NCBI GenBank assembly: GCA_938030585.1
Contig: CALHIA010000092.1
Span: 1-38,161 of the forward strand
Direction of reading: 5' to 3'
Source of the DNA: an uncultured Candidatus Saccharibacteria bacterium
GTDB lineage: Bacteria > Patescibacteriota > Saccharimonadia > Saccharimonadales > Saccharimonadaceae
Length of the DNA stretch: 38,161 nucleotides
Part shown: positions 1 to 38,161 of the stretch, in pieces
Layout: every line of letters starts with the position of its first letter
Position numbering within the stretch: position 1 is the stretch's first letter
Notes under the pieces: generated by a model
What the model was told of the DNA's origin: nothing
What the model saw: only the letters and a program-made list of their open reading frames with translations
Databases searched by the model: none
Made by a program: the position numbers and the translations under genes

Positions 1-33
1 TTTGCGCGAAGATTCACGTTTAAGTCTACGCAT
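1..33 (-). CDS. Possible 5' end of a gene running off the window (MRRLKRESSRK...)
   Basis: ATG at 33 is open to the window edge. AAGGAG lies 14 nt upstream and a TGA-TAAAAT extended -10 at 127-119. Only 11 codons are visible. Confidence 0.3.
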   Translation of the reverse strand, partial: MRRLKRESSRK

Positions 34-253
34 ATTTACGAATGCATCTCCTTAATAATCATTGCACACGACCTAGCCCCCACCAGCCACCGAGTGACTA
101 AAAAGTGCAATAGACATTATTTTATCAAATATTTTATTTTTGGCAAATTTTAGGCATTGACAAGCACTTTGAAGACGCTTATGGCTATTGACAAATATAG
201 CTAAATTATTGTTTTATATTTATTTTCTGGATTAAATATGATATAAATTAGGC

Positions 254-1714
254 ATGGATGAGATTAACCTCGGAGAAATGTTTGCCTATTTTAAGGCTAA
301 GCTCCATATTCTACTGATAATTTTTGCCCTAATTTTTGGATTAGGATCTTTTTATGTATTTTTCATGCAAAAACCAAAATACGAAGCAACTGCTACGGTG
401 ATTGTAAGCTCAGATAAATCAAATGCGAATCTGCCGGGTGAAGTTGCAACCAATAAAAACCTGATTGATACTTACACGCAAGTAGTTAAATCACATCGCG
501 TGCTTGATAAAGTTAAAAGTGATATTAACATCGAAAAGTCCTATGATGAAATGCTAAAAATGATCGATGTTTCTGCGATTAAAGGTACAGAAATTATTAA
601 TATCACTACGACCGATCGCGATGCCGAGTTTGCCACAAAAATGACCAATAAAATTGCAGATCATTTCGTAAAGGAAATCGCCAAGATTTATAACGACCGC
701 AATATTAATGTGCTCGACTCAGCAGTCACCCCGACTGAACCGGCTAATATTAAGATTGTGCGCCAAGAAATTATAGCTTTTGCGGCAGGTCTAATCGTCA
801 GTGTTTCAATTCTCTTCTTAGTATTTTATTTTGACCGCTCAGTGAAGACGAGCGAACAAGTCGAAAGTCAGTTGCATTTGCCAGTAATTGGTAAAATCCA
901 CATGATTGATGCGGAAAAAGAACGTCTGAAACGCCGTCAGCGCGCCTTAGCTTTGAAGGCGAAGAAGGAAGCCAAAGAAGATGACTCGGCAGAAAATGCA
1001 GAAGATAACGAGGAAACTTTCGAAGAAATTTCTGAAGAAGATTTAAGTAGTGAATTAATTTTGAAAAATAATCCAAAATCTATTATCAGTGAAGATTTCC
1101 GTACCGTACGTACCAGCCTGGATTTTAGCTTAGTTGGCAAAAACAATAATTCCCTCGTACTAACCAGTACCGCACCAAATGAAGGTAAAAGTTTCGTTTC
1201 CGCGAACCTGGCAATCGCTTTTGCTAATACTGGTAAAAAAGTACTTTTAGTCGATGCCGACATGCGCCTGGGTCGTCAACACGAAATTTTCGAGCTCTCT
1301 AACCAAGCTGGCCTCTCGAATCTACTAGTCGAAACCGCCGGCGACCGTCTACGTAAATACGTTCAGAAGACAGATATCGAAAATCTTTCCGTAGTCACTC
1401 GTGGTGTAACCCCACCGAACCCAGCAGAGCTAATCGACTCGAAGCAGATGGAAAAATTCATTGCCACAGTAAAATCAAAATATGATTATGTCATTATCGA
1501 CTCGGCTCCGGTCTATAACTTGGCTGACTCTCTAATTATCTCCAAGAAGGCCGATCGTACCATGATTGTTTGCCGTGTAAACAAAACTAATATCGATCAC
1601 GTAAAAGATGGCTTGAAATCTCTCCAAGCAATCGATGCCAATGTGGCCGGCGTGATTCTCAACCAAATCCCTCTAGAAAAACGTACGGGATATTATAATC
1701 AATATTATCTATAA
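254..1714 (+). CDS. Fused polysaccharide co-polymerase (Wzz/CpsC-like) and bacterial tyrosine kinase (CpsD/Wzc-like)
   Basis: Two TM segments flank a Wzz-like loop. Walker A TSTAPNEGKS, A' LLVDADMR, B VIIDSAP, and C-terminal Tyr cluster GYYNQYYL. Confidence 0.93.
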   Translation: MDEINLGEMFAYFKAKLHILLIIFALIFGLGSFYVFFMQKPKYEATATVIVSSDKSNANLPGEVATNKNLIDTYTQVVKSHRVLDKVKSDINIEKSYDEMLKMIDVSAIKGTEIINITTTDRDAEFATKMTNKIADHFVKEIAKIYNDRNINVLDSAVTPTEPANIKIVRQEIIAFAAGLIVSVSILFLVFYFDRSVKTSEQVESQLHLPVIGKIHMIDAEKERLKRRQRALALKAKKEAKEDDSAENAEDNEETFEEISEEDLSSELILKNNPKSIISEDFRTVRTSLDFSLVGKNNNSLVLTSTAPNEGKSFVSANLAIAFANTGKKVLLVDADMRLGRQHEIFELSNQAGLSNLLVETAGDRLRKYVQKTDIENLSVVTRGVTPPNPAELIDSKQMEKFIATVKSKYDYVIIDSAPVYNLADSLIISKKADRTMIVCRVNKTNIDHVKDGLKSLQAIDANVAGVILNQIPLEKRTGYYNQYYL

Positions 1715-1734
1715 ATATAAAACCAGGAGGTGGC

Positions 1735-2484
1735 ATGATTGACACGCATCTGCATATTTTGCCAGGAATCGATGACGGCAGTCGTGATTTTTCGGAAAGT
1801 ATTGCGATGGCCAAAAAACTTGTCGCGCTCGGATTCACCGGTGGCTTTACTACTTCCCACTTTATTCCGAATAGTGATCAGCTCGCGGATAATAAAACCA
1901 AGGCGCGTCTGCGTAAAGAATTACAAGCACAACTAGATGAGTTGAGGATTCAATTCAAACTTTACCCTGGTAATGAAATTTATGTGGATCCAGAAATGGT
2001 GAAATATATGCAAGAAGATCAGGTATCACTACTGGGTGAAACCACTAAACTAAGCGTAGATGCAGCGAAAAATAAAAAGAAGAAACATTATGTGCTTTTC
2101 GAAGTACCATTTATGACTGAGGTAGGATATCTACGTGAAGTAATTTTTGAAATGAAGAGTCAAAATATTGTACCAATTTTAGCGCATCCGGAACGTTATG
2201 AGTTCTTACAAAAGAAACCGGAAAAAGCCTTGGAACTTCGTAAAATTGGCGTAAAATTACAGTGTAACATTGGTAGTATGACTAGACAATACGGTCCGAA
2301 GCCAGCCAAAACTATGAAATATTTCCTAAAACACGGCCTAGTGGATTTTCTCGGGACCGACGCGCACCATGCAGATGGAAGCGTGTTTGAAAAATACGAG
2401 AAGGCTTGCAAAAAAATTAGTAAGATTATTAGTGAGGAAGGCTTGAAGAAATTACAAGAAAACAGCCTCTCGATCAACCATTAA
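1735..2484 (+). CDS. PHP-family protein-tyrosine phosphatase (CpsB/CapC-like)
   Basis: MIDTHLHILPGIDDG, TSH, PGNEI, AHPERY and GTDAHH motifs. AGGAGG RBS. Directly follows the BY-kinase. Confidence 0.93.
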   Translation: MIDTHLHILPGIDDGSRDFSESIAMAKKLVALGFTGGFTTSHFIPNSDQLADNKTKARLRKELQAQLDELRIQFKLYPGNEIYVDPEMVKYMQEDQVSLLGETTKLSVDAAKNKKKKHYVLFEVPFMTEVGYLREVIFEMKSQNIVPILAHPERYEFLQKKPEKALELRKIGVKLQCNIGSMTRQYGPKPAKTMKYFLKHGLVDFLGTDAHHADGSVFEKYEKACKKISKIISEEGLKKLQENSLSINH

Positions 2485-2512
2485 AATAACTTCCCGCAGG
2501 AAGTTATTTTTT
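2483..2512. terminator. Bidirectional intrinsic terminator
   Basis: aaaataacttcc-cgca-ggaagttatttt hairpin between convergent genes. Confidence 0.85.
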
Positions 2513-2548
2513 AAGCTTAGTTCTAAATGTGGACTAAATTCTTTGGTT

Positions 2549-3271
2549 TTAGAAGAGTGATCCGGTGCCACGAATTTCACTTTGAAGATTCAAGTACTTA
2601 CGATAAATTGCTTGATGTTCTTGAACTGCCTTAGTATAAGCTGCGTCTTCAAAAGGTAGAATCACAAAGTAAAGTGGAGAATTCTTCCCACCACAAATTT
2701 CTTTCGTGTCACCATAAGCAAGAGTACTTGGAATATGTAGTTCGCGAACTCCGCCGAGTTTGGCGCCGACTAGACCATCTGACCAACCGGTAATTAAGCT
2801 GCCAGAACCAGTAACATCAAGTGGGTCCTTCAAGGATTTTGGATTATTATTGTCATCGAAGGAAGAATCAAAAACTGATTCATCAGAACACCAACCGAAA
2901 TAATAGGCAAGATATTTACTCTCTTTTTCAAGAGTAGCGCCAGTACCAACGGTGAGGTCGATAGATTTTAAGCCATCATTTTGAGCACGGGAAACATTGT
3001 AGGACTTAATATTACTACGAGCGGATTTCATGGTCTCAAAGTACTTATCATTGAGCGCTTTCACCGCATTATCTTTATCTTTTTTCTTCTCGTCTAGCTC
3101 CTTAGCCAGAACCTTAAGCTCAGCGTTTTGCTCAGCTGTACCTTTTTTACTCTTTTCGCCATTCAAGACAATCAAGGCATAAACCATAATTGTCGAAACG
3201 AAGAGTAAGACTGCAATAAAACCGATAATAATGCGTTGTTTAGTGCTTGTACGTAAACTTTTTTCGTCCAT
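2549..3271 (-). CDS. Membrane-anchored FKBP-type peptidyl-prolyl cis-trans isomerase
   Basis: N-terminal TM and coiled coil, then DLTVGTG, VFDSS, LITGWSDGL and GGVRELHIPSTLAYG FKBP motifs. Confidence 0.88.
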   Translation of the reverse strand: MDEKSLRTSTKQRIIIGFIAVLLFVSTIMVYALIVLNGEKSKKGTAEQNAELKVLAKELDEKKKDKDNAVKALNDKYFETMKSARSNIKSYNVSRAQNDGLKSIDLTVGTGATLEKESKYLAYYFGWCSDESVFDSSFDDNNNPKSLKDPLDVTGSGSLITGWSDGLVGAKLGGVRELHIPSTLAYGDTKEICGGKNSPLYFVILPFEDAAYTKAVQEHQAIYRKYLNLQSEIRGTGSLF

Positions 3272-3279
3272 ATTGTTAC

Positions 3280-5745
3280 CTAAATAATTTCTCCACCAAT
3301 TTTTTCTAATGATTTGCTAATACTGTTCATTATAGCAGAGATTTCCTCAGAAAGTAGGGTCTTCTCAGTGGAGGCAAAGTTCAAATGGAAGCTAAGATTT
3401 TTCGTATCAGCACTTTCGGCTTGATAGATCGAGGTAGCCGTGAGGTGAAAGATTAGGGATGGTTGGGCCTTCAAAACCTCGAGAATAGCATTTTCGACCA
3501 AAGCAAAAGGTTTTTCTTCCGAAATCTTGACCGTAAGATCACGATTAACCGCTGGGAAGCGACTAAATTCCTTGATACGTTTATCAGAGGATTTTTGACC
3601 AAGGAGGGACTCAAGGTCTAATTCTAGGCTAGAAACCTCTTTGAGCTTCAGAGCGGTTTTGATGGAATTCTTTAACTCACCGAGGCAACCAATTTGCGTG
3701 CCAGAAAGAAGAATTTTAGCGGCGCGTTTTGGCTCGAAATAACCCGAAGCTTCACCGTCGGTAAAGGCTTGGATTTCAAAATTCAGACCGAGCTTGTCGG
3801 CGAGATTTTCTAAGATTTGCTTAGAATAATAATAGTCCGCAGTGGAAACTACCGCCAGGTGATGTTGCATTTTCGGGGTTTGATCGGAAATTAAGCCGAG
3901 AGATTTTCTAGTAACCTGATTCATTTCATAAAGTGAAAAATCGGCAAAACCGGCTTTTTGGTTTTCACGAACTTTTTCAAGTAGGCTTGGAGTAATGGAA
4001 GTACGGAAGAGCTGTAGTTCTGGTGAAATAGAATTAGTAATTTCATAAGCATCCTCAGTATTTTCACCGACGCGTTCGAGTAATTTCTTGGAAATGAAGC
4101 TGTAAGTTAGAACCTCATTGAATCCGAGTTCAAGCGAAAGGAGATTACGCAAGGTGGTTTTTAGTTCAAACATGGCATTCTTTTTGGCGCCAACGAATGG
4201 ACGAACTGGCAAGCTGAGTGGCAAATTATCAAAACCGAGCAGACGACCAACCTCTTCGATGACGTCCTCTTTAATATGAATATCAGTACGCCAGAGTGGA
4301 GCAGTAACGAGGAGTTTTTCAGAGTCGGGAACCACCTTGAAGCCGACATTTTCAAGAGTTTGAATCATCAAAGCTTCATCGTAGTGTGAGCCGAGAAGTT
4401 GATTAATCTCAGAAACTTTCACTGCTACCTGAATCTCAGATAAATCCTGCTTCAGAGAGTCAGTAAAATGAAGTTCAGCACCTGACTTCACACCAAGCTT
4501 AGTTAGACAATCTTTGATGGCGGGAATAGTATTGACGACTGGCTGCCCCTTGGTAAAGCGAGTGATTGCTTCCGAAAAAATACCGTGAGCCATCTGAGTC
4601 TTACGTAAATTATAGAGGCTAAAAGTAGCAGATTCGAGCAAGATGCGTGTGGTCGAGGTGTCGATTTTAGTCGATTCCCCGCCCATGGCACCCGCCAGGG
4701 CTACTGGAATATCATTCGAAGTAATCACGATATCATTAGAATTTAGTTCAATAGTTTTACCATCGAGTAAAATCAACTTTTCACCAGGATGCGCAGCACG
4801 CACGATGATTTTCGCGTAGTCTAGACCGCCAATTTTGACAAATTTATCATAATCAAAAGCATGAAGCGGCTGACCTAGCTCTAACATAGTGAGATTCGTG
4901 GCATCGACAATGGGATTAACTGAATTAATACCAGACTTAGCGAGCAAAACCGAATCCTCTGTCATATTATATAGGTCAGAAAACTCTGGCGTGACAGGCT
5001 GACTCAGATTTAAATCCTTTACCTCTACTAAACAAGCCGAATAGCGTGGGCAAAGTTTTTGGTCGGCAATTTCAATCGAGATTTCGTTGCTTATTTTATC
5101 TATAGCCTGATTAAAGCTCACTGGTTCAGAGAATTTTTGGCCAAGAATACCAGAAACCTCACGGGCAAAACCAATCAAACCAAAAGTATCTGGGCGATGA
5201 GTGAGCGATTTGTTTTCGATATCGAGAATTTTATCATTTAAGTCAAAAACTTCTACCAGAGTCTGACCTGGACGACCCAGTTCAGAGTCTATTTCTGCAA
5301 TGTAATTATGATCAGAAGAAAGCCCAAGCTCATCTGGTCCGGCTAACATGCCGAAACTTTCATAACCGCGCAACTTACGAGCGCCAAGCACGAAATTTTC
5401 ACCACCAAAAGTATCTGGCACGATACTACCTGGAGTGAGCCAGACAGCGATAATGCCAGCACGCACATTTGGTGCACCACAGACGATTTGCACAAGACCA
5501 GAATCCAGAGTAGAAAATTTCTGATTGAGTTCTGGACCGGCATCGATTTGACAGAGGTGTAGGTGAGTATCTGGAATGTCTTCACAAGTTACCACCTTAG
5601 CGAGATAAGCGCCACGATATTTTTCAGCCATATCCATCACGCCTTCGACTTCGACGAGACGTGAACCGATTAGTTTTACTAATTCCTCATCGGAAACTGG
5701 GATGGAGCCGACATATTGTTTGATTTTATTAAGTGAAATAAGCAT
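3280..5745 (-). CDS. pheT: Phenylalanine-tRNA ligase beta subunit
   Basis: QIVCGAPN, RGYESFGM, GQPLHAFD, WRTDIHIKEDVIEEVGRLLG and FPAVNRDL motifs. Coupled to pheS. Confidence 0.97.
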   Translation of the reverse strand: MLISLNKIKQYVGSIPVSDEELVKLIGSRLVEVEGVMDMAEKYRGAYLAKVVTCEDIPDTHLHLCQIDAGPELNQKFSTLDSGLVQIVCGAPNVRAGIIAVWLTPGSIVPDTFGGENFVLGARKLRGYESFGMLAGPDELGLSSDHNYIAEIDSELGRPGQTLVEVFDLNDKILDIENKSLTHRPDTFGLIGFAREVSGILGQKFSEPVSFNQAIDKISNEISIEIADQKLCPRYSACLVEVKDLNLSQPVTPEFSDLYNMTEDSVLLAKSGINSVNPIVDATNLTMLELGQPLHAFDYDKFVKIGGLDYAKIIVRAAHPGEKLILLDGKTIELNSNDIVITSNDIPVALAGAMGGESTKIDTSTTRILLESATFSLYNLRKTQMAHGIFSEAITRFTKGQPVVNTIPAIKDCLTKLGVKSGAELHFTDSLKQDLSEIQVAVKVSEINQLLGSHYDEALMIQTLENVGFKVVPDSEKLLVTAPLWRTDIHIKEDVIEEVGRLLGFDNLPLSLPVRPFVGAKKNAMFELKTTLRNLLSLELGFNEVLTYSFISKKLLERVGENTEDAYEITNSISPELQLFRTSITPSLLEKVRENQKAGFADFSLYEMNQVTRKSLGLISDQTPKMQHHLAVVSTADYYYSKQILENLADKLGLNFEIQAFTDGEASGYFEPKRAAKILLSGTQIGCLGELKNSIKTALKLKEVSSLELDLESLLGQKSSDKRIKEFSRFPAVNRDLTVKISEEKPFALVENAILEVLKAQPSLIFHLTATSIYQAESADTKNLSFHLNFASTEKTLLSEEISAIMNSISKSLEKIGGEII

Positions 5746-6689
5746 TAAAATTCCTCCAAAAATTCAAGTTTGGCTGATTCAAAGAAACGAATATCGTTGA
5801 GATGGTATTTCATAATGACCAAACGATCAATACCACCGCCCCAAGCAAAGCCGTGATAGACTTCTGGATCGATACCGGCAGCTTTTAAGACATTCGGATG
5901 AATCATGCCACAGCCCATAAGTTCGAGCCAGCCGTCGCCCTTACCACCGAGAGAAGCTGGTTTTTCAACTAATAGCTCAAGCGAAGGTTCGGTGAATGGG
6001 AAGAAACCAGGCTGAGTTTTAATACGCAATTTTTCACCATAATAAGTTTCAAAGAAGTTTTTTAAGACGCCGAGCATTTCGGACATATTGGCGGTTTTGG
6101 AAACAAAAACACCCTCACATTGATAAAAAGTATGTTCATGAGTAGCATCCACATCTTCATTACGGAAGACGCGACCTGGAATCACCACAGCGATTTGGCC
6201 ATCTTTTTTTAGGTTATCTAACCGCGAAGTGAGCACACGGTATTGCATGGTGGAAGTATGAGCAGGCGGAATAAAGCCTTCTTTGGTGCGAAAAGTATCA
6301 TAACCATCGCGGGCTGGGTGACCTTCTGGGAAGTTCAAGGATTCGAACATATGAAATTCATCGTCGAGCTGAGTAGATTCCATCACTTCGAAACCCATAC
6401 GGGAATAAATATCAATCACGCGGTCGAGTTCAATCATCAAAGGATGTCGACTGCCGCGATGAAAAGTAATACTCGATTGATTAATATCGAATGGGGCAGT
6501 CAAATCAATCGCTTTCACGGCGGTATTTTGCTTGGCGGCTTCGAGAGCCTTAATTTGTTCGATAACGGCCTGCTTTTTTTGATTCAAAGCTTGACCAAAA
6601 GCCTTACGCTCTTCGGGAGCCAAGGTCTTCATTTTTGCGTATTCTTCGCCGAGAGATTTAAGTTCGGCTTTTAGCTGTTCCAATTCCAT
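5745..6689 (-). CDS. pheS: Phenylalanine-tRNA ligase alpha subunit
   Basis: HPARDGYDTF, HTSTMQ, PGRVFRNE, FFPFTEPS, LMGCGMIHP and GGGIDRL motifs. Confidence 0.97.
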   Translation of the reverse strand: MELEQLKAELKSLGEEYAKMKTLAPEERKAFGQALNQKKQAVIEQIKALEAAKQNTAVKAIDLTAPFDINQSSITFHRGSRHPLMIELDRVIDIYSRMGFEVMESTQLDDEFHMFESLNFPEGHPARDGYDTFRTKEGFIPPAHTSTMQYRVLTSRLDNLKKDGQIAVVIPGRVFRNEDVDATHEHTFYQCEGVFVSKTANMSEMLGVLKNFFETYYGEKLRIKTQPGFFPFTEPSLELLVEKPASLGGKGDGWLELMGCGMIHPNVLKAAGIDPEVYHGFAWGGGIDRLVIMKYHLNDIRFFESAKLEFLEEF

Positions 6690-6742
6690 AACTCCTTCTA
6701 TTATACTCTGTTTTCAGGTGAAGTTGAAGACGAATTGGGAAT

Positions 6743-6768
6743 AAAAAATCGCGCCAATTCGACGCGAT
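6743..6768 (-). terminator. Intrinsic terminator
   Basis: atcgcg...cgcgat stem followed by a T-run on the minus strand. Confidence 0.6.
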
Positions 6769-6780
6769 CAATGCAGAGTT

Positions 6781-7008
6781 TTAGAAGAATTTAATGAAGA
6801 TTAAAGAAATCACTGCGAGGATGATTAATACCGGCCAAAACCAACCAAATTTACTAGTAGTTTTAAGGTCTTTAGCATAATCAGAATCTTCCACCAAGTC
6901 AGGATCGCTCATTTTAGCTTGCATCCTGGCACGATTTCGAAGGTCTGCGGTAATTCTTTGAGTGAGATCTGCATTTTTATCTTGATCTTTTTGTACAATT
7001 ACGCCCAT
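6781..7008 (-). CDS. Small hypothetical protein with C-terminal TM anchor (75 aa)
   Basis: Start moved to ATG 7008 (GAAAGGA RBS upstream). Hydrophilic body and hydrophobic C-terminal helix. Confidence 0.7.
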   Translation of the reverse strand: MGVIVQKDQDKNADLTQRITADLRNRARMQAKMSDPDLVEDSDYAKDLKTTSKFGWFWPVLIILAVISLIFIKFF

Positions 7009-7083
7009 CTTTTCCTTTCGATATACATTACCATAGTTTATCATATTATGATATAATTTTTTTAATATTATTAAGGAGGTAAA

Positions 7084-8097
7084 ATGGCAAAAAAGACTAA
7101 AAAGTCTGCACACAAGCCAAAAACGACTGTGAATACACCAGAGGTAACCGAAATTAAAGAAGAGGTTATCGAGGTCGTCGAAAAAGTTGTCGACGATAGC
7201 AAAAAAGCGACTGAGAAGGCTGAAAAGAAAATGACAAAAGAAGTCCTCAAAGTAGAAAAGAAAATTAAGGAAAGCAAAAATCCATTCAAGGGTTTCTTCG
7301 CTCGCAAGTATCCTGAAGGTGAGAATATTTTAACAATTTTCGAAACTCCACGTATTTGGGGTGCAGTAATCGGTGAAGTAATCGGAACTATGTTCCTTTC
7401 AATGCTTCTACTCACTCTTGGAATCCAACAACCACTTTATATCTTGTTCGGTTTCCTTGCGATTACCTTGGCAGTTTTCGCCTATTCAGGTGCTCATCTT
7501 AACCCAGCCACCACAATCGGCATGATGGCAACTCGCCGTGTTTCTGCAATTCGCGGTGTACTTTACATCGTAGCTCAGGTCGTCGGTGCATGGCTTGGTT
7601 TATTGATTATCGGCGGTCTCCGCACGGCTAGCGGCGCCAGCGCTGAACTTCCAGCTCTGACCGCAGCAACCGGCAGTGACTTCTGGAAATACATGTTGAT
7701 CGAATTCGTCGGTGTCTTCACCGTAGCATTCTTCTTCAACCGTGCTCAAGAATACAATCACAAGAAAAGTGCTTTCACCTACGCAGCAATCATCGCTGGT
7801 GGTGTAACTCTCGCAGTTCTCTTCTGCTTGATTCTTTCCGACAGCTTCTTCAAGCTTCGCAATAACTTCATCTTGAACCCAGCTATCGCTATCATGTACC
7901 AAATTTTCCCAACTTCTGCTGAAAAATTTGACGCTTTGATGGGTACCGTAGCTCTCGAATCTTTGGTTCACATTATCACCCCACTCGTAGCAGGTATCCT
8001 TGCCTTCTTCGTGGCTGATGTGACTAAAGCTCTTTCTGATGACTGCGAATGTGATTGCTGTGAAGAAAATCATCACCATCACCACCACGATAAATAA
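7084..8097 (+). CDS. MIP/aquaporin-family channel with charged N-terminal extension and Cys/His-rich tail
   Basis: SGAHLNPA and ILNPA motifs, about 6 TM helices, AAGGAGGT RBS. Confidence 0.9.
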   Translation: MAKKTKKSAHKPKTTVNTPEVTEIKEEVIEVVEKVVDDSKKATEKAEKKMTKEVLKVEKKIKESKNPFKGFFARKYPEGENILTIFETPRIWGAVIGEVIGTMFLSMLLLTLGIQQPLYILFGFLAITLAVFAYSGAHLNPATTIGMMATRRVSAIRGVLYIVAQVVGAWLGLLIIGGLRTASGASAELPALTAATGSDFWKYMLIEFVGVFTVAFFFNRAQEYNHKKSAFTYAAIIAGGVTLAVLFCLILSDSFFKLRNNFILNPAIAIMYQIFPTSAEKFDALMGTVALESLVHIITPLVAGILAFFVADVTKALSDDCECDCCEENHHHHHHDK

Positions 8098-8193
8098 TCA
8101 CTGGTGAATTTATTGATTCTAATAATCCAAAATGTAACTTACTTATTTTTATAGATAAATTTCGGATAGAATTTCTAGCTTTATATTATATAT

Positions 8194-8221
8194 AAAAAAA
8201 TAGCCCATAATAGGCCATTTT
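8194..8221. terminator. Intrinsic terminator (metG, probably bidirectional)
   Basis: Minus strand aaaatggccta-tta-tgggctattttttt, between convergent genes. Confidence 0.7.
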
Positions 8222-8222
8222 G

Positions 8223-9638
8223 CTAGCGTTCCTTTGGAAAAAGTGGAGTAGCTGGTGGAGTGATTTCAGAAGCTGTAAAGATTTCTTCAATTGTAGCGGT
8301 GATTGGCAAAAACGGTTTAAGCATGTGATTTACAACCAGAAGTTCATTCACGAGATTGAGTAAAATTTGTTTAGCGGCTTCTGGATCGGTCTTAGCCACA
8401 GTCCATGGCTTTTGATCTTCGATATGTTTATTAATTAATTGCACCTGACCCCAAGCATAGTCAATGGCAGCGGAGAAATTAAAACCATCCATCAATTCAC
8501 GATATTCTGGCGTAAATTCAATGACCGGCGCATCTGTGAGGCTGACCTGATTCTTTTTACAAAGAGTGGCTAGACGCTGAACGAGATTACCATAATCGTT
8601 TGCAAGTTCATTATTGTAGGCATTTTCAAATTTCTCCCAAGAAAAATCCGAATCCAGGAAGGTATCGATATGGCGAGAGAAGAAATAACGGAAAGCATCA
8701 ACGCCATGTTTATCAAGTACCTCAATCGGATCAACGACGTTACCGATACTCTTACTCATTTTCGCACCATTCGCCAAGATAAAACCATGTGAAAGAAGAG
8801 TCTTCGGAAGAGGCAAGCCGAGGCCAAGTAAAATTGCTGGCCACAAAATAGCGTGAAAGCGCAGAATGTCTTTACCGACGATGCTAACGGTGGCTGGCCA
8901 AAATTCAGAAATATCCTGATCTGGATAACCGAGTACAGTAATATAATTGGTCAAAGCGTCCATCCAGACATACATCACCTGAGAATCGTCGCCTGGCACT
9001 GGAATACCCCAAGAAAGGCGAGACTTTGGACGTGAAATTGAAACATCTGGCGCATCCGCTAGAAGCTTCAAGATTTCATTCTTACGAAATTCTGGTAAAA
9101 TCTGCATCTCACCACTTTCGATTTTGGCACGAATTTCATCTTTAAAATCACTAATACGGAAATAATAATTTGATTCAGAGAGGCGAATATATGGAGTTTG
9201 ATGATCTGGACAAATACCTTGATTTTCGGTATGTTCTTTTTCCGTGACGAAACTTTCACAGCCCTCACAATACCAACCATCATAACTTGCAGTGTAAATA
9301 TGGCTTTTGAGCTTTCGCCAAATTTCCTGCACCCGCTTCATATGTTCTGGGTCAGAAGTACGAATAAAATCTGTGTACTGCACATCGAAACGGGCGATAA
9401 ATTCTTGGAATTTTTTAGCATTGTCGTCAACGTATTTTTGCGTGTCGATACCAAGAGATTTAGCTTTTTTCTCAATTTTATTACCATGCTCATCGGTACC
9501 AGCCTGAAAACGCACCGAGTTACCCAAAAGCTCCTGATAGCGTTTATAGATATCAGCAAGTAAATAATCTTCGGCGTGCCCGATATGTGGCAGACCGTTA
9601 ACATAAGGTATAGCAGTAGTAATATAGATATTTTTCAT
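8223..9638 (-). CDS. metG: Methionine-tRNA ligase (short form)
   Basis: ITTAIPYVN, HIGH, GTDEHG, GKDILRFH and KMSKS motifs. Confidence 0.97.
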   Translation of the reverse strand: MKNIYITTAIPYVNGLPHIGHAEDYLLADIYKRYQELLGNSVRFQAGTDEHGNKIEKKAKSLGIDTQKYVDDNAKKFQEFIARFDVQYTDFIRTSDPEHMKRVQEIWRKLKSHIYTASYDGWYCEGCESFVTEKEHTENQGICPDHQTPYIRLSESNYYFRISDFKDEIRAKIESGEMQILPEFRKNEILKLLADAPDVSISRPKSRLSWGIPVPGDDSQVMYVWMDALTNYITVLGYPDQDISEFWPATVSIVGKDILRFHAILWPAILLGLGLPLPKTLLSHGFILANGAKMSKSIGNVVDPIEVLDKHGVDAFRYFFSRHIDTFLDSDFSWEKFENAYNNELANDYGNLVQRLATLCKKNQVSLTDAPVIEFTPEYRELMDGFNFSAAIDYAWGQVQLINKHIEDQKPWTVAKTDPEAAKQILLNLVNELLVVNHMLKPFLPITATIEEIFTASEITPPATPLFPKER

Positions 9639-9682
9639 AATTTCCTAATAATTATAGCAAAAATCAAGTATTTCCTCAATTC

Positions 9683-9709
9683 AAAAAAAGAGGCCGGGGA
9701 GCCTCTTTT
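9683..9709 (-). terminator. Intrinsic terminator
   Basis: aaaagaggc...gcctctttt stem with a T-run on the minus strand. Confidence 0.75.
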
Positions 9710-9716
9710 GAATCTT

Positions 9717-10868
9717 CTATTCGGTAATACTACAAGAGAAACCCTGGAGATTTTGAGTAGTGAGAACATTATTGATCGAAAGGTCAAGTTTACCATCAGA
9801 GTCAGCGGTAGCAAAGCTTTGATTTTTGAAGTCGTCGGTCTTCTGGTAGGCTTCGAGGTCTTCCGATTTTACAGTGACCGAAAGAGAGATGATTTTACCA
9901 TCTAGGCCAGAGGTGATAGTCTTGTGATTTTCGGTCTTTTCGGTACGACCATTATTTTCCGTGAGTTGATTTTCAGAATCAATAGCTTGCTTGGCGGTTT
10001 TAGCAGCCTCGGTAGAACTAAATTCATAAACTGTACGGATTTCAATGCTAGATAAGGAATCGTGACTGTAAGTAAAAATCTTTGCGACTTCACCAGAAGC
10101 GGCATTATATTTAGTACGATTCTCTTCGGAAACTTTGGTAGCACATTCGAGAATTTGATTTTCATTAGCAACAACGGTATTTTGATTGTTGGCGCGAGAA
10201 GATTTTTTCGGCTGATTACTCAAGGCATTAACCAAGAAGATAGCACCAAAAATGACACAAATACCGGCAATGGCAATAATAGCAATCATCTTAGGATCGA
10301 GCTTAAGCGACTTTTTCTCAGGATTTTGCGCCTTAGTGACTTCTTCGTTTTTCTCTTTTTCGTAATCATGATAAGACACCGCACTGCCGATAGAACCGGG
10401 GACTGGATCGGCGGCCTTTAAAGGATTCTTCTCTTGATCTTCGAGAAATTTTTCGTGTTCAGTTTTTTCAGCATCTTCTGCTTGATCTTCTTTGGTAAAA
10501 TCGACGTCATCGGAAGTAGATTCCTTGGCGGCCTCAGCTTTGACTGCCTCGATATTTTCCGTGCCATCCAAATTCATCAGAGGTGAAAGTAGGGTATGGC
10601 TTGGAGTAGCAAGATTATCAGAATCTTTTGCGGCAGCCGAAGTAGTGGCAGTTTGATTCATGGAAGAAGCAAAATCAGCAGAGGGGGCGATAGTGACAGG
10701 TTGGTTAGAATCAGCAGGACTGGCGTCTAAATTACTTAGGTCAATCGCAGAGGATACCTCAGAAGCTTGATTCGAAGAATTGGCATTTTCGGTATGATTT
10801 TCCGTAGTGTAATTATTCAATTCTTCCATTAAATTGGCAAAGTCTTCGCTGCTGTCCGCTTGATTCAT
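9717..10868 (-). CDS. Hypothetical single-pass membrane protein
   Basis: Acidic low-complexity N-terminus, one TM, and a C-terminal domain bracketed by two Cys. AAGGA RBS. Confidence 0.8.
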   Translation of the reverse strand: MNQADSSEDFANLMEELNNYTTENHTENANSSNQASEVSSAIDLSNLDASPADSNQPVTIAPSADFASSMNQTATTSAAAKDSDNLATPSHTLLSPLMNLDGTENIEAVKAEAAKESTSDDVDFTKEDQAEDAEKTEHEKFLEDQEKNPLKAADPVPGSIGSAVSYHDYEKEKNEEVTKAQNPEKKSLKLDPKMIAIIAIAGICVIFGAIFLVNALSNQPKKSSRANNQNTVVANENQILECATKVSEENRTKYNAASGEVAKIFTYSHDSLSSIEIRTVYEFSSTEAAKTAKQAIDSENQLTENNGRTEKTENHKTITSGLDGKIISLSVTVKSEDLEAYQKTDDFKNQSFATADSDGKLDLSINNVLTTQNLQGFSCSITE

Positions 10869-10961
10869 GAAACATCCTTTTTATGTGATAACTCTTAAGT
10901 TTATTCTATCATAAATTAGCGTAAACTTTATCAGTAAAACACAATATGCTATAATAATAAG

Positions 10962-12008
10962 GTGAGTAGTGCTTTCAAAATAGCCAAGACTTATAAGACG
11001 CTATATATTTTTAGCGCTTTTTTGCTAGTTTTATCTGGATTAATCTTCGGATTCTCGAGAGTGCATTCAGCTTTTGCCGAGACTAAAGATCCAGATACTG
11101 AAGAAATTTCGGACATGCATTATGTGACGTTTTTTGCCGACAACAAAACTTTGACGATTAAAACCAATGCAAATACGGTCGAAGAGGCTTTGAAGCGCTC
11201 AAATATTGCTGTAGAAAATTATGACAAAGTCGAACCCGCTCGTGCAGAACGAATTAATTCTGATAATTATCGCATTAATATTTACCGCGCTAAACCTGTC
11301 ACGCTAAGTGATGGCCAAAAGACGGTATTTTTAATGACTGCAACTACGGATGAAAAAGCCCTTTTTAAGGAAGCCGGTTTCAATGTTTATGACGGTGATG
11401 TGGTAACTAAGGTTGCGGGACATGATATTCTAGAAGCTGGACTATCGACAAAATATCGCCTAACCCATACAGGTGGCCATGAAGTAACCGTGGAAGAAGA
11501 AATTCCTTATGAAGAAAAAACGGAAAACGACGCAAGTATGGCGACGGGCCAAACTAAGCTCGAAGTGATGGGCGAAGTGGGACGTAAGCAATCAGTTTAC
11601 AAGATTAATATGGTGAATAACGTAGAAGTTTCGCGTGAGCTAGTCTCGACTAATATTATTAAGCAACCAGTGGCTAGGGTGACCAAGGTGGGTAGCAAAA
11701 AATCGATTCCACCAGATTGGGAAACCTGCGCAAACTACGCCAGAAGTGCGGGCGTTTCAGAAAATGACCTTTACGTGGCTTTGACTTTAATTATGCGCGA
11801 ATCAGGATGTCGTTACGATGCATCAAATGCCGGATCAGGCGCTTATGGTATTCCACAGGCACTTCCAGGCTCGAAGATGGCTTCAGCTGGTAGCGACTGG
11901 AAGACCAATCCAGTGACTCAAATTCGTTGGATGATTGGCTACGTGACCGGACGCTACGGGGGTTGGAGTCAAGCTTGGGCTTTCTGGAGCAGTCACCACT
12001 GGTACTAG
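10962..12008 (+). CDS. YabE/RpfB-like cell-wall protein (DUF348, G5 and lytic transglycosylase-like domains)
   Basis: N-terminal TM, TVEEAL DUF348-like repeat, G5 (EEEIPY...GEVG...RVTKVG), and RESG...GAYGIPQALP transglycosylase motif. Position upstream of rsmA is the usual context. Confidence 0.88.
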   Translation: MSSAFKIAKTYKTLYIFSAFLLVLSGLIFGFSRVHSAFAETKDPDTEEISDMHYVTFFADNKTLTIKTNANTVEEALKRSNIAVENYDKVEPARAERINSDNYRINIYRAKPVTLSDGQKTVFLMTATTDEKALFKEAGFNVYDGDVVTKVAGHDILEAGLSTKYRLTHTGGHEVTVEEEIPYEEKTENDASMATGQTKLEVMGEVGRKQSVYKINMVNNVEVSRELVSTNIIKQPVARVTKVGSKKSIPPDWETCANYARSAGVSENDLYVALTLIMRESGCRYDASNAGSGAYGIPQALPGSKMASAGSDWKTNPVTQIRWMIGYVTGRYGGWSQAWAFWSSHHWY

Positions 12009-12017
12009 GAGAAAAAG

Positions 12018-12782
12018 ATGTTACAGAACAAAAAATCCTTAGGGCAGAACTGGCTAAAAGATCGTTTTACTTTGGAAGAAATTGCCGAAAGCGCGAGAAG
12101 TGAGGTGGATTTCTGCGTAGAAATCGGACCAGGCCTCGGTACACTAACAAGTTCCTTACTTAGGCGTTTTCCAAAAGTCGTGGCGATTGAGTTCGATGAG
12201 AAATTAGCCCACAACTTACCAAATTCCTTCCCTGGCAAAAATCTCGAAGTGATTAATACTGATGTTTTGGATTTTGATTTTGACCAACTTGATGGTGATT
12301 TTTCGGTGGTAGGAAATATTCCTTATTACATCACTAGCCCAATTATTCGAAAATTATTACTACTAGAAAAGAAGCCCGGCAAAATCGTACTTTTGATGCA
12401 AAAAGAAGTGGCGGATCGAATTCTCGAAGAAAAAGGTCGCTACTCGTTCCTAACTTTATTCGTGCAAAATTATGCGGAAGTTGAAGGGGGAATTTTCGTG
12501 GAACGCAAACTCTTTACTCCACCACCAAAGGTAGACTCGGCTTCGGTAATCTTTTACCCACGAGAAAAAGCTTTAGTTTCAGAAGAAGTTTTGAAATTCT
12601 TGAAGCAGTGCTTCGCAAATCCACGCAAAAAACTTCAAGGGATGTTACCACATTTTACCGGACGTAGTCGTGAAGAAATTATAAAGATCTTCGAAGAACT
12701 TGGGTTTGATTTAGATGCAAGGCCAGCTAATTTAGATTTATTAGAATACGAAAAATTATTAAATAAGATTAAAGAGAAATAA
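12018..12782 (+). CDS. rsmA: 16S rRNA m6,6A dimethyltransferase
   Basis: KKSLGQNWL, VEIGPGLGTLT, GNIPYYITSPI, QKEVA and PPPKVDSA motifs. Confidence 0.97.
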   Translation: MLQNKKSLGQNWLKDRFTLEEIAESARSEVDFCVEIGPGLGTLTSSLLRRFPKVVAIEFDEKLAHNLPNSFPGKNLEVINTDVLDFDFDQLDGDFSVVGNIPYYITSPIIRKLLLLEKKPGKIVLLMQKEVADRILEEKGRYSFLTLFVQNYAEVEGGIFVERKLFTPPPKVDSASVIFYPREKALVSEEVLKFLKQCFANPRKKLQGMLPHFTGRSREEIIKIFEELGFDLDARPANLDLLEYEKLLNKIKEK

Positions 12783-12792
12783 CCTCGGAAAG

Positions 12793-12821
12793 AAAAAATA
12801 ACCCCTAGTAGGGTTATTTTT
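12793..12821. terminator. Bidirectional intrinsic terminator
   Basis: aaaaataaccc-ctagta-gggttattttt between convergent rsmA and pcrA. Confidence 0.85.
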
Positions 12822-14982
12822 AAAAATCGAATCCCTCATCTTCATAAAAAATATCATCGTAGAAAGGGTCAAATTTTTTACTGGACTTTGGTTTTGACTG
12901 ATTGTAGCTAGAAGAACTACTAAATGCATCGGAAAAATCATCAAAATCATTATTGAATTTATGACTGCGATTGTCACCAAAGTTATTACCATAGCTACCA
13001 CCAAAACTATTATCAACGGATTCATTGAAAGGATCTGGTTGATAACCAAGCTCAGCCAGGAAGCGGGACGGCGTATTAAAATTAGACTTACCATGTAGAA
13101 ACCTCACAGCGGTAAAAGTGAGGAAGAGACGCTTTTTGGCGCGAGTCACACCGACATAGGCTAGACGACGCTCCTCTTCAATACTATCCTCATCGGAACT
13201 CATAGAGCTTGGGAAAAGACCTTCTTCCATACCAACGATGAAGACGACCGGAAATTCAAGACCTTTGGCCGCGTGAAGCGTCATAAGAGTGACAGAATTA
13301 TCACGAGTCGATTCATCAGAAGAAGACATCAGAGCGGAGTCGGCTAGGAAGTCTTCGAGAGTGTCAAAATCTTTAGTGTTACCGACGAGAGCATCGAGGT
13401 TTTCCTGGCGCTCGGTAGTGGCCGGTGTACCGTCATCGACAAGGTTAGCAAAATCAAAATAATTAATCACTTCAGTAATAATCTCTGAAGGATTGGCGGT
13501 GCAGTCGATAGTCTTGAGGAAATTTTGCAGACGCAAAAAACTATTTTTTGCCTTGCCAGTGAGAACTTGATCAGCCTCTAGGTCCGTTAACGCACCGTCT
13601 AGGCCGAGTGCGAGATAGATTTTTTCTAGACTTGCTGGGCCAATGCCAGAAATGACATTCTTGGTTACTCGCTCGAAGGAAACACGGTCGCGTGGATTAA
13701 GCACGAGCCTTAGAATAGCTAAAACGTCTTTAATTTCCTTACGATCGTAAAAGCGAATGCCGCCGATAATTTTATAGGGAATATCGCGCGAAATTAGGGC
13801 TTTTTCCATAGCAAAGCTCTGCGCGTTGGTACGATAAAGCACGGCAAAATCCGAGAAATTACTCACCTCATTTTTGGCATTAGCTAGGAGATTAATAATT
13901 TTTAGTGCCACAAAACTAGCTTCGGCCGATTCGTCATTGAGGGCCTGAATCTCTACCTTTTCCCCATCCCCAGATTCGGTAAATAACTCCTTGGAGCTTC
14001 TAGTTTTATTATGTTCAATAATTTGCTGACCGGCCCTTAGAATATTACCAGTACTGCGATAATTTTGTTCGAGCTTGATGACTTTGGCGCCCGGAAAATC
14101 AGCCTCAAAGTGCAAGATATTACGGAAATCGGCGCCACGCCAAGAGTAAATTGATTGCCAGTCGTCGCCGACCACACAAATATTTTGTTCAGGACTGGTG
14201 AGAAGTTTAATCAAACGATATTGGACATGGTTAGTATCCTGATACTCGTCAATCAAAATATGACGGAAGCGAGTCTGCCATTTTTGATGCACGGCTGGAT
14301 TGGTCTCAAAAAGTTCCACAGTCTTCAAAAGTAAATCGTCAAAGTCAAGGGCGGAAGCAGCAGCCTTCAATTTTTCGTATTCAAAGAAAACTTTGGCAAT
14401 ATTCTTTTGCTGAGGGTAACTGGCGGAAGCCTCGTATTCTTCCGGCATAACACCAGCATTTTTCGAACTCGATATAGTACTTTGAATAGTTTTCGGACGG
14501 AGATTTTTATCCTCAAAACGGAGATTTTTAATAGCACGTTTAATCAGAGCTTCCTGATCGGAAGTATCGTAGATAAGAAAGTTACGATCAAGGTGGAGAT
14601 TCTCAGCTTCCATGCGGAGAATTTTGACACAGATACCGTGAAAAGTCCCCATGAATGGCATAAAATTACGCGGTACTTCCGTGGCGGAAAAAAGGTCCGA
14701 GGTGAAGAAGGATTTTAAATTATCGGGATATTGATCAGTTGCTTTTGAAGCTTGTTTCAAGAGATGAAAAAGGCGTTCGCGCATTTCCCTGGCGGCTTTA
14801 TTAGTAAAAGTGACAGCGAGGATTTGTGAAGGCAAAATCCCATGAGTGATCAGATTAGCGATACGATGCGTGAGAGTTTTAGTTTTACCAGAACCGGCAC
14901 CAGCCAAAATCAAGAGCGGTCCAGAAAGGGTTTCGACAGCGTCAGCTTGGGCGGGATTTAACTCAGCAGTAAAAAGATTCAT
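12820..14982 (-). CDS. pcrA: UvrD/PcrA-family DNA helicase
   Basis: AGAGSGKT, TFTNKAA, DEYQD, GDDWQSIYSWRGA, LEQNYRS, TLHAAKGLEF and EERRLAYVGVTRA motifs. Acidic F/D-rich tail. Confidence 0.95.
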   Translation of the reverse strand: MNLFTAELNPAQADAVETLSGPLLILAGAGSGKTKTLTHRIANLITHGILPSQILAVTFTNKAAREMRERLFHLLKQASKATDQYPDNLKSFFTSDLFSATEVPRNFMPFMGTFHGICVKILRMEAENLHLDRNFLIYDTSDQEALIKRAIKNLRFEDKNLRPKTIQSTISSSKNAGVMPEEYEASASYPQQKNIAKVFFEYEKLKAAASALDFDDLLLKTVELFETNPAVHQKWQTRFRHILIDEYQDTNHVQYRLIKLLTSPEQNICVVGDDWQSIYSWRGADFRNILHFEADFPGAKVIKLEQNYRSTGNILRAGQQIIEHNKTRSSKELFTESGDGEKVEIQALNDESAEASFVALKIINLLANAKNEVSNFSDFAVLYRTNAQSFAMEKALISRDIPYKIIGGIRFYDRKEIKDVLAILRLVLNPRDRVSFERVTKNVISGIGPASLEKIYLALGLDGALTDLEADQVLTGKAKNSFLRLQNFLKTIDCTANPSEIITEVINYFDFANLVDDGTPATTERQENLDALVGNTKDFDTLEDFLADSALMSSSDESTRDNSVTLMTLHAAKGLEFPVVFIVGMEEGLFPSSMSSDEDSIEEERRLAYVGVTRAKKRLFLTFTAVRFLHGKSNFNTPSRFLAELGYQPDPFNESVDNSFGGSYGNNFGDNRSHKFNNDFDDFSDAFSSSSSYNQSKPKSSKKFDPFYDDIFYEDEGFDF

Positions 14983-14996
14983 AGATTAATTATACG

Positions 14997-15818
14997 CTAC
15001 TTAATGACAAATATCTGCTGAATCATTTGCTGACAGATAGGCATAGAGGCGAGATAACCGGCGAGAAAAAGTAATAACGTGGTGGTAAAAATAAAAATGC
15101 GCCATCCCATTAGGTCGTAGAGGAAATAATTTAGCACAATTAGGGCAAGGAGGCTAATCAAGATAATCAGGGTGAGAATATCCATGTATTTCTTGGTAAT
15201 TGCAAAATTTTGTTTTATCTCATGGATGGTATCGTGCATGGTGAGTTGACCCAAGTAAACCTGCACAATGTAATGCGTAGTGGCATTTAGTACGGCAGGA
15301 TTAATCGATTGACCGGATTCCGCAAGAAAATGGTCAATCTTGGCAGAAAAATTATTCATCAAAGTTTGTTCGAGATCAATATTACTTGGAATTTGATAGA
15401 TATTATCGATGATGAGGTTCTGATATTTTTGATATTCCTCTGGCAAAATCAGCTGGCCGAGAATTTTCGGAAAATTATTTTGCAAAGTCTGGAGATTATA
15501 CATCACTTCGCCCGGCATGATCTGGTTATCTGGAAGGTTTTGCGCAAAATTAACAATCTCCGAATTCATAGTGTTAGTAAATTCTTGAGTGCCGGTGCCA
15601 TAAAAGCGGTCGATGATAGCGGATTTAGTTTGAGAAACCTTAATGGCGTAATAGGTGGGATTTTCGCTAAAATTTTTTTTCACAAAATTCGCATTCATGA
15701 AGGTCTGATTAGCTTGACTAATAAAACCAGCGAGGAGAGCCACGACAAATAAGAAAATCAGCGCCAAAAGATGACGAACTTTGAAACGCTTGAAATTTTG
15801 CTGAATATTATTAAGCAT
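14997..15818 (-). CDS. Hypothetical membrane protein
   Basis: 273-aa ORF with an N-terminal TM and two C-terminal TMs. TGCTATAAT lies 7 nt before the ATG. Confidence 0.75.
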   Translation of the reverse strand: MLNNIQQNFKRFKVRHLLALIFLFVVALLAGFISQANQTFMNANFVKKNFSENPTYYAIKVSQTKSAIIDRFYGTGTQEFTNTMNSEIVNFAQNLPDNQIMPGEVMYNLQTLQNNFPKILGQLILPEEYQKYQNLIIDNIYQIPSNIDLEQTLMNNFSAKIDHFLAESGQSINPAVLNATTHYIVQVYLGQLTMHDTIHEIKQNFAITKKYMDILTLIILISLLALIVLNYFLYDLMGWRIFIFTTTLLLFLAGYLASMPICQQMIQQIFVIK

Positions 15819-15833
15819 TACCTTTATTATAGC

Positions 15834-15869
15834 AAAGAAATATCAGGCCCCGTGAGACCCGATACTTTT
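15834..15869 (-). terminator. Intrinsic terminator after murA
   Basis: Minus strand tatcgggtctc...gggcctgata followed by tttcttt. Confidence 0.7.
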
Positions 15870-15920
15870 AGACTACAATGGGACTGGTATTTTTAGCTAA
15901 GAAAACTATCTCGCTAAGGA

Positions 15921-17468
15921 TTAGATTCCAACTAACGGTTTAACATCGGCGCCTAGGTGATTGAGCCGACGAGCAAAATCTTGATAACCTCGATTGATCG
16001 AATAGACATTACGCAAAATAGAAACGCCAGGGGCGGCCAACATACCGAGCAGGAGTACCACGGATGGGCGGAGGGCTGGAGGCGAAACTAATTCAGCAGC
16101 ACGCCAGTTGGTCGGGCCAGAGACATAAAAGCGATGAGCATCAAGTAATTCAACCTTGGCATTTAGATTAGTCAGATAAGTGGAGTAAATTGCACGGTTT
16201 TCAAAAACCCAGTCATGAATCAAAGTGCGACCTTCGGCCATGGCGGCAATGACGGTAAAGAATGGTAGATTATCAATATTGAGACCCGGGAAAGGCATCG
16301 GGTGAATTTTGTCAGCCGGAGCAATGAGGTTGGATTTTAAAATATGTAAATCGACTAGACGAGTGCGACCATTATAAGAGAAGTATTCTTCGGAACGTTC
16401 AATTTTCGCGTGCATGGAGCGTAAAACCTCGAGCTCAATTTCCAAAAATTCAATCGGAGCACGCGTAATGGTAATTTCAGATTTAGTGACCAAGCCAGCA
16501 GCCAAAAAAGACATCGCCTCAATCGGATCTTCGCTTGGAAAATATTCCACGTCTTTATCAATACATTTTTGGCCGTGAACCACGAGTGTAGTGGTGCCAA
16601 TTCCCTCGATTTTTACTCCGAGATCCTGCAGGAAGAAACAAACATCTTGCACCATGTAATTCGGTGAAGCACCCACAATCGTAGTTTTTCCCGGATAGAG
16701 TGCGGCTGCCATGAGAATATTTTCTGTCACCGTGTCACCACGCTCAATAAGCACGATACGCTTACCGGATTCGTCATGAAGAATTTTTTGATCCACCTTA
16801 GCCTCATAAAAACCGGTGCGAGTGGTGGCATCCACATTTAAGCCAAAAACCGAGAGTGCACGCAGGTGTGGTTCAACGGTACGGGTGCCGAGAGAACAGC
16901 CACCAGCATAAGGTAGGGCAAATTCTTGATAAAAATGCAGAAGTGGACCCATCAACATGAGGACCGAGCGAGTCTTACGAGCAGCATCGAGGTTCATTTC
17001 ATCGAGTTTAATTTCACGAGGTGGGGTGATTTCTAAATCTTTTTGACGATTCACCCAACGACACTTCACGCCGATCGACTCGAGAACTTCAATAATACGA
17101 AAAACCTCTTCGATACGGGCGAGTTTTCTTAGTGTGGTGCGACCATGGTTAAGAAGCGCAGCGCAAAGGAGTGCCACCCCGGCATTCTTAGAAGAATTAA
17201 CCGTAATCGAACCACTGAGAGTTTTGCCACCATTAATACGATAAGATTGAAAAGAAGAGTCACTGACGGCTAAAATTTGATGACCGAGTGCAGAGGAAAT
17301 TTTCTTAATCATTTCGAGAGAAGTATTTTGATCACCCTTTTCGATGCGATGAACGGCGGACTGAGAGGTACCGATCATCTTCGCGAGTTTACCTTGAGTG
17401 ATGCCTTTTTCACGGCGAAGATTGGTAATAATAGCGCCGATTTCTTCTTGATAAGTTTTTTGTTTCAT
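15921..17468 (-). CDS. murA: UDP-N-acetylglucosamine 1-carboxyvinyltransferase with N-terminal XRE-type HTH domain
   Basis: LRREKGITQGKLAKMIGTSQSAVHRIEKG HTH, then SKNA, GGCSLGTR (catalytic Cys), TENI, PFPG and FENR motifs. Confidence 0.93.
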   Translation of the reverse strand: MKQKTYQEEIGAIITNLRREKGITQGKLAKMIGTSQSAVHRIEKGDQNTSLEMIKKISSALGHQILAVSDSSFQSYRINGGKTLSGSITVNSSKNAGVALLCAALLNHGRTTLRKLARIEEVFRIIEVLESIGVKCRWVNRQKDLEITPPREIKLDEMNLDAARKTRSVLMLMGPLLHFYQEFALPYAGGCSLGTRTVEPHLRALSVFGLNVDATTRTGFYEAKVDQKILHDESGKRIVLIERGDTVTENILMAAALYPGKTTIVGASPNYMVQDVCFFLQDLGVKIEGIGTTTLVVHGQKCIDKDVEYFPSEDPIEAMSFLAAGLVTKSEITITRAPIEFLEIELEVLRSMHAKIERSEEYFSYNGRTRLVDLHILKSNLIAPADKIHPMPFPGLNIDNLPFFTVIAAMAEGRTLIHDWVFENRAIYSTYLTNLNAKVELLDAHRFYVSGPTNWRAAELVSPPALRPSVVLLLGMLAAPGVSILRNVYSINRGYQDFARRLNHLGADVKPLVGI

Positions 17469-17495
17469 AAGAACCTTTCCTAATAAACCATAAAT

Positions 17496-17517
17496 ATTAT
17501 ATCATGGATGGTATATT
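17496..17517 (-). promoter_or_regulatory. murA extended -10 promoter overlapped by an inverted repeat (candidate operator)
   Basis: TGATATAAT at 17504-17496 on the minus strand. Inverted repeat tatatcat-gg-atggtata at 17498-17515 (7/8 match). Confidence 0.55.
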
Positions 17518-17520
17518 TTT

Positions 17521-17553
17521 AAAATAAAATAAGACCCCTGGATAAGGGTCTTA
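17521..17553 (-). terminator. Intrinsic terminator after galU
   Basis: taagaccc...gggtctta stem followed by a T-run on the minus strand. Confidence 0.8.
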
Positions 17554-17574
17554 CTTAGAGAAATCTTTCAGGTT

Positions 17575-18420
17575 TTAGGCTTCTTTAACGCCACAAACAA
17601 CATTATTAGCGTGCACCCAGCCTTCGACAGATCCCCCATCGAGATATTGACCAGAGGTGGAAGCGACGCGCATGGTTTGGCCTTGCTTAATGTAGTCATA
17701 AATTGGGTCGGTGATCATGTATTCCTGATCAGTTGGACCAAAATCGTGCTCATTGACGTAGGCGACAATTTTCTGCAAGAGATCCGCAGAAAGAATATAT
17801 TTACTGACGTTGATTAGATTAGATGGGGCTTCTTCAACTGATGGTTTTTCCACCACATTCGTGAGCTTACCATCTTGAACCTCGAGCACACCATATTTAT
17901 CGACTTTTTCCTTAGGGATTTCGACTCCTAAAATAGCCGAGTCGGTTTCAGATTGAAGAGAATTAATCAGAGAAGTGGCAGCAGATTCGCCTTCTGGATT
18001 CCAAATAAAGTCATCACCCATATAAACAATCACAGGTTCGTTAAGATTATATTCTTCAGCAGCCATAGCGACAGGGACGGCAGTACCATATTTACTATTG
18101 GCGTCCTGAGCGATGTAATGAATTTTAACGTGCTCTGGAAGAGTCTTGGTGAGAGCGACGCGATCAGCCTTACCGCGAGAAATTAAATAATCATTCAGTA
18201 CAATATTATCCGAGTAGAATTCACGAACTTGGCAAGGTTCAGTATTGCTGACTACCATATAGATATCAGTAACACCTGCTTCAATGAGTTCTTGCACAGA
18301 GTAGTCGACGAGTGGGCGATTGCCAACTGGTAACATGGATTTTTCAATAACTTTAGTAATCGGTAGACGACGGGTACCCCATCCGGCCACAGGAATAATG
18401 GCTTTGGTAATTTTCTGCAT
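17575..18420 (-). CDS. galU: UTP-glucose-1-phosphate uridylyltransferase-like sugar-phosphate nucleotidyltransferase
   Basis: KAIIPVAGWGTRRLPITK...KSMLP, GDD, VEKP and YLDGG motifs. Confidence 0.85.
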   Translation of the reverse strand: MQKITKAIIPVAGWGTRRLPITKVIEKSMLPVGNRPLVDYSVQELIEAGVTDIYMVVSNTEPCQVREFYSDNIVLNDYLISRGKADRVALTKTLPEHVKIHYIAQDANSKYGTAVPVAMAAEEYNLNEPVIVYMGDDFIWNPEGESAATSLINSLQSETDSAILGVEIPKEKVDKYGVLEVQDGKLTNVVEKPSVEEAPSNLINVSKYILSADLLQKIVAYVNEHDFGPTDQEYMITDPIYDYIKQGQTMRVASTSGQYLDGGSVEGWVHANNVVCGVKEA

Positions 18421-18474
18421 TTTTTCTCCTTTTCTGAATTATACCATACTTTACTCAGTGGCAACTTCTGGTGG

Positions 18475-20088
18475 CTATTTTAGCTCAATCAAAGAGTCAC
18501 GCCAATGTTCGGAATGTTCGCTAATCAAGAGGTCAGCGACGGTGGCCGCGATATTAGTTAGGCCGGCGTCAGGCAAGTTTTTTAACTGATAATGTCGGCT
18601 AAACTCGGTATTATCATAAAAGTAACAAGGGACGAGGTTAGTGGTATGTGAAGTTTTAGCCTGATGAGTAGTGGTATCAAAAAGCTCTTCCGCATTACCG
18701 TGATCGGCGGTAATTAACATCATGCCGCCTAGCTCATCAACCTTTTTGGCGAGGCGCTGAAGTTGTAGGTCCATCGCTTCCATAGCAACCACGGTTGGTT
18801 CGAGCTCGCCAAAATGCCCCACCATATCGCCGCCGGCAAAATTAATTCGGACAAAATCAAATTCAGACATTTTCTCAAGCACAGCGTCGGTAATTTCCGC
18901 GGATTTCATCCAAGGACGTTCGTTATAAGGGCGCGTATCGGATTTAATTTCAAGAAATTCTTCACCAGTGAGGGGCTCATAACTATTGCCATTAAAATAA
19001 TAGGTAATATGGCCGAACTTGGCGGTTTCGGAACAGGCTAGCTGAGTAAGATTTTTGGCTGCCAAATATTCATGCAGGGTGTGTTTGATTTCAACCGGCT
19101 CGACTAAGGTGTGCTCTGGAAAATGGTGATCGACATCATATTCGGTGAGACTAGCGAAATAGACTGGTAGTTTCTGATTCTGTTCGGTACCACGATCAAA
19201 ACCTTGAAAATCGTCGAGACAAAAGGCCTCAGTAATTTCAAGGGCACGGTCGGCCCGAAAATCAAAGTAGACAAAACTATCGTGTGGCTGGACTAGGCCA
19301 ATCGGATGTTTCGCCTCGTCCACCACGACAAAAGCCGGAAGGTATTGGTCCTGCAGACTCTGGCCAGTTTCACGAAAATGCTGAATTGCTGCATCGGCAG
19401 AGTTAAAATAATGCTCAGCCTGCCCATAGACTAAGGCCTGCCAACCACGTTCGACTATGGTCCAATCGGTTTGATAACGGTCAGCAATGAAGACCATGCG
19501 ACCGCCACCAGAGGCAATTTGGATATCAACGTCAATTTCATTTTTAATTTCTGATACAGCTTGGTTGAACATGGTGAGATATTTTTCAGCCGACTGTGGC
19601 GCCACATCACGACCATCGAAGACGGCATGCACGCGCATAGTTTTGACGCCTGATTCGGCGGCGTGTCTTAACATGGCAAAAAGATGAGAAAGCTCACTAT
19701 GCACCCCACCATCAGAGAAAATCCCGGAAAAATGTAGGGTGGACTGGTGGGTTTTAAGATTTTCGATAATCCCCTGCCAGGCCTGAGATTGCCAGATTTC
19801 TCCAGTGGCAAAAGCTTGGTTGATTTTAGCGATACCCTGCTTAATAATTTGGCCACTACCGAGAGCGTTATGACCAACTTCAGAATTCCCCATTTGACCA
19901 GCCAAAATACCCACCGCCTCACCGGAAGCTTGGAGGGATAATTTTGGATAATTTAGATCTAATTGATGGAGAAATTCAGTGTAAGCTAAGGCTACAGCAT
20001 TACCTTCGATTTCCTGACGAATCCCCACGCCATCCATCACCACAAGGACGACCGGACCGCTATAATTTTTCTTTGATTTTGTTTGCAT
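18475..20088 (-). CDS. gpmI: 2,3-bisphosphoglycerate-independent phosphoglycerate mutase
   Basis: MGNSEVGH, SDGGVHS, DGRD, FRADRA, DMVGH and ADHGNAE motifs. Confidence 0.96.
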   Translation of the reverse strand: MQTKSKKNYSGPVVLVVMDGVGIRQEIEGNAVALAYTEFLHQLDLNYPKLSLQASGEAVGILAGQMGNSEVGHNALGSGQIIKQGIAKINQAFATGEIWQSQAWQGIIENLKTHQSTLHFSGIFSDGGVHSELSHLFAMLRHAAESGVKTMRVHAVFDGRDVAPQSAEKYLTMFNQAVSEIKNEIDVDIQIASGGGRMVFIADRYQTDWTIVERGWQALVYGQAEHYFNSADAAIQHFRETGQSLQDQYLPAFVVVDEAKHPIGLVQPHDSFVYFDFRADRALEITEAFCLDDFQGFDRGTEQNQKLPVYFASLTEYDVDHHFPEHTLVEPVEIKHTLHEYLAAKNLTQLACSETAKFGHITYYFNGNSYEPLTGEEFLEIKSDTRPYNERPWMKSAEITDAVLEKMSEFDFVRINFAGGDMVGHFGELEPTVVAMEAMDLQLQRLAKKVDELGGMMLITADHGNAEELFDTTTHQAKTSHTTNLVPCYFYDNTEFSRHYQLKNLPDAGLTNIAATVADLLISEHSEHWRDSLIELK

Positions 20089-20111
20089 GACTCACCCTTT
20101 TTAATTTTTAA

Positions 20112-20924
20112 TTAATGCGTTTGATTTTCGGCAGCAGAGGCCAGAACATTTTCAAATAGTACGCCAATAGTGAGTGGACCTACGCCACCGATTTTTGGAG
20201 TAATAGCGGAGATATCAGTACGGGCGCGAATTTCATCATTGATGTCGCCGAGGATCACTCCACCTTCACTGGCGGTACCGGCATCAACAATCACCGCACC
20301 CTCGCGAATCATTTCGGAAACGATAAGATGAGGGTTGCCCGTGGCGGTAATAATGACATCGTGATTTTTAAGTTCAGAAAAATCGGAACCACGATGAAAA
20401 ACTGAAACACGAAGATTGGAATTAGTGAACATGCGAATGAGTGGTTCGCCCACCAGACGACCACGGCCGACAATGGCGATTGATTTATTATTCAGTTCGA
20501 TACCGTAGCCAGTGAGAAGCCAGTTGATGGCGGTAGCAGTGGCGCTGTCGAAACGACTTTTGCCGGTCAAGCCGTCGACATCTTTTTCGGGAGCGATCAA
20601 TGCGACGAGTTCCTCAGTCCACTCCGGATTTCGCAAAGGAAGCTGCAAAATCACCGAAGAAACAGAGATATCTTGATTAGCAGATTCGATGGCAGACTGA
20701 ATAGCTTCTTTAGTAGGATTTACCACCTGATCAATCACCTCAATCTCGATATCTTCACCATAAGCTTTCTTCAGACTGACGTATTTTTCGATGACGGGAT
20801 TATTTGAATCACGAATAATGACTAATTTCGGATGGATTTTACGCGAACGGAGAGCCTTTACCTGATGAGCTTGACGTTCCTTAATAAATCCAACTAGTTC
20901 ACGACCGTTTAATTCTTTGACCAT
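20112..20924 (-). CDS. folD: Methylenetetrahydrofolate dehydrogenase/cyclohydrolase
   Basis: ILQLPL, PEKDVDG, VGRGRLVG, VIVDAG and TPKIGGVGPLT motifs. Confidence 0.93.
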   Translation of the reverse strand: MVKELNGRELVGFIKERQAHQVKALRSRKIHPKLVIIRDSNNPVIEKYVSLKKAYGEDIEIEVIDQVVNPTKEAIQSAIESANQDISVSSVILQLPLRNPEWTEELVALIAPEKDVDGLTGKSRFDSATATAINWLLTGYGIELNNKSIAIVGRGRLVGEPLIRMFTNSNLRVSVFHRGSDFSELKNHDVIITATGNPHLIVSEMIREGAVIVDAGTASEGGVILGDINDEIRARTDISAITPKIGGVGPLTIGVLFENVLASAAENQTH

Positions 20925-20932
20925 GGAGCTCC

Positions 20933-22027
20933 TTATTTAATTTCGTCCGGTTCTTGTTCGATCATTAAGCCGAATTTATCGAAGACAACTTTGGCAATCT
21001 CTGCGCGGGCGGCGGCGAGATCAGCATAGGTTTCGGCAGATTCATTAATCAAGATTAGGGCCGCTTTTTCACTAACTTTCATACCATGGAAGACCTGACC
21101 CTTAAGACCGGCATGTTCGAGGAGCCAACCAGAATTGACGAGGTTAGTACGTTTTTCCGGAGAATCTGGGCCAACTTCTTTGGCGTTGCGCCAAACTTCA
21201 ATACCGCGAGCCTCGGCGGCATCAGCCTCCTCATCGGTGAGATAGATATTCTTGAAGAAGCTACCGGCACTGGCGATTTTTTCTGGATCTGGAAGCTTAG
21301 AATTTCTCACTTCGCGAACCATACGAGCGATGTTGGTTGGTGAAAAATCGGTTTCTTGATGTTCGTCCACATAAGCTTGCAAGGAGCGGTAGAATGGTGG
21401 ATTGAGTTGACCTTTTTTCAAACGAATCACAATCGAATAGATAAAGTAACGGCCGACACTTTCACCGGAATTAAAGATAGACTTACGATAACTCATCTTC
21501 ATATCTTCAGCGAGAATGGTCTTAAAAGTTTTTTCCTGCAGGTCGTAAACATCAGCAGAAACAATCACCTGCGTGACTTCCTGGCCATAGGCGCCGATGT
21601 TCTGAACTGGAGAGGCACCAGCAGTGCCCGGAATACCAGCCATCGCTTCGATACCAGAATAGCCTAGAGCAGCAGTGAAATTGACTAAGGAATCCCAAAT
21701 TTCACCACCATTAGCACGGAAATAGCCATAGCCTTCTTTTTCAGCCTCAGCTTTGACTTCAGTGCCGTAAGCGGCTTCGATTTCCTCAGGGGAAAGCTGC
21801 GAAATGCCGAGAATTCGATCGAGCAAAATCACACCTTGATAACCTGCATCAGTGGCGAAGGTATTAGCGCCATTACCAAGAATGGTAACTGGAAGATTTT
21901 TTGCAGCGGCGAATTGATAAGCTTCTGGAATTTCATCTTTAGACTTGATCTCGATGACATATTTGGCTGGACCACCAATACGCATGGTGACAAGATTTTT
22001 AATCGGGACATTTTCGGAAATTAACAT
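20933..22027 (-). CDS. murB: UDP-N-acetylenolpyruvoylglucosamine reductase
   Basis: TMRIGGPA, GIPGTAGASPVQNIGAYG, YRKSIF and SAGSFFKN motifs. Confidence 0.96.
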   Translation of the reverse strand: MLISENVPIKNLVTMRIGGPAKYVIEIKSKDEIPEAYQFAAAKNLPVTILGNGANTFATDAGYQGVILLDRILGISQLSPEEIEAAYGTEVKAEAEKEGYGYFRANGGEIWDSLVNFTAALGYSGIEAMAGIPGTAGASPVQNIGAYGQEVTQVIVSADVYDLQEKTFKTILAEDMKMSYRKSIFNSGESVGRYFIYSIVIRLKKGQLNPPFYRSLQAYVDEHQETDFSPTNIARMVREVRNSKLPDPEKIASAGSFFKNIYLTDEEADAAEARGIEVWRNAKEVGPDSPEKRTNLVNSGWLLEHAGLKGQVFHGMKVSEKAALILINESAETYADLAAARAEIAKVVFDKFGLMIEQEPDEIK

Positions 22028-22143
22028 TTATTCTCCTTGTTTTTATTAAGTTTAGTAGTGGTTTAAAATTCAAAAATAACTAAATCATTACTTTTATTTT
22101 AACATAAACAAATCCCGACCTCTCATGTTAAAATAGATGAGTA

Positions 22144-22869
22144 ATGTTTGAAATTCATGAAGTATTCAGGTTTGTAAGCTTCTGGTTTTTGATGTTCATT
22201 ATCTATTCTTTTATCGGCTGGGTCTTCGAATGTATTTGGACGAGTGTCGAGCAACGAAAATTACAGAACCGAGGTTTCCTTTTCGGACCAATCTGTCCAA
22301 TATATGGCGTGGGAATGATCTCATTTTTAATCCTGACACAAGAAATTCATTTCGAATGGTATATTGAATTTTTTATTTTCGCTCTAATCTGCACAGTGAT
22401 TGAATACACCACTAGTGTGGTAATGGAAAAAATCTTTCGGGTGCGTTGGTGGGATTACTCAGAAACCACACGTTTTAACCTAAACGGCCGCGTTTCCCTC
22501 GAGACTTCTCTTGGTTTTGGACTGGGCGGGATGGCAATTAAATATGGACTACATCCATTTATTTTACATTTGATTTCGCCACTTTCCTGGCCAATGATTG
22601 AATCGATTAATGGGGTACTACTGGCAATTTTAGTGATTGATATTATTTTTACCACTGTGGCGACATTGAAATTACGTGATAAATTCAGTGCCAAATTTGG
22701 CTCTACTAAAATTGATGTAACTTCTGAAATTAAAAAGCTGACCCGTGAATATTATTCGCGTGCGGCTAGATTTAGACGTCATATGACAAAAGCAGCAATG
22801 GAAAATATCCAAAAAACTCATAAAAATATTGGCAACAAAATCAATTCGATTACTAAGCCGAAGAAGTAG
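22144..22869 (+). CDS. Putative ABC-transporter permease (CmpB/DUF1113-like)
   Basis: YSFIGWVFE, NRGFLFGPICPIYG and RWWDYS...NLNGRV motifs. About 5 TM helices. Confidence 0.85.
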   Translation: MFEIHEVFRFVSFWFLMFIIYSFIGWVFECIWTSVEQRKLQNRGFLFGPICPIYGVGMISFLILTQEIHFEWYIEFFIFALICTVIEYTTSVVMEKIFRVRWWDYSETTRFNLNGRVSLETSLGFGLGGMAIKYGLHPFILHLISPLSWPMIESINGVLLAILVIDIIFTTVATLKLRDKFSAKFGSTKIDVTSEIKKLTREYYSRAARFRRHMTKAAMENIQKTHKNIGNKINSITKPKK

Positions 22870-22870
22870 G

Positions 22871-24439
22871 CTATTCTACCTTAAGATATTTCTCAAAATG
22901 CGAAAGATAGTAGGTGGTAAAATCCTGACGAAACTTTCGACGCAGCTCTTTGATAAAACTCGACTCCTTGCCATCAACAGTCAAAAGTATCACCTGCTTT
23001 TTGGCGCGAGTGAGCGCGACGTAAAAGAGGCGACGCTCTTCATTGACTGAAACCTGGTCTAGTCTTAATTCTTCTGCGATTTTTATTAGTTCAGTCTTCA
23101 GTGGCGGATCCTTGACGTGAGCTGGAAAGCCCAGCTTAGCATCGCGATTATTAAGGACAATCACATAATCAGTCTCCAGGCCTTTAGATTGGTGCACGGT
23201 AAGAAAACGAATTTTTAGATCTGGCCGCGTTTGAAATTCTATACTATCTGAGGTTAGCTTAAACTGAGTACAATGAAGAAGACGAAGCCGGTCAATCTGG
23301 AAACGCCCGAGCAGTAAGATTGAACTATCTCGTGGCAGAGATTCAAAATAGTGCGTCAGGACTTCGAGATCGAGTCGCTCCGAATCACCAGAGATTTCCA
23401 CGACCGGCTCTAGCGCGTCTTCTTTTTGGCTTTGAATTTGTTTTCGAATTTGAGTATGGTCCTGCATGATGAAGCTCGAACTTAGACCCGCAAGCGTGGG
23501 GCCGAAACGATAGGTTTTCGAGATACGATGCAAGGAAAAATCACCCCAAAATCGACGGAAATTCAAAGTAAAATCGACGCGACTACCGCTGAAGCCATAA
23601 ATCGCCTGCCATTCATCACCTACGGCAAATAGATTAGCCTGCGAAGATTCAAGAAGGAGACGGAGAAATTCCTGACGGAGTGCCGAGAGATCCTGATATT
23701 CATCGACAATGATGTAGCGAAACCGAGTTTTAATCTGACCAGAGCGAAGATACCGAATTGCTAATTTGATCAGCCCAGAAAACGTAGTTTGATGTTTTTC
23801 TAGGAGACTGGATAATTCCCTTTGATATTGCTCGAAGACTGTAAGAAATAATTTACGGTATTCCTCTGAAGAAAATTTACTAGCAATCTGTGCTACGGTC
23901 TCGGGTGCCAATTCATGCAGATCGAGAAATTCGCGAATAATCGAAGTCTGTATGGTAAGCTCATTAGAACCAGAAATTACATTATCAGTTATTTCCGAAA
24001 CGGGCTGCTCGTTATCTATTTCATTTGTAGTGACAGAAAAATCTGGCCAGAGACTACGAAGTAATTTCAGAGCTAAACTATGAAAAGTCTCAATTGTAAT
24101 GTTCGGTGACAGAGATTTTCTGAGCAAAATCTGTTCCGCAAATGTTTGATAATATTCGCGCAGAAAACGTTCTCTGAGTTCCGTGGCGGAATCATGTGTA
24201 AAAGATAAAACTAATATTTCTGGTGGACTAGCGAAACCGGATTGCAATGTCGGTTCATATAAATGGATGATTGCCCGACCCGTGGTGGTTTTACCAGAAC
24301 CGGCGCCAGCTACGACTAGATTAAATCTAGCGGGGTCATAAATCGATTTGCGTTGTTCTCTATCGAGAGGGTGATTTTCGACGCGAAAATCCGGGGGCAG
24401 AGCATCGAGGGATTTATTTTTGAATAAGTTTTTTAACAT
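22871..24439 (-). CDS. Short UvrD-family (helicase IV-like) SF1 helicase
   Basis: AGAGSGKT, LSFT, TFHSLA, VDEYQD, AVGDEWQAIY, TYRF, TVHQSKGLE and EERRLFYVALTRA motifs. Confidence 0.88.
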   Translation of the reverse strand: MLKNLFKNKSLDALPPDFRVENHPLDREQRKSIYDPARFNLVVAGAGSGKTTTGRAIIHLYEPTLQSGFASPPEILVLSFTHDSATELRERFLREYYQTFAEQILLRKSLSPNITIETFHSLALKLLRSLWPDFSVTTNEIDNEQPVSEITDNVISGSNELTIQTSIIREFLDLHELAPETVAQIASKFSSEEYRKLFLTVFEQYQRELSSLLEKHQTTFSGLIKLAIRYLRSGQIKTRFRYIIVDEYQDLSALRQEFLRLLLESSQANLFAVGDEWQAIYGFSGSRVDFTLNFRRFWGDFSLHRISKTYRFGPTLAGLSSSFIMQDHTQIRKQIQSQKEDALEPVVEISGDSERLDLEVLTHYFESLPRDSSILLLGRFQIDRLRLLHCTQFKLTSDSIEFQTRPDLKIRFLTVHQSKGLETDYVIVLNNRDAKLGFPAHVKDPPLKTELIKIAEELRLDQVSVNEERRLFYVALTRAKKQVILLTVDGKESSFIKELRRKFRQDFTTYYLSHFEKYLKVE

Positions 24440-24597
24440 ATTTGGCTCCTTTTTAATTTAAGAGCCAAGATTATTTGAAAATTAAGAAAACAGCGGATGC
24501 GACAGGAATTTTAAAAAATCTGAATGCTTATTCAAGAACTACCGCGTTGATAATTAATTTAACAAAAAATCATAGCTCTCACTATGATCTAATCTTG

Positions 24598-24683
24598 TGG
24601 TGCCCGAAACAGGACTTGAACCTGCACCTAGAAGCTAGACTAGCACCTGAAGCTAGCGCGTCTGCCAATTCCGCCATTCGGGC
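24598..24683 (-). tRNA. tRNA-Leu (CAG)
   Basis: GCCCGAA/TTCGGGC acceptor stem, GGCGGAATTGGCAGACGC D arm, CTAGC-TTCAGGT-GCTAG anticodon arm, long variable arm, GTTCAAGTC, encoded CCA. Confidence 0.97.
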
Positions 24684-24761
24684 TTGAGATAATTATACCC
24701 CAAACCCGGCGGTTCGTGAACTAGAAAGAATTTTGATTTCTTCTGAGTCTCAAAGAAGCAA

Positions 24762-27700
24762 TTAGAGATTCTTCGTAAATTGGTTTTTACTGGCGTTGAA
24801 GGTATCACCGTTATTATTGATGTATATAATATCACCGGCATTATTTTTAATTTGGCGATATTCGCCAAAATCAGCAGGGGCTCGATAAACTGTAGCTTCG
24901 CTTCCAGTACTTCGAACATTAATTGTGGTCTGATTCATCATATCAGCAATTTTACCCTGAGCCTCATGTACCATTTCGTACTTAGCACCATCAAGACCAT
25001 TGATAATATCTGGATTTTTAATACCAGTTTCAGCCAATTGATTAAGAGCGGCATTAAATCTTGCGTCCCCAGTAGCCTTCAATTCCGAAGCATCAGCATT
25101 TGACATGGCATTAAGTTTATCACCATTAATATTGCTAAGCGCAAATTCAGTTCCTTCTGCACGAAGCTGATTAGCTAGACCTTCAACCGTATCTTCACCG
25201 GTTGCCTGACTGGTGCCCCTAAGTGACGTTAACTGACCAGTTAATACTTGATGCTTATCGGCAAAACCAGGAATGCTCGAACTAGCATGATCAAGTTGTG
25301 TCATAGCACGCCCAGAAGTTTTTAGGTTTGAATCTGCCATCATACCATTGATAAGCTTTTGTCCACTTTTTGTAGCACCAACAACCCTGGTAAGTGCGCG
25401 AATTCTACTGTCATGGGCTTCTTTTTCTTGATCCGTAGCACCTTTATATGATTTTTCCATTTCTTTCTTCAACTCAGCCGCAAGCTCATCTTCTGATTTT
25501 CCACTATTTCGATAGCTACTCATAAGAATCTTATCCTGGTATTCCATAGCTTCGTCTTTGGCAAGATTCTCGAGATTTTTAAAACCACTGCCACTAAAAT
25601 TACTTAAAGCAGTACTAGCAGCATAATCACCACCAGCACGCATTTTAGAATCTTTATTGAGAATTTCTACAGCTCTAGCACGATCTCGCATCTGACCAGA
25701 AGTAAGCGTTTTACCTGATCTTTTCATGTTATTGTAACCACGTAATTTTTCTTCAGCACGCTTGACTTCTCTGTCTGCAGCAAAATTGTTCTTTGCATTT
25801 CTGTAGAATTCAGAAGAAGCAATAGCCCCACCTGCCATACTTGCGCCCTTGAGAGCTCCGCCACGCATCTTATCGAAGGCGCCAGTAATACTACCGAGCC
25901 CTGCAAGAGATTTTGAAGTCATGGATGGGATTGCGAAGTAAGGAAGAACGTTCAGTAATCCACCCACAATCATCATAAGAATATCAGTACTGGTACCAAT
26001 AATAATCGAGGAAGCAAGCGCACCAGCAGAGGTTGCAAAGATAAACATCGGATAAAGCATCAGAAGTGCTTTGACGGTAGAAATATATTTCTTAGTTATC
26101 GCAGCAGTATTCGGTAAAGCATATAAGACCATCATGAGTGGGGCAAGTACAACTACCATTATAATAGCAGCCTGACGAATAGTTAACATAATAAAACCAA
26201 AGAAGACTGATATCAATGTCGTAACAATAAACATCACTACCGGAAGAATAATTGCTGGACCAGCAAGTGCTCCGGTCGCTACCCCAATACCAGCAAGACC
26301 ACCTGCAACTCCAGTTACACTTCCAGCGATAGCAGATATAATTGCAGATGCTCTAGTGGAGGCATCAGCATCCATGCCATCAGCAGCTACCGACCTAATA
26401 AGTGCCCCAATACCATTACCGGCAATTTGAGAAAGGTCAATTAAGACACCCATAATTAAATATGAGAAATTAACCAGGATTGCAGTAATGATAAGCTTTG
26501 GTAATATTTTCTTAATGTTGTAATTAGAGATACCAATATTAGTCACCTGAGAAAACACTACTACGAGTAGCATAATCACAAAACCGATATTGGCAATATT
26601 ACGGAAGGCGGACCAGGCCTTATAGATGGATGAATCCTGCTTAGAGAATTGCTCAATGATAGAAGTATGTACAGTAGTAAGGCTAGTAATAAAACCAAGA
26701 AGTCCACCAGCCGTAGCTGCACCATCGGCAATGGCCGGACAAAGCATCCAAGAAAGGAAACCGCCGTTTTCCTGACAATAGCTTTGCTTCTCATCGGCAG
26801 TTCCATCATCAGTAGATGAGTCGCCTGTTTCAATTTGATTCTCCAAATGTTCCGTTTCTAAACATTTTTCACCACCATTACCATCATCGACAGTGAACTT
26901 ATTGTCCGCTAGTGCTTTTTGCAGAGTTTCATATTCCTGTTTTTCGGCATCTGAGAGAGTCTCACCCTCGTCATACATTTTATGCTCATACCCCTCAACA
27001 ATTCCCCTAGCCTGAGTTTTAGTTTTTTCTGATCCACATGCACTCTCTTCCTGAACTTTTATTTTTTTAGTTTCAATACATTTTCTTCCACCATTGCCAT
27101 CATCTTCAGTAAAATCTTTCTTTTGTAGAGCACTAGAAAGTTTTGTATATTCAGCCTTTTCATCTGCTGTTAAGACAGCGCCAGCTCCTTCTCGACGACT
27201 ATATTCAGTCACAGTATCAGTCACGGCCTGAATCATTTCGGGACTACCACAAGTGTCTTGTTTAGCTGTTTTGAAATTTGCGGCATAGAATTCAGCATTT
27301 TTATTTAAAATATCTGAGAGATCCTTGCAGCTCTTTGATTTATTAATATTGCCACCGTTATTGCTATAGACAAAGGATGTAGCATCAACGTCCTTACCAT
27401 CGCCACCAAATTTTATTTTTGGATATTTTTCAGACACCTTACCGTCTTTATCTACAATTTTTACCGAATAACTAGCTGCTTGGTTAGTCTTTTTATCTTC
27501 GAATCCAGAAACACAATCACTATTGAACGCATTTAATGCAGCTAGGTAATCGAGGTTTGCGTTTATATTATCCTTTTCAATATTTTCAAATTTTTCAGCA
27601 AAAACATTGCCGCTCATGCGCTTTTCATAAATTGACTTGAGTGTAGGAATACCGGTTGTTTTATTTCTCTGAAATGCACCGTTAGGAATACCTTCTGCAC

Positions 27701-28301
27701 AATTATCGGTTTTTTCTGCATGAATTGTAGACCCTCTCCTTGCACCACCAGTAATCTTGACATGACTAAAGAGTCCATCTGCTTTCTGATTACAGAATAA
27801 ATCCGAAATACTGCCGCCTGGCTTAAAAAAATCAACAAACTCTTTAGTTATATTGGACGAACTTGAATCATCACAATAGGCCTTACCATCATGTTTACTT
27901 CCTTCTATAGATTGCTCAAGACTACCAACTCTAATCTTTATATGGTCACTATTATCATCACCCTGTAATCCAAGGTCACTAAAGTCACGAAATAGATTTC
28001 CCTTATTTTTTTCAATCTCTTTTAGACTTGTTCGATCTTGTTTTTTTGCCACATCTTTTTGACTTCTAGCCCTAGGAGTATAAGTTAATTCAGCTTTTTC
28101 ATAGCATTTTTTAAACGCCGCCATAATTGTGCGAGCCTTAATAGCATCATTAACTAACCCCTCAACCTTATCCGCTGGAGCAGAAATTATGGTAACATTC
28201 TTTGCAGCAAATACAGTAGAAGTAGTATACAAAACTAGGTTCAATATCAAGATTGAAACCAAAACAACAAGACTAATTCGATATTTTTTATTTTTCATCA
28301 C
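24762..28301 (-). CDS. Large membrane protein with central TrbL/VirB6-like multi-TM domain and Cys-rich extracellular N-terminus
   Basis: Signal peptide, WMLCP, WSAFRNIAN...KKILPKLII...LVNFSY, and RQAAIIMVVVLAPL pattern typical of CPR VirB6-like proteins (family recalled, not searched). True start may be the ATG ending at 28298. Confidence 0.75.
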   Translation of the reverse strand: MMKNKKYRISLVVLVSILILNLVLYTTSTVFAAKNVTIISAPADKVEGLVNDAIKARTIMAAFKKCYEKAELTYTPRARSQKDVAKKQDRTSLKEIEKNKGNLFRDFSDLGLQGDDNSDHIKIRVGSLEQSIEGSKHDGKAYCDDSSSSNITKEFVDFFKPGGSISDLFCNQKADGLFSHVKITGGARRGSTIHAEKTDNCAEGIPNGAFQRNKTTGIPTLKSIYEKRMSGNVFAEKFENIEKDNINANLDYLAALNAFNSDCVSGFEDKKTNQAASYSVKIVDKDGKVSEKYPKIKFGGDGKDVDATSFVYSNNGGNINKSKSCKDLSDILNKNAEFYAANFKTAKQDTCGSPEMIQAVTDTVTEYSRREGAGAVLTADEKAEYTKLSSALQKKDFTEDDGNGGRKCIETKKIKVQEESACGSEKTKTQARGIVEGYEHKMYDEGETLSDAEKQEYETLQKALADNKFTVDDGNGGEKCLETEHLENQIETGDSSTDDGTADEKQSYCQENGGFLSWMLCPAIADGAATAGGLLGFITSLTTVHTSIIEQFSKQDSSIYKAWSAFRNIANIGFVIMLLVVVFSQVTNIGISNYNIKKILPKLIITAILVNFSYLIMGVLIDLSQIAGNGIGALIRSVAADGMDADASTRASAIISAIAGSVTGVAGGLAGIGVATGALAGPAIILPVVMFIVTTLISVFFGFIMLTIRQAAIIMVVVLAPLMMVLYALPNTAAITKKYISTVKALLMLYPMFIFATSAGALASSIIIGTSTDILMMIVGGLLNVLPYFAIPSMTSKSLAGLGSITGAFDKMRGGALKGASMAGGAIASSEFYRNAKNNFAADREVKRAEEKLRGYNNMKRSGKTLTSGQMRDRARAVEILNKDSKMRAGGDYAASTALSNFSGSGFKNLENLAKDEAMEYQDKILMSSYRNSGKSEDELAAELKKEMEKSYKGATDQEKEAHDSRIRALTRVVGATKSGQKLINGMMADSNLKTSGRAMTQLDHASSSIPGFADKHQVLTGQLTSLRGTSQATGEDTVEGLANQLRAEGTEFALSNINGDKLNAMSNADASELKATGDARFNAALNQLAETGIKNPDIINGLDGAKYEMVHEAQGKIADMMNQTTINVRSTGSEATVYRAPADFGEYRQIKNNAGDIIYINNNGDTFNASKNQFTKNL
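26830..27251 (-). repeat. Two tandem ~71-aa Cys-bracketed repeats inside the VirB6-like protein
   Basis: CGS...EKxEY..L..AL....FT.DDGNGG.KC.ET occurs twice. The first Cys codons are at 27251 and 27038 (213-nt period). Confidence 0.85.
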
Positions 28302-29141
28302 CTACCTCACGCCTACAATGCATTTACTTATATATTCACTGATATTATTTTGATTCTTGTAACCTGGAAGACTATAGACAGAAGAGAATACTTTTTTTAG
28401 ACTATTGTTTTCAATATTTTTTATTACATTTTCGACCTGCTTAGATTGCTCTTCACAATTATCACCACCCAACACATCGGATCCATCAAAATAACATGTG
28501 TCATTATCAATCAATTCATTTAAGTGCTTATTATATGAAATTAACTCAGTAAAATTTTCATATAATGCCTTATATGAAATATTGTCAGCAGAGGAATACT
28601 TCGATATAGTATCTATATCATTGCTTTGAAAAGCTTGATAAAAATCTTCATATACGGCTATAGCATTTATATATGGATTATATCTTTCATCAAGCTTCTT
28701 TTTTAATTCAGAGAATATTTTCCTACTTGCCTCATTACCATCAAAGTTTTTCTTAACTGTTAGTAAATTTTTAAGCTTCTCAAGAGACCCCTTCGACTCT
28801 TTTATACTTTGGCTTTTTGACTCATCAAAGACCATTTCAAACGTTAAATTATTATTATAAGTATTAAAAAATAATTTTTCTAGATTATTTATTTTCTCCA
28901 TATCATCAGATTCATAAAAGGTAGTCAATTCTTCCTTGCTCATATTTTTTGAGTCGATAACCGTTTTCTTAAAAAGAAAACTCAAGAGAAAAACAAAAAG
29001 TAGACCAACTAAGCCAAAGACAACATACTTCTTCAGATTCTTCCCCTTAGGTTTGGTAGCATAGGCGTTTGGGATAATGATGTCGGAAAAATCACCACCT
29101 TGTGGAGCGGAAGTAAAAGATTTGTTTGTATTTTGGTCCAT
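28302..29141 (-). CDS. Hypothetical single-pass membrane protein, very AT-rich
   Basis: 279-aa ORF with one TM near the N-terminus and a helical K/N-rich body. Abuts the downstream gene. Confidence 0.8.
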   Translation of the reverse strand: MDQNTNKSFTSAPQGGDFSDIIIPNAYATKPKGKNLKKYVVFGLVGLLFVFLLSFLFKKTVIDSKNMSKEELTTFYESDDMEKINNLEKLFFNTYNNNLTFEMVFDESKSQSIKESKGSLEKLKNLLTVKKNFDGNEASRKIFSELKKKLDERYNPYINAIAVYEDFYQAFQSNDIDTISKYSSADNISYKALYENFTELISYNKHLNELIDNDTCYFDGSDVLGGDNCEEQSKQVENVIKNIENNSLKKVFSSVYSLPGYKNQNNISEYISKCIVGVR

Positions 29142-29180
29142 TTGGTTAAATTATAACATAAGAGTTTTAAAAAACCACCA

Positions 29181-29208
29181 AAAAACTCCAGCCGAGACTG
29201 GAGTTTTT
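29181..29208 (-). terminator. Intrinsic terminator
   Basis: aaaaactccag-ccgaga-ctggagttttt hairpin. Confidence 0.85.
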
Positions 29209-29213
29209 GGATG

Positions 29214-29368
29214 GACTTCGTAGGTTGTTTCAATGATAATACATTTTTAACTCAAGACGTATTTTATTATCATCACGCAGTTTTCAACCATTTAGCTTGG
29301 GCCTCCCCGCTCAATAATTCAAGCAGGAAGGCTTATCCGAAGCTAAGTATTGACGTCCTAAGAAAATC
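29214..29368 (-). ncRNA. Unidentified structured RNA element (3' UTR or ncRNA)
   Basis: 14-bp hairpin at 29301-29332 with four G-U pairs that exist only on the minus strand, enclosed by ttagctt/aagctaa. A second arm has atgataata/tattatcat and ggttg/caacc. Lies just before the terminator. Confidence 0.6.
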
Positions 29369-29382
29369 TTCGGAGCGGTCAA

Positions 29383-30702
29383 TTAGCGAAGTTTTTTACG
29401 GCTAGAAAGATAAAGACCAGCAGTTGTAACAATAGAACCAAGACCGAAGGCAGAGCTAATTACGGTTTCAGGACCGGTTTTTGGCATTTCCTTTGGAAGT
29501 TCTTGTTTTGGTTTTTCTGGGTTTGGAGTAACTGGAGTTACTGGTTTTTCTGGGGTATTTTCACAGGTTTTCTTAACGTAAACATCTGCGCTACCTTGAA
29601 CAGCAAAACCATTAGCCGAAGCCTTAGCCCAGTTAATCAAACGGTTATTACCACAAATAAGATTTTCATCGACAACCTTAGCAGTGAAACGGACATAACC
29701 ATCACCATTAATATTGTAGCCACCAATATTCAAACCACCATTAATAACGGTGTTGGAATCAGTAGTTAGACCATCTTTGTGTTTTGAGGTAAATAATTTA
29801 GTAGTACCATTAACATATTGCATGTTCTTTGGCAAAGAGTCGCTTACCACAACATCCTTAACGGCAGAAGCGTTAAGGTTCTTGTAGTGAATTTGATATT
29901 CGACAGAGTCACCAACCTTGGCATCAACGGAAGTTTTCCATTCCTTATCGCCAAGCATACGAACCTTCTTAGTAATAGAGGTGTTTTCGAAAACTGGTTT
30001 AACCTTAATAGTGACATAACCAGCATAGTTGTAACAACCAGGGAGGTTACCATCTAATTTATCATAACCAACTTTCACACCACCATTTACGATAGAGTCA
30101 GATAAGGTAGTACCATTCTTAAAAATGTTATTTTCAAAGGTAGCAGAACCTTCAACATAGTCAAGGTAGAAAGCACGACCATCGGCGCTCTTAAGATTCA
30201 AAGAATCCCAGTAACGAGATGGAGTTGCATTCGAGGCATTAATGAAGCCAGAAATACGAGCAGTCTTAGAAACCACAGTTGGTAAAGAAATTTCAGTGGT
30301 GACATCTTTAGCTACAGCGTTAACACCCTTAGGGTTATTGTTGTGAACATAGAGACGAACTACGTAAGTTTTACCTTCTTCAACGTTAACATCACCGATG
30401 TTCCAAACGTTGTTTTTGCCATTGTTGCCAGTAGCTTCGTCGCGAATACCCAAGAAGCTGCGTTCATCGTTTAATGGCATAATGACACCGGCCTCTTTTT
30501 CCTTAGCGGAGATAGAAGAACCGTCGTCCTTGATAGAGTTCATGACGATCTTGTCGCCAAGTTTACCAGCGTTAATGTCAGCGATAGTGTAAGTAGCGCG
30601 ACCGCCAGCGTTATCACCCCAACCAGATACAGTTGCAACAGTAGCAAGACCAGCAACAGTCACGGTAGCAGCGATGGATGCAAATTTGAATGCTTTTTTC
30701 AT
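29383..30702 (-). CDS. Secreted surface protein with DUF11-like Ig domains and LPxTG-like C-terminal anchor
   Basis: Start ATG 30702 (AAGGAG RBS), signal peptide, ITKKVR...VGDSVEYQIHYKN...VVVSDSLP DUF11-like pattern, Pro-rich stalk, MPKTG plus hydrophobic stretch plus RKKLR. Confidence 0.85.
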   Translation of the reverse strand: MKKAFKFASIAATVTVAGLATVATVSGWGDNAGGRATYTIADINAGKLGDKIVMNSIKDDGSSISAKEKEAGVIMPLNDERSFLGIRDEATGNNGKNNVWNIGDVNVEEGKTYVVRLYVHNNNPKGVNAVAKDVTTEISLPTVVSKTARISGFINASNATPSRYWDSLNLKSADGRAFYLDYVEGSATFENNIFKNGTTLSDSIVNGGVKVGYDKLDGNLPGCYNYAGYVTIKVKPVFENTSITKKVRMLGDKEWKTSVDAKVGDSVEYQIHYKNLNASAVKDVVVSDSLPKNMQYVNGTTKLFTSKHKDGLTTDSNTVINGGLNIGGYNINGDGYVRFTAKVVDENLICGNNRLINWAKASANGFAVQGSADVYVKKTCENTPEKPVTPVTPNPEKPKQELPKEMPKTGPETVISSAFGLGSIVTTAGLYLSSRKKLR

Positions 30703-30763
30703 AAAAGCTCCTTTCAATTAAATTGTTCCTGTTATAAAATTTTGTTTTCGATTTGACTACACG

Positions 30764-30907
30764 AATCTAAATCTTTTTCTTCTAGCCAAATTGTTAATTT
30801 TCGTCTATGCCACTGAAATCGAATCGTCTCAAGAGTAAACATGAATTACCCGGCGGCCTGAGCCGCCAGGGTAATTAAGGTACAACATAGATGTAGATAA
30901 GTTGTAC
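30764..30907 (-). repeat. Downstream arm of long-range nested inverted repeats, with local hairpins
   Basis: 30810-30831 is a 19/22 inverted match to 33734-33755. 30887-30906 matches 33687-33704 (18 nt with a 2-nt gap). GC-rich hairpin at 30844-30876. Confidence 0.85.
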
Positions 30908-30916
30908 TGAAGTTCA

Positions 30917-32263
30917 TTACTGGACTTCGTCTAGGACGTCATTACCTTCGGCAATGTCGTCAACCTTAACTCCGTTTTTGTCTCTGTACTCAGCTGATTG
31001 CGGCTGAGTTTCTGTAGCGTAATCTTTTCGATTTTCATACGCTGCTTCAGATTCCTCGATACTTCTGCCCTGATCTCGAGTCGGAGTTTCCGGTTTTACT
31101 TTCTCCGGTCTCTCATGACCTCCATCCGTGCGAACCGCTGGGTCCGTAGGCTCGAAGGCATCAGTACCGACGGTAGCATTACCACCACCTATCTGAGCTC
31201 CGCCGTTATTAACGGGGTCCTGAGAAGGCTTCTTCTCAGGTTGACTCTCATGATGGTTATTTCCGCCACCGCCACCACCGCCACCTCTACGGCGACGTTC
31301 AGTACTTCTCTCAGTCTCTGACTCCTTGGTAGAAGACTCAGTAGAAGAGTCGGTAGACGTCTGAGTTGAAGACTCCTTGGTGCTAGACTCTGTTTGCTTT
31401 TGCTTCTTCTCGGTAATCTTCACCTTGATAAGCTCTGGACGCTTATCGTGTACGTTAATTCCAATCTTGAAGATCTCGGTGCCAGCTTTATTTACATAAG
31501 CTAGCACTAAGGCGTCACGAGTAAACTCGTAGTGCGCCTCGGTAAGCGTCGTGAGTTTGGCGGAATCAGTATTCGCCAAACTCAGTGGATAATGGTGATT
31601 TGTAGTCACCAATTGTACTCCTTGGTTGATAAGCCGATCTCTAAGCCACAATGTAGCTACGCCGAGCTTGAGCTGTCTATCGTTGATATACAGCTTTCCG
31701 CCCTCCTCTCGGAGATAGTTCTGACCACCAGTTCCGTCCTTCATGAATCTGTCATATTCAAGTTGTGCCTCATTTAACCAGGGGTTAATCTGAGGGAGAG
31801 TAGTTCCATCACTCAAGGTTATATTCGAGAATATTTTAATCCACGATTGAGTACATACATAATTTGTTAGAACTTCCTGGTTATCCTCTGTAATCATGAT
31901 AGCTACTTCGTCTTCGCTATACTTCTCGCCATCCTTCGTTCCGTGAGTCACGGAAAAAGGCGTGGATAGAGCGTCACTAAAGCCAGATTCTGCGACTCTT
32001 TCGGCTGCCTTATTTGGCATCGAATTGTCGCAGAACTCTCGACTGAGTTCTGGGTACGCTTTCGCGTACTCATAGTTATCGAAGTCGAATGTCAATTCTG
32101 ATTTCTCAGCTTCGACATCCTTTGCGGAAAGCGTTTCCGCCTCTGCATCGGCGTGATTTCTTTGACAAGATTTCACACCAACTGCTATAGGCAGTACCAC
32201 AAGTGTAACAGCTAAAATTCCGGCTAAAATCTTTTCGGTTTTGCCAAATCTAAACTTTTTCAT
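30917..32263 (-). CDS. Hypothetical exported/membrane-anchored protein with Ser/Thr-rich, poly-Gly and acidic tail
   Basis: Basic N-terminus, TM ending ...VKSC (possible lipobox), repeated TESSTKES, RRRRGGGGGGGG. GGAGG RBS. Confidence 0.85.
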   Translation of the reverse strand: MKKFRFGKTEKILAGILAVTLVVLPIAVGVKSCQRNHADAEAETLSAKDVEAEKSELTFDFDNYEYAKAYPELSREFCDNSMPNKAAERVAESGFSDALSTPFSVTHGTKDGEKYSEDEVAIMITEDNQEVLTNYVCTQSWIKIFSNITLSDGTTLPQINPWLNEAQLEYDRFMKDGTGGQNYLREEGGKLYINDRQLKLGVATLWLRDRLINQGVQLVTTNHHYPLSLANTDSAKLTTLTEAHYEFTRDALVLAYVNKAGTEIFKIGINVHDKRPELIKVKITEKKQKQTESSTKESSTQTSTDSSTESSTKESETERSTERRRRGGGGGGGGNNHHESQPEKKPSQDPVNNGGAQIGGGNATVGTDAFEPTDPAVRTDGGHERPEKVKPETPTRDQGRSIEESEAAYENRKDYATETQPQSAEYRDKNGVKVDDIAEGNDVLDEVQ

Positions 32264-32481
32264 TTTTTACCTCCTCTTGAGACTCCGTCCTCGATGTGGG
32301 AAATGCGGAGTCTAGTTAAAAACGTAACTACGAACACAATAATCATCATGCAACTTAGCACGATGCCTTCTGTGTTTAGGCTGTCGATTTCAATCTTAAG
32401 CGAGATTATTCCGAAGATAAATCCCACAAGTCTTAAAATCTGACAGTAATACTCCAATACCATCTCCTCGTTCATAGGCAT
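32260..32481 (-). CDS. Small two-TM hypothetical protein
   Basis: 73 aa, two hydrophobic helices, AGGAGG RBS, ATGA overlap with the next gene. Confidence 0.7.
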   Translation of the reverse strand: MPMNEEMVLEYYCQILRLVGFIFGIISLKIEIDSLNTEGIVLSCMMIIVFVVTFLTRLRISHIEDGVSRGGKK

Positions 32482-32487
32482 CTCCTC

Positions 32488-33633
32488 CTAAGCGAGAACT
32501 CGAACTATCACGCATACCATAAAGATAATTGCGACAGCAAAGGCGGCTCTTACAAGATTATTCGCTGTGAATAAATCCGGGAAGATCGTCTCGTCCTCAT
32601 AGTTGTCACCAAAGTCAACAGGATCAAGGATTTCTTCCTCTTCTTCCGTCTCTTCTGGCTCATCCTCAGAGTCTACTTTGGGGTCGACGGTTTTTGGACC
32701 TTGACTCAAAGCTTTCTCTTTTTGAGTAGCAGCTTCCTGAACAGTAGCGGTTCGATAACTATTAATAAGTTCATCAATAGCTATGAATTGATCCTCTGGG
32801 CTAGAGTCACTATTCAGCATATCCAGAATTTCCGACAACGTTTGCTGCTGGATTTCGTTCATGCTAGGGTTAGTGACTTTCTTGGGTTTATCCTCTGCGT
32901 CAGATTTCGGCGCAGAGGTGGTAGTCTGAGCTTCCTCAACCTGAGTGGTTGATTCTTCATCAGTCTGAGTGTTTTTCGGCGGATTTGACTCGGCCTTTTT
33001 ATCCTCAGTTACTGACTTTTGCTCAGTGGTTCCACTTTTGGTTCCTTGGACTACGCTACGAAGTTTTTCATTGTCTTGCTGAAGCTTATTTTGCTGATTC
33101 TGCATGCGCTCAATTTGCTCACGCAGCTTAGCATTTTCGACTTCAGCCTTACTTTTCTTTTTGGCTCTTAACTTAGGGCCGCCAAGATAAGTAAAAGTAA
33201 CTACAACAATCGCAGCTAACCAGGAAAGGAAAGTTACCATTGCAAAATCCATGATATTTAAAATATCATGTTTCATCTGAAAGTAGCTAAAAAGCTGCCA
33301 CCAAACCGGTGTAATTCCGACAAATAGCGCCACAATACAAACCAGTTTCACCTTACGGTAATTCAACTTCCGAAATTCCAGAAGGCTATACACCGCAATC
33401 GCTGCTAACTCGACTACAAAAATCACTGCAGTAAGTTGTGGTTGCAGTTTTGGAAACGCTAGGTTCCCGAAAATTGGTAGTGCCAGCAAGCCTAAACTTG
33501 CTAAACAACCCTTCAGGAGACCTTTTTCAATCGCCGAGAACTCTTGATTAGACTTGGTTTTTCGAGCACATATGGCATAAAGAATGACATATGTAACGAC
33601 AACAATCATAGCTGAAATTAGACAATAACTCAT
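32488..33633 (-). CDS. Hypothetical multi-pass membrane protein (about 5 TM, coiled coil, acidic linker, C-terminal TM)
   Basis: Start moved to ATG 33633 (GAGGAGG RBS), giving 381 aa. Confidence 0.85.
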   Translation of the reverse strand: MSYCLISAMIVVVTYVILYAICARKTKSNQEFSAIEKGLLKGCLASLGLLALPIFGNLAFPKLQPQLTAVIFVVELAAIAVYSLLEFRKLNYRKVKLVCIVALFVGITPVWWQLFSYFQMKHDILNIMDFAMVTFLSWLAAIVVVTFTYLGGPKLRAKKKSKAEVENAKLREQIERMQNQQNKLQQDNEKLRSVVQGTKSGTTEQKSVTEDKKAESNPPKNTQTDEESTTQVEEAQTTTSAPKSDAEDKPKKVTNPSMNEIQQQTLSEILDMLNSDSSPEDQFIAIDELINSYRTATVQEAATQKEKALSQGPKTVDPKVDSEDEPEETEEEEEILDPVDFGDNYEDETIFPDLFTANNLVRAAFAVAIIFMVCVIVRVLA

Positions 33634-33686
33634 TTTGATTCCCTCCTCTGTTGCGCTCGATTTCTTCGAGGCAAAAAAATGTTTCA

Positions 33687-33795
33687 TACAACATCTACAT
33701 CTATAATAAACAGGCGTGAAATTATTTTACGCCTGAGATGATTCGATTTTAATGGACGTCTTGGTAATTCAAGCGGTTAAGCCAGATTACAGACT
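33687..33795 (-). repeat. Upstream arm (5' leader) of long-range nested inverted repeats
   Basis: Complementary in nested blocks to 30764-30906. Local hairpin caggcgt/acgcctg at 33711-33735. Confidence 0.85.
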
Positions 33796-33801
33796 GAGGT
33801 G

Positions 33802-33830
33802 ATTATACTATAAATGGTTGAAAATGTCAA
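33802..33830 (-). promoter_or_regulatory. Perfect-consensus sigma70 promoter
   Basis: Minus strand TTGACA-ttttcaaccatttatag(17)-TATAAT. Predicted +1 is about A33795. Confidence 0.9.
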
Positions 33831-34007
33831 TGGTTATATCACAAGCATTAGCGTTTTCAGAGTGTTAGTTTCAATAGTTATAAAATAATCATAAGTGTTT
33901 TAGATTTTTTAAAAGCAAGTACTGGTGATTTCGTGGAGCTAAAAGAGTGGTTTTACGGTGAGTAGATGGGGGTAAAATTTGCTATAATGGAAGAAAATGG
34001 AGGCAGA

Positions 34008-34544
34008 ATGGGCGGTATAATTGGCAGCTACGGACAAAGTGACCTGATGCGGGGGAATTCCGGTAAACAACAAGAGGCAGGTGACCTATACCAGAGGTCG
34101 CGCGGACAAAATGGGATGGAAGGCAGCTTCGATGTTCGTGGTGGCAGTTCGGAGCCTAACCAGAATAATGGCTTTGGCCGGGTGAATGACCAAGAGACTA
34201 ATCATGGTTATGGTTATGTGAAAAACTCAGAGGAATTGAAGCGTGGTTATGGCGTGGTGGGAGAGCAAGAAAAAGCTCGTGGTTATGGTGTACTAAGTAG
34301 TGGAGGCGAAAGGCGCGGATATGGCGTGACGCCAGGTGACGGATATAAGCGTGGGTATGGAAGGCTTGGCGGAGTAGCTGGTTCTAGTGGTGGAGTATCT
34401 GGTGTGCGACGTGCCCCGAGTGAAACCATGCAACGCGACAAGATGATGGGAATGGGCGGCGGACCTGCAAGTGGCGCTGGTTTTTCTGGTGGTAGTAAAT
34501 CTTCCGGTGGAAATATTAGGCCAGTGATTAAGCCGAATTTCTGA
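34008..34544 (+). CDS. Gly-rich low-complexity hypothetical protein with RGYG repeats
   Basis: Start moved to ATG 34008 (GGAGG RBS; TGCTATAAT at 33980-33988). Six G[YF]G motifs. Confidence 0.7.
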   Translation: MGGIIGSYGQSDLMRGNSGKQQEAGDLYQRSRGQNGMEGSFDVRGGSSEPNQNNGFGRVNDQETNHGYGYVKNSEELKRGYGVVGEQEKARGYGVLSSGGERRGYGVTPGDGYKRGYGRLGGVAGSSGGVSGVRRAPSETMQRDKMMGMGGGPASGAGFSGGSKSSGGNIRPVIKPNF

Positions 34545-34632
34545 TTATAGATTAATTTTTAATAATCTATAATTGAAAAAAATAGCTGAGTTTGCTACAA
34601 TCTAGGAAGCGTACAGCGCATTTTGAAAATTT

Positions 34633-34710
34633 GGTGGGTGTAGCTCAGTCGGTTAGAGCGTCTGATTGTGGTCCAGAAGGTCGTCGGTTCAATTCCGATC
34701 ACCCACCCCA
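34633..34710 (+). tRNA. tRNA-His (GTG) with encoded G-1
   Basis: G-GTGGGTG/CACCCAC-C-CCA, TAGCTCAGTCGGTTAGAGC D arm, TT-GTG-GT anticodon loop, GGTTCAATTCC. Confidence 0.96.
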
Positions 34711-34713
34711 TTA

Positions 34714-34788
34714 GCGAGTGTAGTACAGCGGTTAGTATACAAGTTTTCCAAACTTGGGATGAGAGTTCGATTCTCTCCACTCGCACCA
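34714..34788 (+). tRNA. tRNA-Gly (TCC)
   Basis: GCGAGTG/CACTCGC acceptor stem, CAAGT-TTTCCAA-ACTTG anticodon arm, GAGAG-TTCGATT-CTCTC T arm, ACCA end. Confidence 0.96.
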
Positions 34789-34792
34789 AATT

Positions 34793-34826
34793 AAAAAATA
34801 AGAACGTTTACGTTCTTTATTTTTTT
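34793..34826. terminator. Intrinsic terminator after the tRNAs
   Basis: aaaaaataagaacg-ttta-cgttctttattttttt. Confidence 0.75.
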
Positions 34827-35367
34827 AATTGCCTGTACGAGAAAATTTGCGAAACAAAGTTACTCGCACCAGGTTATAAAAAAGAAGAGCATTTGTGCTC
34901 TTATTTTTTGTTCCAGTTATCTGTAAAATTTGGTGGTAATGCTGGTGACCTACCTCGTCATCCCAAACTCGAAGGACTTCACAGGATTCAGGGTGCAAAC
35001 TAGTGTCCTTAAATAGTTCTTTGATAGATTCTTTTGTATAGGTTTTCTTCGCTATTTCATCGGATTCATCAAAAGTGTGGAGAAAGAACTTTCCGCCTTT
35101 TTTGAGATTAAGCTCGATTGTCTTGATTAAAGATTCTGGAGTCTTGAGCTTTTGAATTACGTAATTGGAATAGACGAGGTCATATGGCGCGTTCGGTGAT
35201 AAATAAACTTCATTGAGATCTGTTCCAGTTATAATATCAGCACCATCACATTCCCATCCCATATTTTTAAGACCTTCAACGTCGATTCCGTCACCGCAGC
35301 CCAAATCTAGAGCCTTGCCGCTTTTAGAAAAATACTCAGTTACAAACTGTTTTAATTCTGGGTTCAT
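34825..35367 (-). CDS. Class I SAM-dependent methyltransferase (small)
   Basis: ALDLGCGDG, YDLVYSNYVI and LKKGG motifs. Start moved to ATG 35367 (TACAAT 6 nt upstream). Confidence 0.85.
   Translation of the reverse strand: MNPELKQFVTEYFSKSGKALDLGCGDGIDVEGLKNMGWECDGADIITGTDLNEVYLSPNAPYDLVYSNYVIQKLKTPESLIKTIELNLKKGGKFFLHTFDESDEIAKKTYTKESIKELFKDTSLHPESCEVLRVWDDEVGHQHYHQILQITGTKNKSTNALLFYNLVRVTLFRKFSRTGN
34862..34909 (+). repeat. Duplicate of the tRNA-Gly 3' end followed by a second terminator-like hairpin
   Basis: actcgcacca at 34779-34788 and again at 34862-34871, then aagagca-ttt-gtgctctt-atttttt. Confidence 0.65.
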
Positions 35368-35473
35368 ATTGCTATTGTATAACAAAAACTTAGAAGTCAC
35401 GGAAATTACTATTATTGCAGAATACAATAATATAGTTACCCTGAGAAAATTATCGGTAAATAGATATTTTACA

Positions 35474-36970
35474 TTACTGGAAGAAGGCGAAATAGACGAT
35501 GGCGCCAACTAGTGCCCCGAAGATACTCATAGCGATAAGCGCAAAAACTAGTGAAAGATTGGTCTTGCGCATGGAAGGATCGTCGATAATGACGGCCTGC
35601 TGCTTGGCTTTGGTCTTTTCGGATTTATTTTTTGCGTAAATAGTTTTGCGAGAATTATTTTCCTCTTCGAAAGTATAATCCTTAATCTTGGAGCCTGGGC
35701 CGAGGAGTTCAGAAGCAAAATCAGAGGAGGTAAAATTCTCTTGCCCATTAGCAAGTGGACGTTTTTGCACCTTGTCAGTATTGATGAATGGACTGCGGCC
35801 ACCAAGGACATAGTTGGAATTATTATTCGCAATGTCGGACTCAGCATAAAGCGAAGCAGGTTTCGGTTTCTCATTATCTGAAAAAGAATATGGTGAACGA
35901 GCGGGAGCAACCGTAGCCATAGGCTCAAATCGTTCAGTCTGGTCATCCGAAGCAAAGGCGGAATCGATAGAATCCGGTGTGAGCGCGCTTCCCTGATTTT
36001 TAGGCAGAGTAGAAATAGCATTCGAACGGCTGGCGGTCGGATAATACATAGTAGCCGATGGATTACTAGAGGTAGGGGCGGATTTTTCGCCATGAAGCTG
36101 GTCACTATCGACAGAATCAAAGAGAGCTTCGAGATCCTCTATTTCATCATAATTGTCATAATTTTGCAAGGCATCACGCACACTTGAGGAAACAAGGGTG
36201 GTCGGAACCAGAGCTTTGGCTGGATGAGCCGATTGGGCTTCGGAGTTTATTTCGGATTCAACTTTTTTAACTGGACGAATGTGACCAAAGAGGGTGCGAC
36301 TCGGGCTAGCGGTAATTTGGATACGGGAAACTGGCGAAGGGGCCTTAAATTTCGAGGCGGCGGAAGCGACTGAGATTGCGGTAGGAGCTGGCTTCATTTT
36401 TGGAGCTAAGCTAGCGCTACCAACCGGAATTCGGCCGGTTGCACGTGGCAATTCGCCGACCTTGCGCTTGGCAAGTTCTTCCTTGGCGCGTTGTTTTTCG
36501 TATTCATAGCGTCTTTGCTTGGCCTGATTTTCTCGTTCAATAGCCTGGCGTCGCAAAAGCGCCTCTTGTTCAGCCTGTTTTTTAGCGATAGCCTGCTGTT
36601 TTTCTTCGATTTCACGCTGTAATCTAAGTTCGCGATTGCGCAAAGATTCTTCAGCCTGAGAGCGAGCTAATTCTTGCTTCGCGGCCTCGATGCGGCGACG
36701 ATTATAGTCCATAGTTTGATTTTGGAGTTCAATCTGGCGCTGAATTTCTTCACGGCGTTCACGTTCTTTTTTCGCCTGCTTTTTACGTTCTAGTTCACGT
36801 TCAGAAAGTGAATAAGTATAAGCCGGGGTGAGAGTACGAGTGCGAGAAGGACTAGCGATGGCGGAATTCTTGGTACCAGAAATAGTGCCAGCAGTTTTGC
36901 GGACAGGAGAAAAATCCATCATGCGACCTTTGGCAGTAGTATTTTGGGTGTTTTTTCCTTGCATATTCAT
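35474..36970 (-). CDS. Hypothetical protein with long coiled coil, disordered region and C-terminal TM anchor
   Basis: E/R/Q/K-rich helical segment, S/P/A-rich region, terminal hydrophobic helix. Confidence 0.8.
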   Translation of the reverse strand: MNMQGKNTQNTTAKGRMMDFSPVRKTAGTISGTKNSAIASPSRTRTLTPAYTYSLSERELERKKQAKKERERREEIQRQIELQNQTMDYNRRRIEAAKQELARSQAEESLRNRELRLQREIEEKQQAIAKKQAEQEALLRRQAIERENQAKQRRYEYEKQRAKEELAKRKVGELPRATGRIPVGSASLAPKMKPAPTAISVASAASKFKAPSPVSRIQITASPSRTLFGHIRPVKKVESEINSEAQSAHPAKALVPTTLVSSSVRDALQNYDNYDEIEDLEALFDSVDSDQLHGEKSAPTSSNPSATMYYPTASRSNAISTLPKNQGSALTPDSIDSAFASDDQTERFEPMATVAPARSPYSFSDNEKPKPASLYAESDIANNNSNYVLGGRSPFINTDKVQKRPLANGQENFTSSDFASELLGPGSKIKDYTFEEENNSRKTIYAKNKSEKTKAKQQAVIIDDPSMRKTNLSLVFALIAMSIFGALVGAIVYFAFFQ

Positions 36971-36994
36971 GTTTAATTATACTCGATTTTCCGA

Positions 36995-37759
36995 TTATTC
37001 ACGGACCTTTTTTGCGGTTTCAATAATACTAGTAAACGATTCAGAAACTAGTCCGGCACTACCAATAAGTAAACCATTTACGCCTGGTACGGTAAGGTAG
37101 GCGCCAGCATTGTTTGGATTGACACTACCACCAAAAAGTACCGGAATTTCAGCAACGGTTTCCTCACCATAAACAGAAGTAAGTTGATCGCGAATAATTT
37201 TCACGGCGTCAGCAATTTCATCTGGACTGGCGATATGGGCGGCCTTGGTACTAGAGATAGCCCAAACTGGCTCATAAGCGATGATGCATTTTTTAATATC
37301 ATCACTATCGATTTCGGAGAGACCACCAAAAATTTCATCACGCAAAACATCGACGGTTTCACCAAAATTACGCTGGCTTTCAGTCTCACCGACGCAAAGA
37401 ATCGGAGTGATGCCATTACGAATTGCAGCGGCGACCTTCTGAGAAATCTCACGGTTGGTTTCACCGAAGACGAAACGACGCTCTGAATGTCCGATGATGG
37501 CATAAGAAACTAATCCACGAAGCTGAGCGATAGAGACCTCACCGAAGTCACGGTAATAAAAATTCTGAGCGGCAAGCTTGATCTTAGACTTATTACGTTC
37601 AAGTTGGAGTGAAAGACTTGGGAGTGAAGTAAAACTTGGAGCAATTACAATTTCGAGGCCACGACTAGGTTTGATTTTCTTAAGTAATTTCTGCAAAAAG
37701 ATAGAAGACTCACCGATGGTCAGATTCATCTTCCAGTTGCCCACAATATAAGTTTTCAT
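36995..37759 (-). CDS. tpiA: Triosephosphate isomerase (lacks part of the GAFTGE motif)
   Basis: VGNWKMN, AQN, IIGHSERR, LCVGE, AYEPVWAI and GGSV motifs. Confidence 0.93.
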   Translation of the reverse strand: MKTYIVGNWKMNLTIGESSIFLQKLLKKIKPSRGLEIVIAPSFTSLPSLSLQLERNKSKIKLAAQNFYYRDFGEVSIAQLRGLVSYAIIGHSERRFVFGETNREISQKVAAAIRNGITPILCVGETESQRNFGETVDVLRDEIFGGLSEIDSDDIKKCIIAYEPVWAISSTKAAHIASPDEIADAVKIIRDQLTSVYGEETVAEIPVLFGGSVNPNNAGAYLTVPGVNGLLIGSAGLVSESFTSIIETAKKVRE

Positions 37760-37838
37760 AATTTTATTTTAACACGAAACCATAAATGGAACAAAAGTTG
37801 CCGGATTTTGCGGAACTTGGCTTGGCGCTTGCTAAAAA

Positions 37839-38161
37839 TTAGGCGATGAGACCAAGGATGCCACGGAGAGCGAAAGCGGTGTCTTCATGGGAGCGGACGG
37901 TGATGGTGTCGATACCCATCTGGACGAATCGTTGCCACCTGGCTGGGTCATGTCGCCAAAGTAGAGAATGTCGGATTTTTCAACTTTAAGCTCCTCCATG
38001 AGATGGGTCATACCAAAGACTTTGTTCATGCCTGGGACGAAGGCGTTGATGCTGGTGGTACCGCCAATTTCAAACTCAAATTCAGGGGCTTTTTGTTTGG
38101 CGAGAGCCACGATTTGTTCGCGTTTTTTGTGGTCGGGATCCCAAGCGTATTTGGCTTCGGT
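37839..38161 (-). pseudogene. 3' part of a HAD-IIB (phosphomannomutase-like) hydrolase with an apparent frameshift near 37927
   Basis: KYAWDPD, IGGTTSI, NKVFG and YFGD...PGGND motifs. The plausible C-terminus VQMGIDTITVRSHEDT...LIA* is in another frame. Could be a sequencing or assembly error. Confidence 0.7.

Follow-up and report, generated by a model that had tools for sequence, protein, structure and literature searches.

In bacterial rRNA operons, the sequences flanking the 16S or 23S rRNA pair with each other over 1.5 to 3 kb and are cut by RNase III. Long-distance interactions between the 5' and 3' ends are also known from type I toxin mRNAs, such as those of hok/Sok and aapA1/IsoA1. 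At the level of DNA, the G segment of phage Mu, with Gin, and Salmonella hin are invertible segments. Among individual bacterial messages, the hbs mRNA of Bacillus subtilis has an interaction between the untranslated regions (UTRs) at its 5' and 3' ends, which is reportedly tied to ribonuclease protection (PMC5737220). The two UTRs of the Staphylococcus aureus icaR mRNA pair with each other, a case tied to translation control in a paper that also mentions RNase III (PMC3868564). A related type I toxin case is timPR (PMC13000454).

Here we analyze a locus from an uncultured Candidatus Saccharibacteria bacterium, within a stretch of 38,161 nucleotides that we refer to as the window. An earlier note, made from the sequence alone, had described a leader and a distant intergenic region that pair in five nested blocks around three membrane-protein genes. 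It had proposed a structured-RNA scaffold carrying open reading frames (ORFs) in a loop, as an excised, circularized, or stabilized mRNA or as a mobile or exchangeable cassette, or, alternatively, DNA inversion sites.

Results

Layout of the locus and pairing of its two arms

The perfect TTGACA-17-TATAAT promoter that had been reported is present at 33830-33802, and its predicted +1 lies at ~33795, within a conserved CAGTCT. Three cargo genes follow on the same strand (Table 1). The likely start of ORF1 is the ATG at 33633, behind a GGAGG at ~33646-33642 that is 40 nt downstream of the inner helix described below; the longest possible ORF begins at 33687, giving a length of 381 to 399 aa depending on the start. 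A Pfam search returned no match at the family cut-off for ORF1, and no Pfam family was found for ORF3. Among the 13 loci with listed ORFs, ORF2 is restricted to the window's clade, and ORF3 is present in only 4 of 60 relatives, with 27 to 37% identity. Every cargo protein inspected contains hydrophobic segments. The cargo is followed by a gene for a DUF11 surface protein, whose likely start (ATG 30702) is preceded by GAAAGGAG; this gene lies 3' of the 3' arm in 13 of 13 loci inspected, and the Atlas clusters matching its product come from Saccharimonadota. Of 60 representative loci, 59 carry an extended -10 motif (TRTRnTAhAAT) ahead of the 5' arm, and none has it in the interval from the 3' arm to the start of the DUF11 gene. 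In the cargo-DUF11 spacer of the window, neither a promoter nor a terminator was called by scanning. Since the sole recognizable promoter is upstream of the 5' arm, the DUF11 gene is probably co-transcribed with the cargo.

Two of the five blocks form the long-range pairing. The fourth (33755-33734 with 30831-30810), here called the core helix, has the claimed 19 Watson-Crick pairs, 1 G-U, and 2 A-C, and a repeat search extended it to 30 nt at 83% (30810-30839 with 33726-33755). The fifth (33704-33687 with 30906-30887), here called the inner helix, consists of 12 exact pairs out of 12 plus 6 bp past a 2-nt bulge and does begin 10 nt past the last stop codon, the TAA of ORF3 at 30919-30917. Co-folding placed the pairing of the arms far above chance on both strands. 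On the minus strand the interaction gain was -20.5 kcal/mol, compared with -4.0 ± 2.8 for 200 dinucleotide shuffles (z -6.0), and on the plus strand it was -27.3 kcal/mol, compared with -10.1 ± 3.3 for shuffles (z -5.2). No ribosome-binding site was found within either long-range helix, both in the window and in the compact module of another genus described below.

Table 1. Features of the locus in the window, in the order of transcription.
Feature	Position	Strand	Description
Promoter	33802..33830	minus	TTGACA 33830-33825, 17-nt spacer, TATAAT 33807-33802; 12/12 consensus matches
P1, local 5'-terminal leader hairpin	33758..33794	minus	predicted by minimum free energy; GTCT/AGAC closing GTAAT/ATTAC
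Core helix, 5' strand	33726..33755	minus	conserved 17-bp heart at 33750-33734
H5, 5'-arm hairpin	33711..33735	minus	5 predicted pairs, 4 with compensatory changes (alignment fold)
Inner helix, 5' strand	33687..33704	minus	in the 5' UTR, ~55 nt upstream of the likely ORF1 start; own z 8.2
Cargo ORF1	32488..33633	minus	polytopic membrane protein, coiled-coil region, ~6 hydrophobic segments
Cargo ORF2	32260..32481	minus	73 aa, two hydrophobic segments
Cargo ORF3	30917..32263	minus	448 aa; N-terminal anchor or signal; low-complexity Ser/Thr/Gly-rich C-terminal part
Inner helix, 3' strand	30887..30906	minus	followed by conserved GYACMTT motif at 30883-30877
H3, G+C-rich 3'-arm hairpin	30844..30876	minus	8 predicted pairs, 7 with compensatory changes (alignment fold)
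Core helix, 3' strand	30810..30839	minus	from direct reading and repeat search
Tail motif GACGAAAATTAAMAATTYGGCTAG	30782..30805	minus	near-invariant 24 nt, directly 3' of the core helix
X2 (AAATCGAA)	30747..30754	minus	local pairing possible with 30823-30816, within the core 3' strand
DUF11 surface-protein gene	29383..30702	minus	Pfam DUF11, 3.4e-06; sortase-type C-terminal tail

Conservation and covariation of the arms

Across more than 100 genomes of the genus, the only matches were two short pieces, the arms. In the window's genus (g1), both arms lie on one strand, 1.5 to 2.9 kb apart, in 82 of the 97 loci examined; the 5' arm was not found at an E value of ≤1e-3 in 6 full-length loci that have the 3' arm. 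A second genus (g266) contributed 14 loci with a cargo of 2.0 to 2.4 kb, in which the core sequence differs yet is complementary in all 14. Together with the compact module, these 82 and 14 loci bear out the expectation that paired arms recur around different cargo. Overall, pairing distances range from 0.3 to 3 kb, and pairing is kept across hundreds of species.

We aligned 60 representatives and found compensatory change in both long-range helices and in the two arm hairpins. Over 32 pair columns of the core helix, 84.8% of cells are canonical, compared with 28 to 53% when the partner is slid by 1 to 3 columns, and seventeen pairs show double-sided changes. Examples of clean switches were A-U in 32 and C-G in 28 representatives; C-G in 42, U-A in 15, and U-G in 3; G-C in 54 and A-U in 6; and A-U in 50 and G-C in 9. 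In minimum free energy (MFE) dimers, the core helix measures 17 to 34 bp in all 60 loci; an intermolecular helix of at least 12 bp is present in 60 of 60 and two such helices in 59. The sequences of the inner helix (7 to 18 bp, lineage specific) are unrelated between lineages, with complementarity kept: the mean score of the helix with its own partner was 21.5, versus 15.1 ± 2.7 with noncognate partners. Against shuffles, it gave a median z of 2.44 (p ≤ 0.05 in 37 and p ≤ 0.01 in 21 of the 60 loci), versus -0.25 for a noncomplemented control. The comparison across loci shows that the arms do pair and that their pairing is conserved and co-varies, and the structure has good support.

The strand on which the arms pair is left undecided by the wobble pairs. 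Within the 17-bp core (pair columns 9 to 25), 37 of the non-Watson-Crick cells are A-C on the mRNA strand; a single position has them in 25 of 60 and a second position in 10 of 60. G-U pairs are dominant in the extension but, within the core, solely at the final pair. In interaction energy, the sense strand came out ahead in 35 of the 60 loci, no significant advantage (Wilcoxon p 0.28), and in the window the antisense strand co-folds better than the sense strand.

A search of the whole window against Rfam 15 at gathering thresholds returned only 3 tRNAs, and at E ≤ 10 the best matches to the two arms reached 17 bits (cut-off 100) and 15.9 bits (cut-off 72). These results agree with the proposal of a structured-RNA scaffold, outside Rfam, with ORFs in its loop.

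Hairpins and competing folds

The two outermost blocks (33795-33777 with 30790-30764), which had been thought to start a helix at the predicted +1, are missing from the minus-strand MFE. Under strand-neutral scoring their pairing is at chance level in the window (z -1.35, p 0.99) and reaches p ≤ 0.05 in 0 of 60 representative loci, leaving the outermost helix unsupported. In the predicted fold their place is taken by a local hairpin, P1, closed by GTCT 33794-33791 with AGAC 33761-33758; its flanks, AGTCT and AGACG, are conserved, and its interior varies. The 4-bp block (33758-33755 with 30805-30802) also failed, as it needs a T unique to the window's clade where other lineages have GACGACC.

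Both hairpins described between the long-range helices, at 33735-33711 (H5) and 30876-30844 (H3), are present. At three pairs of H5, 22 to 29 of 60 sequences are changed on both sides. H3 has many U-G and G-U pairs on the mRNA strand, has no U-tract behind it, and was not called in the terminator scan. Because the 5' strand of H5 is able to pair with the 3' arm, two folds compete: a molecule can have H5 or the extended core helix, but not both. The proposed four-way junction is one of these folds and appears in the MFE of only 14 of 60 loci; in the others, the core helix grows to 24 to 34 bp, over the 5' strand of H5. From the structure first described, then, the core and inner helices, arm hairpins, and promoter are retained, and the outermost blocks and the 4-bp block are not.

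The pattern of the tail motif matched 209 of 369 genomes in the genus, almost always with a single copy; with up to 2 mismatches allowed, it matched none of 397 genomes from the order's other genera. The first 14 nt of the motif are similar to GACGAnnATTAAnA, located at the base of the 5' arm. The downstream segment X2 also resembles the 5' arm (direct repeat D9 in the repeat search). The stretch that pairs locally with X2 is bound by the 5' arm in the long-range fold, which makes these pairings alternatives. The mean X2 pairing score was 13.3 at the own locus, compared with 10.9 ± 2.5 for noncognate loci; roughly half of the 60 representatives show the pairing clearly, and some examples are long and lineage specific.

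Divergence and orientation of the cargo

In 11 close relatives, the arms are 93 to 100% identical (mostly 99 to 100%), the DUF11 gene 90 to 98%, and the cargo 78 to 94%, with one ORF at 100%. Divergence falls abruptly at the arms, and the cargo has a dS of 0.34 to 0.40, roughly threefold the 0.11 of the neighboring DUF11 gene. Identities also differ from gene to gene: relative L009 is a mosaic with 100% identity in ORF2, 91% in ORF1, and 88% in ORF3. The suggestion of an exchangeable cassette is partly supported by this divergence of cargo between nearly invariant arms. Cargo ranges from a 30-aa peptide up to three genes. Being single copy and syntenic within the genus, with the same DUF11 gene always downstream, the locus is not a freely mobile cassette in that genus, contrary to what had been suggested.

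No match to Resolvase (PF00239) or Phage_integrase (PF00589) was found in the window's genome (G000, 91.8% complete). All 82 loci of g1 and 12 of the 14 of g266 have their cargo on the promoter strand, the two exceptions being ambiguous because large sense ORFs are also there; there was no clear case of inverted cargo among the 96 loci and there were no joints in assembled contigs of public runs. With no matching recombinase and a constant orientation in g1, the arms are unlikely to be DNA inversion sites. Integron attC sites are local imperfect palindromes next to each cassette; here, the complementary strands are 1.5 to 2.9 kb apart rather than in one place, no tyrosine recombinase was matched in the genome, and each genome has a single copy of the locus.

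A compact module in a third genus

Genome G887, of a third genus, carries a compact version of ~440 nt with ~200 nt of cargo that contains a 30-aa hydrophobic ORF. The module is present in two copies that are 97% identical and in different contexts, and it is absent from the 4 other genomes of its genus. The 438-nt RNA is predicted to fold as a panhandle of -112.7 kcal/mol (z -4.76; 0 of 100 shuffles were as stable) with the Shine-Dalgarno sequence in a loop. No opposite-strand promoter was found by a consensus scan, which cannot exclude one. The genes downstream of the two copies are unrelated, so that separating a downstream cistron cannot be a universal function of the element.

Discussion

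Like rRNA stalks, the arms would pair the flanks of a product over kilobases within one primary transcript, the core duplex has at least about two helical turns (17 to 34 bp), and an RNase III gene is present (PF14622 match, 128 bits, contig C42 of the window's genome). Unlike in rRNA stalks, the loop is a variable protein-coding mRNA and not a structural RNA, a second, lineage-specific inner helix forms a junction with the arm hairpins, and cleavage is a putative step. With hbs, the locus shares end-to-end pairing of a message and a cell equipped with RNase Y and RNase J; genes for both enzymes are present here, and RNase E/G was not found in searches of the genome. Neither strand of the helices lies within an ORF, and both are on the coding strand with one promoter ahead of them, as expected for 5'- and 3'-UTR pairing if the region is co-transcribed. 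Whereas the hbs mRNA is short and monocistronic, the helix here encloses as many as three genes, is followed by another cistron, and is conserved with covariation across hundreds of species. With icaR, the locus shares long-range pairing between untranslated regions of one mRNA. The icaR pairing reportedly covers the Shine-Dalgarno region, whereas neither helix here contains a ribosome-binding site.

The panhandle probably controls how the message is cut or protected. That it is specifically an RNase III processing and end-protection element of a polycistronic transcript is a function that we infer and to which we give an even chance. On this model, one arm would be the 5' UTR and the other the first intergenic region of a single transcript that runs from the promoter through the leader, one to three fast-evolving genes for membrane or secreted proteins, and the 3' arm to the DUF11 gene. 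The arms would pair over 1.5 to 2.9 kb through the 17- to 34-bp core and an inner helix closing around the coding block, with one hairpin per arm between the two helices. The long duplex would be a substrate of the genome's RNase III, whose cut would detach the DUF11 message from the cistrons ahead of it. The inner helix would tie together the ends of the cargo mRNA and shield them from RNase J and 3' exonucleases, while the DUF11 mRNA would gain a new 5' end and refold with X2 into a 5' stem-loop carrying the 24-nt motif as its loop.

RNase III cleavage is not needed if the arms act as a riboregulatory switch, in which the 5' leader and X2 compete for the same part of the 3' arm, the leader acting either in cis or as a short RNA that ends behind H5, and the fold of the DUF11 leader is toggled, with effects on translation or stability. 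The alternative pairing of the distal core 3' strand with the 5' arm or X2, the resemblance of X2 to the 5' arm, the mutual exclusion of H5 and the extended core helix, and a TGTTTAT after H5 in many lineages would all fit such a switch. We nevertheless regard it as unlikely, given that only about half of the representatives show clear X2 pairing, the T-rich run after H5 is not conserved, H5 was not called as a terminator in the window, the co-varying inner helix beyond H5 has no role in a short-leader model, and the G887 copies share no downstream gene. Even less probable is a translational lock of the type I toxin kind, in which end-to-end pairing keeps new membrane-protein mRNA inert until it is processed, the mechanism of the hok and aapA1 mRNAs. 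As in type I toxin mRNAs, the panhandle would close the whole message, and the duplicated G887 module, with its 30-aa hydrophobic ORF and its absence from 4 congeners, speaks for this reading, as do the hydrophobic segments of all inspected cargo proteins. Against this, the ribosome-binding sites are outside both long-range helices, the consensus scan of the G887 module predicted no opposite-strand promoter and so offered no candidate antitoxin RNA, and the locus is single copy and syntenic in the window's genus. The window's cargo comprises larger proteins, of 381 to 448 aa and one of 73 aa, a small-toxin size (about 60 aa or less) being found only in G887.

Two further explanations place the role of the arms in DNA. 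They might chiefly serve as anchors at which homologous recombination exchanges divergent alleles of the cargo, with RNA pairing secondary, and the threefold dS of the cargo over the flanking DUF11 gene, the mosaic identities of relatives such as L009, and the abrupt drop in divergence at the arms point this way. We consider this very unlikely, however: anchors need neither mutual complementarity nor co-varying hairpins, they cannot explain an inner helix that changes sequence with pairing kept, and the arms, including the tail motif of 209 genomes, are conserved far beyond the neighboring coding sequence. The least probable explanation is a DNA-level feature, either invertase sites that flip the cassette or two operators for one DNA-looping protein. 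As in invertible segments, inverted repeats surround a gene block of ~3 kb just behind a fixed promoter; one binding site present twice in opposite orientation would also seem to co-vary, and the wobble pattern of the 17-bp core has no preference for the mRNA strand. Unlike in invertible segments, no recombinase was found in the 92%-complete genome, one gene set has one orientation (with the promoter-strand counts and lack of joints given above), and the repeats hold parts, the inner helix and both hairpins, that vary in sequence yet pair, which is unexpected of a protein-binding site. In addition, conserved tandem G-U pairs beside the core would be C-A mismatches on the other strand.

Of the interpretation put forward in the earlier note, the ORF-carrying structured scaffold with recurring arms is supported; the outer helices at the +1 are not, free mobility does not apply within the genus, and inversion is unlikely. 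It is possible, though we think it doubtful, that the arms are an undescribed, modular "expression cradle," a scaffold able to receive different coding cargo, with ultraconserved arms that would serve both in RNA processing and protection and as DNA homology anchors for the exchange of divergent cargo alleles between lineages; hypervariability of surface and membrane proteins would then be coupled to constant posttranscriptional control. Were the panhandle to serve in RNase III processing and end protection, a single operon could give its two parts different stabilities and output, and the logic of rRNA-operon processing stalks would be applied to an mRNA.

Long-range pairing between the leader and the ORF3-DUF11 spacer

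An earlier note on this DNA described five nested blocks of pairing between the leader upstream of ORF1 (the 5' arm) and the spacer after ORF3 (the 3' arm). The fourth block (here the core helix), the fifth (the inner helix) and the hairpin on each arm (H5 on the 5' arm, H3 on the 3' arm) are present in the window exactly as described there. When the arms were co-folded, as the note had proposed, they did better than 200 dinucleotide shuffles, with a margin of about 6 standard deviations (sd) for the minus strand and about 5 sd for the plus strand. The two outermost blocks, which had placed the start of the structure at the predicted +1, did not hold up: they are missing from the minus-strand minimum free energy (MFE) fold, their strand-neutral score in the window is no better than chance (z -1.35), and they reached p<=0.05 in 0 of 60 representative loci. 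Instead, the 5' end forms a local hairpin (P1), a variable stem closed by GTCT/AGAC. The 4-bp block depends on a base peculiar to the window's clade. The proposed four-way junction is the MFE structure in 14 of the 60 loci; in the others the core helix is extended. The genes and other features of the region are listed in the table.

Features of the locus and its surroundings in the window
Feature	Position	Strand	Remarks
Promoter, perfect TTGACA-17-TATAAT	33830-33802	-	Precedes a leader of about 160 nt
ORF1	33633 or 33687 to 32488	-	Polytopic membrane protein
ORF2	32481-32260	-	73 aa, two hydrophobic segments
ORF3	32263-30917	-	448 aa, anchored or secreted, low-complexity tail
DUF11 surface-protein gene	30702-29383	-	Sortase-type tail; 200-nt spacer after ORF3
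Direct (not inverted) similarity GACGAnnATTAAnA	33758-33745 and 30805-30792		On both arms, at the foot of the core helix
Tail motif	30782-30805		24 nt
Segment X2	30747-30754		
Divergent ORF	33966-34544	+	192 aa, Gly/Arg-rich, repeated GYG-type motifs; no Pfam family; conserved (DNA identity 83-93% in close relatives)
tRNA-His and tRNA-Gly	34634-34788	+	About 0.8 kb upstream of the promoter
tRNA-Leu	24598-24683	-	Further downstream

The locus is solitary in its own genome (G000). The motif GACGAMMATTAA occurs there at this locus alone, and matches to the arms elsewhere in G000 were chance 12- to 14-mers only. Further long inverted repeats were sought with arms separated by at most 6 kb; this gave 8 matches, one of them a tRNA pair, and nothing comparable. 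None of the three cargo ORFs reaches a Pfam family cut-off. For ORF3, the Atlas gives no lead to a function, and of 60 relatives no more than 4 have this ORF, with identities of 27-37%.

Related loci share one architecture

With the whole region as query, 156 of the genus's 369 genomes matched. In about 20 of these genomes, all or much of the cassette aligned at 74-94% identity. In more than 100 others, the match consisted of two short pieces only, the strands of the core helix, lying on the same strand 2.5-2.7 kb apart. We fetched 73 further regions and located the arms with BLAST, which placed both arms in 82 of 97 loci. Seven of the remaining 15 had a single arm, several of them being truncated at a contig end; in six full-length loci the 3' arm was found and the 5' arm was absent at E<=1e-3. 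Locus L004 has the 3' arm only, and L005 has no arm. In one genome (G020) the locus is present twice, on contigs C14 (L053) and C9 (L054), and the arms of the copies are identical; the second copy may reflect true duplication or an artifact of assembly or binning.

The order of elements is the same across loci. An extended -10 promoter is followed by AGTCT and P1, then by the 5' strand of the core helix, by H5, which is small, and by the 5' strand of the inner helix. In many lineages a GGAGG/CCTCC hairpin comes next; the ribosome-binding site (RBS) follows, after which lie genes for a protein of ~200 aa with 5-6 transmembrane segments and a single-pass protein of 450-650 aa. Beyond the stop codon follow the 3' strand of the inner helix, a GYACMTT motif, H3 (a G+C-rich hairpin), the 3' strand of the core helix, the near-invariant 24-nt tail and the DUF11 gene. 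The extra hairpin, seen between the inner strand and the RBS in many of the 5' untranslated regions among L026-L099, has Shine-Dalgarno-like (GGAGG) and anti-Shine-Dalgarno-like (CCTCC) strands and is often followed by TGTTTAT; the window carries CTCGA/TCGAG at that place. The neighborhood upstream of the locus varies with lineage.

The helices covary while the cargo diverges

Covariation was assessed in 60 representatives chosen from 79 loci by k-mer dereplication. In the core helix, 84.8% of cells were canonical, compared with 28-53% when the partner was slid by 1-3 columns, and double-sided changes occurred at 17 of 32 pairs, including one that is A-U in 32 loci and C-G in 28 without exception. 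The inner helix is unrelated in sequence between lineages and so is not alignable by sequence. Scored by complementarity, cognate partners reached 21.5, versus 15.1 +/- 2.7 for non-cognate ones. Against shuffles, 37 of 60 loci gave p<=0.05 and 21 of 60 gave p<=0.01, with a median z of -0.25 for the non-complemented control. Compensatory changes were also found at 4 of 5 pairs of H5 and 7 of 8 pairs of H3. Since tandem G-U pairs let the core helix continue into H5 and take up its 5' strand, the RNA can form either H5 or an extended core of 24-34 bp.

In comparisons with 11 close relatives, identity is 93-100% for the arms (99-100% in most cases), 90-98% for the DUF11 gene and 78-94% for the cargo ORFs, one of which reaches 100%. 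Median dS is 0.11 for DUF11 and about three times as large, 0.34-0.40, for ORF2 and ORF3. Set against dS on both sides, the identity of the arms indicates far stronger constraint on them than on neutral sites to either side; judged from these comparisons, the arm structure is kept better than any adjoining protein-coding sequence. The identities differ gene by gene, forming a mosaic. The cargo differs in its history from its flanks and has diverged further, which fits, and suggests, an exchange of cargo alleles by recombination.

Distribution

Within the genus, 209 of the 369 genomes have the tail motif (149 of 248 of high quality), nearly always as one copy; a reversed-pattern control gave 1 hit. 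Of 401 genomes drawn from across the order, all 4 of this genus have it and 0 of the 397 others do. Many of the genus genomes without a match are the larger ones, of about 0.9-1.2 Mb, which suggests that the element is restricted to a subclade.

Outside the genus, a covariance model of the 3' arm matched 2 of 147 genomes, which carry diverged versions and belong to two more genera of the family. In the genus of one of these genomes (G853), 37 of 59 genomes match in the two arms only, 2.0-2.4 kb apart. From 18 fetched regions plus the reference, 14 loci had both arms, and in all 14 the core sequence differs yet is complementary. The other genome (G887) carries a compact module of ~440-467 nt, made up of a promoter, the 5' arm, a 30-aa hydrophobic ORF and the 3' arm, whose RNA gives a panhandle fold (z -4.76). 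Its two copies, L136 (G887:C1:347300-352300) and L137 (G887:C1:315400-320400), lie ~32 kb apart and are 97% identical in differing contexts; none of the 4 remaining genomes of the genus yielded it. After the 30-aa ORF there is an in-frame TAA and then a second hydrophobic stretch in the same frame, which recalls the 73-aa ORF2 of the window. Recurrence of paired arms around differing cargo, which the note had proposed to look for, was thus borne out in the genus, in a second genus and in the G887 module. The structure covaries in three or more genera and in over 200 species.

RNA or DNA level

Chance, group I or II introns and integron cassettes were each considered as explanations and rejected; against the integron reading stand the arm spacing of 1.5-2.9 kb, the failure to find a tyrosine recombinase and the single-copy locus. 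No Resolvase or Phage_integrase genes were found in G000, which is 92% complete. The same assembly yielded no tyrosine recombinase (PF00589) and hence no Xer-type enzyme. The cargo lies on the promoter strand in 82/82 loci of the genus and 12/14 of the second genus. Of 20 public sequencing runs, each containing 0.19 or less of the sampled words, four were examined as contigs, and no joints were seen in them.

Pairing that survives complete sequence turnover, as it does in the inner helix, H5 and H3, is expected of base-paired single strands and not of a protein-binding site. Two results weigh against the RNA reading: wobble pairs in the 17-bp core do not single out the mRNA strand, with many A-C cells at two positions, and the strand difference in interaction energy is not significant. 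In H3, U-G/G-U cells are many and A-C cells few, favoring the mRNA strand. We consider it very probable that the long-range pairing sits in the sense transcript, since that RNA must exist for the genes to be expressed. A metatranscriptome library gave a 244-nt contig that matches 30651-30878 (the DUF11 start, the core 3' strand and H3) with no differences; we gave it no weight because an RNA library can contain DNA and the contig shows no ends.

A possible processing route

Of the 60 loci, 59 have the promoter motif upstream of the 5' arm and 0 have it in the cargo-DUF11 spacer. Neither H5 nor H3 was accepted as an intrinsic terminator (the T-run is unconserved, and in the window neither is predicted as one), and the tail motif was rejected as a promoter, having no conserved -10 at a fixed distance. 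Given the promoter position and the lack of terminator-like features in H5 and H3, the DUF11 gene probably shares a transcript with the cargo. G000 encodes RNases III, Y and J; RNase E/G was not found there. In the route we propose, RNase III would cut the 17-34 bp duplex and thereby split the cargo message from the DUF11 message, with the cargo ends remaining tied through the inner helix. At its newly made 5' end, the DUF11 message could then refold with X2 around the invariant tail. The G887 copies have no common downstream gene and so show that the shared denominator is end-pairing itself and not cistron separation.

Relation to known systems and significance

The element had no match in Rfam, and searches of the literature on Saccharibacteria, Nanosynbacter and TM7x RNA and transcriptomes turned up no description of this structure. 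By analogy, it would work much as the rRNA processing stalk does, yet it appears to lack a defining feature of that system. It may likewise act as the hbs and icaR untranslated-region interactions do without sharing all the defining features of either, and the G887 module resembles a type I toxin mRNA, though apparently not in all defining features. We take it to be a long-range intramolecular RNA pairing that would control processing or stability. Its span, conservation and modular cargo are unusual. To our knowledge, rRNA precursors are otherwise the main case in bacteria where conserved RNA pairing over kilobases is established, and the documented mRNA cases (hbs, icaR and type I toxins) are short and have a narrow distribution.

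The predictions are testable with recent genetic tools. Such tools were absent for Saccharibacteria until recently, according to passages of PMC11623550, a figure legend of which describes transformation of N. lyticus by allelic exchange. The structure is not mentioned in the portions of PMC11623550 and of a TM7x transcriptome preprint that were consulted.

The pairing spans up to three genes, and those it encloses vary more than any others of this surface-protein locus; the organism is an obligate epibiont and depends on its surface to live. The element is a natural setting in which to study how mRNA folds of such long range persist during translation, how RNases III, J and Y shape operon output in Patescibacteria, and how constant control is exerted over hypervariable genes.
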